Source: an uncultured virus (IMG/VR IMGVR_UViG_3300043774_000843) (Duplodnaviria; Heunggongvirae; Uroviricota; Caudoviricetes). From it: 64,000 nucleotides of DNA. Each line of letters opens with the position of its first letter. Position 1 is the stretch's first letter. The notes beneath the pieces are model-generated. The model did no database searches. It saw nothing but the letters and a program-made list of their open reading frames with translations, and was not told the origin of the DNA. The position numbers were made by a program, and so were the translations under genes. The DNA lies in IMG/VR virus record IMGVR_UViG_3300043774_000843; one strand, written 5' to 3'. Of the stretch, positions 1 through 64,000 are shown one piece after another.

Positions 1-895
1 CCTTATTACCGATAATAAACTCTTGCGAAATTACTGGCTCAATATAAGGAGTTGCTTTTTTATCGTTTTCATAATTATGACTAAAACCAATAAATCCAAC
101 GAAATTATACTTTGTGTTTTTAAATATATAATTATGATTTAAAATGTATTTTAAATAGTTTGCAATATTTAAGTCGCTATTAAATAAATTATTGGACTTG
201 TAAATTATACCATTTTTTTCATCGTAATATAATGAATTTTCATTACCGCCACCTTCAATTGGCATAGGTAATAAATCTATACTTTTAATCCATAAATCGT
301 TGTTTTTTGCAAATTCAAAAGCTAATTTGGATTGTAAATCTTTCAATTCGTCTTTTGAAAGGCTTCTGGATTGTTTTTTTTCAATTGCTCTAACGCCTCT
401 TGATATGTAAGATATTGCTTCTTCAATGATTTCTGATTTTCTTTTTTCTTTGTTTTCTTTAGAATTTTCATTTTTATTATTATTTAATTTATTTTCAATA
501 TTTTGATTATGATTGATTTTTTTATCTATTTCTCCCCCATCCTTATACTTTTCAGGATTATGCCCCCAAATCAATAAACTTAAATACTTTCTTGTTTTTC
601 TACCTTTATCGTCATATAGTTTACCTTTATTACCTCTCATACGAGAATTAAAACTAATTTGTCTATTAGCCCATTCCCACATTTTAGGTGTCCATTCACT
701 AACTGGAGTTTCTTTCATTTTTAAAATCCACCTTGCACTCTCTCTGCCATAGTGTATTCCAAGCTCTTTAGCTTCCTTTCTACTTAAACCTGCTTTTTTA
801 CCTTCTTCGCTATCCATAAACCTTTTAAGTTCGGATGCCGACATATTAACAAGGTCTTTCCACTTTTTATAAGTTTCTTTTTGGCTTTCTGACAT
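1..895 (-). CDS. Modular polyvalent protein, runs off the left edge: DUF3140-like N-terminal domain, YKDGG linker, then a polyvalent-protein-type Ser/Thr kinase-like domain
   Basis: Not in the ORF track. Translated by hand from ATG at 895: MSESQKETYKKWKDLVNMSASELKRFMDSEEGKKAG...GRESARWI...SLLIWGHNP (DUF3140 pattern), EKYKDGGE, then GGGNENSLYYDEKNGIIYKSNNL...LNHNYIF...FVGF...EPVISQEFI. No stop codon before the window edge. Confidence 0.7.
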   Translation of the reverse strand, partial: MSESQKETYKKWKDLVNMSASELKRFMDSEEGKKAGLSRKEAKELGIHYGRESARWILKMKETPVSEWTPKMWEWANRQISFNSRMRGNKGKLYDDKGRKTRKYLSLLIWGHNPEKYKDGGEIDKKINHNQNIENKLNNNKNENSKENKEKRKSEIIEEAISYISRGVRAIEKKQSRSLSKDELKDLQSKLAFEFAKNNDLWIKSIDLLPMPIEGGGNENSLYYDEKNGIIYKSNNLFNSDLNIANYLKYILNHNYIFKNTKYNFVGFIGFSHNYENDKKATPYIEPVISQEFIIGNK

Positions 896-1058
896 TTTGA
901 ATAATTAGAATAGTTGTTAATGCTACCAATATCCCTATGAAAATATATTTAGTGTTTTTATCAATAACCTCTAAATCATAGTTTTCATTTAGTTTTTCTT
1001 TTAAAACCTTGTATTTGAGAGTAGTATCAGGTAAAAATATTTCTTTTTCAGGATTCAT
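867..1058 (-). CDS. Small protein with C-terminal TM helix and basic tail
   Basis: ATG at 1058 (MNPEKE...); YIFIGILVALTTILII then RKPKR. TATATTTG lies just upstream on the minus strand. Confidence 0.6.
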   Translation of the reverse strand: MNPEKEIFLPDTTLKYKVLKEKLNENYDLEVIDKNTKYIFIGILVALTTILIIQNVRKPKRNL

Positions 1059-1228
1059 TAGGCAAATATAATGAAATTTTAAGCCAAAAAACAATAAGTA
1101 AATATTAAAAAAAATAGGCAAAAAAAAAGATAAAATAAGTATAAAATCACATAAAAACATTAAAATAAAATGTTAAATAATAAAATATTTAGGTTGATAA
1201 TCAATAAATTATGTAAAATAATTAATTT

Positions 1229-1263
1229 AGCTATTGACAAATAATGTAAAGTAACTATATTTG
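1229..1263 (+). promoter_or_regulatory. Putative early promoter (TTGACA + Bacteroidota -7 TAnnTTTG), copy 1
   Basis: AGCTATTGACAA-N15-TATATTTG; 30/35 identical to 9664-9698; heads the + strand gene block. Confidence 0.7.
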
Positions 1264-1290
1264 CATACACAAACTAAAAATCAAATTAAA

Positions 1291-1545
1291 ATGAAAGTAA
1301 AAATTGAATCATCAGAAAAGGTAGTAAAAGAAATTGATATTGATTTCCCTTATTACACAAAGTCCAGTAATAGCTTTTATAAGTTTTTAAATGAACGCAA
1401 TTGTATTGAGGTATATATTGGGTTTGATAATTTTTCTATTGACCATACACCATATAAAACTTTTGCATTAGCTTTTGAGCCATCAACATCAGATGAGTTT
1501 TGTGAAAAACTTAATATTATTAAATCAAAAATTAATGATATTTAA
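1291..1545 (+). CDS. Hypothetical protein
   Basis: ORF; ATG at 1291 follows an A-rich leader downstream of the promoter. Confidence 0.6.
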   Translation: MKVKIESSEKVVKEIDIDFPYYTKSSNSFYKFLNERNCIEVYIGFDNFSIDHTPYKTFALAFEPSTSDEFCEKLNIIKSKINDI

Positions 1546-1558
1546 TAAGTAACCAAAT

Positions 1559-1678
1559 ATGTTTGAAGGAATAGATATACCCGATATGCCTAATGGAAAA
1601 GGTAAAGGTTGCATGATTATTTTGTGGATTGTTATCACAATAGTAATTATTGCTATGCACATTTCATCATTTAATTAA
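1559..1678 (+). CDS. 39-aa membrane peptide (paralog of 2513-2635)
   Basis: MFEGIDIPDMPNGKGKGCMIILWIVITIVIIAMHISSFN; the second copy keeps the frame, with mostly synonymous or conservative changes. Confidence 0.65.
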   Translation: MFEGIDIPDMPNGKGKGCMIILWIVITIVIIAMHISSFN

Positions 1679-1699
1679 TAACAACTAAAAACAAATAAC

Positions 1700-1981
1700 A
1701 TGACTATAAAAGAAGAATTTTACAAATATGGTGAATCATTAGGTATTAAAGTAAATGATTTACAAAGACTTAAAATGTTGTCTAATAATATAAGCTGGGT
1801 GGCGGTGTCCGAGAAATTGCCAACAGTAGAAGATAATGGGCAAAAAGTTTTAATTTATAGAATAATGAACGATAGCCAATAAAGTTTGGCAATTTCTATA
1901 CATGAAACAAATATGGTTAAACATTGTAATCCGAATGAAACTTGGTGGATGGAACTTCCTAAGCCACCTATATTTAACTAA
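1700..1981 (+). pseudogene. DUF551-like protein with an in-frame TAA at 1880-1882
   Basis: WVAVSEKLP lies before the stop; the same frame continues SLAISIHE...TWWMELPKPPIFN to TAA at 1979-1981, the typical DUF551 C-terminus. Confidence 0.7.
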
Positions 1982-1998
1982 CTTAAAAACAAATAACT

Positions 1999-2292
1999 AT
2001 GTCTACTTATATTTACCTTTTATATAGGGAAGAAAAAAGAGAAAACAAAACTTATTATCATTTTTTTAATTCAACTTTTGTTGAGCATAAAATTTTTTTA
2101 AGTCAATTATTTAAAGAATATAGATGGATTGAAAGTACTATGATTAGAAAACCATATATTGTTAAAACAGAAAATTTAGAATGGACAGATATAATATATT
2201 TTAATAGATTAACCATTCATTTTGCAAGGTTGTTAGGGTTATTTATTCATAAAAAATGGTACAAAATACAAAAAGTTAAAATAGTAGATTAG
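1999..2292 (+). CDS. Hypothetical protein
   Basis: ORF preceded by the intergenic repeat. Confidence 0.6.
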   Translation: MSTYIYLLYREEKRENKTYYHFFNSTFVEHKIFLSQLFKEYRWIESTMIRKPYIVKTENLEWTDIIYFNRLTIHFARLLGLFIHKKWYKIQKVKIVD

Positions 2293-2309
2293 TAATAAAA
2301 ACAAATAAC

Positions 2310-2495
2310 ATGGAAACAAAAAAACAAACAGCAGTAGAATTTGCAATACAAAAATTAGAAAAATTTATTGTAAAAGGCAATCAAATAGCAGTTGAAGCAA
2401 TTTTAGAACAAGCCAAAGAAATGGAAAACCAACAATTGAAAGAAAAATACGATAATGGGTATGCTAATGGACAAAAAGATTTAATTATAAACTAA
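2310..2495 (+). CDS. KQTAVE-type small phage protein, copy 1
   Basis: METKKQTAVEF...AKEMENQQ; identical to 2658-2843. Confidence 0.75.
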   Translation: METKKQTAVEFAIQKLEKFIVKGNQIAVEAILEQAKEMENQQLKEKYDNGYANGQKDLIIN

Positions 2496-2512
2496 CAACT
2501 AAAAACAAATAA

Positions 2513-2635
2513 ATGCTTGACGGAATAGATTTTATACCCGATATGCCTAACGGGAAAGGCAAAGGTTGCATGATTGTTTTGTGGATTATTATCACAATAG
2601 TTATTATCGCCATGCACATTTCATCATTTAATTAA
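2513..2635 (+). CDS. 40-aa membrane peptide (paralog of 1559-1678)
   Basis: MLDGIDFIPDMPNGKGKGCMIVLWIIITIVIIAMHISSFN. Confidence 0.65.
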   Translation: MLDGIDFIPDMPNGKGKGCMIVLWIIITIVIIAMHISSFN

Positions 2636-2657
2636 TAACAACTAAAAAACAAATAAC

Positions 2658-2843
2658 ATGGAAACAAAAAAACAAACAGCAGTAGAATTTGCAATACAAA
2701 AATTAGAAAAATTTATTGTAAAAGGCAATCAAATAGCAGTTGAAGCAATTTTAGAACAAGCCAAAGAAATGGAAAACCAACAATTGAAAGAAAAATACGA
2801 TAATGGGTATGCTAATGGACAAAAAGATTTAATTATAAACTAA
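2658..2843 (+). CDS. KQTAVE-type small phage protein, copy 2
   Basis: Identical translation to 2310-2495. Confidence 0.75.
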   Translation: METKKQTAVEFAIQKLEKFIVKGNQIAVEAILEQAKEMENQQLKEKYDNGYANGQKDLIIN

Positions 2844-2861
2844 CAACTAAAAACAAATAAA

Positions 2862-3796
2862 ATGACACATAAAGAAAAAGCAAAACAATTAGTAGATAAA
2901 TTTTATCAAACAACTCCAAACGAAGTATGGTATAATCACCCAATAGGATTAAAAGAAGAATATAAAGCGTGGGAACAGTCTAAACAATGTGCTTTAATAG
3001 CAGTTGATGAGATATTAAATTCAAGTCCAAGTTTACCAGTATTAGGCGATGGAGGTACTTATGGTGAAGATATAGAGTTATCAACTAAATATTGGCAAGA
3101 AGTAAAAATTGAAATAAATAAATTATAAAAACAAATAACATGAGAAAAGTAATGTATCAACAATGGTTGCCAGATGCAACACCAACAGGAAGTAGTCAAT
3201 TAAAATTATCAGAAGAAAGGGTTGGTTTTTTACATCAATGGGGGCTTGAATTAAAAGAAAGTGGAGAAAATATTTGTTCATATTCAGTTGCTATAATTGA
3301 AGATGAAGAAACTAAAGGAGTATTGACTACATATCCGCATCTTGTAACTTTTATAGATTAACCAATACAAACAACTAAAAACACAAAACATGGAACACAA
3401 ACCAAAAATTAAGGATAAAATAAGAGTTAAAACCAAACTTGATGGAGAAAAACTTTGTGAAATTGATTGGCTAAATGATAAAACCATACATTTTAAAAAT
3501 AAAAGCAATTTTGGTATGACTGTAAATTATGATAGAGTTATATATACAAATAACTCTTGGAGAGGTGCTAATTTCACATATACAAGTTTCAACTAAAAAC
3601 AAATAAAATGAAAAATAAAATTTTAGCATTATTGATTGCATTTAGTTTTGTAATAGGAGTAATTGGTTTTTTCTTATGTATTATTTCATACACTTATAAT
3701 TTTATAATTGTTTCTTTGGCTATTTGTATATTATATTATTTATATATACTTTATAAAGTTTGGCTTGAAATATTTAATGAAAAAAATAACAACTAA
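2862..3796 (+). other. Four small hypothetical genes (2862-3128, 3140-3361, 3390-3596, 3608-3796; the last is a membrane protein)
   Basis: ORF track; each is preceded by the intergenic repeat. 2862 has the CALIAVDEIL...YWQEVK pattern seen in small phage proteins. Confidence 0.65.
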
Positions 3797-3806
3797 AAAA
3801 AACAAC

Positions 3807-4520
3807 ATGAAACATAAACTAATTAACACAAAAAACTACTTACTTGTTGTAAGTGATGAACAAATAAAAAAAGATGATTGGGTTTATAATGAAATCTCAA
3901 AAGAAATTTATCAGTTTGTAGAGATTAATGTTTCTTATGAGAAAAAAATCATTGCTCATTTACCACTAAACAACTATCCTATTCTTTTTACCTTTTACTC
4001 TCCAAACGTATGGGTTAGTATAAATCCAGTGATTAGTATTCCATTACTTCCCCCACTTGAACCACTTGAACAAGAATATGATGTTGAGAAGTTGGCAAAA
4101 GAATATTCCTTAAAAACAAATAAGGGACATTTGTATGATTTATATCCAAATTGTGACCAAACTTTATATGAAGTTAGTTTCGATGATTTTAAAGCAGGTT
4201 ACAACAAAGCCCGAGAGAATTTCAAATACACAGAAAGACAACTTGATGTTGCTATTGATTGGGCTATAAAAAAAGGTAGAGAAGGCGATGTTACAATTAC
4301 TGATATTGATAATTTTATCCAATCCCTATCACTACCAAAGATGCCTGTTGCTTTTAAGTGTGAGGTTGAATGGATTAACTCTAAAGAAGATGTTGGAAAT
4401 AATTTTACCAATGTTGCATTGTTTGAAGAAAGTATAAATCAGTATGATGCAATATTGATGCCTAAAACAACTACCACTCCCGAAGGACAAACTATTTGGG
4501 TAGGAGAATATATTTATTAA
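3807..4520 (+). CDS. Hypothetical protein (paralog of 13873-14451)
   Basis: Shared blocks HLPLNN-PIL, LLPPLE, GYNKA, IQSL--PKMPV-FKCE, VGEYIY; start moved to ATG 3807. Confidence 0.7.
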   Translation: MKHKLINTKNYLLVVSDEQIKKDDWVYNEISKEIYQFVEINVSYEKKIIAHLPLNNYPILFTFYSPNVWVSINPVISIPLLPPLEPLEQEYDVEKLAKEYSLKTNKGHLYDLYPNCDQTLYEVSFDDFKAGYNKARENFKYTERQLDVAIDWAIKKGREGDVTITDIDNFIQSLSLPKMPVAFKCEVEWINSKEDVGNNFTNVALFEESINQYDAILMPKTTTTPEGQTIWVGEYIY

Positions 4521-4537
4521 AAACTAAAAAAAATAAA

Positions 4538-4759
4538 ATGAAAGGATTTTTAATTTTTTGTGCAGCAACTATTTTGTTGATGGTAGGGCTTCAATACTTT
4601 GACAGTAAGCAAGACCCTTACAATGAAGGTACTCATTGGGATTATTCAATAATGTGTGAGGATGGTTTCAAATATAAGGTTTTAAGCAGAAATAGAGGCA
4701 CTATACCTTGCAAAAATAGTGATGGAACTCTTTTAAAATGCAACCAAAAAAGATATTAA
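4538..4759 (+). CDS. Small Cys-containing protein with N-terminal TM/signal
   Basis: MKGFLIFCAATILLMVGL... Confidence 0.6.
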   Translation: MKGFLIFCAATILLMVGLQYFDSKQDPYNEGTHWDYSIMCEDGFKYKVLSRNRGTIPCKNSDGTLLKCNQKRY

Positions 4760-5281
4760 ATGAAAAAATATAAAATTGAATTATCAGAACAGCAAATGAT
4801 GTTAATTGCTAATTGTCTTGAAGATTTGTCAAGGTTTGCATCAGGTCAATCTGAAATGAGATATACAGTTGAAGAAATGTTGCGTGGCTTATCGTTTGAT
4901 GAACAAATGAAAAAACGTGATGAGGTTGAAGAATTATTAAAGAAAGCTAAAAGAGTATTATTGCCTAATTTTCCTGATAATGCAAGTAAAGGTTATAATG
5001 GTAGTGAGTTTATTGGAAATACTTATCAGATTTACAGAAGTATATTATACCAATTAGCCAAAGATAATAACTGGAATAATGTTTATTCTTCACCTGCTTT
5101 GCCAAGTGGTAATTTAGGGACAATTAAAATTGAATTGGTTGATGTAAAACAAAATACAGCCTTGCAATTGCAACAAGCTGGTGTTATAAAATCGGTTTGC
5201 GAACATAAGCATATTTCGGGTGGATATTTTGGAGGTGATAAGTATATTGTAAAATGTAAAGATTGCGATGAAATAACTTAG
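4760..5281 (+). CDS. Hypothetical protein whose C-terminal Cys/His module is cassette 1 of the array
   Basis: The ORF reads through the GTT at 5183; the tail VIKSVCEHKH...CKDCDEIT is bracketed by inverted repeats 5183-5200 and 5281-5297. Confidence 0.7.
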   Translation: MKKYKIELSEQQMMLIANCLEDLSRFASGQSEMRYTVEEMLRGLSFDEQMKKRDEVEELLKKAKRVLLPNFPDNASKGYNGSEFIGNTYQIYRSILYQLAKDNNWNNVYSSPALPSGNLGTIKIELVDVKQNTALQLQQAGVIKSVCEHKHISGGYFGGDKYIVKCKDCDEIT

Positions 5282-5294
5282 CAAACTGACTTAT

Positions 5295-5359
5295 AACGTT
5301 TTGCAGCTAATGGCTGTGAGCTTCTGAAAGTGGGCTGAAAATAGCCATTAGGTGCTGTT
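5295..5359. repeat. attC-like hairpin
   Basis: AAC GTTTT GCAGCTAATGGCTGT ... ATAGCCATTAGGTGC T GTT. Confidence 0.85.
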
Positions 5360-5405
5360 ATGTTTTAGTTTTATTTTATTAATTTTTAAAAAAAGCGAAG
5401 GAATT

Positions 5406-5780
5406 ATGAAACAATTATTTGAAGAAAAAGAACTTATTGGAAAAACAATAGCTCAGGTTTTAATGCCAAAAGAAAGCTATCAAGATATGTGGATAAAATT
5501 TACCGACAATTCTTTTGCTGTATTTGATACGGAGGATAGGACGGAAGGGTTTGGACAAGAAAGGCGTATTCTTGTTATTTCTGATTGGGAAAAAGACAAT
5601 ACAAATGAAGAATTAGTTGAGTTAGGACTAATAACAAAAGCTGAACACAAATACGCATTGGAGGAGGAAGAAAAAAGATACAAAAAAGAAAGAGCTGAAC
5701 GAGACGCTGTTGAGCAAAAAAGAATTGAAGATTACGAGAAGGAACAACTTGCCAAACTTAAAACGAAATACGATGCGTAG
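5406..5780 (+). CDS. Cassette 2 gene, hypothetical with C-terminal coiled coil
   Basis: ATG at 5406; flanked by inverted repeats 5357-5396 and 5781-5816. Confidence 0.75.
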   Translation: MKQLFEEKELIGKTIAQVLMPKESYQDMWIKFTDNSFAVFDTEDRTEGFGQERRILVISDWEKDNTNEELVELGLITKAEHKYALEEEEKRYKKERAERDAVEQKRIEDYEKEQLAKLKTKYDA

Positions 5781-5813
5781 GCTTTTAAAAATTAATAAAA
5801 TAAAATTGAACAC

Positions 5814-5940
5814 AACGGCACTCGGCTAAACTCTCGTTGCCGACTTAAATATGAGAGATAAACTTAATTAAAAGCACAAAATTATGAGTACAAAAAATAT
5901 TTCAAACGAAGAAAAAGACAATGGAGTTTTAGCCGATGTT
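5814..5940. repeat. attC-like hairpin containing the start codon of the next gene in its loop
   Basis: AAC GGCAC TCGGCTAAACTCTCGTTG ... CAATGGAGTTTTAGCCGA T GTT. Confidence 0.85.
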
Positions 5941-6114
5941 ATGCAACGTGATTTATATGCAGAATTACGTTCATCAGGTAGTATGACTTCTGACCAATGC
6001 TGTGAAGTTTTAGATTGGACAGAAAAATTACCAATACAAATTATAGGGTTAAATAATGTTAAGGTTTCAATAGTGCAAGGTGTTATTAGGGTAGAACCTA
6101 ATCATGTTGCATAA
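5884..6114 (+). CDS. Cassette 3 gene, hypothetical
   Basis: Starts inside the hairpin; its TAA stop overlaps the next TAAC; IR GTTATGCAACGTGATT / AATCATGTTGCATAAC. Confidence 0.7.
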   Translation: MSTKNISNEEKDNGVLADVMQRDLYAELRSSGSMTSDQCCEVLDWTEKLPIQIIGLNNVKVSIVQGVIRVEPNHVA

Positions 6115-6159
6115 CGTTTTGCGTATAAAAAATCGTTTTAATGTTTTTTATACGCTGTT
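6113..6159. repeat. attC-like hairpin
   Basis: AAC GTTTT GCGTATAAAAAA ... TTTTTTATACGC T GTT. Confidence 0.85.
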
Positions 6160-6265
6160 ATAACCAGTAGGGATTATTTAGTAGTAACTTTAATCGGAGA
6201 ACTGAACAAAAAATTAAAACAAAAAAAAGCGAATAATTTTTTAATAACTAATAAATAAAAACAAA

Positions 6266-6721
6266 ATGATGACAATTTCTAAATTAGCTTCTGAAATCAG
6301 GGGCGAAAACAACAAAAAAGAATCTGAAAATGATTACAAAAGATTAACTGATACTTTGAAGCAATTCAATGAAGATTTCAAAGAGGTTGTTTGTGATTTA
6401 ATTAAATGTGAGGTTAAATACGAACCTTGTTTTTGGTATAAAAGTGATAACGATGGGCAATATCATATTTTCCCACACGAAACCAAATTAGATTTAAAAA
6501 TGAATGGTGGAAGTGGTGGAACTTGTATTGCTAATTCTATTCTTTTCACATTTAATCACAATGGAGAAACAAGAAAGAAAAGATTATTTTATACGGAAAA
6601 TAAAGGTTGGTATTATATTGCTCGTAGAGGAAATCACATGAATGATGATTATTTAATAAAAGATTACAGAAAAGACTTCATATTATACCTTGATAGTTAT
6701 TTTGAAGGTGAATATAAATAA
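6266..6721 (+). CDS. Cassette 4 gene, hypothetical
   Basis: IR GTTATAACCAGTAGGG / CCCTATTGGTTATAAC, plus inner IR CAAAAAATTAAAACAAAAAAAAGC / GCTTTTTTGTTTTAATTTTTTG. Confidence 0.75.
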   Translation: MMTISKLASEIRGENNKKESENDYKRLTDTLKQFNEDFKEVVCDLIKCEVKYEPCFWYKSDNDGQYHIFPHETKLDLKMNGGSGGTCIANSILFTFNHNGETRKKRLFYTENKGWYYIARRGNHMNDDYLIKDYRKDFILYLDSYFEGEYK

Positions 6722-6800
6722 ATCATTTGTGGGTGGGCTTTTTTGTTTTAATTTTTTGAACAATAAAGTTAATTCGGAGCAGTCCACCCCTATTGGTTAT

Positions 6801-6890
6801 AACGTTTTGCAGCTAACAGAAGTGGCTGCTTGTAAGAACTTCTGAATTAAAAACAAATGCTTGTAGCAGCCATTTTTGTTAGGTGCTGTT
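6801..6890. repeat. attC-like hairpin (same family as 5295)
   Basis: AAC GTTTT GCAGCTAACAGAAGTGGCTGCT ... AGCAGCCATTTTTGTTAGGTGC T GTT. Confidence 0.85.
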
Positions 6891-6915
6891 ATAGGCTGTA
6901 AAAAATTAAAAAGCG

Positions 6916-7116
6916 ATGGAATTACAACTGATTAACTTAGGTAGAAACAACATTAACAAAACTATTGTTGTGAAAAACGAAAAAGCAATGTGGCGTGAAC
7001 TTTCTAAACATTTAATGAGCAAAGGAATTGAACTTTCACCAACTGACGAACCGAATAAATACGATGTGTATGTAGGAATGTTTAGAAATGTTGGACAGGT
7101 GATTATTAAAGAGTAA
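6916..7116 (+). CDS. Cassette 5 gene, hypothetical
   Basis: IR GTTATAGGCTGTAAAAAATTAAAAAGC / GCTTTAATTTTTTATTGCCTATAAC. Confidence 0.75.
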   Translation: MELQLINLGRNNINKTIVVKNEKAMWRELSKHLMSKGIELSPTDEPNKYDVYVGMFRNVGQVIIKE

Positions 7117-7148
7117 CTGTGCGTAGGCTTTAATTTTTTATTGCCTAT

Positions 7149-7229
7149 AACGGTAGGAATTTGCGTCTGTTGATTTTTTACCAACAAGACAATAGACGCT
7201 TAAAAAATCAATAGCGCAAATTTATTGTT
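7149..7229. repeat. attC-like hairpin (variant)
   Basis: AACGGTAGG AATTTGCGTCTGTTGATTTTTTA ... TAAAAAATCAATAGCGCAAATT TATT GTT. Confidence 0.8.
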
Positions 7230-7252
7230 GGGCGCAGTTAAATTAAATCGGA

Positions 7253-7435
7253 ATGAGCAAACAAACAACTTGGAGCGAAAGAGCAAAATGCTATGACGCA
7301 AAACACACAGAAAATGGAACAATATTATATTATGTGTGCCTTATTACAGGGAAGAAAACAGAATTGAAACACCCTGATAAACTTGCTTTATCGGCATATA
7401 TTGGGCATATAGGGGCTTTAGTGCAGTCCTATTAA
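7253..7435 (+). CDS. Cassette 6 gene, hypothetical
   Basis: IR GTTGGGCGCAGTTAA / TTAATTGCGCCCAAC. Confidence 0.7.
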   Translation: MSKQTTWSERAKCYDAKHTENGTILYYVCLITGKKTELKHPDKLALSAYIGHIGALVQSY

Positions 7436-7443
7436 TTGCGCCC

Positions 7444-7492
7444 AACTTACATCTTTGCGCTATAATGTAGGAAATAAATATTTATCAACAAT
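7444..7492. promoter_or_regulatory. Conserved array-terminal (attI-like) site, copy 1
   Basis: 41/49 identical to 19364-19412; begins at the AAC of the last cassette; does not form a hairpin. Confidence 0.65.
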
Positions 7493-7547
7493 ATTATTAT
7501 TGATAGTTTTTATTGCTTATATTTACCACAATTAAAAAACAACAAAA

Positions 7548-7991
7548 ATGGAAAAAACAGAAAAAGACAAATTAGAATTTAAAATCAGAAAGTTTTTTAT
7601 AGACGAAAAAAACTACTTACAAATTAAGAGTAATGATAAATTAATATTCTTAACTCTATATTTAGATGGAGAAAAGAGGGGTAGGAATATCGGAACTGTT
7701 ACTAAATCTACACGAACTATATTTATGAAACGTAAAGTAGATAAACACTTATTTAGGAAAATGAACGCTTGGGGGTTCAATGATTATGTTTTAAGAAATC
7801 AAAGCACATTCGATTTTGTGAGTTTAAGTGATGATAAAGGAAACCATTGGAGTAAAATACCTGTAAGTATGATTTTAGATGGTGCAACTTACCTAAATTT
7901 TAAAAATCAGGGATTTGAATTACAAAGATTTGTTTCTTTGGAAGATTTAGAGAAATACAAAGTAAAAAAAGAAGATAATACGAGATTTTAA
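7548..7991 (+). CDS. Hypothetical protein
   Basis: 147-aa ORF; KHLFRKMNAWGF block. Confidence 0.7.
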   Translation: MEKTEKDKLEFKIRKFFIDEKNYLQIKSNDKLIFLTLYLDGEKRGRNIGTVTKSTRTIFMKRKVDKHLFRKMNAWGFNDYVLRNQSTFDFVSLSDDKGNHWSKIPVSMILDGATYLNFKNQGFELQRFVSLEDLEKYKVKKEDNTRF

Positions 7992-7992
7992 T

Positions 7993-8481
7993 ATGAATAC
8001 TGGAAACTACATGATAGATGGAGATGATGGAAGTCATTGCTTTTCGCCTTATCACGATTCAAAGAAATGTAAACTCTGCAAAGAGCTTGAAGAAGAATTG
8101 AAAAAAGAACAAGAATTTGACGAGGATTTGGAAAATGACAACGAAGTTTTTGAAACCGAACACAAATTGCCTTTTTTAATAGCAGAATATTCTTTGAATT
8201 TAGATACTAAACACAAATGGATTTGCTTTAAGGTAGGAACTTGCGAAGGACTTTGGAGATGCACATATACAAGTTATGAGATTTTAGCTATCAAAAACAA
8301 AGAAAAAGGTAACGGACACCTCAACGATGTTTTTCAATGGTTTGAAATGAGTAGTAAAAGAGATAACAAAACTCTGAAAGTAAAGGAAGTATGGAACGAG
8401 AGATTTCAAAACCACTTGCAAAAAAGAGGATTCAAAAGATGTTCGGCTTTTGATTTTGAAAAAACTTTTAAAAATAATTAA
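7993..8481 (+). CDS. Possible GNAT-like acetyltransferase
   Basis: EILAI...KGNGHL and N...HLQKRGF resemble GNAT motifs A and B. Confidence 0.45.
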   Translation: MNTGNYMIDGDDGSHCFSPYHDSKKCKLCKELEEELKKEQEFDEDLENDNEVFETEHKLPFLIAEYSLNLDTKHKWICFKVGTCEGLWRCTYTSYEILAIKNKEKGNGHLNDVFQWFEMSSKRDNKTLKVKEVWNERFQNHLQKRGFKRCSAFDFEKTFKNN

Positions 8482-8784
8482 ATGGGAATGTTCGATGATT
8501 TGGTAATTGACAAAGCTCACTTACCTGAAAATTTAAAAAATTATGAAGAAGGTTGGCAGACAAAATCGCTTGACTGCTATCTGAACAAAATTTCAATAAA
8601 TCAAAATGGGATTTTGTTTGAAAGTCAATTTGCGGAAAATGGAGTTGAGGTAGGCAAATTGCCACTTTATCACATTGGAGAGATAAGATTTTATCAAACA
8701 ATAAATGATGTTTGGTATGAATTTATTGGATTTTTTGATGAGGGTATAATGTTTAGATTAATACAAATAGAGCCGAAAAAATAA
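8482..8784 (+). CDS. Conserved phage hypothetical protein
   Basis: MGMFD...WQTKSLDC...GEIRFY pattern. Confidence 0.65.
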   Translation: MGMFDDLVIDKAHLPENLKNYEEGWQTKSLDCYLNKISINQNGILFESQFAENGVEVGKLPLYHIGEIRFYQTINDVWYEFIGFFDEGIMFRLIQIEPKK

Positions 8785-8788
8785 TTTT

Positions 8789-9610
8789 ATGGAAAAAGTA
8801 TTTAACATTCAGCATATAAACGATTTATTCACTATTGAATGTAGAAAATTAGTAGCGGAAGATTGCGAATTAGTATCGGATTCAGGTTATTTATTGAACG
8901 AAGAAAAATATATTAGTAGAAAAATAGTTTATTCTCTTAAAAAAGAATTGCTGAATGAAATAAAAGATGTTATCTATTCAATTATAGAAAAACAAAATAA
9001 AAGTTACTATTTAGATTTTATGTCATTCAATGGTGAATTTATGAAATTAGAGGGCAAATATCTTCGAGATGATTTTACCAAATACATAGATTTAATTGCT
9101 AACGAAATAGTATTAGATAAATATAAAAATTTAGATTTTAGAGGATGTAAAACTCAAAAAGATAGAGATAATAAAATAGAAAAATTAAAAAAATATATTG
9201 ATTTTTATGAAACTGAAAAATCCAATTTTCTTGATACTCGTTTAGAATATTTGAATATAGAACTTGAAAGATTAGTTACATATATTAATTATGAAACTGA
9301 AAAAGAACTTGTCAATTATCTTACAAGCGAAGAATCTATACAAAACATAACCGATGAGCAATTACATAATTTATCGAGAGAATCAAAAAAACTATCTATT
9401 GAACTTGCTGTATTATCTGAACGAAGAAATATAGTTAATGATGAACTATCTAAATTAAAAAGAAAAATTGTTATGGAAAGGCTAATTTCAAGCAATTTTA
9501 CGATAAGTGATGAAAATGGTAATAAATACATTTTACCTCAATCAACAGCAGAAAAAGTAAAAGAAAAATTGCATATAAGTTTTGTTGCTAAAAAGCATAT
9601 TAAGGTGTAA
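8789..9610 (+). CDS. Hypothetical coiled-coil protein
   Basis: 273-aa ORF. Confidence 0.65.
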   Translation: MEKVFNIQHINDLFTIECRKLVAEDCELVSDSGYLLNEEKYISRKIVYSLKKELLNEIKDVIYSIIEKQNKSYYLDFMSFNGEFMKLEGKYLRDDFTKYIDLIANEIVLDKYKNLDFRGCKTQKDRDNKIEKLKKYIDFYETEKSNFLDTRLEYLNIELERLVTYINYETEKELVNYLTSEESIQNITDEQLHNLSRESKKLSIELAVLSERRNIVNDELSKLKRKIVMERLISSNFTISDENGNKYILPQSTAEKVKEKLHISFVAKKHIKV

Positions 9611-9663
9611 TTTGCAAACTGATTATCAATACTATACGATAAAAAATTAAAATTTAACATTTG

Positions 9664-9698
9664 AGCTATTGACAATTAAAGTAAATTTACTACATTTG
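9664..9698 (+). promoter_or_regulatory. Putative early promoter, copy 2
   Basis: AGCTATTGACAA-N15-TACATTTG; same spacing as 1229-1263. Confidence 0.7.
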
Positions 9699-9737
9699 TA
9701 AAAGTTTCAATACCACTAAAAAATTCTACGGTCAAAA

Positions 9738-10235
9738 ATGAATTTATTTATTTTATCAAACAGCAAAGAGGAATCGGCAGTATTCCATACAGACAAACAT
9801 ATTGTTAAAATGCCGACTGAACTAAGTCAAATGTTATCGTTTGCTTATCATCATTCTAATTTATGGAAACATAATAATCCTGAATTTATTATGCAGTTTT
9901 CCAAAACACACGATTTGCACCCTTGCTCAAAATGGATGCGTGAAAGTTTATCTAACTGGATTTATAGTTGTGAGTTTGGATTAGAGCTATATAAAGAGTA
10001 TCAGTTTAGATTCAATAAACCCGACAAACATCAAAGAGCAAAAAAAATATTTGAATTTTCACTAAACAACCCTCCTAATATTAAAGATATTGGCTTAACC
10101 CCTTTCGTTTGCGCTATGCCCGATGAAGTTAAGATTAGCGATTGTGCGGTATCTAATTACAGAAATTACTATAATAAATCGAAAACCCATTTGTTTAAGT
10201 GGACAGCAAGAAATAAACCTTATTGGATATATTAA
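9738..10235 (+). CDS. Pyrimidine-dimer DNA glycosylase (endonuclease V)-like protein
   Basis: MNLFIL...DKHIVKMPTELSQMLS...HPCSKW...CAMPD...YRNYY. Confidence 0.7.
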   Translation: MNLFILSNSKEESAVFHTDKHIVKMPTELSQMLSFAYHHSNLWKHNNPEFIMQFSKTHDLHPCSKWMRESLSNWIYSCEFGLELYKEYQFRFNKPDKHQRAKKIFEFSLNNPPNIKDIGLTPFVCAMPDEVKISDCAVSNYRNYYNKSKTHLFKWTARNKPYWIY

Positions 10236-10245
10236 AAATAACACT

Positions 10246-10946
10246 ATGAGAAAAACCTACAAAAAAATCAAACTTCAATTAGATACTGGGAAGATATTTG
10301 TTGAGGATGTAACCGAAAGTAACTTTCACCCCTCGCAAGTAAATGAAATAATAAATGAAATAAATGATAAACACGATTATTCATTTACAATAGCAGAATC
10401 AAAATCAGTAAAAAAACAAACTATATCTTTAATCAAATACCATTTGAGAAAAGTTGAAAAAGAGTTAAGTTATTTTAGAAGGCATCAGGAGTGTTACCAA
10501 AAGGCACTTGATAGAGTTTCAACAACAGATTTAAGCAATGAAAATGAATAATAAAAGACCTTACAAATTAAAAGGCAATAAGTACCAGTTAGTTAATTTA
10601 AAGAAATTAACAGGAGAAGAAGTTTATTTGAGCAGAAACCAAGTTTTTGAAATAAACAACTTATTATTTGCCATAAAAGAAATTAACATAGAAATTAAAA
10701 ACATAATCAAAGATGGCAAAAAAGGTACAAATAAAAGATGATTTAATCACAAATGAAGAATACAAAACTTTGAATATTATCTTAAATAAGATTCGTGTTC
10801 AGTTAAATTCCAAGATAAGCATTAGAGATACATTAGATGGCTTTATTATTATTCAAACTTACAATGATTCAGGAATAATTAGAAGTGAGGTGAAAACAAA
10901 TAGCATAAAAACTGGTGTTAATTTTCTATATAACAAAATTTATTAA
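10246..10946 (+). other. Three small hypothetical genes (10246-10551, 10538-10741, 10713-10946)
   Basis: Overlapping co-oriented ORFs. Confidence 0.55.
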
Positions 10947-10958
10947 ATGAAATGTAAT

Positions 10959-11070
10959 TTAAAATTATAATAAAAATGATAAAAGTAGGGAGTGATTTTA
11001 GCGGAGTTGGTGCTTTTAATCAAGCACTTATGAGATTAGGTATTGATTATGAAGAAGTATTTGCTTGTGA
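10959..11070 (+). repeat. 112-bp direct repeat, copy 1 (copy 2 at 12686-12797)
   Basis: TTAAAATTATAATAAAAATGATAAAAGTAGGGAGTG...TTTGCTTGTGA appears identical at both positions. Confidence 0.9.
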
Positions 11071-12697
11071 TATGGATAAATACGCAAGACAAACTTTTAT
11101 TCATAATTACGGAGAACCTAAATATTTTCCAACAAATGTTTACGATAGAGAAATTCCAAAAGAAAGTTTAGATATTTACATGACATCGCCCCCATGCCAA
11201 GCATTTAGTTTGGCAGGTAAAAGATTAGGCAAAGATGATAAAAGGGGTATTTTGTTTTTTAACTCTCACGAATTTATCAAAGAAAACAAACCACGTTATT
11301 TTATATTTGAGAACGTGAAAGGTTTACTTTCTGATGATGGCGGTAAAACTTTTAGTGAATGGGTTAATATGTTAGGTGGCAAGTCAGTAAATGGAAATCC
11401 TGTTATTTTTCCATACGAAGAAAGCGTTCCTTATCATATATATTGGAAAGTCCTTAACGCTAAAGATTATGGCGTTCCACAAAATAGAGAAAGAGTATTT
11501 ATAATAGGTATTCGTGATGATGAAGATAATAATTTCACTTTTCCTAAAGAAGAATATCTAACTAAAAGATTAAAAGATGTACTTGAAAATGATGTTGATA
11601 AAAAATATTTTTTGAGTGAAAGATTGATGTCTTGGATTGATAGGCATAGAACAAAAAGAGGCAGTTCAAACAAATACCCATTAGATGAAAATGATGTAGG
11701 AGCTTGTATGGTTGCAAGATATGGGAAAAATGGAGCAGAGGACCCGTATATAAAAGTTAATGATTTACATATTGATAATAGTAAAGAAATTAAAGTTGGT
11801 ACATGGAGAACTCACAATGATGGTAGAGGATTTAGAGAAGTATCAGATGAAAATTGTCCTACAATTCCTGCAAGAGCAAGAGAAGATGGAAGTGGGCAAC
11901 CAGTTATAATAGAATACAATATACCTGAAATTGTTAAAGTAAGAAAGCATGAGGTTAGGATAAATGAATTACAACAATTATTAAAAAAGCATAAAAATAT
12001 ATCTATAAAAGAAATTTCAAAAAAATTAAATTGTCAAAAAACAAAAGTTGAACATTGGTTTAGAACAGATACTTTTTTTTCTATACCCGATGCTGAATAT
12101 TGGTTACAATTAAAAGAAATAATTGGTATTGATACTGATGAGTTTGATTCTGAAATTATGGAATTTGAAGAAAGAGAGGGAGTGTTTGATAAATCAAATA
12201 GGGTATATGATACACAAGGAATATCTCCGACTTTAACATCAACAAGCTCTGATGAAAAAATAATTAATAAAGTTATTCAGTTAAATCCAAGTAAAGAAAG
12301 TAATGGTAATCAACCTTATCAACATAATAGAGTTTATGATACAAAAGGTATAATGACTGCATTAGATACTGATTCAGGAAGAAAATCGGTTATGATAGAT
12401 GATTATAAAGAATCTCAAAATGAATGGATTCAAGGAGGACTACAAAAAAATCAACCAAAACAATTTAATGGCATATCCCCTTGTTTAACATCGGCTATGG
12501 GCATGGGGGGAGGACAAACGCCAATACATAATTATAATTATAAAATAAGAAGATTAACCCCAAGAGAATGTTTTAGGTTAATGGATTTTAATGATACATT
12601 CACTTGGATATGTTCAGATTCACAAGCATATAAACAGGCAGGTAATAGTATTGTTGTTGGAGTTTTAGCTAAAATAATTAATAAGTTAAAATTATAA
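10976..12697 (+). CDS. dcm: C5 cytosine DNA methyltransferase with long variable region including an HTH-like insert
   Basis: FSGVG (motif I), SPPCQAFS (IV), ENVKG (VI), QNRERVF (VIII), RRLTPREC and QAGNSI (IX, X). Confidence 0.95.
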   Translation: MIKVGSDFSGVGAFNQALMRLGIDYEEVFACDMDKYARQTFIHNYGEPKYFPTNVYDREIPKESLDIYMTSPPCQAFSLAGKRLGKDDKRGILFFNSHEFIKENKPRYFIFENVKGLLSDDGGKTFSEWVNMLGGKSVNGNPVIFPYEESVPYHIYWKVLNAKDYGVPQNRERVFIIGIRDDEDNNFTFPKEEYLTKRLKDVLENDVDKKYFLSERLMSWIDRHRTKRGSSNKYPLDENDVGACMVARYGKNGAEDPYIKVNDLHIDNSKEIKVGTWRTHNDGRGFREVSDENCPTIPARAREDGSGQPVIIEYNIPEIVKVRKHEVRINELQQLLKKHKNISIKEISKKLNCQKTKVEHWFRTDTFFSIPDAEYWLQLKEIIGIDTDEFDSEIMEFEEREGVFDKSNRVYDTQGISPTLTSTSSDEKIINKVIQLNPSKESNGNQPYQHNRVYDTKGIMTALDTDSGRKSVMIDDYKESQNEWIQGGLQKNQPKQFNGISPCLTSAMGMGGGQTPIHNYNYKIRRLTPRECFRLMDFNDTFTWICSDSQAYKQAGNSIVVGVLAKIINKLKL

Positions 12698-12797
12698 TAA
12701 AAATGATAAAAGTAGGGAGTGATTTTAGCGGAGTTGGTGCTTTTAATCAAGCACTTATGAGATTAGGTATTGATTATGAAGAAGTATTTGCTTGTGA
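12686..12797 (+). repeat. 112-bp direct repeat, copy 2; yields a truncated methyltransferase N-terminus
   Basis: Matches 10959-11070, then diverges and hits a stop within a few codons. Confidence 0.9.
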
Positions 12798-12829
12798 AAG
12801 TAAAAGAAAAGAAAAATTAATAATTAAAT

Positions 12830-13039
12830 ATGGAAAACTTAAAAAAAGAAATAGCCAAAAATATTAGGGCTAAAAGAAAAGAACTAAAATTAAAGCAACA
12901 TCAAGTTGCCAAAGAATTAAATATTATACGAAATGCAGTAAGCAGATTGGAAAGTGGCAATCATTTAATTTCTATTGATGTGCTATATAAACTATGCAAG
13001 ATATTTAATTGCGAATCCAAAGAAATACTTAAATTCTAA
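12830..13039 (+). CDS. XRE-family HTH regulator
   Basis: IRAKRKELKLKQHQVAKELNI...SRLESG. Confidence 0.9.
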   Translation: MENLKKEIAKNIRAKRKELKLKQHQVAKELNIIRNAVSRLESGNHLISIDVLYKLCKIFNCESKEILKF

Positions 13040-13043
13040 AAAC

Positions 13044-13873
13044 ATGAAACAAGAAAAAGAACAACAACAAGAACAACAATCAGCATTAGATTATTTTTGG
13101 AAACAAATAAGTAATAAATACTTAGATAGCTATCAAAAAGAATTATTTACTAAATTTTATGAAAAGGCTAAGTTAATTGAAATAGAACAGCAAAAAAAAA
13201 CACAATTAAAAATTAAATAAATGGAAGTAGGTCAAACATATTTAGGAAAAGAGATAAAAGAAAAGCACGAATTTAACGTGGAGGGTACTTTTGAAAGTTT
13301 TTACGCAGCTCGTACTTGGGCAGTAAATAGGGGTTATGAAATAGGCTCTATGGATGGTCGTAATCCAATAGCAATGATGAAAGGTTATGACTATGTTGCT
13401 AAATGGCATAACTTAAACAGGAAAGAACAACAATCTGTTCATGGAGTAATGATTTCAGATTATTTTAGAGAAAAGCCAGTAACAATATTAATTTTTGAAA
13501 ATTCAAATTAATATTATGAAAAAAACAACACTAATAGCAATCGCACTTTTATTGTTAATAATAATGATAACAAATGCAATTTTTAATAAAGACAAAAGTT
13601 CAGGATATATTATCGGGATTTGTGCAGGTCTATGTTTTGGTAGAATTTTAGCTGAAATAATATAATGGAAACAAAATTTAATTAAAAAGAATGAAAGACC
13701 AAAAATTTTTAATAGTAGAAAGCGCAAAAGAAGTGAATGATTATTTAGAAAAAGGATGGGAAGTAGTTTCGGTTACGCCTCAATCAGTTTCAGTTTCAGT
13801 AACTTCTTCTTCTTACGTTTACAAAGAATTAGTAGGGAAGTTTGCAGTAGTAATTCAAAAGATAAAACAATAA
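13044..13873 (+). other. Small hypothetical genes (13044-13220, 13221-13511, 13691-13873)
   Basis: ORF track; 13691 has the YLEKGWEVVSV DUF4177-like pattern. Confidence 0.6.
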
Positions 13874-14451
13874 TGGAAAATATTATAAACACAGGATATT
13901 ATATGCTAATAGTAGATGATTCAGAGATTAAAAAGGAAACCTATTGTTATGATTCTATAAACAATATTCTTGTTTTCTACAAAGGTAGCATGAAGAATAT
14001 TGGATTTCAAAAAGTGATTAGTCATTTACCACTCAATAACTCACCAATACTTGAAAATGTACCTCTTTTACCACCACTTGAAGATGATAATATACATTTT
14101 GGAGATTTAAGAAATGTAGATGTAGATTCTTTTATGAGTGGCTACAACAAAGCCGAAGAGAAGTATAATTTAACTTTAGATAAGTTGCTTGACTTATACA
14201 TTGAAGAAAGCGGTTATGGTATGGATATGTGGAGTAAAGAAGAAAATGCAACAATGAATATTGTAACTAAAATCATCCAATCCCTCCAACAACCAAAGAT
14301 GCCTGTTGGGTTTAAGTGTGAAATAGAAGCAATGAACATAGATGAAATTAGAGAACAAGGAAAAGGTTTTTTAAATACTAATACAAAGAAATTAAAAACA
14401 ATAACCAACTCACAAGGTCTTACTCAATTAGTAGGGGAATACATTTATTAA
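13873..14451 (+). CDS. Hypothetical protein (paralog of 3807-4520)
   Basis: Shared motif blocks; start at ATG 13873. Confidence 0.7.
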   Translation: MENIINTGYYMLIVDDSEIKKETYCYDSINNILVFYKGSMKNIGFQKVISHLPLNNSPILENVPLLPPLEDDNIHFGDLRNVDVDSFMSGYNKAEEKYNLTLDKLLDLYIEESGYGMDMWSKEENATMNIVTKIIQSLQQPKMPVGFKCEIEAMNIDEIREQGKGFLNTNTKKLKTITNSQGLTQLVGEYIY

Positions 14452-14470
14452 CTAAAATCAAATAAAAAAA

Positions 14471-15499
14471 ATGAGAACATTAGCATCAATTCAAACAATA
14501 AAAGACATACAGCCAATAGAAAATGCCGATAGTATTGAGGTAGCAAGTATATTGGGTTGGAAAGTAGTAGTGTTGAAAAATCAATTCAAAGTTGGCGATA
14601 AGGTTGTTTATTGCGAAATAGATAGTTTATTGCCAGATATTGAAATATTTTCGTTCCTAAAACCAAGAGGTATGAGAATAAAAACTATTAGATTAAAAGG
14701 TCAAATAAGTCAGGGGATTTGCTTTCCGCTATCCACCGTTGAGTATTTTGGCTTACTTCCCGAAGATATGATTGAAGGGCAAAATGTAACCGAAGCAATA
14801 GGTGTCGTTAAACACGAACCACCTATCCCAGCTTGTTTAAGTGGAGTTATGAAAGGAAAGTTCCCTTCGTTCATTCCTAAAACAGATGAAACAAGAGTGC
14901 AAGTATTACAAAAACTATTAGATAAATACGAGGGAACTAATTGCTACATTACCGAAAAAATTGATGGTAGTTCCGTTACCTATTACTTAAAAGATGGGGA
15001 ATTTGGTGTTTGTAGTCGAAATATGGAATTGTTGGAATCCGAAGAAAATACATTTTGGAAAATGGCAAGACAACTTAACATTGAAAACAAATTAAGGTCT
15101 TATGGAAAAAACATTGCTATACAGGGTGAATCGTTTGGCGAAAAAATACAAGACAACAAACTAAAAATAAAAGGGCATAGGGTATTATTTTTCAATGCTT
15201 TTGATATTGACAGGTTTGAGTATTTTAATTTTGAACAGTTTGCCTTACTAATGGCAAATTTAGGATTGGATAATGTTCCTATTTTAGATTTCAACTATAA
15301 ACTATCTAACAATATTGATAGAATTATTGAAATGTCAAAAATAAAAAGCACCTTAAATAAAGATGTTTGGGCGGAGGGAATAGTAATTAGACCTCACAAA
15401 GAACGTATTGATTTGATGCTTTCAAATGAAAATTTCAACAATGGTCGTGTAAGTTTTAAAGCAATAAACCCTGAATTTTTAATTAAGTATGGAGAATAA
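14471..15499 (+). CDS. ATP-dependent RNA ligase, DRB0094/Rnl2-like, with N-terminal OB-like domain
   Basis: MRTLASIQ...IENADSIE, PKTDETRVQ, EKIDGSS (KxDG), QGE, EGIVIR, SFKAIN. Confidence 0.9.
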   Translation: MRTLASIQTIKDIQPIENADSIEVASILGWKVVVLKNQFKVGDKVVYCEIDSLLPDIEIFSFLKPRGMRIKTIRLKGQISQGICFPLSTVEYFGLLPEDMIEGQNVTEAIGVVKHEPPIPACLSGVMKGKFPSFIPKTDETRVQVLQKLLDKYEGTNCYITEKIDGSSVTYYLKDGEFGVCSRNMELLESEENTFWKMARQLNIENKLRSYGKNIAIQGESFGEKIQDNKLKIKGHRVLFFNAFDIDRFEYFNFEQFALLMANLGLDNVPILDFNYKLSNNIDRIIEMSKIKSTLNKDVWAEGIVIRPHKERIDLMLSNENFNNGRVSFKAINPEFLIKYGE

Positions 15500-15989
15500 A
15501 AAAGTATTATTTCTTGACCACGATGGAGTAATTTGTTTGGCTACGGAGTGGGGTAGTCGTTTTAAAAACAAAGAGGGTTTTGATTCTTTATTTGATAGAT
15601 TCAATCAAAAGGCAATAAATGTTTTGAATGAAATAATTGATGAAACCGATTGCGAGATAGTTATTAGTTCTGATTGGAGATTTCATTGCTCATTATCAGA
15701 AATGCAACAACTATATAAAATAAGAGGAATAGCAAAACCCCCTATGGCATATACTCGTTCTGATTTAGATTGGAAACTATTTTTAGATGTTAATCCCAAT
15801 AATGAATTAGAAAAAACAAGAGTTATGGAGATATTAAGTTATGTAAAGGAATATAATTTAGTTAATTGGGTAGCAGTAGATGATATGGATTTAAGTTTAT
15901 TAGGGAATTTCGTTCATACTCCAAAATCTATGGAGGGAATTAAGCAGTCAGGTGTAAAAGAAAAAATAATTAAATTTTTAAACAAATGA
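15489..15989 (+). CDS. HAD phosphatase of the RNA-repair (Swiss-Army-knife HAD) type
   Basis: LFLDHDGV, IVISSDWR, WVAVDD; overlaps the end of the RNA ligase. Confidence 0.85.
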   Translation: MENKKVLFLDHDGVICLATEWGSRFKNKEGFDSLFDRFNQKAINVLNEIIDETDCEIVISSDWRFHCSLSEMQQLYKIRGIAKPPMAYTRSDLDWKLFLDVNPNNELEKTRVMEILSYVKEYNLVNWVAVDDMDLSLLGNFVHTPKSMEGIKQSGVKEKIIKFLNK

Positions 15990-16151
15990 GATATAGAATA
16001 ATGACAATTATATTGTTTTTCCCTTGCTGTTTGCTTGATTTTTTATTCTTATTAATCATTTATTTGCCTCTTTGGATAGTATGTGGAACTAAATTAACAT
16101 CAAGGCAACCACTATTAGAATGGATATTTGAACAATCAAATAATAAACACA

Positions 16152-18019
16152 ATGAAAACTAAAGAAGAAATAGAACAGTTGGCAGAAAAAGAATATAGAG
16201 AATATCCTAACAACCCTTTAGATGAACCAGCATGGCATTATAACAAGGATATACATTGCCATAAAAAAAGAAAAGCATTTATCAATGGCTACACTCAATG
16301 CCAAGAAAATATTAGTGAAATTTTAAAAAAAGCTATTGAATTTGGTTATCAATTAAGGAACAATAATAAACCTATAAATAGTGGAATTGATTGGGTAAAT
16401 GAATTTAAAAAAACAAAAAAATAATTTTATCATGAATTGGGAAGCATTTAAAAAAATGACCTTTAAACAAAAGTTATTCACGATTTTTGTTGTTTGTCCA
16501 ATATTTTTCATTTTTATTATCCCTTTGAGCAAAGCGGTTGCTAATAAAATCTATGAAAAAAAGAAATATAAAAAAGTAATCAAAAAAGGTTTGCTTTGGG
16601 ATACTGAATACTTAATAGAAAAAGACTAATATGAAAACTAAAGAAGAATTTATAGCAAACTACTTAGATAAAAGTAAAAGGTTGAAAAACCACAACTTAC
16701 CTTATGGATTACAGTATCTCATCTTAGTAGCACAGGTAGAAGAAGATGCCGAAAAGAAGTATAAATCTTACCTTAAAAAACAACAAAATAATGATATTAT
16801 TTGTCCTAAATGCGGAGGAGATAGTTGGAAGTTTAATGCTGTAAAAACAACTATTAAATATTGTAAATGTGGACATGATTTTTAACTCACTAAACAAAAA
16901 AGATTAATATGACTAATGGAGAATATCAACATTTAACAAATGGTTTATTTACTAAACTTAATAGAATAAGCAAAGTATCTAAATATGCAAAGCAAGAAAT
17001 TCACGATATTTTAAACGAAGAATTAAGTGAGCAAGATATTGAAATGGCTCATTCTCGTTTTATTTCTATGATTGAACAAATTGATATATTATCAAGTGAA
17101 ATTAAAGAGAATTATAAACTATTAAACAAACAAGACTAATATGAAAAAAACAACATCTATAAAGAAAATATTATGCTTTTTAGGAATACACAAATTAGTA
17201 TATTATCAAAAAGGACTACATACATCTATAATAGGTTGTACAAGATGCAACAAAACATATTTAGTAGGAGATGTAGAAATATATAATTGTGATTTTGAAT
17301 TAAAACTAACAAGTAAAAACAAACAAGATTAATAACAACTAAAAACAAATAACAAATGAAAATACAGCCAAACAAAAAACTAAATAAGTTAAGCAAATTC
17401 GATTTAGAATATGTTTTTAATTCAGCATTTCCAAAAATACCTAAAGAGGTAGATGAAATTATCATAGCTCACGAAGAAGATTATGTGTTAATAACTAAAT
17501 TGGGTTGTACTTTAGTTCTATTTAGCGATTATAGTATTGAGGTGTTTTCAAACATTATGCCTATTAGGGAAATTAATTTAGTTAATATAACAAACTCTCT
17601 AATTGATGTTAGAGCATTAAAAATCGAAAAAAATGAAAAGTAAAGTAAATACTGAATACAAAAAGTGTAGTCATTGCGGAAGTGAAAACATGGTGTCTGA
17701 TTACCACTATAAGAGTGAAGAACTTTATGAGAGTTGCGATGTTTGCGGATTTTACTATTCCAAAATATTATTAAATAATATTGAGGATGGTAACTACCCT
17801 AATGATTGGAAACCTGAATATAAAGAAACGAAAGGGCTAACTGGATTTGTATTTAAGATTTTCAGTTTTGATTTAGAGGGTTTTTCAGTATGCTTTTGTG
17901 AAAAAAAGGATTTAGAAGCACTTATAGATAGTTTAGAGAATGACGAATCAGTAGATTTTTTTGGAGTTACATTTAAAGGTAAAAACGGATGTTACAAAAC
18001 ACAAATATTTAAACAATGA
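16152..18019 (+). other. Cluster of small hypothetical genes (16152, 16432, 16631, 16909, 17141, 17356, 17633); several have CxxC zinc ribbons
   Basis: ORF track. Junction motif AAGA(C/T)TAATATG at about 16622, 16900 and 17132; AAGATTAATA at about 17325. Confidence 0.6.
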
Positions 18020-18297
18020 GAATAGTATCAGAAATTATTAAAACAAACAGGTTGAAAAAAGGAATTTCAACAAAAGAATTTTCAAAGTATTTAGGAATAT
18101 CTGAATCTATGCTTTCGAGAATAGAGGCAGGAAATAGAAAAATTAGTTCTAATAAGCTAAATAAAGTAGCTAAATTTCTTGAACTCCCTGAAAGAGAAAT
18201 TAAAGTTCATTATTTAATTGATGACATAAAGAATAAATTTTCAAATGATAGTAATTTTAAAGAAGCAATTAAAAGATTAAGCCATGAACACAACTGA
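18016..18297 (+). CDS. XRE-family HTH regulator
   Basis: RLKKGISTKEFSKYLGISESMLSRIEAG. Confidence 0.9.
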   Translation: MRIVSEIIKTNRLKKGISTKEFSKYLGISESMLSRIEAGNRKISSNKLNKVAKFLELPEREIKVHYLIDDIKNKFSNDSNFKEAIKRLSHEHN

Positions 18298-19010
18298 ACT
18301 ACTTAATAAAATAAATTACAATCCAAAACTTGTAGAAGAAATTATGAATTTCTTTGAGGGTAAGCATAGAATAAAAACATCTTTTGAAAAGTTTTGTAAT
18401 AAACACTACATAGATGTTAGTCCTTCTATATTATTTGATTTTTTTGATAGCATAAATATAAAAATAGCAATTTTACCTTTAAATAATACTGACTTTTGGA
18501 CTTGTAGAATTTTTACTACCAATGGTATTATAATTCTAAATGATTTCTACAATAGAAAAGATGCAATATTAGGCGGATTAGATAGAGCTTTATACATATA
18601 TAGTAATGGATTTGAAATTTAATAATAAATAAAATGGAACAATTAGAACAACAATTAAATGAAAAAATGCTACAAATAGCAAGAGATTACATTCAGAGAA
18701 GAAATGATAAACCTTTTGAGCAATACGAGGAGGCAAATTATCTTAATGAAAAATACCTTTCAGTAAAAAATGAATTTGAAAAGGAAGGCGATTTTTATAT
18801 AATCTTAAATGAGTGCATAAAAGTAGTTTTAGGAAAAACAAAAAAAAATACAATATGAAAATAAAAAAAAGAAAAATTAAAAATCCATGTTCAGTTTGCG
18901 GTAAAGAGGTTCGTTGGGGTATTGATGGATGCCCTATTGTTGAAAAAGGCAAAGATTTTGAAACTTTATTGGGTGGAGTAAAAGGTATGAAGCATTATGA
19001 GTGCAAATAA
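18284..19010 (+). other. Three small hypothetical genes (18284-18622, 18634-18858, 18855-19010)
   Basis: ORF track. The last has CxxC and is followed by an orphan right-arm sequence ending ATAAC. Confidence 0.55.
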
Positions 19011-19412
19011 AATTTTTAACATAACGGTTTGCGTGTATAAGAAGTGGCGGATTAGAACTCCAAAACTTTCAGCAAACGCAGAACTTAATTAGAATTACAA
19101 AACATTAAATAACCAAGAAACCCGCCATTTTTTATACACGCTGTTAGTGGCTGGGCTTTTCACAAATTGAAACAAAATGAACAAAATATTGATATGTGTA
19201 TTATTGCAAATCGTTCTTTTTATTCCATTTTATTTGATATGGAGAAATGATTGTAAAACGATAGGTAAAGACAACTTGGCTGTTAGCTTACAAGAACGAT
19301 TTTTGTATTGGCTAATATTTTGTCCAATTTGGTTGGTTGGTGTGTTGGATTAGCCTTGCCACTAACTTACTTCTTTACGCTACAATTAAGGAAATAAAAA
19401 GTTATTAACAAT
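19011..19412. mobile_element. Integron-like cassette array 2: one hairpin, one intact cassette, terminal site
   Basis: Hairpin 19023-19145: AAC GGTTT GCGTGTATAAGAAGTGGCGG ... CCGCCATTTTTTATACACGC T GTT. IR GTTAGTGGCTGGGCT / AGCCTTGCCACTAAC. Terminal site at 19364-19412. Confidence 0.8.
19177..19353 (+). CDS. 58-aa two-TM cassette protein
   Basis: Hand translation MNKILICVLLQIVLFIPFYLIWRNDCKTIGKDNLAVSLQERFLYWLIFCPIWLVGVLD; fills the cassette. Confidence 0.7.
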   Translation: MNKILICVLLQIVLFIPFYLIWRNDCKTIGKDNLAVSLQERFLYWLIFCPIWLVGVLD

Positions 19413-19451
19413 TGCATAATTAAATAAAATAATTACTAATTTTGACCACAA

Positions 19452-19706
19452 ATGATACTAAAGTTTAAATACGGTTTTGAATACAATGATTTTCTTTATG
19501 GATGGAACAATAAAGAATTATACAGATTGCCCTCTAAGAGTGGCAATAAATCTTATGGATTAAAGAAATTAGATTCTATTGTAGTTGGTAACTCAATTGG
19601 ATATAGAATTAAACAACAAAAGTTCTCTTTAAAACAACTTAAAGATAGAACGATATTCATAGACAAAGAATATCAAGTTATTAGCGATACAGTTGATATA
19701 CCTTAA
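19452..19706 (+). CDS. Small hypothetical protein, distant paralog of 22279-22527
   Basis: ELYRL...GYRI...FSLKQLK vs ELYQL...YYRI...YSDYRLK; TAATTTTG lies just upstream. Confidence 0.6.
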   Translation: MILKFKYGFEYNDFLYGWNNKELYRLPSKSGNKSYGLKKLDSIVVGNSIGYRIKQQKFSLKQLKDRTIFIDKEYQVISDTVDIP

Positions 19707-19758
19707 AAAAATCACAAACAAACAATAAACCAAAACACAAATCAAAATCACAAACAAC

Positions 19759-20952
19759 ATGAAAAGACAAACCACCCTCGCAGAATTGGTAACGGAGTTG
19801 AAAGACCAAAATCTGCAAAAAAAAGATTTCGTAGTTCCTGCAAATCTTTTATCAATGGAAAATGGAAAATTAGTAGTGAACAATTATAGTTCAAACGATT
19901 CTTTACAAAAGATACTTACAGAAGTAGGTATTCAATCAGAGGATTCCAATAAACTAATTTTAAATTGCTTACCTGTAATTCATCAAAATTTATCAGATAA
20001 ATGCGATATTCCTCGTAAATACTATAATCGTATTCAAGGACTAAAAGACCAAACACTAATTGATACAAATGTTACTCATTGGTTAAAATCCATGAAAGGA
20101 AATGTTTTTTTAAGAACATTTATTGACAAAGATGAACAAAATGGATTCGCAAGAGCATTACTTTCAGATAGATATAACGTAATTGATAACTTTGATGTTT
20201 TATTAGCTACACTTGAAGCAGTTAAGAATAGTGGATTAAACTTAAAGATTGAAGATAACGGTTGTGATTTATCAGAATCTAAAATGTATGTAAGATTTGT
20301 TGCTCCTGAAATTGAAATTAACGCACCCGATTTATTAAAAAACTACAAAAATCCAAAAGGTAATAGTAATGTAGGTGATGGTATTATTACTGGATTTGTT
20401 GTTACTAATAGCGAAATAGGGCAAGGTTCATTTAATATCAGTCCAAGAGCTGTTATATTAAAGTGCCAAAACGGAATGGTATTTAAAAATGATGCCTTTG
20501 GTAAAATTCACTTAGGTTCAAAAATGGAACAATATTCTCAAATTGATTGGAGCGAAGAAACTAAAAGAAAAAATTACGAGTTAATTCAGGCACAAGTAAA
20601 AGATGCGGTTAAGAAATTCACAAGCGAAGATTTTTTAGCACAAAAAATAAGTGAATTAAACGAATATGCTGAAATTGAATTAAAACATCCTATTGAAACA
20701 GTTAAGAATGTTAGCAAATTATTAAACATTACCGAAGAAAAAGAAAAAAGTATTCTTGACTTCTTTATGAGAGGTGGCGATTTTAGTTACATGGGAGTAA
20801 GTCAGGCATTAACATTCTTTGCTCACGAAACAAAAGATGCAGACGAAGCTCACGATTTAGAAACAACAGCTATTGAAATTTTACCAAAAATTAAAGAGTT
20901 GGATAAACCCTCTGTTTCAAAATCAGTTAAAACTCAAATGAGTTTAAATTAA
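19759..20952 (+). CDS. DUF932/DUF945-like phage protein
   Basis: RALLSDRYNVIDN, TNSEIGQGS, LKCQNGM, HLG. Confidence 0.75.
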   Translation: MKRQTTLAELVTELKDQNLQKKDFVVPANLLSMENGKLVVNNYSSNDSLQKILTEVGIQSEDSNKLILNCLPVIHQNLSDKCDIPRKYYNRIQGLKDQTLIDTNVTHWLKSMKGNVFLRTFIDKDEQNGFARALLSDRYNVIDNFDVLLATLEAVKNSGLNLKIEDNGCDLSESKMYVRFVAPEIEINAPDLLKNYKNPKGNSNVGDGIITGFVVTNSEIGQGSFNISPRAVILKCQNGMVFKNDAFGKIHLGSKMEQYSQIDWSEETKRKNYELIQAQVKDAVKKFTSEDFLAQKISELNEYAEIELKHPIETVKNVSKLLNITEEKEKSILDFFMRGGDFSYMGVSQALTFFAHETKDADEAHDLETTAIEILPKIKELDKPSVSKSVKTQMSLN

Positions 20953-20969
20953 TAATTTAGGAAATAAAA

Positions 20970-20993
20970 AAAGGGGGAAATCACGCCCCCTTT
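20970..20993 (+). terminator. Hairpin, probable terminator
   Basis: AAAGGGGG-AAATCACG-CCCCCTTT. Confidence 0.55.
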
Positions 20994-21106
20994 CTAAACC
21001 AAAGACACTATGTCAAAATAACACTAACGCCACAATAGGCGATACTAAATTATAAATTAAATAAACAATTAATTAATTTTTATATTATACAACTAAATTG
21101 TAAAAA

Positions 21107-21994
21107 ATGAACATCAGTCAATCACTACTAAAATCCCTATTAGATTATCGTAATGGAAAAGAATGTGGATTAATATTTAAGGCAAAGTATATAGATGGAA
21201 GATACGATTTATTTCCTCCTTCCGATGCACAAAATGTAGGCGCATGGTTTGAGTATATGGCTACTGGTAGCATACCTAAAAATGGTATAGTGCCAAAAGC
21301 AGAATATATGAAAAGAGGTAAAGATGAAAATGGCAACCCTGAACTTACTGCCGATTATCGCTTAATGAGAGAACATATAGATAATTTCAAAAAGAATATG
21401 GAAAGTTACTCATTAGATATTATTACAGCAGGAGAAGATATTAAAGTTTTATATCCTAATTCTTTAGAGCAGTATGGAGAAGAAGTTTATTTAACAGGAA
21501 CTCTTGATGTGAGAGCAAGAGCAAACAAAGATATTTTTGCTAAATATCAAGATACTATCGTTAATGTAGTTTCAAAAGATGAAGAAGTTATTATTGATAT
21601 TAAAACATCTGGACTATTAGACGATAAATGGCAGGAAATGGGATGGGAGATTAATAACTTATCTAACAAAATTAAACTCGTTACTCAACCTGTTCACTAT
21701 AAATTTATAGAGTATTTAAAAACAGGCAAAGATGTGCCTTTTATATTTATGCTATTTAATTCCAAAAATTCAAAAGATGCAAGAATTATTGATTTTAAAG
21801 TTGATAGCTCATCTTTTGAAGAACATAGAGCATTTATTGAATCGGGAGTTGAAAATATGTTGCATTTAAGAAAATATGGTTTTAAAGCGATGCCATCACT
21901 TGAAAAATGTTCAAAATGTCCTTTGAATGTTGATTGTAAGTTTAAAGCAGAAATTTCTCCAATAACTGTTTTTTATTTTGCTCATCAAGTTTAA
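21107..21994 (+). CDS. PD-(D/E)XK exonuclease (RecB/Cas4-like)
   Basis: GTLDV, IIDIKTSG, QPVHY, C-terminal CSKCP...C. Confidence 0.75.
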   Translation: MNISQSLLKSLLDYRNGKECGLIFKAKYIDGRYDLFPPSDAQNVGAWFEYMATGSIPKNGIVPKAEYMKRGKDENGNPELTADYRLMREHIDNFKKNMESYSLDIITAGEDIKVLYPNSLEQYGEEVYLTGTLDVRARANKDIFAKYQDTIVNVVSKDEEVIIDIKTSGLLDDKWQEMGWEINNLSNKIKLVTQPVHYKFIEYLKTGKDVPFIFMLFNSKNSKDARIIDFKVDSSSFEEHRAFIESGVENMLHLRKYGFKAMPSLEKCSKCPLNVDCKFKAEISPITVFYFAHQV

Positions 21995-21995
21995 A

Positions 21996-22301
21996 ATGAA
22001 ATTATTTAAGAGAAAACAATTAAGTAAGAGTTTAAGAATAAAAATATTTGAGAGGGATAATTACGAGTGTCAATTATGCTATACAAATTTAATAGACAAA
22101 AAAGATTTAAGAGTAATAGACCACAAAATACCACTTTCAAAAGGAGGTAGTAATTCAATATCAAATCTTTGGCTACTTTGTAATGACTTCGATAAAAGAA
22201 AGAAAAATAAAGTGTTTCCTGAATTAATGAAACAATACATTAAAGGTAAGTTAAACTACCTTGCTAATTTAAGATTTAATGGAAATCGTAATAATAAGTG
22301 A
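21996..22301 (+). CDS. HNH endonuclease
   Basis: RDNYECQLC...DHKIPLSKGGSN..SNL..LC; the last Cys and Asn are not conserved (CNDFD), so possibly inactive. Confidence 0.8.
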   Translation: MKLFKRKQLSKSLRIKIFERDNYECQLCYTNLIDKKDLRVIDHKIPLSKGGSNSISNLWLLCNDFDKRKKNKVFPELMKQYIKGKLNYLANLRFNGNRNNK

Positions 22302-24543
22302 ATATGATAGTTTACCATACATAGTAAAAAGCGAAAATGGAGAATTATACCAGTTAAGTTATTATGATACTAAAAAGAGAATAAAGAAATACAAAGTTTT
22401 AATACCCAAACAGCATAATGGAAGTTTATATTACAGGATTAATAGTGAAAGATATTCTGATTATAGATTAAAAACATTAGAGATTAGAGTTTACAAAAGA
22501 ATCAACTTAAATAAAATAAGAAAATGAAAATGAAACCATTAAAAATTAAAGGAATCAAATTAAAAAAAGGGGAGGAATTACTACACTACCATCCTATTTG
22601 TTATTGTATAGCAAAACATTCAGAAACGAGTGCGTTATTTGCCATACCACCTCAAAGCAAAGGAATTGTAACAGATAGTGGATATGTTTCGGTTCATTTC
22701 GATAAGAGTGAATTGTGTAAACAATTAAGAATTGGTGATTGGTGTGAGGTTGGTTACATAAGCACCTCTATAAGTGGAGAAAATAGAGTGTTGAAAATAT
22801 TAAAAGCCGAAACATTAAAAGATTTAAAAATTAAACAAATGCAAAAGAAAATAATAAAAATAATTAAAAATTAAATAAATATGGAAAGCGTTAATACAAT
22901 TTGGACACCAAGCACAATAAAAGAATGGTTGGATGAAAGAATAAAGTTTACGAATAATATTGCTAATTCTATTAAGATTATAGATGATAGCCAAAAGGCA
23001 AAAATGCTTTCTGATTTTGTTATAGCAAATAACAATTTTACTTACTGCTTAAAACTTTATAACGAAAGAAGTGAAGTCAGAAACATTAAATTGTTTAAAT
23101 CATTGGCATTGAAATTACTTTTTGATACCCTATACGAATTTGATAAGCAAGAAAATAAATGTGTTAATATTCAAGGAATATCTTTCCCAACTAATGAAAA
23201 GAATGATTTTCTTCCGCAAGAATTTTGGGATAATCAAAAGAAGTGGAGAGATGCTTTGGGAAATATTTACAATCAAATTATAGAAATTTAATAAGTATGG
23301 CAAAAAAAGTAAAACAACCAAAAGAGGAATTAAACCTGTTAAAAGCAAGAAGGGAAATGGCTTCGGCTTGGTTAAATTTAGATATGGCTATTACAGCTTA
23401 CAACTTATATTTAGAAAACAAGTTAAAAGATAAAAACAAATAAGTATGAACTACACTCTAATTTTTGAAGATAAGAAAGAAAATACACAAACAACAGATA
23501 TACAATTTATTTTGGAAGTGTTTAATCAAATAAAAATAAATTTGCCAACAATAAAGAAATATGACTATAAAATTACTTTGCTTAAAAACGATGGCAATAT
23601 ATCTGAATATTTATCAAAGCCAAAAAACACAAATATTTTAATTCAAATGGTAAAAGATTATTACAAATTTATTGATGATAAATTGGCACTAATAAGAACT
23701 CCAAGAAAAGATGAGGTACTTTTGTTTAATACGGGAAGTTCAGATTGGTTTGATACAAATATTTTTGAAGCGTTAAAAAGACCTTGCAATAAAACAACTA
23801 AATTATTCATTGTCAAGAAAAAAGATTTGATTGAAGTGAGCAAAAAACATACTTTGCTTGGAATTTATAAACTAAACAATAAAAACAAATAATATGGAAA
23901 CACAAACAAAAAAACAAACGGCAGGGTTCGTTAATTTTATTAAAAGTATTTGGATTAAGAGGATTAAAGAAAATTATGAAAATAGCAACAAAACATTAAC
24001 CAACACAACTGCAAGTCAAGCAAAAGACAACGTAAAGGATATTATATTTTGGGGTAATGGCGATACTTTCAAATTAATTAGCAAAGCATCTTCGGTAAAA
24101 GAGGGCTGGATGAAATCCACAAAGGCGATGGAAATTGAAAGCGTTGGCTGTGTCGTTCAAGTTACAACTCAACAAGGGAATAATGTTGCCGAAGCATTAA
24201 CATTCGTTCCTAACGTGAGAATTGAAGAATTTTATGGTAGAGATGAAAGTGTTGTGAGTAGAAGATTAATAAAAATATAAAAATGAAAAAAATGAAAAAA
24301 ATAATAAGGTGGATACCCACAACAATTAATATTTGTTGTTTAGGTGTAGCAATAGGGCTTTCTTCTTGTTGTGATGAACTTAATCAGCAAAAGTATTCAG
24401 TACACGATGCTAATGGAACACTATATTTAACCAATGAATACAAAATAAATGGAAATTGTATAGAGTTCAAAGATTGTGATTGTAGTGAGGAAAAAACAAA
24501 TATTAAATTGTGTGGCAGCTATATCATAAAAGAATTAAAATAA
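22279..24543 (+). other. Hypothetical genes (22279, 22524, 22881, 23297, 23446, 23894, 24283 lipoprotein-like)
   Basis: Contiguous co-oriented ORFs; 23894 has the GWMKSTKAMEI...GCVVQVTTQ block. Confidence 0.6.
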
Positions 24544-24571
24544 CCAAAAACAAATAAATAACCAAAACAAA

Positions 24572-24991
24572 ATGAAAGAAACAATTTACGAGGGTAGAAC
24601 CCAAAGCGAAAAGATTGAATTGCTAAAAGCTAATTGCCTACATAGCGAATTTCAACAAGTTAAAATCTTTTTTTCAGAAGATGACTTAAATGAAATGAAG
24701 TCAAGATTATCCGAACATTGTATATCAAAAAGTGGATATGAGGATGAATTAAAAGATGTTGGTAAAGATTTGAGAAACAAAATCAAAGAGCAAAACGAAA
24801 CTATCAGAATGTTATTACAATTTCTAAAAGATAAATTTGAGTACCAAACGCAAGAAGTTTTTGATTTTGATGACCAAGAAAACGGAATGATGCTAACTTA
24901 TAATGTTCAAGGAGAATTAATAAGTAGTAGAAAATTAAGACCACAAGAAAGACAAACTAAAATTTTTAATTTAAACAATAAAACAGCTTAA
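24572..24991 (+). CDS. Hypothetical coiled-coil protein
   Basis: GELISSRKLRPQERQ-type C-terminus; paired with the next gene. Confidence 0.65.
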   Translation: MKETIYEGRTQSEKIELLKANCLHSEFQQVKIFFSEDDLNEMKSRLSEHCISKSGYEDELKDVGKDLRNKIKEQNETIRMLLQFLKDKFEYQTQEVFDFDDQENGMMLTYNVQGELISSRKLRPQERQTKIFNLNNKTA

Positions 24992-24993
24992 TT

Positions 24994-25743
24994 ATGAAAA
25001 ACGAAAAAGCAAAAGAAACAGTTATTAAATCAATTACTTCTGATTTAATGAATAGTAATGACGAAGGAAATGTAATTATTATCAGAGAAGGTGCAGCACC
25101 TAAACAATTAGATGCAGTAAAACCAAATAAAGTTCATATCAAAGGTGTAATATCTGCTCCAAGTGAATTTTACAACAAAAGAAAACATTTACACAATGCT
25201 GATAAATGCCATATTATTTATGATAAAAACGCAGGTAGCATATCTTTAATTCTTGATGAGCAATTTGAAAACGACAACTACAAAGTAATAGGAACTATAA
25301 CTGATAATCCTGATTTGAATGTTTTTAAAATTAATCAGGAACATTTATTCGGAATTAAAGAGTTAATGGGCATCCTTAAATTTAATAGAGTTCACTTTGT
25401 TGATAAAGAGGCAAATGCTAAAATTGTTTTGTCTTTACAAAATTTCAAAGGCAAGATTGAAAAAGTTTTAACTGATAAATCTGATTTAAGAGGTCAGGAT
25501 GAAAAAACAATCTTAACCAAATTAGAACACGAATTAGAAGAAAGTTTTAAACTTCAAATGCCAATACACAAAGGAGGTAAACCTTATATATTTAATGTGG
25601 ATATTTGTGTTTCTGCAACAAGTTCAGATGTTCAAGTTTGGTTAGAGAGTAAAGAACTTAAAGAACTTCAAGATTCATCAAAATCTAATATGATTGAAGA
25701 AGAATTAAAAAACTTTTCAGAAATAGTTTGTATTGAAATCTAA
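24994..25743 (+). CDS. Hypothetical protein
   Basis: IIIREGAAP...FKLQMPIHKG...IVCIEI. Confidence 0.65.
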   Translation: MKNEKAKETVIKSITSDLMNSNDEGNVIIIREGAAPKQLDAVKPNKVHIKGVISAPSEFYNKRKHLHNADKCHIIYDKNAGSISLILDEQFENDNYKVIGTITDNPDLNVFKINQEHLFGIKELMGILKFNRVHFVDKEANAKIVLSLQNFKGKIEKVLTDKSDLRGQDEKTILTKLEHELEESFKLQMPIHKGGKPYIFNVDICVSATSSDVQVWLESKELKELQDSSKSNMIEEELKNFSEIVCIEI

Positions 25744-25809
25744 AAAAAATAATTAATGGAGTATTCAAAAACAGTTTACTCCATTAAAAAAAAATAAAAA
25801 CCAAAAACA

Positions 25810-26625
25810 ATGAAAAAACAAATCAAAACAATGGCAGTTGCTTTTACGGTATTAGCAACAATTTTATTAACATCTTGCGGAACACTTGTTGAACCGAATT
25901 ATGGAGGTGTATTAATGCAGAACTATGGAAAAAACGGAAAAACCGATTTTACCGAAGTTCAAGGTAGAGTATCAACGTGGGCATTAGGAACAGAACTTTA
26001 TCAAGTGCCAATGTGGGAACAACGAGGTCAAGTTGATGATACATTACATTTAATTTCGGCAGATAATAATGAGATTGAAGCATACCCAAAATACTCTTAT
26101 CAAGTTACTAAAGGAAGATTAGTAGATGTGGTATTCGATAATAGGCAATTAGGTAGAGGAAAGGATTTTCTTATAAGCGTTGAAAGTAATTCTTTAGAGC
26201 CAAGAATTTACGATATTATAAAAGAAGAAAGTCGAAAATATGTTACTGATACTTTAATGTCTATTGGAGGTGCTTTGAAATTTGAAAAAGATTGTGAGCA
26301 ATTAGTTCGCAAAGCATTTGAGGAAAAAGGATTAAAACTTTTAACTTTTGTTGCTCAATTAAAATACTCTGATAAAGTTCGTGAAAAAATAGACCAAAGA
26401 TTAGAGGTAAATACTAACGTGAGTGTATTAGACCAGCAAATAATTGAGCAAAAGAAAAAGAATGAATTAGAAGAATTAAGAACTCAATTTATCCTTATTC
26501 AAAATAAAGCACTAACTCCTGAATATCTTGAAAAAATGAGAATAGAGAAATGGAATGGACAATATCCTACTTATTATTCAGGAAATGGTTTGCCGATGAT
26601 TAATTTTGCTAACACGAAAAAATGA
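25810..26625 (+). CDS. SPFH/band-7 domain lipoprotein
   Basis: Lipobox LTSC, GVLM..YG, C-terminal IEKWNG. Confidence 0.8.
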   Translation: MKKQIKTMAVAFTVLATILLTSCGTLVEPNYGGVLMQNYGKNGKTDFTEVQGRVSTWALGTELYQVPMWEQRGQVDDTLHLISADNNEIEAYPKYSYQVTKGRLVDVVFDNRQLGRGKDFLISVESNSLEPRIYDIIKEESRKYVTDTLMSIGGALKFEKDCEQLVRKAFEEKGLKLLTFVAQLKYSDKVREKIDQRLEVNTNVSVLDQQIIEQKKKNELEELRTQFILIQNKALTPEYLEKMRIEKWNGQYPTYYSGNGLPMINFANTKK

Positions 26626-27299
26626 AATTAATACTAACTAAATCAATACTAACTAAAGTATCTTATGTTTTTAATTTGATTATATTTTTAATTGTACTTT
26701 GGCTTTATGCCTTACCAAAAAATGAAATAGAACAAATAAACATAGGAGATACTTATTTATTTTCTTTTCAATGGGATAAAGAAAACCCTTTTGAAAAAGT
26801 AAAAATAGATACAGTTAAAGTTTTAGATATAAAAAATGATTATGTTCAGTATCAGTATGCTTGGGCGAATAGCCCAAGTTCTACTAAGTTAAGAATTTTT
26901 AAAGAATGTATTAAACCTATTAAAAAATGAAAATATTTATAAAAATTATAGCGATTATTTTATTAGGAATCGTTATGCTAAACTTGTCAATATATGTTTT
27001 TAACATTATTGATGCTTGGACTGGAATACTATCAGGACTTATTTCGATAATAATATTCATATACTTATGTTATAAAACAATAATAAATGGACAAAATTGA
27101 TATTTTAGGAATTTTATTAATCTGCATTTCACTTTTATATTTAACAATATACACTATTGTTTATAGAGATATTTGTTATGGAATTGGAATAGGAATAATT
27201 TCTGCTGTATTTATTGTAGTAATTTTAAAAAGTAAAAAAAAAATAAATAAAACCAAAAACTATGATTCAAAAATCAAAACAATCAACTTTAGCTTTTAG
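26622..27299 (+). other. Small membrane proteins (26622-26930, ~26927-27090, 27087-27299)
   Basis: Hydrophobic short ORFs. Confidence 0.5.
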
Positions 27300-27378
27300 A
27301 GTGTCTAATAAGTTAAAAAAACAAGTAGAATCTAAATGCAAATCACAAGGCATTAATGTCACTGACATACTCTCGCCC

Positions 27379-28497
27379 CTAAATGGAGCGAGGTTCTTCA
27401 ACCAACGCACAACCTAATGGTTCACGTTTGCGATTGAGAGCAATGCCCTTGCTCAAAATATTTTTTGCAGCGTTTGTGTCAGCATTACTGATATGACCGC
27501 AACATTGACACACGAACTCACTTTGACTAATTCTGTTCTTTGCATCTTTTTCTCCGCACTCGTTACAAGTTTGGCTTGTGTATTTAGGATTTACTGCAAA
27601 TACATTTGTTTTGTATTCAAGCATTTCACGAAACATTCCCCAACCACAATCAAGTATGTGTTTTGAAAGATTTTTATTCTTTGACATATTTTTTATACTC
27701 AAATCCTCTAAATAAACCATGTGGTATTTTTTAGCCAACTTGGTAGATTCTTTATGCAAAAAATCTTTCCTTACATTTGATATTGTATGATGCAACAGAC
27801 TTAGTTTCTTTACCTGCTTTTTCCAACGATTACTTCCTTTCTTTTTTCTTGACAAACTTCTATTTTCTATGCGAAGTTTTCTTTCGTGTTTAGAAAAATG
27901 TTTTGGGTTGTCAATGAAGTTATCGTTGCTGTCTGCGACAAAATGAGTTACTCCCATATCAATTCCTATAACTTGGCTCTCGTTAGGATTTGAAATATTT
28001 TTACTCACTTCATCACAGACAATGCAGATAAAAAAACCTGTGGGTTCTATTACTATTTGTGCTGTCTTTATTTTTCCTATTATTGGAGATTTACCCTTGA
28101 AAAATTTTAATTCACCAATCTTAGGAAGTTTTATTTTATTATTTTGCGTTAATTCTGCTGATTTAAAAAGTATTGATTTATAATTTTTCTTTGATTTGAA
28201 TTTTGGAAAACCACCACCTGATTTACAGGTTCTAAAAAAGTTTTTGTATGATTTATCTAGCCTTTCTAAAGAATTTTGTAGGCTTTGACTTGGCACATCT
28301 GCAACCCAATCAATATCTTTTATTTCGGTTAGCTGTTTCATTAAATCGTATGCAGAAACATTCAGTTGCTTGTTTTTATATGCTGAAATTTTAATTTCTA
28401 ATCCCATATTATAAACCAAACGACAAACACCAATCCAAGACGAAATTCTTTCCTCTTGAACCTTAGTTAGTTTTAATTTTCTTTTATAGGTTAGCAT
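27379..28497 (-). CDS. tnpB: TnpB RNA-guided endonuclease
   Basis: GIDMG, YLEDL, NADTNAA RuvC triad intact; TSQTCNECG...CQCCG zinc finger. Confidence 0.95.
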   Translation of the reverse strand: MLTYKRKLKLTKVQEERISSWIGVCRLVYNMGLEIKISAYKNKQLNVSAYDLMKQLTEIKDIDWVADVPSQSLQNSLERLDKSYKNFFRTCKSGGGFPKFKSKKNYKSILFKSAELTQNNKIKLPKIGELKFFKGKSPIIGKIKTAQIVIEPTGFFICIVCDEVSKNISNPNESQVIGIDMGVTHFVADSNDNFIDNPKHFSKHERKLRIENRSLSRKKKGSNRWKKQVKKLSLLHHTISNVRKDFLHKESTKLAKKYHMVYLEDLSIKNMSKNKNLSKHILDCGWGMFREMLEYKTNVFAVNPKYTSQTCNECGEKDAKNRISQSEFVCQCCGHISNADTNAAKNILSKGIALNRKREPLGCALVEEPRSI

Positions 28498-28554
28498 AAT
28501 TATTTTCAAAATTAATAAAAAAGGTATATATTTGCGTCGTATATAACATATTTT

Positions 28555-28953
28555 ATGAACAATAGGTGGAAATCTTCAAAACACGCAGTATATAATTGCT
28601 CTTATCATTTAATTTGGTGTCCTAAATATCGTAGGAAAGTTCTTACCGATGGTATTGATGTTAGATTAAAAGAATTGTTGTTACAGAAAGCATCAGAACA
28701 TGGTTGGGTTATTGAAAATATGGAAGTTATGCCTGACCACGTTCATATATTTATTAAAGCTACAACAAACGATTCTCCTGTTTATATTGTTAGTCAATTA
28801 AAAGGTTTTACTTCATTTACTTTAAGAAACGAGTTCCCTAAACTAAAATCAAGATTACCTACATTGTGGACACGAAGTTATTATTGCGAAACTATTGGAC
28901 ATATTTCAGAAGCTACCATAAAAAAATATATTGATGAACAAAAAAACAAATAA
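28555..28953 (+). CDS. tnpA: IS200 Y1 HUH transposase
   Basis: HLIWCPKYRRKVL, DHVHIF (HUH), LWTRSYY, YIDEQ. Confidence 0.95.
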   Translation: MNNRWKSSKHAVYNCSYHLIWCPKYRRKVLTDGIDVRLKELLLQKASEHGWVIENMEVMPDHVHIFIKATTNDSPVYIVSQLKGFTSFTLRNEFPKLKSRLPTLWTRSYYCETIGHISEATIKKYIDEQKNK

Positions 28954-29591
28954 CTGTATGTTCGCTTATATCCCCTGCCTAAAGACGAGGTGCTTTACGC
29001 TCAAAAATCGTAATTATTTAGGTAAAATTTTTAATGAATTTTTAGATAACAATTCAGATTATACTATTGATAATATCAAAAGTAAAAATAGTAGTTTAAA
29101 AAACTTTGAAAATCATAAAATTTTATCATTAGCACTAACCTTGAATAAGGTAAATAAAGAAACATCTTCAAAGATAATTGATAACTATGCAACCCTTATT
29201 GAGTATTTTAATGAGGAAGCGTTCAATTCAGAAAAAACAAAAAAACAATCTAAATCAAATGATGATTTAAGAAAGATTTTAAATAAATCAATTTCAGGTG
29301 ATGACGATTATGCTTTTTTGTCAAGAATTAAAACAAAGAGAGGCAGACCATCAAAAAAACCTGCTACAAAGATTAAAGATGTTAATAATCAAATTGTTTT
29401 TGGAGGGAAAACATTAACTTTAACTACTGAAAATATTGTTAGATTAGATGAATTAGAAAAGAAATTTGGGAAAAATTCTGCTGAATATGTTTCTTATTTA
29501 ACTGATATTTCAGACCCTAAATTTTCACAAAAAATGAACTGGGACTTGCATTTAACTACTTAAAATATATAAACCAATAAAAATAAATAAT

Positions 29592-29813
29592 ATGAATCAC
29601 TTTACAGAAAAAGAATTAGAAGATTTTAAAAAAGGGTCATTACCATTCCCTTATTTTATTTATGAAGAAGCTCCTGAAAAAGTTACCGAAGTAATGGAAG
29701 TGGTAGCTATGTCAGGAATGGCTGATAATAAAGGAATACCAACTCAAATTTCAATCTATCACCATGTAAAAGGAAAAACAACAAAAAGATTAACTTACAA
29801 ATTAAAAAAATAA
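29592..29813 (+). CDS. Hypothetical protein
   Basis: ORF with A-rich leader. Confidence 0.55.
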   Translation: MNHFTEKELEDFKKGSLPFPYFIYEEAPEKVTEVMEVVAMSGMADNKGIPTQISIYHHVKGKTTKRLTYKLKK

Positions 29814-29817
29814 ACCA

Positions 29818-30759
29818 ATGAACTTAATAAGTGAACAATTTAACGAAAAACCAAGCACAAATTACGATGTTAAAGTAATGCCTATTGAAGTATTTGAAGC
29901 AGATACAAGAGCAAATATTGATATTCAAGTTGCTACTGCAAAACGATTTCCGAGAAATATTACTAACGTGCTTAGTAATATTTTAGAATATGCTCAAATA
30001 GACAAAGAAACAGCCGAGAATTGTTTTTACGCTATAAAAAGAGATGGTAAAGTAATTCGTGGAGCAAGTATAAGATTAGCAGAACTTATTGCCAGTTGTT
30101 ATGGAAACATACGAACAAGTGCAAGAATTATTAATAATGATGGTAAAACTGTAACTGCACAAGGAATATGTTGGGATTTGCAAAATAACGTGGCTTATTC
30201 GGTTGAGGTTATAAGAAAAATAACCAATAAAGAGGGTAAAACTTTTAGCGAAGATATGCAAGTAATAACATCAAATGCAGCGTGTGCTATTGCTATGCGT
30301 AATGCTATATTTAAGTGTGTTCCTACTGCTATAACAGGTAAAGTCCAGCAAGAAATAAAAAAAGTAATGATGGGAGAGGAAAAAGATTTTACTACTATTA
30401 GAAAAAATGCAGTTGATTATTTTGAAAAACAAGGAGTTGGTGTAAAAAATATACTTGCTCTATTTGAGAAAAAATCAGTAGAAGAACTAACGAGAGATGA
30501 TGTTTTTGATTTAAGAGGTATTGCTACTGCAATTAAAGAGGGCGATACTACAATTGAACAGGCATTTTCGGTAACTCCAAAGTCAAATCCATTCGGTAAG
30601 GCATCAAAGATTTTATCTATTCCAAAAGAGGCGACTTTATCTGCGGAAGAGTTGGCTGAAAAAGGAGAAAAATACATTGAAGAAAATCAAGAAATTGTTA
30701 AAGAAGAACAGATTAAGATTGAATTACCGAAAGGCACAACCCTTGAAGGCAGAAATTAA
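29818..30759 (+). CDS. Phage recombination-module protein (putative ssDNA annealing protein)
   Basis: IDIQVATAKRFPRN, GASIRLAE, ACAIAMRNAIF; replication/recombination context. Confidence 0.5.
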   Translation: MNLISEQFNEKPSTNYDVKVMPIEVFEADTRANIDIQVATAKRFPRNITNVLSNILEYAQIDKETAENCFYAIKRDGKVIRGASIRLAELIASCYGNIRTSARIINNDGKTVTAQGICWDLQNNVAYSVEVIRKITNKEGKTFSEDMQVITSNAACAIAMRNAIFKCVPTAITGKVQQEIKKVMMGEEKDFTTIRKNAVDYFEKQGVGVKNILALFEKKSVEELTRDDVFDLRGIATAIKEGDTTIEQAFSVTPKSNPFGKASKILSIPKEATLSAEELAEKGEKYIEENQEIVKEEQIKIELPKGTTLEGRN

Positions 30760-31019
30760 ATGATAATACCAAATAATGATTTTCTTTCTGAAAATAAATT
30801 TGAATATGAAGAATATAATAAATTAACGCCTTACCAAAAAAAATGCTTGTCTGCCACAAATTATTGGCGATTAATTAATGGCTTGAAGGCGATTGATGTC
30901 CCATCGGAAGATTATGAGTATTACAATTACTTTAATAAAAAATGTTTGAAAAATGTTAAAAGATAATTCATTACTTATTAATATCATAAATACCGATAAC
31001 GAACCAAATATAATATGAT

Positions 31020-31523
31020 ATGAAAGCAAATCCTTTTCAAAAATACCTAACTCAAGAAGATAATGAACACATTAGGGTAGTTAATTATATAAAAGATAAA
31101 CTACCCGATGTCGTTGCTTTTCATATTCCAAATGAATCAAAAAAATCTCCTTTTGAAAGATACAAGCATAGTTTAATGGGTGCTTTAAAAGGTTGCCCTG
31201 ACTTTGCCTTTATGTTTCCTAAATACAAATCTTTAGATTCAAAAGAAATACTTTATCATGGATTGTTTATCGAATTAAAAGCTCCCGAACATAGTAAAGT
31301 TGTTTTGAAAGGCAAAGATGCAGGTAAATTAGTTAAAAGAAAAGGCAAGTTAAGTCCTGAACAAAAGGAAGTTTTGGATAAACTGACTAACATAGGTTAC
31401 TATGCAGTTTGTTGTTTTGGTTCGGAGGATGCAATAAAAGTAATTAATGAATACTTTGCTGAATACTTAGAGTTGAAAAAAAAATTAAGGTTAAAAGAAA
31501 TATTTAAAAATAAAATTGACTAA
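31020..31523 (+). CDS. VRR-NUC nuclease (Holliday junction resolvase-like)
   Basis: HIPNE, GCPDF, FIELK, LSPEQK. Confidence 0.85.
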   Translation: MKANPFQKYLTQEDNEHIRVVNYIKDKLPDVVAFHIPNESKKSPFERYKHSLMGALKGCPDFAFMFPKYKSLDSKEILYHGLFIELKAPEHSKVVLKGKDAGKLVKRKGKLSPEQKEVLDKLTNIGYYAVCCFGSEDAIKVINEYFAEYLELKKKLRLKEIFKNKID

Positions 31524-31824
31524 TATTGCTGAAACAAAAATGGAAATTTTAAGATTAAACCACGACCAAGTTCCCGAAGAATATTTTGTTATTCGAGTAG
31601 ATAATTTATACCAATACCTACATTTTGAAAATAATAGTTTCTTTTTTAAAGAAAGATTTCATGGCTGTTTTGTTACTTCAAATGAAATAGCTGATGAAAT
31701 AATCAATCACATAAAAGATATTTCAGAAAGTAAACCGAAAATAAAAAAAGTGAAATTTAACAATGCTTATAAAAAGCATGGTGTTTTAGAGAAACAAGTT
31801 TTTTACAATTAAAATTTATTTAAA

Positions 31825-32535
31825 ATGATTAGAGTAACTAAACCCGAAAAGTGGAAAGATACCTTTTTCCTTAATTTGAAACCTATTGAGAAATTAGTTT
31901 TCATTTACATTTACGAAAACTGCGATGATGCAGGATTCTTTGATATTAACTTTAGTAGAATGACAACTGATATAGGTATTGATAACAAAACTATATCTGA
32001 ATCATTAAACAAGTTAGATAAAACATACTTAACCAGTATTGATGCTGATAGGATTTGGTTAAAGAAATTTTTATTACACCAAAATAGACTGCCATTAGAT
32101 TTATCTTCGACAGAAGGTAACTTTATAAAGTTTCAAATTGAAAGTAATATCATTAAATTCAATAATCCAAAAGATTTTCAAGATATTCTAAAAAACATTA
32201 AAAAGAAAACAACAAGAGCTAAATCAGAATTTATAAAACCATCTGTTGAACAAATTGTAGAAAGTTTTAGAACAGGCGAATGGTCGTTTGTTCCTGAACA
32301 TGAGATTGTTTCTATTTATGATTATTACGAAAGTGTTGGCTGGAAAGTAGGAAGAAAACCTATGGCTGATTGGAAAAAAGCATTTATAGGTTGTTTTAGG
32401 AGAGGTATGAGTAAAAATAAATACAAACAAACTGATTACAAGTCAGCTCCAAGCAAAATGGATATGATTATTAAAGGAAATGAAAAGATTAATGGATTTG
32501 ACTTCAATACCTTATTGCAAAAGGAAAAGCCCTAA
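31825..32535 (+). CDS. Phage replication initiator-like protein
   Basis: N-terminal wHTH-like W.D.FF..L...EKL; C-terminal DYYESVGWKVGRKPMADWK. Confidence 0.7.
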   Translation: MIRVTKPEKWKDTFFLNLKPIEKLVFIYIYENCDDAGFFDINFSRMTTDIGIDNKTISESLNKLDKTYLTSIDADRIWLKKFLLHQNRLPLDLSSTEGNFIKFQIESNIIKFNNPKDFQDILKNIKKKTTRAKSEFIKPSVEQIVESFRTGEWSFVPEHEIVSIYDYYESVGWKVGRKPMADWKKAFIGCFRRGMSKNKYKQTDYKSAPSKMDMIIKGNEKINGFDFNTLLQKEKP

Positions 32536-32598
32536 ATTAATAGGGCTAATCTGAATAAAAATACAAACTAATTGAAACATGAAAATCGTTGCTAATTT

Positions 32599-33501
32599 AT
32601 GGAAAACAATCAAATAATCCAAACAGGAAACACAAATATTCAAATAAAAACTTTAGATAATACTTTAGTTTATGGAGATTTAACATTAAACGACATTAAG
32701 AATAGTTCAATTTCAAAAGCTAACAAGGAAATTATTATATCTAAGTTTGGAGAAAAACAAATAAAACATTTAGACCCAAACTATGCAGGAGAGAAATTAA
32801 AAACTGCTATTAACCTTACAATATTTGAATCAGGATTTAAAGTAGATAATATTTCTGAACTTATACTAATGATTATTAAAGATATATTTACAGATTTCAG
32901 TCATCTTACTATTTCGGAGTGTGGTATAGCTTTTAGGAATGGAGTAAGAGGTTTGTTAGGTGATTTTATGGGTTTATCGGTTAGGACTTTTTACAATTGG
33001 TTAATTACATATAATGAAACAATAAAAGCCGAAGCGATAAAGCAACTTCAATATATCAGAAAAGAGAAAGTAATAACCGATGAGGATAAAGAAAGGATAA
33101 AATGGGAATGGTTAAATACTTTTATTCAAGATTTTGAATTATATAAAAAAGAAGGAGTTATTGAGCAATTAGATTTCAATAATGGTTTTTATGAATATTG
33201 CGTAAAAACTGGAATAGGATATTTGACTATTAAAGAAAAACTTGAAATTAAAGAGTTAGCTAAAAAAAGAATATTAAGTGCTAATAATATTTTAAACGCA
33301 AAAAATTCAGATGAAAGGAAATCTTTTAAATCAATAGTAAGTTCGATAGCCAATAATACATATAATAAAACTGCTGAAATTCAAATTGTTTCAGAATCTA
33401 AAAGAATTGCTCTTAAAATAATTTACGATAAATTAATTGAAAAGGAAATTGATTTACGAAAAGCTGTAATTGAATACGAAGAAAAAGAAAAGGCGAATTA
33501 A
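32599..33501 (+). CDS. Hypothetical protein following the initiator (possible helicase loader/partner)
   Basis: Gene order; LTISECGIAFRNG...FYNWL. Confidence 0.45.
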   Translation: MENNQIIQTGNTNIQIKTLDNTLVYGDLTLNDIKNSSISKANKEIIISKFGEKQIKHLDPNYAGEKLKTAINLTIFESGFKVDNISELILMIIKDIFTDFSHLTISECGIAFRNGVRGLLGDFMGLSVRTFYNWLITYNETIKAEAIKQLQYIRKEKVITDEDKERIKWEWLNTFIQDFELYKKEGVIEQLDFNNGFYEYCVKTGIGYLTIKEKLEIKELAKKRILSANNILNAKNSDERKSFKSIVSSIANNTYNKTAEIQIVSESKRIALKIIYDKLIEKEIDLRKAVIEYEEKEKAN

Positions 33502-33520
33502 TTTCGCCTTATTTTTTTTT
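33490..33520. terminator. Bidirectional terminator at the convergence of the two gene blocks
   Basis: AAGGCGAA-TTAAT-TTCGCCTT with an A-rich run on the left and a T-run on the right; overlaps both stop codons. Confidence 0.75.
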
Positions 33521-33838
33521 GTTACTTAATCCTTTCCAAAATTTGCACCAAGCATCGTAATCTACATCACCTCTTACCCAAGAGCAAATACCTGCTTTTC
33601 TCAAAGGCTGAACATAATAATATTTACAATTACCACAAAATACATTAGGGTATGGAGTTGGGTCTGCATACTTTGAATCTTTTTTACTCATTTTGTAAGG
33701 TGGAGTTCCTTTGCCATATCCTAACACAAACCATAAAAAAGGATTTTTACTCATATATTCCTCTCCCATTTTTCTGTAAGCATCCCAAGCTGTTTTAATC
33801 CATTCGGGAGCGTTTTTTAAAGCATCTGTATAATCCAT
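33509..33838 (-). CDS. HiPIP-like (high-potential iron-sulfur) domain protein
   Basis: Y...CGNCKYY...C..V.G.V...AWCKFW four-Cys spacing. Confidence 0.65.
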   Translation of the reverse strand: MDYTDALKNAPEWIKTAWDAYRKMGEEYMSKNPFLWFVLGYGKGTPPYKMSKKDSKYADPTPYPNVFCGNCKYYYVQPLRKAGICSWVRGDVDYDAWCKFWKGLSNKKK

Positions 33839-33849
33839 TTTATTTTATT

Positions 33850-34026
33850 TTATTTTATTTTATTTTTTTCTATTTCGTTTTTTAAATGTTTTCTTTGTTT
33901 CATTGTTAAATCAATCAATAGCAAAGTTGATACAATTGTTAAAACAATAGATGCTATTGCTAAACCTCTTTCCCCTTTAAATCCTTGACCAGTGTAGCTT
34001 TGTGTTGGTATTCTGTTAATTGTCAT
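33850..34026 (-). CDS. 58-aa single-TM protein
   Basis: Hand translation MTINRIP...GLAIASIVLTIVSTLLLI... Confidence 0.5.
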   Translation of the reverse strand: MTINRIPTQSYTGQGFKGERGLAIASIVLTIVSTLLLIDLTMKQRKHLKNEIEKNKIK

Positions 34027-34030
34027 TTTT

Positions 34031-34696
34031 TTATTTTTTATTTATTACTTGCGAACCGATATATCCTGCTCCCACTCCTATTGCAAAATTAGCCCACATT
34101 TTCTCATACCATTTTTTCTTTGGCTCATATACATATCCACTTATGTTAGAAGTAACAATGTATGGATTTGAGTTATTTACATCAACAACTAATTTAGTTT
34201 TTAATTTTAAAAAACCCTCTCTCTTTTCTCCAATAACAATTTTTGATTCATTAGGTATTTTTAAACTATCTATTGTTAAACCAGTATTTGAAACTTTAGT
34301 ATAAAATTGAAAATCTTTATTAATCTTATTTGCTGAAAACGGTTTAAAGTCGCAAGGTATAATTCTATCAAATGGAACTACTATTTCTTTTATTATTGTA
34401 GTTTCTCTTAAAGTTACCGCACCATTAATTACTTTAAATTGTTTAATCCAATCCATTAATGTATCATTTGTTGCAAGTAAAGTTCTCATTTGTTTTTGAG
34501 AACTCAATGTTAAAGCTCTGTTTGTACTTATTTCAATTCCAAGTTTTGTTTTATAAACTTGCGCTTCTGTTTTATAATTTGAAATATCATCAATCAAATC
34601 ATCTACCTTTTTTTGATTACAACCCTCTCTGAATAATAAAACTATAAGAATTATTATTATAAAAAAAGAATATATTTTATTTAAGTCAAATCTCAT
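34031..34696 (-). CDS. Membrane-anchored coiled-coil protein in lysis module (spanin-like)
   Basis: N-terminal TM; C-terminal KKWY...GVGAGY. Confidence 0.5.
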   Translation of the reverse strand: MRFDLNKIYSFFIIIILIVLLFREGCNQKKVDDLIDDISNYKTEAQVYKTKLGIEISTNRALTLSSQKQMRTLLATNDTLMDWIKQFKVINGAVTLRETTIIKEIVVPFDRIIPCDFKPFSANKINKDFQFYTKVSNTGLTIDSLKIPNESKIVIGEKREGFLKLKTKLVVDVNNSNPYIVTSNISGYVYEPKKKWYEKMWANFAIGVGAGYIGSQVINKK

Positions 34697-34697
34697 T

Positions 34698-35015
34698 TCA
34701 ATTATTTTTAACTCTACTTGCGTACATATTCATTAATGACTTGAACAAACTTTGAGTTTGATAACCTGCTAAAACAGCAGTAGCTTTATTTATAGGAAAT
34801 ATGTCTTTTAAACTGCTATCTGTTAATACAACTAAAATAACAGGTATCATAATTAAACTTGCAACTATTGTATATATGTTCTTTTTAACATGACTTTTTA
34901 GTTTAAAGTCGGGAGTTTGATTTAAGTCAGCAACCTTTAATAGAATGTGAATAGCCATTCCTGCGTAAGCAAGTAACCAATGTATTAAGTCTATTCCTAA
35001 AAAAATTTTGTCCAT
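34698..35015 (-). CDS. Holin-like multi-TM protein
   Basis: 2-3 TM segments, near the endolysin. Confidence 0.55.
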   Translation of the reverse strand: MDKIFLGIDLIHWLLAYAGMAIHILLKVADLNQTPDFKLKSHVKKNIYTIVASLIMIPVILVVLTDSSLKDIFPINKATAVLAGYQTQSLFKSLMNMYASRVKNN

Positions 35016-35020
35016 TTTGT

Positions 35021-35257
35021 TTATTTGTTTTGTTTTATAATATAAGGGGGATATATTCTAACTATACCACCATCACTATTTTTATAACATAAAGTATCAC
35101 TATCAAAACTTATACTATCCGTATTCCAAATAGCATATTTCAAACCAACTTTTGTATCAACCCAACCTGAAATTTGATATTTATAATCTCTTTCTTTACA
35201 AAAGTTTAATGTCAAAGTTAAAAAACAAAGCGTTAGTATTTTAATTAAATTATACAC
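35021..35257 (-). CDS. Small lipoprotein-like protein
   Basis: Signal peptide ending LNFC. Confidence 0.5.
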   Translation of the reverse strand: MYNLIKILTLCFLTLTLNFCKERDYKYQISGWVDTKVGLKYAIWNTDSISFDSDTLCYKNSDGGIVRIYPPYIIKQNK

Positions 35258-35258
35258 T

Positions 35259-35876
35259 TCAAGATATTAGTAAAGAATAATATTTTTTAGTGAGAGTAAT
35301 GCGTTCAGCAAGTCCGTTCACTCCTCCATTAATCTTTTTAGTTACTGCCGTAATTGTTGCATCATCAATTCCTTTATCACAAATACTCCATAAACCATTT
35401 TTATCAAAAAAGTACAATGCAGATTCAAAAGCATATTCAGTTGCAACTAAATCAGGATTGGATATAATTTCAGGCTTGTTTAAAAACTTTGAAAATGCTT
35501 CAAAATTTGATTTCCCAGTAAGCTGCAATGCTCCTCTACCTCTAAATTTGAAACCTTCTCCACTTGCTTCATCTCCATTACCCATACGATTTCCATAAAC
35601 TCTATTGGCAATTTTTTCAGGTTTACGTTCATATAATTTTGATTCTTCTAATGTTTTAAAATATTTTGGGAACACTTTTAAAAGTCCATCTGCTGAATAA
35701 TTTAAGTTTTCCGAGAAAACTTTGAAATGACCAGTTTCGTGAGAAGTCTGTCCAAAAAAATGCGCTGACCTTATTGGCGACATTTTATAAAAATTCATTG
35801 CTGCTTTTAGAGTTCCTCCTCCAAAAATACCATCGGCAGTCGTGCCTATTTTTGATTGTAAACTTTTTAAACTCAT
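35259..35876 (-). CDS. GH19 (chitinase-like) endolysin with short PG-binding N-terminus
   Basis: ADGIFG, HFFGQTSHET, ENLNYS, RGRGALQLTG, INGG.NGL..R. Confidence 0.9.
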   Translation of the reverse strand: MSLKSLQSKIGTTADGIFGGGTLKAAMNFYKMSPIRSAHFFGQTSHETGHFKVFSENLNYSADGLLKVFPKYFKTLEESKLYERKPEKIANRVYGNRMGNGDEASGEGFKFRGRGALQLTGKSNFEAFSKFLNKPEIISNPDLVATEYAFESALYFFDKNGLWSICDKGIDDATITAVTKKINGGVNGLAERITLTKKYYSLLIS

Positions 35877-36565
35877 TTTTTCTCGTTTTTAATTACAACA
35901 AAATACTTTGGTGCTTTTGCTAAATCTATTTTACCATCAGAAGTTAAAGGAACTTTTGTCATTGTAACAGAATTTCCTACATTACCTCCTATTGTTTCCG
36001 CTATACCATTCTTAATTCCAACAACAATATCGGTATGAGAACTAAAAGAACCTGTCGTATCATAATTAACTCCACTTTGTCTTGCAAAACCAACTAAATC
36101 CCCAACTTGTAATTTTACTTCATTAGGCTTATATCCTTTGAATGGTTTATCATTATTTAATTTTCTATTCTTAATACTATCAACAATATAAGTTGAATGA
36201 GATGGCGAATATTTCCAATCGCTACCTGCACCCGATTTTTTCATAAGATAAGAAATGAAAGCTGCACTCCACGCTTCATCAGTCATTTGTCTATCAGACC
36301 AATTTTTTACTCCTGCACCCTCTCTCCAATATTCTCTTAATCTTTCCATTGTTGATGGGTCGCCCTCTTTTATTTGACCATTTTTCCAATAGTTCCATTC
36401 TGAAATGGCTGTATCTTTTAGTTTATTTACAAAATCTGAAATCATTTGATAGCCCTCCGATAATTTACTTTTAATTGATTTTCTATATATAACAATTAAT
36501 GTTATGGCTGTTATGCCTAACATTCCTGCTATAATCCATTTTTCTTTATTTGTTAGTGCCTTCAT
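35873..36565 (-). CDS. DUF2272-like cell-wall amidase with N-terminal TM
   Basis: AWSAAFISY, SHSTYI, GDLV, SHTDIVV, IGGNV. Confidence 0.8.
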   Translation of the reverse strand: MKALTNKEKWIIAGMLGITAITLIVIYRKSIKSKLSEGYQMISDFVNKLKDTAISEWNYWKNGQIKEGDPSTMERLREYWREGAGVKNWSDRQMTDEAWSAAFISYLMKKSGAGSDWKYSPSHSTYIVDSIKNRKLNNDKPFKGYKPNEVKLQVGDLVGFARQSGVNYDTTGSFSSHTDIVVGIKNGIAETIGGNVGNSVTMTKVPLTSDGKIDLAKAPKYFVVIKNEKK

Positions 36566-36785
36566 TTAGTTTTTTTGTTTCTAAATAGTTCTTTGCGTTA
36601 TAATACAACGTGCAACCACCAATAACAACAAGTGATAAACTTAACCATTTAGGTAAAACTTTTCTATATTGTATTCCTCCATATATTAAAATCGGTGCAA
36701 TAACGTAAACATCAATAAGTCGTATTGTTTGACTTTTTTGACATTCTTTTGCACTTGTTTGTATTTGTTCTTTAATTTCCATCAT
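36546..36785 (-). CDS. Two-TM membrane protein
   Basis: KSQTIRLIDV, two hydrophobic segments. Confidence 0.6.
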   Translation of the reverse strand: MMEIKEQIQTSAKECQKSQTIRLIDVYVIAPILIYGGIQYRKVLPKWLSLSLVVIGGCTLYYNAKNYLETKKLNEGTNK

Positions 36786-37387
36786 AAAGTATTATCAATG
36801 CTCTTTCCTATTTCTTTATAAATTGGCAAATTTGAATGTGGGTCTTTTACTGAACCGATTGCAGGATTTATAATTTTAACTCCCTCGTTTTCAAATTTTT
36901 TATAATAGGTATTAACTTTTGTTTCAGTTACATCTTTGTTTCCTCCCCAACCCCAAGAACCTTTTACTACAAAAAGTTTTGCATTAGGAAAAACTCTTTT
37001 TAATTCATTAACTAAGCCATCAATATCTTCGTTAGCATTAAAACCACCATTTGTTCCTATGTTAATTACAACATTTTTAATGTCTTTTGTGATTGGATAT
37101 TTAGATACAGCATCTTTTAACCATCTCAAACCCATGCCACCTTTCCACAAAACATTTTCTCCACCAACACTCCCAAGCATTTGAACTTTACTTGATTCTT
37201 TTTTTATGAATGGTGTTTGGCTATCTCCAATTATAATACTTCTTCCGCTAACTAATTCATCTTTATTTTCTTCTTTATAAGTTATTGATTTATCTTTCGT
37301 TACAAAATAATAGATTGCACCTCCAATAACTAAAATTGATGCGCCTATACCTAAACCTATTAATAATTGTTTAGTATTATCTTTCAT
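36782..37387 (-). CDS. SGNH/GDSL-like esterase with N-terminal TM
   Basis: IIGDSQ (block I), IGTNG (block III), DPH. Confidence 0.65.
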   Translation of the reverse strand: MKDNTKQLLIGLGIGASILVIGGAIYYFVTKDKSITYKEENKDELVSGRSIIIGDSQTPFIKKESSKVQMLGSVGGENVLWKGGMGLRWLKDAVSKYPITKDIKNVVINIGTNGGFNANEDIDGLVNELKRVFPNAKLFVVKGSWGWGGNKDVTETKVNTYYKKFENEGVKIINPAIGSVKDPHSNLPIYKEIGKSIDNTL

Positions 37388-38133
37388 TTTAATTTTATAG
37401 TTTTTGATTTAATTAGATAAAAACCTAAACCAGTTAATCCAACTAATATTATTACAATAGGCATCCAATTTCTTTTTGTAAATTGAGCTGTTTCTATTAC
37501 TATATCTTTAAATTTTTTTTTAGCTTCTTCTATTGAGTAAGGAAAATAATCAAGTGAAAACACAGGATTTGATAGTGCTTTCATTGTATAATCTTTTGGA
37601 GTTCTAATACCTGCATTTGCTCTTTGAACATTTTCAGGAAATACATAATTAGGATTACTAACTGATACAGGATAAAATATAGTCATAAACAATTGCCCTT
37701 GCGTAAAGCTATCAGGCACTTTGCCATTTACTAATACTTTTCTTAAACCTCTACTCAAAAAGCCATCTACATATTCCATTTGCTCCTTGAAAGACATTTT
37801 TCTTAATTTATCAGTTCCAACAGCATCACTACCATCGGCTTTTGCATAAGTCATAGTTTTTCCTCCAATCTTTGTCATAAATTGAATTAAACCAGTTGCG
37901 CCTATGCTATTTGTTATTTCGGGATTAAAAGTTCCTGCCGATTCGTGTCGGAACAAGTTGATTAACCATTCAAAAGGCAAACCATACTTATCGGCTACAT
38001 CTGAAACTTTTTGTAAATCTGTTTTTGTTACGTTGTAAATGGGATAACCTCCATACTTATAACCTTGCTTTATTCGGTTTTGTATGTAGTCGTATGCTTT
38101 ATTTATAGATTCTTGCCTATTGTAAACACTCAC
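37384..38133 (-). CDS. Lysozyme-fold transglycosylase with C-terminal TM
   Basis: RHESAGTFNP, GATGLIQF; C-terminal TM plus basic tail. Confidence 0.75.
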   Translation of the reverse strand: MSVYNRQESINKAYDYIQNRIKQGYKYGGYPIYNVTKTDLQKVSDVADKYGLPFEWLINLFRHESAGTFNPEITNSIGATGLIQFMTKIGGKTMTYAKADGSDAVGTDKLRKMSFKEQMEYVDGFLSRGLRKVLVNGKVPDSFTQGQLFMTIFYPVSVSNPNYVFPENVQRANAGIRTPKDYTMKALSNPVFSLDYFPYSIEEAKKKFKDIVIETAQFTKRNWMPIVIILVGLTGLGFYLIKSKTIKLK

Positions 38134-38141
38134 TTTTACTA

Positions 38142-38315
38142 TTATTTATAACCTTCGTCTTTTAATTTCCTTAAAGATAGACGATTTACTTTAATTGACA
38201 AAGAAAAAGCATAAACACTTAATCCAAAAATTAAAACACCCATAGTAAAACCTATAATTTTACCTGCTTTACCTCCGTTTTGCTTAACTTGTTGTATTGC
38301 TATTTCGGGTGTCAT
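38142..38315 (-). CDS. 57-aa single-TM protein
   Basis: Hand translation MTPEIAIQ...IIGFTMGVLIFGLSVYAFSL... Confidence 0.55.
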   Translation of the reverse strand: MTPEIAIQQVKQNGGKAGKIIGFTMGVLIFGLSVYAFSLSIKVNRLSLRKLKDEGYK

Positions 38316-38317
38316 TA

Positions 38318-38683
38318 TTATTTTCTTTTACCGTTCATTTCAATAAGAATTTTCATCATTTCCTCTTGACTTTTTCTTATTTCTTTAATATCACTATTCA
38401 GATTTTCTATCTGCTCTTTATTTGAAGTCGTGTAAATTCCTGTTTCAGAAAGATTAATCTTTATTTCAGAAACATCTTTTTTTAGTTCTTTTATATCGTT
38501 TGCTGTTTCTGTTTTGTTCTCATTTAATTCTGATATATTATTAACAGTATTGTAATAAAAACTATAAGATGTTAAAAATGCTCCTATTATTGTTACTACT
38601 AATGCGCCAAGAATTGTTTTGACAAGATGATTTTGTAATGATTTAAAAGTCAATCTTTCATCAATTTCAACGGATTTGCTCAT
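38318..38683 (-). CDS. TM + coiled-coil protein
   Basis: TILGALVVTIIGAFL followed by heptad repeats. Confidence 0.6.
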   Translation of the reverse strand: MSKSVEIDERLTFKSLQNHLVKTILGALVVTIIGAFLTSYSFYYNTVNNISELNENKTETANDIKELKKDVSEIKINLSETGIYTTSNKEQIENLNSDIKEIRKSQEEMMKILIEMNGKRK

Positions 38684-38763
38684 ATTGTAAAGTTTTTTTT
38701 TCAAAAATAATTAAAAAAAACTATTGTATTATAATTTTTAAACTTTACGTTTTTTTTGTAAAA

Positions 38764-39600
38764 TCAAAAATAGTCGAAAGCATCATAAAACCATTTGAAG
38801 TTTGCTTTTACGTTTGATGAGATTGCAGTACCCAATAACTCATCGTAATCTTTTTTTAATGGCTGTATGTTTGGTTTAATTGTATGGTCGCCATAGATTC
38901 CAAAATCTGAAATTCTATCATTCTCAACGGTCATCTGCTTTATATTATTGTAATCTAATTCACAATAAGGTTCATCTATAAACTCATAAACTTTTTTCAT
39001 TGTTTCTTCGGGCTTCTTACTAAATTCCTCTGCACGAATAACAAGCATATTCTTTATTGTTTTAGTTTGAATGGCATTGAATATCCTTTTTAGTGCTATT
39101 CCGAGTGGGGGTTGATTCAACCATTGATTAACTCTTTGGTCTACCGTAATAAATTCTTGCTGTGCAGGATTATCTCTACTATCTAATATTGATGGATTTT
39201 CTCTCCACTTCTTTTCAAAAGATGATAATACAGCACGAATATCCCTAACCATAACAATTATTTTAGCATCAGGATTTATTTCCCATAAAAAAGGTGCGTA
39301 ATGAACCCAACCTCTGCTTTTATCCAAGTAAATTTCAGCACCCTCTTTTTGTTTGCACATATATTCAGCATAGCCTTTCATCCCCTCTCTGCAAAAGTTT
39401 AAAAAACTTTCGTGCATGACATCTTCGGTTAATGCTGATTTGACTTCTGGAGTGGAAGAATAGTTGCCACGACTTGAATAAATGTACTCCAATAAGGGTG
39501 AAGTTTCACCTCCAACTATTCTTGGGTTGTTTGCGAGTACGTTTGCCATAAGTGTCGTCATTGCTCTCGGCAAACCAGTAGTATATATTATTTTTTTCAT
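38764..39600 (-). CDS. Sulfotransferase-family protein
   Basis: GLPRAMTTL (5'-PSB-like), DKSRGW, KIIVMVRD...S. Confidence 0.85.
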   Translation of the reverse strand: MKKIIYTTGLPRAMTTLMANVLANNPRIVGGETSPLLEYIYSSRGNYSSTPEVKSALTEDVMHESFLNFCREGMKGYAEYMCKQKEGAEIYLDKSRGWVHYAPFLWEINPDAKIIVMVRDIRAVLSSFEKKWRENPSILDSRDNPAQQEFITVDQRVNQWLNQPPLGIALKRIFNAIQTKTIKNMLVIRAEEFSKKPEETMKKVYEFIDEPYCELDYNNIKQMTVENDRISDFGIYGDHTIKPNIQPLKKDYDELLGTAISSNVKANFKWFYDAFDYF

Positions 39601-39683
39601 AGTGTTTGATTGATTATTTCTTTGGTTTATAAAAATAGAAAAGTTTGCCACTAATTAGTAGCAAACCTTTTTATTTGATTTTT

Positions 39684-39998
39684 TTAATTTGCAGGTGCAG
39701 GTTCAGCATCATGCAAAGTTTTAAATTCTGCTTTTAAAGCATCTAACTTTGCACTATCAACATCAGCAAATTTTACAGAAAAACTACCCTCTTTTTCTTT
39801 TGATAAATAAGATACTTTTTGCCCATCAAAAATATTTATAGCATGATAATCCTTATCTTGAACATCAGCAGGTTTTTTAGATTTAATGTTATCTACTACT
39901 GCTTGTAATTTTGTAAATTTACTTTTATCTGTTTTGTAATTTACATCTTTGGAGATAATTTGTGCTTCTCCGTAACTGAAAATGTGAATTGTACTCAT
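39684..39998 (-). CDS. Hypothetical protein
   Basis: 104-aa ORF. Confidence 0.6.
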   Translation of the reverse strand: MSTIHIFSYGEAQIISKDVNYKTDKSKFTKLQAVVDNIKSKKPADVQDKDYHAINIFDGQKVSYLSKEKEGSFSVKFADVDSAKLDALKAEFKTLHDAEPAPAN

Positions 39999-40032
39999 TT
40001 TGTTTTTTTATTTTTATTATTTATTTTAATTG

Positions 40033-40950
40033 TTACTGAACAATATTTTTTAATCCTTGATTGGATAATGAATCTAATATTCTTTCTGCGCTGAATAATT
40101 TAGTTCCCTCTTTGAAAGGACACTGGTATATGTTTCCTGAAATATCATAAGGTTCAAGAAAACTATCGCCTAATACATCAATTTCATCTTCTACTTCGGT
40201 AACAATGTTATCGTGAATAGGATAACCTAAAATTTCAGGACTATTTCTTACCCACAATACAGTTGATGGTTTATCTAAAGCGCAAGCAATATGTTGGCAA
40301 ACAGAATCTATTAATAATCTTTTATCAGAGAATTTTACTAAAATCATTAATTCTCTCAAATTACCTTTAAATTGCTCAACATTAGGTAAAGCAAGTTGGT
40401 CATCTCTGCGAACTTGTATAATTCTATGTGTATTTCTAAATTTATCTACCACTTCGTTTGCAGTTCCATAAGGCATATCTCTCATCCAAGAAAATTTAAT
40501 ATCTTGAACAGCACCACCATTACTCTGAATTAAAAAGTATGGTTGATTAAATAAACCATATTTGTTAATGCAATAATCTACTTCTCTTTGATTAAAATAA
40601 ACTTGTGGTCTTTCACCATCGTATTTAACTCCAACAAGTGAACACCAAATATCAATTAAATGTTTCTTTTTAAGGATATAGTCATTTGTTGAATATGGCT
40701 CTAATCCGAAAATTTTAATGTTTTCTCTATCTTTTACAAAATCTAAATAGAAATTTTCAGTATTGCCAAAAGTATAAATTCTATAAACATCAGGATTATA
40801 CATCCAAATTTCTTTATAGGCAGTTACAACAATAATTTTAGCTTTTTCGTTTGATTTTTTAAGTGCATTTACGACTGCTGTGGCTAATACGTTTTTACCT
40901 GCACCTCCGTTTATTGTGAAAACATAGATTTGTTCGTCTTTACTTAACAT
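40033..40950 (-). CDS. GT-B glycosyltransferase (GT9-like)
   Basis: GGAGKNV, IDSVCQHIACALDKPSTVLW. Confidence 0.75.
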   Translation of the reverse strand: MLSKDEQIYVFTINGGAGKNVLATAVVNALKKSNEKAKIIVVTAYKEIWMYNPDVYRIYTFGNTENFYLDFVKDRENIKIFGLEPYSTNDYILKKKHLIDIWCSLVGVKYDGERPQVYFNQREVDYCINKYGLFNQPYFLIQSNGGAVQDIKFSWMRDMPYGTANEVVDKFRNTHRIIQVRRDDQLALPNVEQFKGNLRELMILVKFSDKRLLIDSVCQHIACALDKPSTVLWVRNSPEILGYPIHDNIVTEVEDEIDVLGDSFLEPYDISGNIYQCPFKEGTKLFSAERILDSLSNQGLKNIVQ

Positions 40951-41002
40951 AGTATTATGGTTTTTTCAAAAATAATAATTTTTTGAATATCTATTCCATA
41001 AC

Positions 41003-41875
41003 TTAATAAACTTTATTTAAAATGAAAATATCACTATAAATAGAGTTTCCTGCATTATTGCTACTCCATTGTGCAGTTACATCTAAAGTATTAGAAATGG
41101 TAGTATCAAATGTCGTGTTGTTTATGGTATTAAAACCATATCCTTCTTGTGTTCCACTCGCAAATTTCAAAATATGATATTCGCCTAAAGTAACAATACT
41201 TGCAACTCCTGCTGCTCCTATTGACCTTATTGTAAAGTTTAAAATTAAATTCCAAACTTGATTTATTATGTTGGGCAAAGTTATTGCTCCCGATGTAGCT
41301 AATACTACACTTCCTGCCTTAACTCTTATTGTTATAGTTTCATTATTTTGAGCAGACATAACACCCCCAAAATTTGCTTGAAAGCTATCGCCAACAGAAA
41401 ATCCATTTGCAGGTACAGACAAAGTTCCAACTCCGCCATTTATTAAAGTTCCTTCTGTCGTTGTTGCTGCAACTGGTGTGCTATTTGCTGTTTGTGCAAA
41501 CAAACCATAATTTGTTGTAGGAATTGGAGTTGGAATAATACCCCCTTGTAAAGTCCAAGTATTTGATGCTGTTTTAATTAGTTCACACATACAATATTGA
41601 GATGCCAAACTCAATATGCCTGACTGACTATTTATTGTAACTCCTAAACTTGCTAAAATAGATGTTTGTCCTACTCCTGATTGTAAAACATATATTCTTG
41701 TACCAATTAGAAAATCAACCGAACTATCATTGGGTATAGTAACTGTATTAGCAGTTGCTAAATCCATAATAATTAATTTCGATGGGTCGAAAATACCAAG
41801 AACATAATTACTTATTTGATTATTTATATGTAGATTTTGAGTTTCGTTAAACTCTATTCCATTAAATATTGGCAT
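41003..41875 (-). CDS. Structural/fibre-associated protein (N-terminal domain paralogous to 48846-49235)
   Basis: ANTVTIPND..VDFL.GTR.YVLQ.G.GQTSI shared. Confidence 0.6.
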   Translation of the reverse strand: MPIFNGIEFNETQNLHINNQISNYVLGIFDPSKLIIMDLATANTVTIPNDSSVDFLIGTRIYVLQSGVGQTSILASLGVTINSQSGILSLASQYCMCELIKTASNTWTLQGGIIPTPIPTTNYGLFAQTANSTPVAATTTEGTLINGGVGTLSVPANGFSVGDSFQANFGGVMSAQNNETITIRVKAGSVVLATSGAITLPNIINQVWNLILNFTIRSIGAAGVASIVTLGEYHILKFASGTQEGYGFNTINNTTFDTTISNTLDVTAQWSSNNAGNSIYSDIFILNKVY

Positions 41876-41890
41876 TTTTTATAATAAATT

Positions 41891-44800
41891 TTATATTGAT
41901 TTTATCATATTAGGGTCGCCAACTAAATATTTAGGTACTGAATATGCCATTTGATTTTGAACACTTGGGTCATTTTTCGCAACTCCATTAGGGGATTGAT
42001 TATTATATCTTATCCCTATATTTCTTGACTTTTTAGGTTGATTAGTTAATAACAATAATTGTTGAGGTCTTGTAAATGTTACACCATTCACATTAATAAA
42101 CTTTGCTATTTTCTCAAAATTATCAGTAAAAGTAACATTAAAATTAGTTGTTGAACTTGCTCCTACAATACTATTTTTATTTGGCAATCCACTAAAAAAC
42201 TCATTCATTGTCATAGTTGCTCCACTTGTAATAACTAAATTATTAAATGTCAATTTGTGCATATTAGTCAAGGCACAATTTGATGTTATATTTAAAGTGC
42301 CTTTAGCTATTGGAGAGTTTATATTTCCTGTATATTTTAAAGTAGCTTGTGAATAAGAATTTCCGTTAAATGTAACATTACCTAATATCTCCATTACAAA
42401 AGATATTCCTGCATTTAGGTTTGACCAACTACTATTATTTGCTAACTTAATCAATGTTGTGCCAAAACTTGAATTAAAAGCATCTTGCTTTTCTAAAACT
42501 TTTTTTACTATAACAGTACCATTGTTTAATCGTGTATTACCAGTAATAGCAGCTCCACCATTACTAAAGTATAAATTATCTATTTCAAAATTAGCAGTAG
42601 CAGGTAAGTTTACAATAACTCTTTGAGCAACATAAAAAGTTCCTGTGTTTAATATACCTCCACTTGTAAAAGAAAAATTTATATTAAAATTTGTAGCAGT
42701 TCCAATATTATAAAAAATCCAATAATTACAATTTATATTACTTAAAGAAGTTAATGTTGAACTTGAACCTGCTGTGTTATTATGATTAAAATATGTTATA
42801 CTATTCCAAAATAAATCATTAGTGTCAAGAGTTATACCTCCTGACCAAGTATTAGTAACATTTGTACCTATTAATAAATTTGCTGATGTAATTGTTCCTC
42901 CATTGGTATTACTATATGTTATTTTATTAATTATAAATCTAACATCTATGAAAAAATTACCAGTAGGATTTATTACAGTATCTATTTGATACCAAGTTGA
43001 GTTATTACCTGAAGCTACTGTTTGCCAATAACCTATCCCTTCAAATCTTAATTCTGCTGTTCCTGACAATGTTCCATTTGAACTTGTAGAGTTACAAGTC
43101 ATTCCACCATTTGCATAATATTTCCTGCCAACACCATTAATAGCGACACTCAAAGCTGTTCCTACCGATGGTGCTACTACATTTGTAAGTCCTATTGCAG
43201 TAAAATCACTTAGTAAAGTTATAGTTATATTTGAAAAAGTTACCTTATTCCATGTTGTTCCTAAAGTATTTAAAGATGGTGAACCTGTAAGATTTAAAGT
43301 ATTTGAATTAGTTGTAGAATCAATTGTTCCTGAAATATAAGTAAGTGTTCCCGTTCCATAATAAGTATTTGCACTTAATAATAATGTACTACCTACCGTT
43401 TTAGAAATTGTCAAAGGTGCAGATAAATAAGAAGTAGAAGTCCAAGTTTGTGAGCCACTACCATTAATAGCTATTGTAGATGCCCCACTTGTTGTTATAT
43501 TAATTGCTAAATTACCTTTAACATTTACAGTAAAAGCACCAGTAAAACTTACAGCAGTTGTATCTGTTGTTAAGTTTCCAAATGTTGCATTACTTGTTAA
43601 TGTTGTAGCGCCTCTTATTGTAACATCAGTACCCCATTGCCCACCAGCATTTAAGTTTAAAGTACAAGCTGAAAAAAAGCAAGAAGCTCCAGTTATTGTT
43701 CCTGAAGTATAAGTTACTGTTGTACTTGTAAATACGGGGCTACCAGCAAAAGTACAAGTGTTTAATCCATTGTCTATTTTTACTGGTATAGAATAAACAC
43801 CAGCATTTACACCTCCACCACCAACAGTAAAACCACTATTTCCTGCAAATATTATTGTGCAAGTTCCAGATATAGTAGATGTTCGTGTATTACCAAAATA
43901 AACTGCTCCATTTACAGTTATATTTCTGCTACCATTTAAAGTAACATTTCTTCTATTAGCACTACCACTATTGTCTGTATAAGTAAAAGTTGATACTGAT
44001 ATATCATTAGGTAATGTTATTGTAATTGTTGCTATTCCAGTGGCAGATGAGCTATTTGTAACGAAATCACCAGTTGGATTAAATCCTGCGCCACTAAAAG
44101 TTAATGTTAAAGCCCCACCTAATCCTGTTGCACTAAAAGTTCCTATTACATTAAAATTACTTGTCAATGTTAATGCTATTGTTCCACTATTTAAAGTAAC
44201 ATTGTTCCAATTTATTCCATTAGTATTTAATATTGTAGATGCGCCAATATTTAAAGTAGAGCTTCCTGCATTTACTGTTCCACCACTTGCAACATAAGTT
44301 AATGTTCCTGTATTATAATTTAGTGTTCCTGATAAAGTAAGAACACCACTTGATTTATCAATAGTAAAATCATTTCTAATCTGATGACTACCACTTGCTG
44401 TTAATGTTTGGGTAGCTGTACCAGTTATTTTTATAGCAGCACTGCCTGTATAAGTACCATTACCCGAAATAGTAACATTTCCAAATCCTTGAATTTCTTG
44501 TGTAGGGTCAAAAACATTATTCCTTGTTATTATAGGACTTGTAGTAGAAGATAATGTTAATAAAGCGTTTATTTTAAAAGTATCTAATAAACTAAGTTGC
44601 GGAGATGCTCCACCAATAGTTATTGGTATATTCCAATTAGTATTTGCTGTTGTTATACTTTGTGTTGTTGTGCCACCTATAATTATCCCACTTGTTCCTG
44701 CATAACTAAAAACTGATGCGCTTCTTGTTAGATTTCCAGTTATTGTAAGATTAGCATTAAAAGTTATAGTATTTGTATAACCTGTAAAATTTATATCAAC

Positions 44801-44944
44801 ACATTGAGCAGTAGCACTTATTGTTACTTGACCTGATGTATTATTTAAAATAACATTATCAGTAGTTAAAGGAACTACACCTCCTACCCAAGTAGAACCT
44901 ACATTCCAATTACCACCACCTGCTGCTGCTGTAATAGTAGCCAT
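41891..44944 (-). CDS. Large Thr/Gly/Asn/Ser-rich beta-solenoid, adhesin/spike-like
   Basis: GGNWN...TWVGGVVP start; repeated GTLTY.SG units. Confidence 0.6.
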   Translation of the reverse strand: MATITAAAGGGNWNVGSTWVGGVVPLTTDNVILNNTSGQVTISATAQCVDINFTGYTNTITFNANLTITGNLTRSASVFSYAGTSGIIIGGTTTQSITTANTNWNIPITIGGASPQLSLLDTFKINALLTLSSTTSPIITRNNVFDPTQEIQGFGNVTISGNGTYTGSAAIKITGTATQTLTASGSHQIRNDFTIDKSSGVLTLSGTLNYNTGTLTYVASGGTVNAGSSTLNIGASTILNTNGINWNNVTLNSGTIALTLTSNFNVIGTFSATGLGGALTLTFSGAGFNPTGDFVTNSSSATGIATITITLPNDISVSTFTYTDNSGSANRRNVTLNGSRNITVNGAVYFGNTRTSTISGTCTIIFAGNSGFTVGGGGVNAGVYSIPVKIDNGLNTCTFAGSPVFTSTTVTYTSGTITGASCFFSACTLNLNAGGQWGTDVTIRGATTLTSNATFGNLTTDTTAVSFTGAFTVNVKGNLAINITTSGASTIAINGSGSQTWTSTSYLSAPLTISKTVGSTLLLSANTYYGTGTLTYISGTIDSTTNSNTLNLTGSPSLNTLGTTWNKVTFSNITITLLSDFTAIGLTNVVAPSVGTALSVAINGVGRKYYANGGMTCNSTSSNGTLSGTAELRFEGIGYWQTVASGNNSTWYQIDTVINPTGNFFIDVRFIINKITYSNTNGGTITSANLLIGTNVTNTWSGGITLDTNDLFWNSITYFNHNNTAGSSSTLTSLSNINCNYWIFYNIGTATNFNINFSFTSGGILNTGTFYVAQRVIVNLPATANFEIDNLYFSNGGAAITGNTRLNNGTVIVKKVLEKQDAFNSSFGTTLIKLANNSSWSNLNAGISFVMEILGNVTFNGNSYSQATLKYTGNINSPIAKGTLNITSNCALTNMHKLTFNNLVITSGATMTMNEFFSGLPNKNSIVGASSTTNFNVTFTDNFEKIAKFINVNGVTFTRPQQLLLLTNQPKKSRNIGIRYNNQSPNGVAKNDPSVQNQMAYSVPKYLVGDPNMIKSI

Positions 44945-44954
44945 AACTTATAAT

Positions 44955-46169
44955 TTAATAATCCCCAGCAAAAGGACAAGCATCAATATTATCTGCGGTA
45001 GTCGCCCAGTTTGTAGAAGTTACTGATAAAACTTGACCTGATTGCATAATTAGAGGTTGGTCAAAAGTATAAATAGCAGTTGCTCCAATTTGAGTTGCAG
45101 ATTTTATTATCCCAGCAGGAAAAGCTAATTGCGCTACAAGTCGTATTGTAGCTCCTGTTGTAATAAAAATATTGATACGAGTAGCAGTTGATGCAGTTGT
45201 AGAAGCACCCGAATTGTTAAATCTGATACCATCTACCCTCGTTCCATTTGCTCCTGCTGTTACTAATGTAACTAAAGTTCCTGCTCCGCTATTATCGCTA
45301 TTAGCTGCTGCTATTCTTGCAGGTTGTAAATTACCTTGAAGAACAAAAATTGGTGTTGTATTTGCTGGCATCGCTTAAATTATTTGAGGGGGTTTGTTTT
45401 CGTTTTGATAATCTATTAATTCTTGTTCGCTAAACTCTTTTACAGTTATAGCAACATTATTGTTTTGCACTATTCTATTTATGTGTATTCCTTGAATACC
45501 AATAGGAGTTGCAGCTCCTTTAATTTCATAAGAGTAATACACTCCATCATCCCCTATATAGTCGCAAAGATATACAACTTCATCAGGTAATGGAACACTC
45601 TCAATTATATGCCCATCAGGCGCAGGATATGTCATCATTTTTTATATATTTTTTATTTTTAAAATTCAAATATAATTATAGTAATTGAATAAATTAACAG
45701 CAGGTGGAGCATAATTTTCAAATTTATTATCCACATATTCCTTTACTGCATTTTGTGTAGGATATAGAGTATTACTATTTCCTAAATTAATATCTGTTGA
45801 TTTATTAGCAACATTTTCAGGGGTAAACCCTAAAGCATTTTGTTTTCCATTAAAAGTATTCCAATCAGTTGAAGATAAATAACCATCAGTCGTGTTATTT
45901 GATTGTGAAATACTAATATCGGGAGTATCACCCCCACTCGAAGATAAAGGTTCAGTTGCAGTAACATCAGTAACAGTTCCGCTTCCTCCTCCACCTCCTA
46001 ATACTAACCAATTTGTGCCATTTGAATAATAATATTCTCCATTCCAATAAACAATTCGCTTGGTATTAGAACTTGCAGGGCTTTGCGTTATATCCAAAGT
46101 ATCAGCCTTTAGATTAACCACTTGGTTACTCTGCAAATCTACATTAACAAAAAATTTTCTTTCAGACAT
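44955..46169 (-). other. Three structural-module genes (44955-45371, 45375-45638, 45666-46169)
   Basis: MPANTTPIF...AGDY; 45666 has GYLSSTDWNTFNGKQ.ALGFTPENVANK and LYPTQNAVK.YVD fibre motifs. Confidence 0.6.
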
Positions 46170-46247
46170 TATTATTTATTTAACACAAATATATAAAAAA
46201 CGAAAAAAACTAAATCAATTTAATAATTAAGTTTTTTTTTTAAAAAT

Positions 46248-46273
46248 ATCCCCTCTATATTTCAAGAGGGGAT
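46248..46273 (-). terminator. Hairpin terminator after the 46284 gene
   Basis: ATCCCCTCT-N8-AGAGGGGAT. Confidence 0.55.
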
Positions 46274-46283
46274 TATTTAATTT

Positions 46284-48110
46284 TTATTTAGAAACACCTA
46301 CATTTACAGATGCAGGAGGAGCAATGTTAGATGCTAATATAATTGTATTCGCATTAGAAAATCGAACTGCAAATTCTACTAAGTCAAGTGAAACATAAGC
46401 AGATACTTTAGGAGTATCAGAGTTTAAATTATGAGTTACTTGTAAAGTGTAAACACCACCATTCTCTGTCCAATCAGCAGCAACAAATGTTCTACTAAAA
46501 ACCGCAGCACCTAATTGAGTATCTACATAGCTTTTAGTAGCAGCATCTTGAGCAGATGTTGGTTCTGCTAAGTTAATAATAGAATTGCTATTTGCATCTA
46601 AAGATGAGCCTAATGTAGCATCTGTAATTTCTGCCGCTGATATTGTATTGCCATCCATATCAAGACTACCTTCCATAGTACCACCAGTAAGTGATAATTT
46701 CAACGCGTCTTGGTTATCTACATATTTCTTATTAGCAGCATCTTGGGCAAATGTTGGGTCTGCTAAGTTGCTAATAGCTTGACTATTAGCATCTAAAGCA
46801 TTTGCTAATTTAGCATCATGAATAGGTGAAGCATTAGTATATATATCTCCACCTGCATTTACTGTTAAACCATTAGTATTAACACCATTAGCAGTAATAG
46901 TATTAGCATTACTAATATCACTACTACCCATGTCAATACCACCTGACACAGTAATAGCATTAACATTACCAATATCATTACCTCCCATGTCAATACTACC
47001 TGACATTGTACCACCAGTAAGTGATAATTTCAACGCATCTTGGTCATCTACATATTGTTTGTTGGTAGCAGCAGTTGGTTCTGTTGGGGTTGGTAAATTA
47101 GTGATATTATTACCATCTGCATTTAATGTATTGGTTAAAACTGCTGATGATAATCCTACACTGCTAATGCTATATCCGTTGGCATTGATACCACTTTGCA
47201 AAGTTATATTTCCACCATTTCCGCTTAAGCCATCAGTAGTTATACTGTTAGCATTACTAATATTATTACCGCCCATGTTAATACTACCTTCCATAGTACC
47301 ACCTAATAATGGTAATTTGTTAGTGGTATTATCATCTACATAACTTTTGTTTGCAGCATCAGCACCAGAAATCGGAGTAGGTAAATTGATAATAGTTGAA
47401 GTGTTACTGGCATTGATGTTGTTTATCAAATTTATATTTTGACCAGCTATACCACTTAAACTTCCAGCAGCTATATCATTAATATTGGTAATATCATTAC
47501 CGCCCATATCAAAATTGCCTTCCATTGCTTGACTGCCATCTCTTGCTAACTTATCTGATTCTAAAGCATCAATTGAGTTATTAATGGCAGTAAGTTGAGA
47601 AGAAGCAGCAAATGTAGCAGGAGTTAATACAACTGCTCCACCTTCTGTACCAGCATCAACTTCAGCTTGTGTAGCTAATCTTACAATACCATCAACAGTA
47701 TCAGTAGCAATAACTACATTACCTTGAAGAATTAACCAATCACCAATAGAAGCACCAGCGTCATTAACTGTTGCAATTAAAGAATCACCAACTTGAATAG
47801 CTTCACCTAAGAAAGTACCTGCTGCTGTTGCAACCCAAAAGTAACCTTTTTTAGCTGTACCATCAGCAATATTAGGAATGTTTGTTGTTGGGTCATAACC
47901 ACCTTGAAAGATAAGTCCACCTGTTACGGCTGAAATATCATTCATGTTCGCTACCAATTGAACAACTGAACCATTATAGTATTCTAATCTTGTTCCATTG
48001 TACTGAAATGAACCACCTTTGGTCATATCAGAATTTGAACCAATCGTTGCGTTATTTAACGCATTGCCTTGTAGATTAATATCTACAAAAAACTTTTTGT
48101 CTACTGCCAT
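46284..48110 (-). CDS. Tail-fibre/spike-like repeat protein
   Basis: Repeats of L.GGTM.G.IDMGGN.I and L..PT..DAA.K.YVD; GIVRLATQAEV. Confidence 0.75.
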   Translation of the reverse strand: MAVDKKFFVDINLQGNALNNATIGSNSDMTKGGSFQYNGTRLEYYNGSVVQLVANMNDISAVTGGLIFQGGYDPTTNIPNIADGTAKKGYFWVATAAGTFLGEAIQVGDSLIATVNDAGASIGDWLILQGNVVIATDTVDGIVRLATQAEVDAGTEGGAVVLTPATFAASSQLTAINNSIDALESDKLARDGSQAMEGNFDMGGNDITNINDIAAGSLSGIAGQNINLINNINASNTSTIINLPTPISGADAANKSYVDDNTTNKLPLLGGTMEGSINMGGNNISNANSITTDGLSGNGGNITLQSGINANGYSISSVGLSSAVLTNTLNADGNNITNLPTPTEPTAATNKQYVDDQDALKLSLTGGTMSGSIDMGGNDIGNVNAITVSGGIDMGSSDISNANTITANGVNTNGLTVNAGGDIYTNASPIHDAKLANALDANSQAISNLADPTFAQDAANKKYVDNQDALKLSLTGGTMEGSLDMDGNTISAAEITDATLGSSLDANSNSIINLAEPTSAQDAATKSYVDTQLGAAVFSRTFVAADWTENGGVYTLQVTHNLNSDTPKVSAYVSLDLVEFAVRFSNANTIILASNIAPPASVNVGVSK

Positions 48111-48182
48111 TTTTTTTGTTTTTTATTTGTTTTTTTTATTTATATTCCCTCACCATGAGGAAAATGTTTTTAATATTTTAAA

Positions 48183-48752
48183 TCAGTTACAATACACATA
48201 TCCCGTTATTGCTGAATTAAATTCAACTTTAACAGTATTATTATTTAACCAAGTTATATTACCAATTATCTCTTGAAAATCATTATCTACAATCTGAACC
48301 GCACATCTTTTATCTAAATTATGATTTACCACCCAACTACTTGCATTTGTAATTTGTTGATACACAAAATTTTTATCATTTCCTCCACCACCACCTGATG
48401 TAGTATAAGTGAAATTTGCGTTCCACAAGGTATCTGAAATAGGTTTTACAGTAACATTTCCATTATTTTGATTTATAACCAAATTAGAAATGTTATTAGA
48501 AAAAATTTCCCCTGAATTTGTGCTAATAGTTATATTATTAACAGATGCGTTATTTGATATATCTGTAACCGTTAAATTGAATACGCTACCGCCTAAATTA
48601 AATCCTGACCTCGAATTAAAGTTTATAATATCGCTTATTTTAGGGAGTATTAGATTAATAGCACCCGAAGATGTATCACATAATATATTGACATCCGAAA
48701 CAGATACATTTTGTGTACCTGCGTTTACTATTCGTGAATAAGGAAAAGTCAT
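48183..48752 (-). CDS. Structural protein
   Basis: CDTSSGAINLILP; C-terminal WVVNHNL domain related to the C-terminus of 46284. Confidence 0.6.
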   Translation of the reverse strand: MTFPYSRIVNAGTQNVSVSDVNILCDTSSGAINLILPKISDIINFNSRSGFNLGGSVFNLTVTDISNNASVNNITISTNSGEIFSNNISNLVINQNNGNVTVKPISDTLWNANFTYTTSGGGGGNDKNFVYQQITNASSWVVNHNLDKRCAVQIVDNDFQEIIGNITWLNNNTVKVEFNSAITGYVYCN

Positions 48753-48845
48753 TATTCTAAACTACTTTCAACAAAGTTAAGATAAAAAAAAATTGATTTT
48801 ATAACTTTATCCTATACGATAATTTAGTAAATATTGACAACAATA

Positions 48846-49235
48846 CTACTCGAAATTGTAATAGTTGAAAAGTGCATCAGAAGTGGAATTTCCTCCACCA
48901 CCTGCCGTAATACCTCCTTGTAAAGTCCAAGTATCAGCAGCTATTTTTATTAACTCACACATAGCGTATTGAGCAATTAAATCTAAAACACCGCCTTGAC
49001 TATTTATTGTAACTCCAACTCCACCATTTATAGAAGTTTGACCTGCACCTGCTTGGAGAACATATACTCTTGTTCCTAATAGAAAATCTACTGTCGCATC
49101 ATTTGGAATAGTAACCGTATTTGCACTACCTACATTCATTATAATCAAAGTAGAAGTGTCTGTTTTTTGCAAAACATAACTTGATGATTGATTATTAAGT
49201 TTTAAATTCTCGGTTTGTAAAAATTCTAAAGACAT
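48846..49235 (-). CDS. Structural protein (paralog of the 41003 N-terminal domain)
   Basis: Shared sequence blocks. Confidence 0.6.
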   Translation of the reverse strand: MSLEFLQTENLKLNNQSSSYVLQKTDTSTLIIMNVGSANTVTIPNDATVDFLLGTRVYVLQAGAGQTSINGGVGVTINSQGGVLDLIAQYAMCELIKIAADTWTLQGGITAGGGGNSTSDALFNYYNFE

Positions 49236-49250
49236 TTTTTATTTTTTAAA

Positions 49251-51683
49251 TTACCAAGCGACTTCTTCAAAATAAACACTTGCTACAATTCTAAAAGTTG
49301 AGCCATTTGCTGTTGTTGGAGCAACCATTGTTAATTGTAAATCATTACTTCCACCAACTGCGTAAGTTAAATCAGATGTACTCATAGTTGCATCTGATTG
49401 ATTTGCAACTCTTGTTTGTACGCCACTTATACTTGAAGTTCCACCAACACGTTTAAAGAAAAATGTATCAGTTGCATATTTAACATCTCCAACAATAACT
49501 GTACCTGTACCAACTGATGTTGCAACCATAACCCACTTAACCATTACGTTCCAAGCTCTATTATTTCCGTTTGGTAAAATTGTTTGAGAAGTACCATCAA
49601 GATATAATATAGATGTTCCTGCTGAATTTAATGTAGCCAATTTTCTTGCAATAACTTTTGAAGATTGAGCATCACCAACAGATGCGAAAACCCCACTTGA
49701 ATAAGCGTTTTGAGAATATAAATAAGAGTAACCACCGTAGCCACCACTAATTGTAGAATAAGTACACGAAGCTGTGTTTAGAAAACCACCACCTATTGTA
49801 GAAGTACAACCCGATGAATTATTGCAATAACCTCCACTTATTGTTGAATCATTGCCTGATGCTGTATTAAAACATCCAGCTCCAATGAATGAACCAATAC
49901 CCGATGCGTTATTATTATACCCACCACTTATAGTCGAATACTGTTGTGTTGTCAAATTTTGAAATCCACCTCCAATAGTTGAATATTTACCTGCATTACA
50001 AATTGTTGGTGCTACTGAAAAACAATTATTTGTGCTATCCCAAGTACCTCCTGTCGTATTATTTCCAACGCCACCTGATACTGTTGCTCCTACGGAATAA
50101 CATCCACTTGTTGAATTACAAATATTATTACATTGACCACCTCCAACAAAAGAATAGAAACCTTGTACTAAATTCGCATAACCTCCACTAATTGTTGAAA
50201 TAATCCCTGATGCTGTATTACAAATACCACCCGATATAGTGCTTATCTCACCCGAAGCCACGTTATTTGCTCCGCCACCTATTGTACCGCAAGAGCAACT
50301 CGCTGTATTTCCATAACCACCCGATATTGTCGTGTTTGCTGCCGATGCTATATTACCTTCACCGCCACCTATAACACTTGCAATTCCTGAAACTGTATTG
50401 CCATAACCACCACTAATAGTCGAACGATAAATAGTAACCGAATTATCTGAACCTCCACCTATCGTTGATGTATAACAAGAAATTATATTGTTATAACCAC
50501 CCGAAATTGTAGAAAATGCTGCTATATTTGATACGCCACCATCTACACAATTTGCATAACCACCCGATATTGTATTAGATGATGTACTACATTGAATAAG
50601 GTTTTTATATCCCCCCGAAACTGTATTGTTCCCTACAATATATGTTTTTCCACCAGTATAAGGAGTTGAATTAGTACATATACAATTTTGATAACCACCG
50701 CCTATAACATTAGGTAAACAAGCAACTATTTCACAATATGGAGTTGCTGCACATATTTTATTTTGAAAACCACCAAAAATTGAAGAGTATTTATAATCTA
50801 TAAGATTTGAATCCCCTCCTCCTATTGAAGAATATAAACCCGATGCAGTATTTTGACGACCTCCGTTAATTGTTGAGTAATTTGCTGACGCTGAATTATT
50901 ACGACCACCTGCAATGTTTGAATAATTACCCGATGAAGTATTTGCGAATCCACCTGCAACTGTTGAAAAACAAGCACTTGAAATATTCCCACTTCCACCA
51001 CCTATGGTAGCATAATTAGCGGATGAAGTATTACAATATCCACCACTTATGGTAGTGTAATTACAACTTGAATTATTATTTCGACCACCACTTATTGAAG
51101 AATATACACCCGATGCTGTATTCCCACATCCTCCACCTATTGTAGCATAGTTTTGATTTGAAGTATTATTAGCTCCTCCCCCTACATTAGCAAATAAACT
51201 TGATGCTGTGTTAAAACAGCCACCACTAATTGTAGTATAAGGTTTAGTTGCTGAATTAGAATAACCTCCACTAACGATTGTATAATCACAACTTGATATA
51301 TTGTTATATCCGCCACTAATAGTTGAGTAAACACCTGATGCAGTATTTCCACGACCTCCGCCAATGGTTGATAGATTACATGATGCTATATTATTATATC
51401 CTCCACTAACTGTTGTATAATCACAAGATGCAGTGTTACCTCTACCGCCACTTACAGTTGAGGAATAGTTTGATGATGTATTCTGATACCCTCCTCCAAC
51501 GCTTGAATAATTACCCGATGCAGTATTATTAACTCCTAAAGCTGTTGAATAAATTCCCGAAGAACTATTACTATTCCCACAACGATATGAACTTCCCGAA
51601 CCTGCTCCAAGCAAAATAACAGCATTTCCACCGCCACCGCCTCCACCCGAAGTTCCTGTCCATCCAAAATTTGAAATTTCCAT
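49251..51683 (-). CDS. Gly/Ser/Asn/Cys-rich beta-roll repeat protein (trimeric adhesin head-like)
   Basis: Dozens of ~15-aa S.I.GG..N.AS repeats. Confidence 0.7.
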   Translation of the reverse strand: MEISNFGWTGTSGGGGGGGNAVILLGAGSGSSYRCGNSNSSSGIYSTALGVNNTASGNYSSVGGGYQNTSSNYSSTVSGGRGNTASCDYTTVSGGYNNIASCNLSTIGGGRGNTASGVYSTISGGYNNISSCDYTIVSGGYSNSATKPYTTISGGCFNTASSLFANVGGGANNTSNQNYATIGGGCGNTASGVYSSISGGRNNNSSCNYTTISGGYCNTSSANYATIGGGSGNISSACFSTVAGGFANTSSGNYSNIAGGRNNSASANYSTINGGRQNTASGLYSSIGGGDSNLIDYKYSSIFGGFQNKICAATPYCEIVACLPNVIGGGYQNCICTNSTPYTGGKTYIVGNNTVSGGYKNLIQCSTSSNTISGGYANCVDGGVSNIAAFSTISGGYNNIISCYTSTIGGGSDNSVTIYRSTISGGYGNTVSGIASVIGGGEGNIASAANTTISGGYGNTASCSCGTIGGGANNVASGEISTISGGICNTASGIISTISGGYANLVQGFYSFVGGGQCNNICNSTSGCYSVGATVSGGVGNNTTGGTWDSTNNCFSVAPTICNAGKYSTIGGGFQNLTTQQYSTISGGYNNNASGIGSFIGAGCFNTASGNDSTISGGYCNNSSGCTSTIGGGFLNTASCTYSTISGGYGGYSYLYSQNAYSSGVFASVGDAQSSKVIARKLATLNSAGTSILYLDGTSQTILPNGNNRAWNVMVKWVMVATSVGTGTVIVGDVKYATDTFFFKRVGGTSSISGVQTRVANQSDATMSTSDLTYAVGGSNDLQLTMVAPTTANGSTFRIVASVYFEEVAW

Positions 51684-51700
51684 TTAATAAGTTTTAATGT

Positions 51701-52362
51701 TTATCTTGCTATTACCTCTATTGTTCCTGCTGTCGCATCAATTATAAATTCACTAATGTATTTAGATTGTTCTGAACTTACTGTTACAGGCTCACCAACT
51801 ACAAGTGGAATTGGAGCTGAACTTATAGCGCCTAAAGGCTTTGTTCCTGAATATGTACCTGCACCTGCTGTTAATTTTAAAGCAACTGCTGTAATACCAA
51901 ATTCTTCATTTATAGTTAAAGTACCTGCTGATAAAACGTAGGTAAATATTGGTTGTTTCTTATCAAAACTCATTTTTATTTTATTTTTTCATAAAGCGAT
52001 TAAATATAGTCATCTAAATTTAATGGCTTTACTGGGTTTGTTTCTTTAAATAAATAAAGTAACGGTTCACAATCATCAGTTTTCGTGTAAATTCTTACAT
52101 TTACTAAAGGTTCAGGTATTGAATTTTTTTTGGAAATAGTATCAATAATTGTATTTAACTTATTTCCTACCATAAAAGCAACTATTGAATTTAAGTTCAA
52201 TGCTGTTGCGATGTTGGTTTGCTCTAAAATTTCCGAATTTTTCATAATCTCGTATTTAAGATTATCATTTGGTTTAGAAATTTTAATTCTCAATTCCTTC
52301 TCGCTGATTTTGTGTTTGCTACTCAATGAACGAATTGCGTTTTTTAGTGTTTCCTTAATCAT
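51701..52362 (-). other. Two hypothetical genes (51701-51973, 52000-52362)
   Basis: ORF track. Confidence 0.55.
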
Positions 52363-52433
52363 AGTGTCTAATTTAGTTTGATTTGATTTTTATTTTGATT
52401 TTCTTTGGTTTTCACTTGACAAATTTAACAAAT

Positions 52434-52958
52434 TTAATCACATTTTTTAGCGTTTGGATTAGGTGTTAATAATTCTTGCAATGTAACATCTTCCTCAAAA
52501 GGTATTTCTTTTAATGAAATTCCTCCTGTTTTTGCTGAAAAATATCCTTTTGTTGTTATTACAAGTTTTTCTTTGTCATAAATTATTGGTGCTATATTGG
52601 TTAAACCTGCTCTTAATAAATCTTTTGGATTAAACTCAAAGTCAAGTTTAATTGTAGTAGACGATTTGCTATAAAGCGTTTGTTTTTCTATCTTTTTAAT
52701 CTTAGTTATAAATAATTTATTTACATAAATATTAAAATTTAGATTTGAGATTTCTATTGTTAAATCACTTTCATTTACAATTTTAAAAAACAAAGTAATT
52801 TTTACGTTATCTAATCCTAATGTATGAATGATACCACCCGAAATAGTATAACAAGCATCTTTTAATAAGTTGAATTGATTTTTAAAGTATGCAATTAAAC
52901 TAATTAAAGCTAAAGATATACCCCCTATTATTAATCCGTTTCTTAATCCTTTATTCAT
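52434..52958 (-). CDS. LEA_2/WHy-like domain protein with N-terminal TM
   Basis: KIVNESDLTIEISNLNFNIYVN pattern. Confidence 0.6.
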   Translation of the reverse strand: MNKGLRNGLIIGGISLALISLIAYFKNQFNLLKDACYTISGGIIHTLGLDNVKITLFFKIVNESDLTIEISNLNFNIYVNKLFITKIKKIEKQTLYSKSSTTIKLDFEFNPKDLLRAGLTNIAPIIYDKEKLVITTKGYFSAKTGGISLKEIPFEEDVTLQELLTPNPNAKKCD

Positions 52959-52996
52959 TTTTTAATTTTTTATCGAATGTTGCAAATATCGTGATT

Positions 52997-54535
52997 TTAC
53001 ATATCATTTTTAATCTGATAAAAGAAATCTTTTACCGAAACTTTTGATAATGGCACTAAATTATCAAATTTATTTCCATTAATCGGCTTAACTTTATTTC
53101 TAAACAAATCAAAATTATCAGTTTTTGTTAAGAGTTTTGATTTTTCAAGCTGTTGCTGAACTAAAATTAACTTAATTGACGATTGACCCTGAATAGTAAA
53201 GTTTGAAAGAGAAGTGTTTGCATCTAAAGTAAAACCCCTATTACCAAAATCAATTTTTGATACTGATGCTTGGAACTGATTAACATTCAAAGACAAAGCA
53301 GGGAATTTAGGATAGTAAAAAGCCTTACCATTTGCATCTTTTGTTGTTGCGTATATTACCTGATTTATGTTAGCAATGTTATTTGAATATAACATAAATT
53401 GCTTAACATTAACAGGGTTATATAGTAAATCTCTTACAAAGTCGTTATAATTGAAGCTACCTGTTATAAATGTAGTTGTTAATGAAGTTATTGGAGTAAT
53501 TGTATTTCCAAAAAAATTAGAAGTGAAAATAGAATTATTAGTTGGATTGAATGTAACACCAAATGGCGCAGATGGAGTTGATACTATGTTTGAAACAGTA
53601 TTAGTTGAACAATTTATAGTATAAATATCAAGCGAACCTGTATTTGTTACAAACATTGAATTACTAATATTATCATAAATAATATCATAAGGATTTGTAC
53701 CAACTGGAACGCTACTTACTAATGTATTTGTAGAACAATCAATTACCGAAACATCGTTAGAACCTTGATTTACTACATAAATCGTATTATTAACTGAGCA
53801 ATACTCTATGGTAAACTGATTCGTTCCAGATGGATTTGTAGTGAGCGTAGTAGTATTTGTATTGCAATCTAAAATAATTATATTTGAAGATGGTGCATTA
53901 TCTAAAATATAAACAGAATTATTATTTGAGTTATATGTTAAATCAGTAGGAACAAATCCTAAAGGCATTGCTATTGTTGCTACTACTAAATTTGTATTGC
54001 AATCAATTATATTTACATCTTGACTTCCTTGATTAGAAACATACATGAAATTATTTGTAGGATTATAAACTATACCAAAAGGTAGTAACCCCATTCCTAT
54101 TGGTAAACCAACTACTGTATTAGTAGAACAATTAATTACAACTACTTCGTCATTAGTTTGTCCAACTACATACATAAAATTGTTTATTGGATTGTATGCA
54201 ATTTGATTTATTTGAGGATTACCAACATTTATGGTTGCCACTATTGTATTTGTATTGCAATCTAAAACATTAACAAAATTAGTTCCTGCTGTTCCAATAT
54301 AAACAGTATTGTTATTTGAGCAAAAAGCTAAAAATAATGGAGCTACCACAGGTACACCTGTGCCGACTGAACTTGGAGCTGATAACTGACTTGGAGTATT
54401 TGTTAAAGTAGTTGTATTAAACAAGTCATAAACAATAGGCGCAGAAGTAACATTAACCAAATCAAATTCAGTTAAATAATACTGATTTTGATTAATACCA
54501 TACTTTTCTCCCTCTGTTTTATTAATTATACTCAT
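52997..54535 (-). CDS. YncE/YVTN beta-propeller inserted into a domain shared with 61616-62398
   Basis: Seven YN..NN..YV.N......VIDC.TN.VV repeats; flanking blocks match 61616. Confidence 0.75.
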   Translation of the reverse strand: MSIINKTEGEKYGINQNQYYLTEFDLVNVTSAPIVYDLFNTTTLTNTPSQLSAPSSVGTGVPVVAPLFLAFCSNNNTVYIGTAGTNFVNVLDCNTNTIVATINVGNPQINQIAYNPINNFMYVVGQTNDEVVVINCSTNTVVGLPIGMGLLPFGIVYNPTNNFMYVSNQGSQDVNIIDCNTNLVVATIAMPLGFVPTDLTYNSNNNSVYILDNAPSSNIIILDCNTNTTTLTTNPSGTNQFTIEYCSVNNTIYVVNQGSNDVSVIDCSTNTLVSSVPVGTNPYDIIYDNISNSMFVTNTGSLDIYTINCSTNTVSNIVSTPSAPFGVTFNPTNNSIFTSNFFGNTITPITSLTTTFITGSFNYNDFVRDLLYNPVNVKQFMLYSNNIANINQVIYATTKDANGKAFYYPKFPALSLNVNQFQASVSKIDFGNRGFTLDANTSLSNFTIQGQSSIKLILVQQQLEKSKLLTKTDNFDLFRNKVKPINGNKFDNLVPLSKVSVKDFFYQIKNDM

Positions 54536-54921
54536 TCGTATATTTTTGAAATTATTTCAAGAAATTTTTTGTTTTCTTCTTCCGTTCTATTTATTAATGT
54601 CTTATAAATTATATCGTAAAAACTTTTAACATCTTCAAATTTCATTTTCTCGATGGTTTCTTTTTTATCAACTAATTTACTTAAATCATAACCAAACTGA
54701 ATAGGTTGTTCGAGATATTTAATCCCCTCAAAGAACTCATCAAGGTTATTTATGTTTTTGTACCTCTCTCTTAATTCATTTAACTTTTGTTCGTCTTTAC
54801 TTTTATTTCTTTTATCAATAAAGTATTTTACAGCAAAATATCCTCCGACTAAAATTGTTGGAAGAACAACCCATGCTGTTACTTTTGTTGCCTTGCTATT
54901 TAAAATCTTTTTAAAGTCCAT
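54532..54921 (-). CDS. N-terminal TM protein
   Basis: WVVLPTILVGGYFAVKY. Confidence 0.6.
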   Translation of the reverse strand: MDFKKILNSKATKVTAWVVLPTILVGGYFAVKYFIDKRNKSKDEQKLNELRERYKNINNLDEFFEGIKYLEQPIQFGYDLSKLVDKKETIEKMKFEDVKSFYDIIYKTLINRTEEENKKFLEIISKIYE

Positions 54922-55577
54922 TAAACTAAAATATCTAATAATCCGTTAGTTCCCACTAATTTTGTTATGTATGCAGATGGCTCTTTAGGTAAAATCCCTA
55001 CTAATTCATCAACACTACCTTTATGCGATATTGTTTTTTTAGCAATTTTACCATAACGACCTGCGTTATAAATTACTGCAACTTTATCTAAACGAGGAAC
55101 TCCATTTTCAGAAAATTCGTCTGCAAGTTGCTTAACAATGATGCTACCAATAAGAATATTTAGTTCAGGATTAAATAATTCTTTTTTGCCAATCCACGTT
55201 TTACCAATACTCTTTTGATTTTTCTTTAGCTTTTCAAGATTTTTCATCTTGCTACCTAAATGCTTTTTCAATATTTCTTCTTCATCGTTGCTCAATCTAC
55301 CACTTGATTTTTCATAAACTAAAGCATCGGAAGCTGTTGCCAATCCAACTTGCATTAATCCAATAGCATAAGGAGTTTCTGCATTTTCCTTTCCTGCTGA
55401 TTCAATGAAAATGAAACTTTTTATTATTTCATCATTCAATCCAGTAATTTTAGAAACATTATTAATTATTTTACCATACTTAGTTACTATGACATCTTCA
55501 ATTTTATCCTTAATCAAAGGAACTTGTTTGCTATCATAGAATTTTAATGTAGTTGCAGGTATTTTTAATTTTGCCAT
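54921..55577 (-). CDS. Soluble lytic transglycosylase (SLT) domain protein
   Basis: IESAG, AIGLMQV, LFNPELNI.IG, YNAG. Confidence 0.85.
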   Translation of the reverse strand: MAKLKIPATTLKFYDSKQVPLIKDKIEDVIVTKYGKIINNVSKITGLNDEIIKSFIFIESAGKENAETPYAIGLMQVGLATASDALVYEKSSGRLSNDEEEILKKHLGSKMKNLEKLKKNQKSIGKTWIGKKELFNPELNILIGSIIVKQLADEFSENGVPRLDKVAVIYNAGRYGKIAKKTISHKGSVDELVGILPKEPSAYITKLVGTNGLLDILV

Positions 55578-55581
55578 AATT

Positions 55582-55746
55582 TTATTCTCTTACAAATTGT
55601 ATTTTACTTTGTTTTGATTCTGCTGTTACTTTATTTTCATCTATGTTAGGTTCATTCTTTGAAAATTTCTTATAAAGAAAATATCCTCCTACCGCAAGTG
55701 CTAAACCACCCACAACATATAAAATAGTTTTTGTTGTATTGTTCAT
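55582..55746 (-). CDS. 54-aa N-terminal TM protein
   Basis: Hand translation MNNTTKTILYVVGGLALAVGGYFLYKK... Confidence 0.6.
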   Translation of the reverse strand: MNNTTKTILYVVGGLALAVGGYFLYKKFSKNEPNIDENKVTAESKQSKIQFVRE

Positions 55747-55749
55747 AAT

Positions 55750-56274
55750 TTAAACTAATTGATTACTTAATGTGTTTTTTATTGGATTTGCTAATGGACT
55801 TTTTGTCAAATCTACGACTTCTTTTATAACTTTAAACTCCACTCTCCTATTTTTTTCTCTACCTTCTTCGGTTGAATTATCTGCAATAGGTTTTGTGCTA
55901 CCAAATCCATCTGCTTCAATTCTTGTAGGTTTTATTCCTTTTTCCTCTAAATATTTCTTAACAGAGTTTGCTCTTGCTTTAGATAGCTTTAAATTATAAT
56001 CAGCCGAACCTTTATTATCAGTATGACCTTCTAATTTTAAATTCCACTCTTTTTCTCTTAAAACATTTACTATTTCATCTAAAAAAGGAAATGAACTCGG
56101 TTTGATAACATCTTTGTTAAATTCAAACTGCAAATTATCATAAGCATCTTTGAAAACTTTTTCAGGACTTAAATTAGGTTTTGGTTTTGGCTTTCTTCTA
56201 AATGCTAAATACAACCCAAACGCTAAAGCAACTACTACTGCTCCCCCAATAATTAATTTATTCTTATTATTCAT
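55750..56274 (-). CDS. OmpA C-terminal peptidoglycan-binding domain protein with N-terminal TM
   Basis: FEFNKD, EGHTDNKGS..YN.KLS..RA, GFG...P, NRRVEF. Confidence 0.92.
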   Translation of the reverse strand: MNNKNKLIIGGAVVVALAFGLYLAFRRKPKPKPNLSPEKVFKDAYDNLQFEFNKDVIKPSSFPFLDEIVNVLREKEWNLKLEGHTDNKGSADYNLKLSKARANSVKKYLEEKGIKPTRIEADGFGSTKPIADNSTEEGREKNRRVEFKVIKEVVDLTKSPLANPIKNTLSNQLV

Positions 56275-58598
56275 TTTTTACTTTTTAATATAAACAATCC
56301 TACCGTTACACCTAATAATAATCCACCTAAACTATACATTATTTTACTCTTTCCAAATCTTTCAGCAACAAAATAAGCTAATATTCCACCGCCTAAACCT
56401 GTAATACTTGGTATTGTGTAATTATTTTTTTTATCTCCATCAATACTTGAAGTTTTTTCAAAATATTGTTTAAAGTTTTCTTTTGCTCCCGAATAAATTT
56501 TTTGCTCTTTATTTGTATCTGCAAATTTAATTACACGAAAACGATATATTATTTGATTTCCCTTTTTAACTTTCTGAATAACGTAAACAGCATCTCCCTC
56601 ATCGAGAACGCCATCAGTATTCCCATTAGGGAGTAAAAGTTCAAGTTTTTTTACAACTTCATAAACTTTTTTCCTCCCTCTACGGATTACTTCGTTATCT
56701 GAATAATTAGAATACATTTATTAAATTTTTAAACTGCTTCAAATTCAAAAGGATTTGCAGAAACAAAAACTTTTTCTTTGTCTTTATTTTGCAACCACAT
56801 ATAACCTACTGAATTATATCCTGATATTTTCCAATCAGAAAACAAGTGAGAACCACCATCAACAATTATTTTTTTACCATCTTTAGTAAAAGTTTTTCTT
56901 CCTGAATCAAAGTAATAAGTATCATAAGACATATCTTTACCTCCAATATATCTTACTTTTTTACCTTTTGCCCCTTCATTAAACAATGATTTACCAAACG
57001 CAACTCTTTGTTCAATCTTCTTACGATTTGCATCTATAACCGCCTTGTTATCTGATGCTTTTTCCTTATCTTCTGCTAATTTTTTAATTTCATCCTTATA
57101 AATTGAACCAAATTCTTTATAGGCTGCTCTTATAGTCGTATTATCAAATTCCCCTGTTGGCGATAAAATATCTCCCTTTAATCTCCATTCGGGTTTATTT
57201 TTGTTTACCCAAGCACGAAAAGCATTTCCTTCTTCTTTTGATTTAAAAGGTGTCGCAGGATATGTTTCTTTAGGAACAGTATTACTTGATTCTTTTTCTC
57301 TCGCTTCCGCTTCTTCTGCTGCTTTTGTCGCTTCTTCTTCGGATTTGTTTTTTTCTTCTTCGGCAACTTTATTTTTACTTCTCATCCACCAAAAAATTCC
57401 ACCACCAATTAATAATGCTGATGCTATTCCAATCCAAATTACTTTTTTGTTCATCTTTATTAGTTATTATTGTTAATTATTAGTTATTCTTGAATTTTTT
57501 GCATAGCTTCTTTAAAAGCGTAAATAGCAATTAGAGTTGTTAATGCACCAACTGCAATTACACCTGCACTTTTGCCTTTAACTCCATTTATTAAAGCATT
57601 AATTCCACCATAACCAACTACAATACTACCTACAATTACAGTTGCATCTGTTACTTTTCCTATTGTTCTCATTTTTTTTTGTTTTAATTATAATTACTTT
57701 GTTACTTTTTTGTATAGAATATAGCCACCTACACCTATTCCTACTATTACTAAAACAGGTATAACATATTTTAATACTTTCAATCCACCAAATATTCCCT
57801 CTGATAGATTTGATACTCCTTCCGATACTCCTACTACAACATCAGAACCTGCGCCTATTGGAGCAGCCAATACACCTAATCCACTATAAAGTTTATTTAA
57901 TAAATTTTCACTTCTAAAATAATCTCTGAAATTTTTGTTAAATGAACGACAGTTATATGTATTTGAAAATGAGCCTTGCATTTCCCACCATTTTAAGAAA
58001 TTGTTATCAGCAAATTGTTTTCCTTTTTTGGATTTCATTATTTTATGCCATTGAACCCAATCTTCGCAATTCCAATAGTCATCCCAACCCCAATCATCCA
58101 TGTTAGGAACTGAATTTTCGGTTATATCTTCGCCAGTAGATGCTTTATAATAAGTTGTTTTAAATGTTTCAGGCTGAAATGTTTCGGACTGAAATGTTTC
58201 ATTATCAACTTCCCCTGTATAGTTTCTATATATCATTTTATTTATTTTAAAGTTTCTAATAAATTAGCCCAAACAGAATTAGATTCTATTGTTCTTCCAT
58301 TATCAATAATCAATTTTTTACCTCCATTTAGATAAGTACCCTTTTTTAATGGTTCAGTAGATTTGTATTCTGCAATTATAAATCTATTATTAGGATAAAA
58401 TTGTGCTTTATGTTTCTTTTCATTAAAAATTGCTTGAATCATGTCGCCTCTATCTAAGAAATTACCTAAATTACTTTTTAAATCATCGTAATTCTTAATT
58501 TCAGGTTTACCTTTTTTATATATAAAAAAGTAGTAAACTGCACCAATCAATCCTAATGTTGATGCTACTATTAAAATTCCTTTAGTTTGTTTATTCAT
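56271..58598 (-). other. Five membrane-anchored proteins (56271-56717, 56729-57454, 57484-57672, 57694-58236, 58242-58598)
   Basis: Each has Gly-rich TM segments at one terminus; most are flanked by Lys/Arg. Confidence 0.65.
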
Positions 58599-59025
58599 AA
58601 GATTTTTTTTCTTCTGTGTAATAAGGTCTTAAAAAACATTTATTGTATTTTTTTCCATTTATGTAGTCATAAGGATATTTAGGCTCACGACCTAAAGCTA
58701 TTCTCATATCTTCCATGCTCATTTCAACTACCGTTTCGCCTCCATGCTCAAATTTCTTTTTTAAATTATCGTCAGAATGTTTTTTATCATCTCTTGATTC
58801 GTGATAAATTTGTTTTACATCATCAGGATAATTACCATCGCTATCTTTTTTATATTTTTCAATTTCAGATTTCAATGGTCTTTTAAATCTTAATTTTTTA
58901 CCTTTTTTATTTAAAGTTCCATCTTTTTTAGTAAGAGCATCAATTCCATCTGTTTTGAAACGATAACCAGTTGGTTTTGCTTTTACTGCCTTATCTTTAG
59001 CACTTGCTTTTTTCTTCTTTGCCAT
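58591..59025 (-). CDS. Basic protein with FEHGG motif and a C-terminal domain shared with 59048-61219
   Basis: Lys-rich N-terminus; LGREPKYP...G....KCFLRPYY. Confidence 0.65.
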   Translation of the reverse strand: MAKKKKASAKDKAVKAKPTGYRFKTDGIDALTKKDGTLNKKGKKLRFKRPLKSEIEKYKKDSDGNYPDDVKQIYHESRDDKKHSDDNLKKKFEHGGETVVEMSMEDMRIALGREPKYPYDYINGKKYNKCFLRPYYTEEKKSYE

Positions 59026-59047
59026 TTTTATTTTGGGTTTTTGAAAA

Positions 59048-61219
59048 TTAAATTTTATAAAAATTTCTTAAATATGCTTTTTCTAAAACTAAACTACCTA
59101 CAACTTGTTTTGGATAGTTTGGTTCATGTCCTAATATTTTTGTTAATTTACAAATACAGATTTCGCCATTCTGTAAATTTTCACGAACTAACATTTCAGC
59201 AGATTTAGAAAATTCTTTTGATGCTGATTTTAAATCATCTTGGTATTCGATTCCACCGCCTGTTTCTTTGTAGTATTCTTTAGGTTTAACTTCATAGTGT
59301 AATTTTAAATTTGGTTTATTTAATTTTACAGACAATATTTCCCTTTCTTTAATAGCTTCATAAGGTGTATTATGTATTGAAATAATTTTATTTGTTTTAT
59401 TATCTATAACGTATGATATTGATGGCTTATATAACTGCCAACTTTCATCGTACTTTGCGTTGGGATTTCCAATAAACGTATCGCCTACTTTATAATTCCC
59501 AACCCCACCGCCATTGGCGTATCTTTTAGGAATTGTATCAAAATAATCTTGCATATAAGTTGCCATTCCATCTATGTAATATTCAAAACTATTATATCCA
59601 TTTTTTTCTAATTTTGATATTTTAGAATAACCTCTTTTTATGCTTTTTGCAAATTCTTCTGCTTCTTTTAAATTATCTGTCCAAAAAGATTTTGATTTAG
59701 GGTTGTTTTCTAATTCATTTACATAACCTACCTGATATTTACTTATACCATGACCAACCCCACCGCCATTGGCGTATTCCATAACTTCTGGAAATAAATC
59801 TAATCCTTTTTTTGTAAATTTCCATTTTGAAGTGTCAATATCTTCAATAGTATTCGCTTTTATTGTATTCCATCTATTCCCTAATACATCAACAATATTA
59901 ATGTAAAATTTTCCCGTTTTTGGTTCAAAGTAGTAACTATTATCTTTATATTCAGCTATTAAAATTTTACTTTCAACCCCACCGCCATTTTTAAATCTCT
60001 TTAATTTCCAATTATAAAATTCATCTAATATGTATTTTTCAGCATTTTCCCAATCTTCGGGTACATTTTGTCCCCATTCAATTTCGTCATTCATCCTACT
60101 TGATGATGGTGCTTCAATAATATAACCATCATAATCAAGAATTGATGCGCCTTCGCTATCTTCTGTTTCAAAAGAGAAATCATAACGACCAAGCCTTCTA
60201 TCTGTATTGTCAGAAAAATCAATATTTTTAATTATTTCCTTGTTTGACAAAACCATTCCTCCCATTTCATATCCATTATCGGCAAGGCTATAATAATTAT
60301 CTGAATTAGGAACTAATATCATACTATCTAAAACTGTTACATTAAACATTTTTAATGCAGTTTTAACTTGTTGATACAATTTAATATCTGCTTCGCTTGG
60401 TCTATTATTTCCGCTTGGGTGATTGTGTGCTAAAATTACACCTTTAGATAATGTTTTTAAAGCTAAAGCGCCAATCATTTCAACATCAACTAAAGTTGCG
60501 TTAATTGCACCTTTTGTATGTTCATAATACCCTATTGGCTCATTTGCATTGTTTAAAAACAACACATTCATTTCTTCACGAACATTTATACTTTCTTTAT
60601 TCCAAAGTTGTTTGAAAATTTCGTAAGCATCTTTTGAACTACCAATTTTTGTTTTTTCAACACTAAAATCTTGACGAACAAGTGCAATATCAATAAGTGC
60701 AATATCAATTTCGCTAATCTTTTGATTATTAGGCTCATTTATAACAATAGGAGTTTCTGAACTTAAATCAGGATATTTCATTATTCCGCCAGTAGCAAAT
60801 TTGTTTTTACTTGCTCTATTGCCAACTTTATAATCTAAATGGTGATATAAATTATCAATATCATTAGCAGATATAGCTAATTTATTTTCCTGCCATGACA
60901 TTAACTTAGAACCGCCTTTAATCATTTCAATTAGCTTATTAGCATATTTTGAAATTGATAAAAGTTGCTTTTTAAATATCATTCCTCCCTCATCAAATTT
61001 TTCCCAGCCCTCTAATGAGTGTGCAACATCAGAAACATTTTGTTCAATACGAGTAAGTTTCATCTTTACCCATTCTTCTAAATTACTTTCTTCGGTTACG
61101 ATAATATCTAATTTAACAGCATACTCATAAATCATATCAAGATTTATTAATGCCATTTTTTTATCAAAATCAAATACATCAAAAACTCCACCTAAATCGT
61201 ATTTATCCCAATGTTTCAT
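59048..61219 (-). CDS. Modular polyvalent protein with RadC/JAB domain and eight GG-motif linkers
   Basis: REE..VLFLN..N, ILAHNHPSGN..PSEAD, VLDSMIL; linkers YDLGG, FDEGG, FATGG, YEMGG, FKNGG, YANGG x2, KETGG. Confidence 0.85.
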   Translation of the reverse strand: MKHWDKYDLGGVFDVFDFDKKMALINLDMIYEYAVKLDIIVTEESNLEEWVKMKLTRIEQNVSDVAHSLEGWEKFDEGGMIFKKQLLSISKYANKLIEMIKGGSKLMSWQENKLAISANDIDNLYHHLDYKVGNRASKNKFATGGIMKYPDLSSETPIVINEPNNQKISEIDIALIDIALVRQDFSVEKTKIGSSKDAYEIFKQLWNKESINVREEMNVLFLNNANEPIGYYEHTKGAINATLVDVEMIGALALKTLSKGVILAHNHPSGNNRPSEADIKLYQQVKTALKMFNVTVLDSMILVPNSDNYYSLADNGYEMGGMVLSNKEIIKNIDFSDNTDRRLGRYDFSFETEDSEGASILDYDGYIIEAPSSSRMNDEIEWGQNVPEDWENAEKYILDEFYNWKLKRFKNGGGVESKILIAEYKDNSYYFEPKTGKFYINIVDVLGNRWNTIKANTIEDIDTSKWKFTKKGLDLFPEVMEYANGGGVGHGISKYQVGYVNELENNPKSKSFWTDNLKEAEEFAKSIKRGYSKISKLEKNGYNSFEYYIDGMATYMQDYFDTIPKRYANGGGVGNYKVGDTFIGNPNAKYDESWQLYKPSISYVIDNKTNKIISIHNTPYEAIKEREILSVKLNKPNLKLHYEVKPKEYYKETGGGIEYQDDLKSASKEFSKSAEMLVRENLQNGEICICKLTKILGHEPNYPKQVVGSLVLEKAYLRNFYKI

Positions 61220-61377
61220 TATTTTAATTTTTTAATTTCTTTCCAATGTTTAATTGCGCCTAATCCATAGAAAGCAATCATAGTAATTGATATAACGGTA
61301 GTCCAAGTAGCAATTTTACCCCAATTAAAATCCTTAATTGTGTCAATTATACTGCTATCTTGTTCTTTTTTTTCCAT
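61219..61377 (-). CDS. 52-aa single-TM protein
   Basis: Hand translation; its stop overlaps the next start (TAATG). Confidence 0.55.
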   Translation of the reverse strand: MEKKEQDSSIIDTIKDFNWGKIATWTTVISITMIAFYGLGAIKHWKEIKKLK

Positions 61378-61526
61378 TATAGTTTACCCTCTTTTTTTAA
61401 TTTAGCTGCACCTTGCTTAACCGCATCTGAATATTTCTTTACTTTTCCTGTCGCCCAAATAGCTTTTGCTTCTTTTTGAATCATTTCCATTCTTGACTTG
61501 TTTGCGTTTTTTGTTGATTTTGCCAT
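61377..61526 (-). CDS. 49-aa basic protein (possible DNA-binding core protein)
   Basis: MAKSTKNANKSRMEMIQKEAKAIWATGKVKKYSDAVKQGAAKLKKEGKL; TAATG coupling. Confidence 0.55.
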   Translation of the reverse strand: MAKSTKNANKSRMEMIQKEAKAIWATGKVKKYSDAVKQGAAKLKKEGKL

Positions 61527-61615
61527 GATTTTTTGTTTTGGTTGTAAATTTAACTAATTAACTACTATTTATTTAATTTAAAAACAATTTTATTTTTAAA
61601 CATTCTTTCTAACAA

Positions 61616-62398
61616 TCAAGAGTTAGTGTACTCTTTTAGAATAGAAAAATCAAAAGGTTTTACCGCTAATTCTTTTTGCCCCTTAAACATATTTTGCTTA
61701 AATGGACTTCCTACTGTATAATCATTCAATGCTAAATCTTTTTCACTCCACTTTCTTAATTTGTTAGGGCAAAAACATGGAGCAGATGATAGCATATTTG
61801 ATTTGTCTATTTGCTTGTAAATTAACAATAAACCTATTTCTGAATTTGCTTCTACAAAAAATTGCCTAAACCATTGATTAACTCCTAAAATACAATTAGC
61901 AGTATCAAAATTAACTTGCCCTATCCAATTTTGAAATTGATTTACTCCTATTGATAAACTTGGAAATCTCGGTAAAATTCTTCTATTACCATTTGCATCT
62001 TTGTATAAATGCTGAATTACTTGATTTAAGTTTGGTTGATTTTTAGAATAAAAATAAATTCTTCTTACCCAAGCAGGAGAATAAACAAAATCTCTTACTG
62101 TTTCGTTATAATCTTCGCTACCGCCAATCCAAAAAACAGGAGTTATAGGTGGAGGTAAAGGAGTAGGAGGTATTGGACTTCCTGAAACAATAGGTGGCTG
62201 AATATATCCATTAGGAGTATTCGGAACATTGTATTGTTCTACAACAAAAGGTTGAAATAAATCAAAATATACATCTGAACTTGTCGGGTTGTTAATAGTG
62301 AAAAGCATTTCATCGTAATCACCATCTAATCCGTATTTTTCAGCTACACTTTTTTTAATTTTAACCTTTTCAATTTCAGGCTGCCAACAAGATTCCAC
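61616..62398 (-). CDS. Putative structural protein, paralog of 52997 with a Pro-rich linker in place of the propeller
   Basis: FDLF ... GS..YN..VRD..Y.P ... KDANG ... P.LS..VNQFQ. Confidence 0.65.
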   Translation of the reverse strand: MESCWQPEIEKVKIKKSVAEKYGLDGDYDEMLFTINNPTSSDVYFDLFQPFVVEQYNVPNTPNGYIQPPIVSGSPIPPTPLPPPITPVFWIGGSEDYNETVRDFVYSPAWVRRIYFYSKNQPNLNQVIQHLYKDANGNRRILPRFPSLSIGVNQFQNWIGQVNFDTANCILGVNQWFRQFFVEANSEIGLLLIYKQIDKSNMLSSAPCFCPNKLRKWSEKDLALNDYTVGSPFKQNMFKGQKELAVKPFDFSILKEYTNS

Positions 62399-62399
62399 A

Positions 62400-63230
62400 T
62401 TATTTTTTTAGTGATTGAGATGTCATTGTCTTATTTTCCAATTCCCCTGATTCAAATTTTTTCATAAAGTCATCCAAAATCAAATATCTTTTTTTATTTA
62501 ATTCGTTATTAGCACCTTTAAATACTTTTAGAAAAGCATATTGTGCCTCTATCATTGGATAGCCTAAAGATAAATAAATGTTTAGAGCATTAATATCAGC
62601 AGAAACTTCATCGCTAATTTCTCTGCCTATTTTTGGATTCATGTATTTATGAGAAAATTCATGTAATAAAATAACTAACCTCATAGGAATACTATATTTT
62701 TCAAAATCTGATTTTGAAATTTCAATAATACCAGTATTATGTCCTATTCTTGCAGGTGTTGAAACATACTCTCCCGTTTTTCTATTTCTAATTTTGTTAT
62801 AATAGTCAATGCAAAACTTACCATCATTAGAGCGATATATACTTGGTTTTCTATCTCCTGCCGAAATAACACTTGCATTTGCGGAAAATTCTTTTGCAAA
62901 TTTCACGAAGTTATGAATGTCTTTATCCGCCCAAAGAGGGTATGTTTTTAATTCTTGTGCATCGAATTTAACAATTGAAAAAGATTTATCCTCATCATTT
63001 GGAGTATTTCCTTTTTTAGTATTGAAAATTGAAAAAACTAATAATCTTGGTGTTTGAGGGAATTTTAATTCATATTCCTGATAACCATTTACTGTTCCTT
63101 TTCTACTTATATAATAAGTATTTGGCTTACTAAAATCTTTTGCAACAACACTAATTTCTTCGGGAGATTTTGTTTCTATTCCTAAAATTATAGTAAAAGG
63201 CAATCCATTACTCGGTATAGTAAAATTCAT
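62400..63230 (-). CDS. Zincin-like metallopeptidase
   Basis: ILLHEFSH (HExxH) with downstream E..AD. Confidence 0.75.
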   Translation of the reverse strand: MNFTIPSNGLPFTIILGIETKSPEEISVVAKDFSKPNTYYISRKGTVNGYQEYELKFPQTPRLLVFSIFNTKKGNTPNDEDKSFSIVKFDAQELKTYPLWADKDIHNFVKFAKEFSANASVISAGDRKPSIYRSNDGKFCIDYYNKIRNRKTGEYVSTPARIGHNTGIIEISKSDFEKYSIPMRLVILLHEFSHKYMNPKIGREISDEVSADINALNIYLSLGYPMIEAQYAFLKVFKGANNELNKKRYLILDDFMKKFESGELENKTMTSQSLKK

Positions 63231-63234
63231 TTTT

Positions 63235-63678
63235 TTATTTTCTTAATTTTTTAACTAAAAATATACCACCAACAACTAAAGCTAAACCACCAACAATTGC
63301 TACTGTAATTCCAACTGCTTTAGGCATACCTAAGAATTTATCACTAACTTGAATGTTTTCAGTTGGTATTTCTTCTTTTTTTCCCAATTCTGCTTTTTGT
63401 TTTTCCAACTCTGATTTTTGTCTTTCTAATTCAGAGTTAGATTCTCTATCTTTTGATTTTTCCAAATCATACTTTTCTTGTACTTTTCTTGAACAATCTT
63501 CCCATTTTGTTTTTTTAGATTTTGAAAACCAAATCTTTCTTTTCTTTCCACAATTAAATTGTATTAATCTTGCAACTTCATCTTTTCTACTGTCTTTTTT
63601 AGCAGAAGATTCAGCAATTTTACCTACTCCTTTTGAAGCAAATCCAACACCCCTTGATATTAGTCCTACAATTGCCAT
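63235..63678 (-). CDS. Coiled-coil protein with C-terminal TM (tandem paralog)
   Basis: SDKFLGMPKAVGITVAIVGGLALVVGGIFLVKKLRK. Confidence 0.7.
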   Translation of the reverse strand: MAIVGLISRGVGFASKGVGKIAESSAKKDSRKDEVARLIQFNCGKKRKIWFSKSKKTKWEDCSRKVQEKYDLEKSKDRESNSELERQKSELEKQKAELGKKEEIPTENIQVSDKFLGMPKAVGITVAIVGGLALVVGGIFLVKKLRK

Positions 63679-64000
63679 TATTTTCTTAGTTTTTTAACTA
63701 AAAATATTCCACCAACAACTAAAGCTAAACCACCAACAACTGCTACCGTAATTCCAACTGCTTTAGGCATACCTAAGAATTTATCACTATCTTCCATTTT
63801 TCTACTTGTTGTGTCTATTCTTTGTCTTTCTAAATCTATTTTTTGTCTTTCTAAATCTATTTTTTGTTTTTCCAAATCTAATCCGCTTTCTTTACCTTGA
63901 GATTTTTCCAAATTGTATTTGTCTTGAACTTCTGAAATACATCTTTGATATGCTTTCTTTTTGTCGCCACATTTACCACCAAATACACATTTTGGTTTTT
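63678..64000 (-). CDS. Tandem paralog of 63235; start lies beyond the window
   Basis: Frame stays open to the edge (KPKCVFGGKCGDKKKAYQRCISEVQDKYNLEKS...); near-identical C-terminal 36 aa. Confidence 0.7.
   Translation of the reverse strand, partial: KPKCVFGGKCGDKKKAYQRCISEVQDKYNLEKSQGKESGLDLEKQKIDLERQKIDLERQRIDTTSRKMEDSDKFLGMPKAVGITVAVVGGLALVVGGIFLVKKLRK

Follow-up and report, generated by a model that had tools for sequence, protein, structure and literature searches.

The question raised by this locus is what a series of hairpins framed by AAC and GTT does between the small genes of a virus. The window, meaning the whole stretch of DNA analysed, covers the leading 64 kb of a linear virus record of 73,549 bases with a CheckV completeness of 66%. 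Its sequence occurs in lake metagenomes, and no RNA dataset with it was found among the listed runs. The gene content of the window includes an endolysin and tail-fibre-like proteins as well as many small genes, and the phage host is likely a member of the Bacteroidota, because sites of the same sequence type were found mostly there. The results suggest that the hairpins are probably the joints of one-gene cassettes exchanged at AAC. The substrate is likely one folded strand, here the + strand, and the enzyme is likely an integron-like tyrosine recombinase, probably of the host, that lacks the insertion of IntI.

Other features were recorded in the same window. An IS605-type element occupies 27379-28953, with TnpB on the - strand and TnpA (a Y1 transposase, 28555-28953) on the + strand. 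A 116-nt direct repeat (10955-11070 and 12682-12797) lies on either side of a DNA methyltransferase gene (10976-12697), and a 217-nt exact duplication with a spacing of 348 nt is found among small genes at 2297-2861; an A-rich upstream motif recurs before many early genes. A 723-amino-acid protein with a RadC-like JAB domain is encoded at 59048-61219.

The preliminary description had listed five hairpins with their stems, at 5295, 5814, 6113, 6801, and 19023, and all five were found on the + strand, with 0.08 expected by chance. A search of both strands of the 73,549-base genome with its consensus gave 7 matches, 5 of them with at least 4 of 5 Watson-Crick stem pairs, while 100 dinucleotide shuffles gave a mean of 3.34 raw matches and 0.08 (maximum 1) with at least 4 of 5 pairs. 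The stems were present as listed, except that GCAGC/GGTGC contains a G·G mismatch. The set itself was real and incomplete, since a sixth hairpin with a 2-nt bulge (7149-7229) had been missed. A covariance model built from 30 related sites recovered the five hairpins and the sixth with 20.8-70 bits, and the opposite strands scored 14 bits or less. The weakest site, 5814-5940, folded no better than its shuffles (z -0.74). The coordinates of the hairpins, the cassette genes, and the array ends are shown in Table 1.

Table 1. Hairpins, cassette genes, and attI-like ends in the window
Feature	Position	Strand	Remarks
Bulged cassette hairpin, AAC to GTT	5295..5359	+	4-nt bulge; model R1 50.5 bits
Bulged cassette hairpin	5814..5940	+	4-nt bulge, extra T in right arm; 20.8 bits
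Bulged cassette hairpin, shortest (47 nt)	6113..6159	+	4-nt bulge; 45.5 bits
Bulged cassette hairpin	6801..6890	+	4-nt bulge; 70 bits
Sixth hairpin, 2-nt bulge class	7149..7229	+	32.8 bits; register as in L310 and L318 arrays
Bulged cassette hairpin, array 2	19023..19145	+	4-nt bulge; 53.8 bits
Probable decayed site inside ORF 4760-5281	5143..5190	+	weak; GTTATAA equals the box before 5295; loose contig end at 5186
Cassette gene, 124 aa, function unknown	5406..5780	+	phrog_33653
Cassette gene, 76 aa	5884..6114	+	starts inside upstream hairpin; stop is the TAA of the next box
Cassette gene, 151 aa	6266..6721	+	no family match
Cassette gene, 66 aa	6916..7116	+	no family match
Cassette gene, 60 aa	7253..7435	+	no family match
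Cassette gene of array 2, 58 aa, hydrophobic	19177..19353	+	no family match
attI-like end, array 1	7444..7470	-	non-palindromic; two-base L mark, 7 nt, GTT on - strand
attI-like end, array 2	19364..19390	-	in lake contigs, joined to several different cassette ends

The fold of these sites differs between the two strands. On the + strand, the G that follows AAC forms a pair with the lone T in front of GTT, which leaves 4 nt extruded. The 5-versus-1 internal loop that had been proposed therefore holds only for the - strand, where the G·T becomes an A·C mismatch, and on the + strand it is replaced by a G·T wobble and a 4-nt one-sided bulge. In the predicted single-stranded DNA folds of all five sites, the AAC/GTT box was closed on the + strand, and in-register closure on the - strand was found in none.

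Each unit consists of a hairpin, a gene, and a closing box, with exchange taking place at the AAC that forms the 5' side of the hairpin. In the window, the bases behind GTT matched the box before the next AAC in 7/8, 10/10, 15/16, 9/9, 10/10, and 9/9 positions, so that complementary cassette ends, a trait of attC, were found in all six units. In 237 neighbouring site pairs, the 5 bases behind GTT matched the box of the next site at 4.2 of 5 positions and their own box at 2.0, with perfect matches in 148 pairs versus 9. Both arrays end in a non-palindromic site with the spacing of the sites found beside the integrases of relatives, and these attI-like ends have a TAGCG motif in common with four bacterial ones. 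The cassette genes face the attI-like end, whereas integron genes are expected to point away from attI. Pfam gave no match for any of 8 window proteins from around the arrays. ORF 5884-6114 has its start codon in the loop of hairpin 5814-5940, and its translation runs through the right arm; a gene start inside the hairpin was seen in about a third of gene-sense phage cassettes (63/193 and 59/183).

Natural variants showed the gain and loss of such units. The sister phage G001 is 99.9% identical to the window up to 7446, then carries five more hairpin units, and then a diverged allele (86%). At the AAC of 19023, about 1.05 kb (three more units) is inserted in G001 and the left flank continues into a different hairpin; each hairpin therefore travels with the gene behind it. 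Lake contigs (8 of the 24 listed runs) depart from the window at 6112, 6800-6803, 7446, 19021-19023, and 19362-19366; one carries attI-like sequence behind 6803 where the window has a hairpin, and one, like G001, runs into a further hairpin right behind 7446. No credible joint of an excised cassette circle was found in the contigs of 8 lake runs.

For Polaribacter phage Freya, 7 of 10 isolates were compared, with Freya_10 as the reference; isolates 3, 4, and 7, outside this set, have the lengths of 2 and 6. All six comparisons showed cassette-block differences ending within AAC, five with junction overlaps of 3, 3, 3, 4, and 3 nt and the sixth as a 469-nt insert between two AACs; three of the junctions are at record ends and three are internal. 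Overlaps of 3-4 nt are explained neither by homologous recombination nor by repeat collapse. Crossover within AAC, another trait of attC, was placed there by the Freya comparisons and G001, at a resolution that leaves the exact bond unassigned. The sizes of the Freya isolates (44.0-48.9 kb; L237, L238, L327-L336) correspond to cassette gain and loss upstream of the integrase. In the main text of the isolation paper (PMC8776804), as far as it was available, the integrase is taken as a sign of a temperate phage, and the words "integron" and "cassette" do not occur.

Three further observations concern gene content in these phages. A gene of 363-373 nt is present in G001 and in lake contigs and absent from the window at 18624-18632, with a junction that has no hairpin, which is a second mode of gene gain or loss. 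In G001 (L234), a third attI-like site follows a relative of the 6113 cassette at 25094 and is absent at the matching place in this genome. In Flavobacterium phage 11b (L229), five hairpins of this kind lie between small genes at 1697-3059 as an array without annotation.

The enzyme was sought in the phage and at related loci. No tyrosine recombinase was found in this phage by motif scan, by PHROGs (88 window ORFs), or by PF00589 in the linear record of 66% completeness, and no integrase gene lies beside either attI-like site of this incomplete record. A host enzyme likely acts in trans, because the phage record contains no recombinase. In related phages, the DNA upstream of the integrase contains sites in 45 of the 52 integrase-seeded loci in which it spans at least 1.5 kb, with 182 sites upstream on the integrase strand versus 5 elsewhere (best 80 of 581 matches). 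The bacterial loci were chosen by flank length (39 of 51 family matches and one other; 20 of 40 IntI matches). Bulged sites were found at 27 of 40 bacterial loci of insertion-less integrases versus 1 of 20 canonical IntI loci, and matches of the classical attC type numbered 11 in 7/40 family loci versus 20 in 11/20 canonical IntI loci. No bulged site was found at 13 of the 40 bacterial and 7 of the 52 phage integrase loci (phage: best 80 of 581 matches). At E<=0.01, the covariance model gave 38 matches in family loci versus 0 in 26 IntI loci, where 7 weak matches of up to 23.7 bits were seen. The earlier suggestion of a distinct recombinase thus agrees with the loci, as the sites travel with the insertion-less integrase and not with IntI. 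Among 121 sampled genomes of the phylum, the insertion-less family was present in 40, canonical IntI in 38, and both in 15.

The insertion-less integrases matched PF00589, and the tyrosine recombinase residues (R, K, HxxRH, GH, and Y) were invariant, in agreement with a fold search. The stretch from KDR to HxLRH measured 53-61 residues in all 112 parsed proteins versus 100 residues in 17 of 19 IntI, and alignment to IntI1 (29% identity) left gaps of 31 and 10 residues. None of 14 proteins reached the TIGR02249 cut-off of 265 bits; they scored 145.7-209.7 bits, with the match split in two pieces. The FastTree phylogeny placed 123 insertion-less integrases apart from IntI (support 0.77), while two quick IQ-TREE trees nested IntI among them (support 96 and 91), and monophyly of the insertion-less group was not rejected by the AU test (p 0.46). 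The trees had only three Xer outgroups; the first IQ-TREE run used 50 of 151 rows, and the second omitted 11 of those (one long IS91-linked sequence and near-redundant ones). The L147 integrase was excluded from one alignment, as its next ORF resembles an IS91-type transposase. This integrase and the IS91-type transposase, as read from the sequence, lie directly at a cassette junction (L147 2341-3464), and at L436 3407-5405 an integrase and an annotated IS91-type transposase lie inside a canonical IntI array.

A pattern derived from two window sites gave 122 loci in viruses and 109 in genomes, with Bacteroidota predominating among the genome loci. When 228 of those loci were scanned with the arm lengths left free, 215 sites were obtained; the arms differed by 4 in 136 of them and by 3 in 53, and shuffles gave 0 sites. 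The geometry was recounted in loci found by their integrase, because the pattern-found loci had been seeded with the 5/1 geometry. In phage loci found in this way (228 sites), the bulge measured 2, 3, and 4 nt in 26, 104, and 89 sites, with 9 others, and in bacterial loci (67 sites) it measured 2, 3, 4, and 5 nt in 10, 14, 29, and 13 sites, with 1 other. The proposal that the 5/1 geometry is fixed was therefore not borne out, as it was seen in only 89 of the 228 phage and 29 of the 67 bacterial sites, the rest having mostly 2-, 3-, or 5-nt bulges. Bulge size may follow integrase lineage, as suggested by 5-nt bulges in L375 and L405 and 2-nt bulges in L310, L313, and L318. Two features are constant across the family, namely a short arm of 6 nt, counted from the L dinucleotide to GTT, and the G·T wobble, which adjoins the box in two site sets at 324 of 332 and 63 of 67 positions examined, one per site (about 97%). 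A T precedes AAC in 95% and an A follows GTT in 97% of the 332 sites.

The covariation of the stems that had been reported was upheld in the larger collection, with mutual information of 0.34-1.56 bits versus 0.05 or less when shuffled (first 13 pairs). Paired cells made up 92.1% versus 69.6% in shuffles. Two-sided stem changes numbered 137 versus 40.8 in shuffles and at most 35 in slid controls. Covariation figures of this kind are inflated by kinship, and the sites had been selected for pairing. The idea that the hairpins have only geometry and no sequence in common did not hold, since both half-sites have a common TTGCNNNTA-like consensus with a near-invariant outer T (94% and 96% in the two halves, mostly opposite G). 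Dyads of this kind are bound by tyrosine recombinases. The spacer defined by the dyad is 8 or 7 nt on one side versus 4 nt on the other; in three class 1 attC sites it is 6 versus 5, so that the bulged family appears as the extreme form.

The features that define attC and IntI were taken from the available parts of PMC2727003, PMC5027507, PMC9668308, and PMC7790495. As in integron attC and IntI (PMC2727003 and PMC5027507, in part), there are AAC/GTT core boxes, exchange within AAC, and one-gene cassettes with complementary ends, as well as a terminal loop of free length, a non-palindromic attI-like site proximal to the integrase, one strand that folds better, and a tyrosine recombinase. The attC boxes RYYYAAC/GTTRRRY pair in the fold here too, with AAC/GTT serving as the anchor of the scan and a loose fit to RYYY/RRRY. 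Unlike attC as described in the same excerpts, with its unpaired spacer of about 5/6 nt, the bulged family has arms that differ by 3-4 nt and a spacer that is largely paired, with a wobble and a one-sided bulge of 2-5 nt, and that covaries. The L-box extrahelical base of attC and the insertion of IntI, as given in those parts, are both missing. The L-box columns pair without a gap, and a scan for the extrahelical base gave only 11 matches in 7 of 40 integrase loci. An unpenalised fit of an extrahelical base (best of seven positions) classed 105 and 35 of 461 sites as better with a bulge, which is inflated, and a penalised fit was used instead; by this fit, which is partly circular as the collection came from an ungapped scan, 436 of 461 sites fit without a single extra base. 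The difference from classical attC that had been noted from the window was thus supported, and the hairpins are an integron-like variant and not classical attC, the extrahelical base, the unpaired spacer, and I2 all being missing.

It would still be conceivable, at a low probability, that these are ordinary attC sites of a taxon-specific flavour that are recombined by a canonical IntI of the host, the short integrase being incidental. The AAC/GTT core, the complementary cassette ends, and the crossover triplet are as in attC, canonical IntI is present in 38 of the 121 genomes sampled from the phylum, and one member was called attC by HattCI. Against this, canonical IntI loci hold classical attC (20 in 11/20) and one bulge-type match, the bulged sites are without the L-box extrahelical base, and at 45 of 52 phage loci (best 80 of 581 matches) the short integrase lies directly beside the array. 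The member called attC, P12002L_attC1, was also not recombined by IntI1 according to the available text of PMC9892861, being the only one of six phage sites tried for which this was the outcome, and it was filed there as attC by HattCI alone and not by HattCI and INFERNAL. It shows the bulged geometry (9-nt and 6-nt arms, G·T, and the loop type of site 6113) within such an array and scores 22 bits on the family model, a score that is no more than that of the weak matches in IntI loci.

P12002L_attC2 (L230, NC_028924, 29149-29262) is not a family hairpin; it is the end of the last cassette, with a box that matches the bases behind attC1, and from its sequence it looks like the attI-like site of the array. 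IntI1 did recombine this site in the same partly available paper (PMC9892861), and because of this the bulged-hairpin and IntI systems may not be fully separate. The accessible sections on phage CALINs (Qi et al. 2023, PMC9892861) contain no account of this geometry, of the hairpin family, or of its integrase. As far as the available part of PMC9024848 goes, IntegronFinder found almost no complete integrons in Bacteroidetes, and PMC8618304 merely lists the phylum. In a literature search with most subscription journals outside its reach, neither the bulged geometry nor the system was found described.

The layout of the arrays differs between phages and bacteria. In phages, the array, the attI-like site, and the integrase follow one another on one strand, and in bacteria the order is mostly integrase, site, and array, with 9 of 40 loci having sites upstream as in phages. 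Cassette genes in phages are directed to the attI-like end (193:9 and 183:3), and those in bacteria away from it (109:26 and 31:3). Unlike in integrons as outlined in the partial sources, the integrase points into the array at most bacterial insertion-less loci, and the phage cassette genes face the attI-like site, an orientation that the available portion of PMC5027507 gives as never observed in mobile or chromosomal integrons. The AAC-G strand is the gene strand in phages and antisense in bacteria, and other wobbles favour this strand in both (213:57 in phages and 151:46 in bacteria). The same strand bias despite the opposite gene sense speaks for a constraint at the DNA level and not at the RNA level. 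Predicted box closure was found on the AAC-G strand in 303 of 369 sites versus 4 of 369 on the other, a count that is a consequence of the G and the T being required in the scan. It is inferred that the phage and host cassette pools are largely separate.

This strand bias bears on the proposal that the hairpins act either in RNA, as terminators or stabilising stems, or as substrates for the TnpA of the IS605 element (28555-28953), with gene gain and loss by homologous recombination between hairpins, which is considered very improbable. The better-folding strand is the mRNA strand in phages, the hairpins are repeated, and a Y1 transposase is encoded in the window. In bacteria, however, that strand is the antisense one (109:26 and 31:3) and shows the wobble bias all the same. 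A terminator or promoter reading was rejected, as 0 terminator-like sites were found in 5000-7700 and promoter-like sites were at chance level (11 versus 13.4). An Rfam RNA element, for which Flavo-1 had been considered, was likewise rejected: in 1-35000 no Rfam match fell on the hairpins, and the two snoRNA matches, with E values of 1.8 and 3.4, lie away from them in that stretch. Homologous recombination would need longer overlaps than the 3-4 nt seen at the junctions, and TnpA is paired with TnpB as in an ordinary IS605.

For the preferred reading of the hairpins as cassette joints folded on one strand, the following sequence of events is proposed. Each TTGCNNNTA-like half-site would bind one recombinase monomer. 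The G·T wobble would close the AAC/GTT box on one strand, and the other would be left with an A·C mismatch and an open loop, so that one strand would be selected; strand choice by asymmetry, as had been put forward, is a prediction from modelled folding. By analogy with IntI, cleavage would take place between AA and C. The unequal spacer (8 or 7 nt versus 4) would block the second strand exchange and so replace the docking of extrahelical bases by I2, and replication would resolve the junction. On this phage, the integrase of the host would work in trans.

The same cassettes and enzyme could also be used in another manner, which is judged unlikely though less so than the alternatives above: the bulge and wobble would neither choose the strand nor block the second exchange, the enzyme would act in a Xer-like way on an extruded cruciform or by double exchange, and the asymmetry would only tune the spacing. 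Xer enzymes act on double-stranded dif sites rather than cassette hairpins. The predicted fold gave XerA as the best match (Z 24.1, rmsd 12.8, 262 aligned), with a lower score for IntI 2a3v (Z 22.7, rmsd 5.7, 271 aligned), and NF040815 was the best NCBIfam match for all 14 proteins, 3 of them above its cut-off. In this best profile match, the proteins resemble XerA / NF040815 and the "integron-like" subgroup of PMC8138268, in which, according to the part available, the insertion is not fully conserved; that part gives no substrate for insertion-less members. The bulge size ranges from 2 to 5 nt, and the enzyme is without I2, which docks the extrahelical bases and impedes the second exchange (PMC7790495, in part). 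On the other hand, the G·T is kept in 97% of sites, the additional wobbles lean towards one strand, every mapped exchange is at the AAC of one side only, and the arrays keep one polarity relative to the attI-like site.

A tentative evolutionary extension is possible, namely that the insertion-less integrases are a living pre-I2 stage of the integron, in which wobble and bulge preceded I2 and the extrahelical bases, with IntI arising inside the group and the phages having reversed polarity and their own cassette pool. In the available part of PMC7790495, the I2 helix is held to give integrases single-strand recombination, and missing intermediates are cited as an obstacle. An integrase that is common, has no I2, and is located at hairpin cassette arrays would put this idea to a direct test, and the cultured Freya phages show the products. 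A large cassette pool may escape current tools, because IntegronFinder reports few integrons in Bacteroidetes and the insertion-less family is about as frequent as IntI (40 versus 38 of 121). The cassette system accounts in part for the way tiny genes form a mosaic in the phages of Bacteroidota, and it may offer a second structure-specific recombinase for engineering. On this likely reading, a simpler cousin of the integron enzyme would provide Bacteroidota and their phages with a second system for swapping genes, one that has been overlooked.

Follow-up and report, generated by a model that had tools for sequence, protein, structure and literature searches.

Introduction

In the classical integron, as laid out in the accessible text of PMC5027507, it is the bottom strand that is recombined, and cassette genes are read away from attI, from Pc. 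Measured against that text, the phage system described below is alike in that cassettes are taken up, with a 5'-AAC-3' crossover, by a single non-hairpin site where the array ends, and in that hairpin-bounded single-gene cassettes have complementary ends with one hairpin strand apparently favoured. It departs from the classical arrangement in that its ORFs face the site, the hairpin comes before the gene, the coding strand is the favoured one and no Pc reads into the array. Moreover, the classical integron keeps IntI beside attI, whereas no recombinase was found in the window and the enzymes encoded beside related arrays score below the IntI cut-off. The attG secondary sites of integron integrases are short double-stranded targets distant from the integrase gene; the phage site differs from these in being reused, conserved across lineages, duplicated within a genome and equipped with a full second box.

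Closer to home, Qi et al. 2023 (PMC9892861) reported phage CALINs including that of Polaribacter phage P12002L, which, going by the accessible portion of that paper, shares with our system the hairpin family, a methyltransferase cargo and the absence of an integrase beside the array. That portion treats the elements as classical attC, ascribes their 'divergent directions' to mosaicism and names neither a docking site nor reversed polarity. On our reading, P12002L attC2 (L172:5700-5800), which follows the AAC of the last cassette, would be an array-terminal docking site and attC1 a family hairpin. A 'reverse' integron is known from Treponema denticola (PMC4909258, accessible sections), and its integrase gene is co-oriented with the cassette genes, as in the recombinase-bearing relatives considered here; there, however, intI, attI and Pc precede the first cassette, whereas the phage site and recombinase gene follow the array. 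We found no description of a reversed cassette system or of such docking sites in the literature searched, subscription journals and bioRxiv supplements lying outside that search.

Our subject is a 64,000-nucleotide stretch (hereafter the window) from an uncultured virus of the Caudoviricetes, with 29% GC and phage-type genes (endolysin, tail fibre, RNA ligase, methyltransferase), whose sequence is best represented in lake-water metagenomes. We consider it very probable, on the strength of sequence comparison, that each of two 49-mers in this window opens on an orphan docking site, attI-like in character and belonging to an integron-like phage cassette system, as in the full proposal given in the Discussion.

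Results

Two similar sites close the cassette arrays

An earlier note on this DNA had proposed that two cassette arrays end in one and the same 49-bp site, a candidate attI lying downstream of the genes. The two copies recur as claimed, at 7444-7492 and 19364-19412, with 41/49 positions identical, while the next-best ungapped match to the 49-mer on either strand of the whole window reaches only 30/49. Each begins at the AAC of the last cassette (Table 1). Set against the reverse complement of the sequence preceding the site, the start of cassette E (GTT at 7227) agrees at 9/10 positions for site 1 and that of cassette F (GTT at 19143) at 8/10 for site 2. The copies are, moreover, non-palindromic and stand in place of a hairpin: predicted folding of the + strand gives -0.9 and -1.5 kcal/mol for the sites versus -11 to -21 kcal/mol for the six window hairpins. 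The plural 'arrays' is apt for array 1, where five hairpins are each followed by a short gene; 'array 2' amounts in the window to a single cassette.

Table 1. Coordinates of the cassettes, sites and associated elements in the window.
Feature	Position	Strand	Details
Promoter-like element	1232..1265	+	Heads co-directional small-gene region; candidate driver of array 1, judged from sequence only
Eroded cassette, far end of array 1	5163..5296	+	Right hairpin arm only
Cassette A	5297..5815	+	Hairpin H1 (5295-5359), ORF 5406-5780; own ends pair 32/40
Cassette B	5816..6114	+	Hairpin H2 (5814-5940), ORF 5884-6114
Cassette C	6115..6802	+	Hairpin H3 (6113-6159), ORF 6266-6721
Cassette D	6803..7150	+	Hairpin H4 (6801-6890), ORF 6916-7116
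Cassette E, adjoins site 1	7151..7445	+	Hairpin H5 (7149-7229), ORF 7253-7435
Docking-site core 1 (putative)	7444..7462	+	AAC crossover triplet 7444-7446, 6-bp spacer, second box 7453-7460
Module 1, lineage-specific tail	7463..7531	+	Ends in -7-like box (7518-7525) and CCACAA; directed away from array
Cassette F, adjoins site 2	19025..19365	+	Hairpin H6 (19023-19145), ORF 19177-19353
Docking-site core 2 (putative)	19364..19382	+	Anatomy as core 1; second box 19373-19380
Module 2, tail	19383..19451	+	TAATTTTG at 19437-19444, then CCACAA

A short core within a lineage-specific module

How much of the 49 bp matters can be judged from other viruses. The full 49-mer type is limited to the window's phage lineage, where four copies keep in register for ~88 bp, a register that runs through the -7-like box and CCACAA. 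A 19-base pattern search, by comparison, finds the core (AAC, 6-bp spacer and a box like the hairpins' second box) kept across 36 viral loci, most of which have a different tail after the core and then small genes without a recombinase domain; the lineage-specific tail is absent from the small-phage family, and unrelated phages have only the first ~19 bp in common. Because the core is conserved beyond the lineage and the full 49-mer is confined to it, we read the element as a ~19-bp core inside a duplicated core-plus-promoter module, the promoter role being suggested by the consensus. So the repeat noticed earlier is real; its functional part is probably ~19-20 bp rather than 49, and the remainder belongs to a lineage-specific ~88-bp module. 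In cellular genomes (596 Gb) the same 19-base pattern occurred three times, in no record with Bacteroidota in its title; inspected by eye these matches showed no cassette and were treated as chance.

Scored on a second-box profile built from 31 hairpins of other lineages, the box of site 1 reaches 8.9 bits and that of site 2 5.5 bits, values to be set against the YAAC positions of the window (n=1235), 0.24% of which reach 7 bits and 0.57% 5 bits. The fit to the hairpin profile is best at a spacer of 6. An IHF-like motif is unsupported in the window's two sites (at least two mismatches to the consensus). Terminal sites of four other loci (L146, L145, L154, L172) contain that consensus perfectly, 26-42 bp from the AAC; it is present in 1% of random 70-mers.

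The neighbouring -7-like boxes raise the question of whether the site is in fact a phage promoter or activating element, conserved for transcription, with its AAC merely a secondary, attG-like target for cassettes. As the earlier note had it, each site is followed by a -7-like box and CCACAA, the boxes lying at +74 (one mismatch, site 1) and +73 (site 2, where TAATTTTG fully matches the Bacteroidota -7 consensus) from the AAC. This fixed distance of 73-74 bp in four copies speaks for a promoter, as do an ATG 51-78 bp after the AAC in the small-phage family, a core TCTTTGC resembling the end of the TAnnTTTG consensus (PMC9723704, accessible text) and the failure to find a recombinase in cis. 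However, neither 49-mer contains a TAnnTTTG -7 box within itself, the TA of that consensus is missing from the core, whose -33 position would come to lie in the changeable end of the cassette, and no comparable element stands ahead of the window's other -7-like boxes. Nor would transcription account for many independent insertions at exactly this AAC, or for a box that outscores 99% of the 1235 YAAC positions on a hairpin-derived profile. The earlier note would have yielded to a motif standing before many genes without cassettes; instead, the motif occurs twice in 64 kb and follows a cassette each time. We therefore regard a site that is promoter first and recombination target second as unlikely; a dual promoter and recombination role is possible. 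The box beside the site is directed away from the array. By pattern search the + strand holds no -7-like box between 7518 and 19437, and a sigma-70 scan with a model that does not cover Bacteroidota promoters returned 13 sites versus 14.6 expected.

Hairpin-first cassettes whose genes face the site

Aligned over 40 bases, the start of each of the six cassettes matches the reverse complement of its own end at 24-32 positions. Across the window's lineage and its relatives, 42 distinct hairpins align to one common design, namely TAAC, five bases opposite one, four pairs, the second box and then a variable stem and loop, with the 5-versus-1 bulge on the 5' arm beside the AAC. In classical attC sites, going by the accessible text of PMC5027507, extrahelical bases lie near L'' and the central spacer is unpaired, features that the phage hairpin consensus lacks. 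In predicted folds of the six window hairpins the coding strand closes the terminal AAC/GTT stem every time (6/6) and the other strand never (0/6). The H3 pattern is also present in other viral records; blastn of array 1 against plasmids gave no match and an Rfam scan of the window at gathering scores gave 0 matches. Only one cassette in the window is eroded; it occupies the far end of array 1 and forms an in-frame part of ORF 4760-5281. Its right arm scores 21.8 bits on a right-arm profile, second best in the window, and it has no left arm.

The earlier note also had the cassette genes facing the site, opposite to the classical integron, and this holds throughout: all 45 cassette ORFs of at least 35 aa have this direction, and 18 begin within the hairpin, these being calls of the cassette parser that were not hand-checked one and all. 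The ORF of cassette B is an instance, beginning within H2 and stopping on the TAA of the closing TAAC. Methyltransferase-family Pfam matches were obtained for 7/44 scanned cassette proteins. Gene-less palindromic mini-cassettes of 26 bp, whose sequence includes the loop of the short hairpin type, stand directly before the site in four loci (L008, L081, L102, L108).

Elsewhere in the window, a 573-aa C5 methyltransferase gene sits between two 116-bp direct repeats (10955-12797) and is absent from G002, a relative of the window phage discussed below; as a side reading, such repeats may offer a second route of gene gain or loss. An exact 217-bp duplication at 2297-2861, overlapping a 116-bp repeat that also occurs at 1576, yields two copies of a 61-aa ORF and may be either a recent duplication or an assembly artefact. 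Two related ORFs (3807-4520 and 13756-14451) are 71% identical over 104 bp near their ends and have no Pfam or PHROG match.

Empty and filled alleles of the site

The insertion-platform role proposed earlier was to be checked by looking for empty sites and for new cassettes adjacent to the site, and relatives supply both. In L057 the conserved left flank is joined straight to the core, i.e. the allele is empty, and nine relatives with the same type of flank (136-146/150 identical) carry differing inserts of 277-1213 bp, all of which begin and end in TAAC, with breakpoints resolved to within that TAAC. A second empty allele occurs in L097 (complete genome G030), whose relatives, matched at the flank by eye on 40 bases, hold 6, 6, 1 or a 26-bp mini-cassette. 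L110 equals L106 on both sides (120/120, 122/122) and has in addition one ~1.3-kb cassette at the site. More broadly, a complete cassette lies directly upstream at 28/46 distinct family junctions, as defined by their downstream tail, versus 0/14 non-family matches and 9/967 control TAAC positions, and no hairpin follows the site at any of the 35 junctions with enough sequence. The 18 junctions failing the cassette test comprise six with <400 bp upstream, four with mini-palindromes, three that look empty and five unassigned; counted among junctions with sufficient upstream DNA, the failures are 12/40. Taken together, empty and filled alleles with breakpoints in the AAC, and extra cassettes beside the site in several relatives, support by comparison the view that the site is a cassette insertion platform.

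The window phage itself can be compared with G002 (62% complete). Up to the AAC of site 1 the two are identical at 4748/4751 bases (99.94%); beyond it, G002 has five extra cassettes after cassette E and then its own variant of the site. This site of G002 and the 2.3 kb after it share only 76-94% identity with the window, so the difference at array 1 is, as far as sequence alignment tells, that of a recombinant with its breakpoint at the AAC and not a clean insertion. At array 2 it is the far end that varies, G002 having three extra cassettes there with the breakpoint in TAAC, and H6 stays with its downstream gene where these three upstream cassettes are missing; judging from this comparison the mobile unit is therefore hairpin-then-gene. 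Site 2 is found behind four different last cassettes (window and G002, L106, L110, and a contig joint in the runs X3, X5 and X7). In the last case a C-like cassette abuts site 2 in contigs of 3/4 runs, joints called at 90% likeness that could include other phages and whose depths are similar to those of the phage's flanking contigs. Where the window has the site after cassette F, X5 and X7 show a new hairpin instead, and contigs of these two runs carry a G002-like cassette at the far end of array 2.

These data bear on another explanation, in which the site is a mere fixed array end, the scar of a first integration, and cassettes are gained mainly by hairpin-by-hairpin recombination at any point of the array or by homologous exchange between phages. 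The three far-end cassettes of G002 array 2 and the mosaicism of the phage relative to G002 are what it would predict, and so are the orthologous arrays of L075, L077 and L092, which have no cassette in common. Against it, nine different single or double inserts at one empty allele each must have used the site, additions lie beside the site in L110 and in X5/X7, and the eroded cassette sits at the far end. Hence we judge a passive array end to be quite unlikely. The earlier note had named the accumulation of variable cassettes at the opposite end as its refutation; extra cassettes lie beside the site in G002 array 1, L110 and the contigs of X5 and X7, and variation at the opposite end occurs once, at G002 array 2. 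That difference fits hairpin-by-hairpin excision and counts against strict site-only gain. From the three arrays without a shared cassette, insertion order is unreadable.

A short Xer-like recombinase next to related arrays

No tyrosine recombinase is present among the 115 ORFs of the 64-kb window, part of a genome that may carry one elsewhere, and none was found in G002 or in the 34 records with the core pattern, five of which are at least 90% complete; resolvase PF00239 and the recombinase of L162 were likewise absent from these five (0/5). A tblastn search of the window and of the loci covered (E<=0.5), with six family recombinases as queries, detected no remnant. A 376-aa ORF at 27379-28509 (- strand) was considered as an integrase and rejected, being the TnpB of an IS605-type element (TnpB and Y1 transposase, 27379-28953) in the phage early region.

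The hairpins lead further. Among 24 records with an exact H3 hairpin, six encode a tyrosine recombinase, and each of these genes begins 39-54 bp downstream of a same-strand, non-hairpin AAC site, which in four cases (L146, L147, L162, L165) closes a hairpin-bearing array. Recombinases next to related arrays measure 234-277 aa. The three for which the full length was scanned have an XerA-like model as their best match; against TIGR02249 (integron integrase), with its cut-off of 265 bits, they score 150-168 bits, in two stretches, a pattern which fits loss of the IntI-specific insertion (PMC8138268, accessible text). Recombinase-linked sites differ in sequence from the window's sites, several scoring poorly on the second-box profile, and by eye L147 and L166 have a spacer of 4 bp. 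We infer by analogy that the window core may be served by such a short Xer-like recombinase. In the cultured Cellulophaga phage Ingeline, cassettes are followed by an AAC site and, 49 bp later, an integrase (by eye). This integrase (Ingeline_1, L173:2170-3792) has 263 aa, and one hairpin there apparently encloses the whole ORF 2603-2818 in its loop. Record G042 (L145:8358, L170) has an apparently empty site beside a recombinase and, where an array ends, a second copy of the site, after which come the first codons of the recombinase and no more. Two plasmid recombinase matches are longer proteins.

Alternatively, a classical IntI of the host might handle the hairpins as ordinary attC with inverted ORFs. 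The AAC crossover and self-complementary cassette ends are integron traits (PMC5027507, accessible text), and IntI1 did recombine one strand of the array-terminal P12002L element 'attC2' (PMC9892861, accessible text). Yet the only family hairpin tried with IntI1, P12002L_attC1, gave no verified junction according to that same text, the hairpins have a 5-versus-1 bulge beside the AAC rather than extrahelical bases near L'', and array-adjacent recombinases stay well below the TIGR02249 cut-off. Integrons are also reported to be very rare in Bacteroidetes, for which the available text of the IntegronFinder 2.0 paper (PMC9024848) gives one complete integron. Use of a host IntI thus seems highly improbable to us.

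Discussion

Comparison between relatives lets us read off unit boundaries, a (T)AAC crossover, the terminal position of the site, gene direction and turnover at the site. By this comparison, units enter and leave by crossover inside (T)AAC, and the array has the site fixed at its downstream end. We propose that a short Xer-like tyrosine recombinase acts in trans, coming from the host or from a co-infecting phage. On double-stranded DNA it would bind both the AAC box and, 6 bp from it, the second box, and it would recombine this docking site with the folded coding strand of the hairpin of a cassette circle. In tyrosine recombinases, cleavage takes place at the spacer's 5' edge. The newest cassette would land beside the site and shift older ones upstream, where they may erode or leave by hairpin-by-hairpin excision. 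Because cassette genes run co-directional with the phage early region, no Pc would be needed and expression could come by read-through. As for the remainder of the 49 bp, it would be part of the duplicated ~88-bp module, whose promoter-like end may serve the next gene. Judging from the -7-like boxes and the hairpins shared with a Polaribacter phage, the phages using this system probably infect Bacteroidota.

Where does this leave the label attI? A non-hairpin insertion site at the array end is what we find; it is not the attI of a classical integron, because no IntI is present. The system works like an integron yet fails three of its defining features. Array 1, with at least two attC-like sites and no integron integrase nearby, falls under the definition of a CALIN, a term that implies a decayed integron and is contradicted by the active cassette turnover of the phage system. 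Standard integron finders would miss or mis-orient such arrays.

To our minds there is an even chance of a wider picture, in which many small and medium freshwater phages retain no more than a ~20-bp site and draw accessory genes, DNA methyltransferases in particular, from a common cassette pool by means of the borrowed recombinase of a co-infecting phage, an enzyme that recombines folded single strands without the IntI insertion. If true, recombination of folded strands without this supposedly essential insertion would make the system a way of capturing cassettes in its own right, the mirror image of the integron and at work chiefly among phages. The system as described also makes two questions about integrons testable in harmless cultured systems, the phages Ingeline and P12002L: does recombination of hairpins require the IntI-specific insertion, and is the polarity of cassettes fixed? 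For phage biology, it provides a precise mechanism for part of genome mosaicism, in which genes, with likely anti-restriction methyltransferases among the cargo, are gained at a defined site and not by illegitimate recombination.
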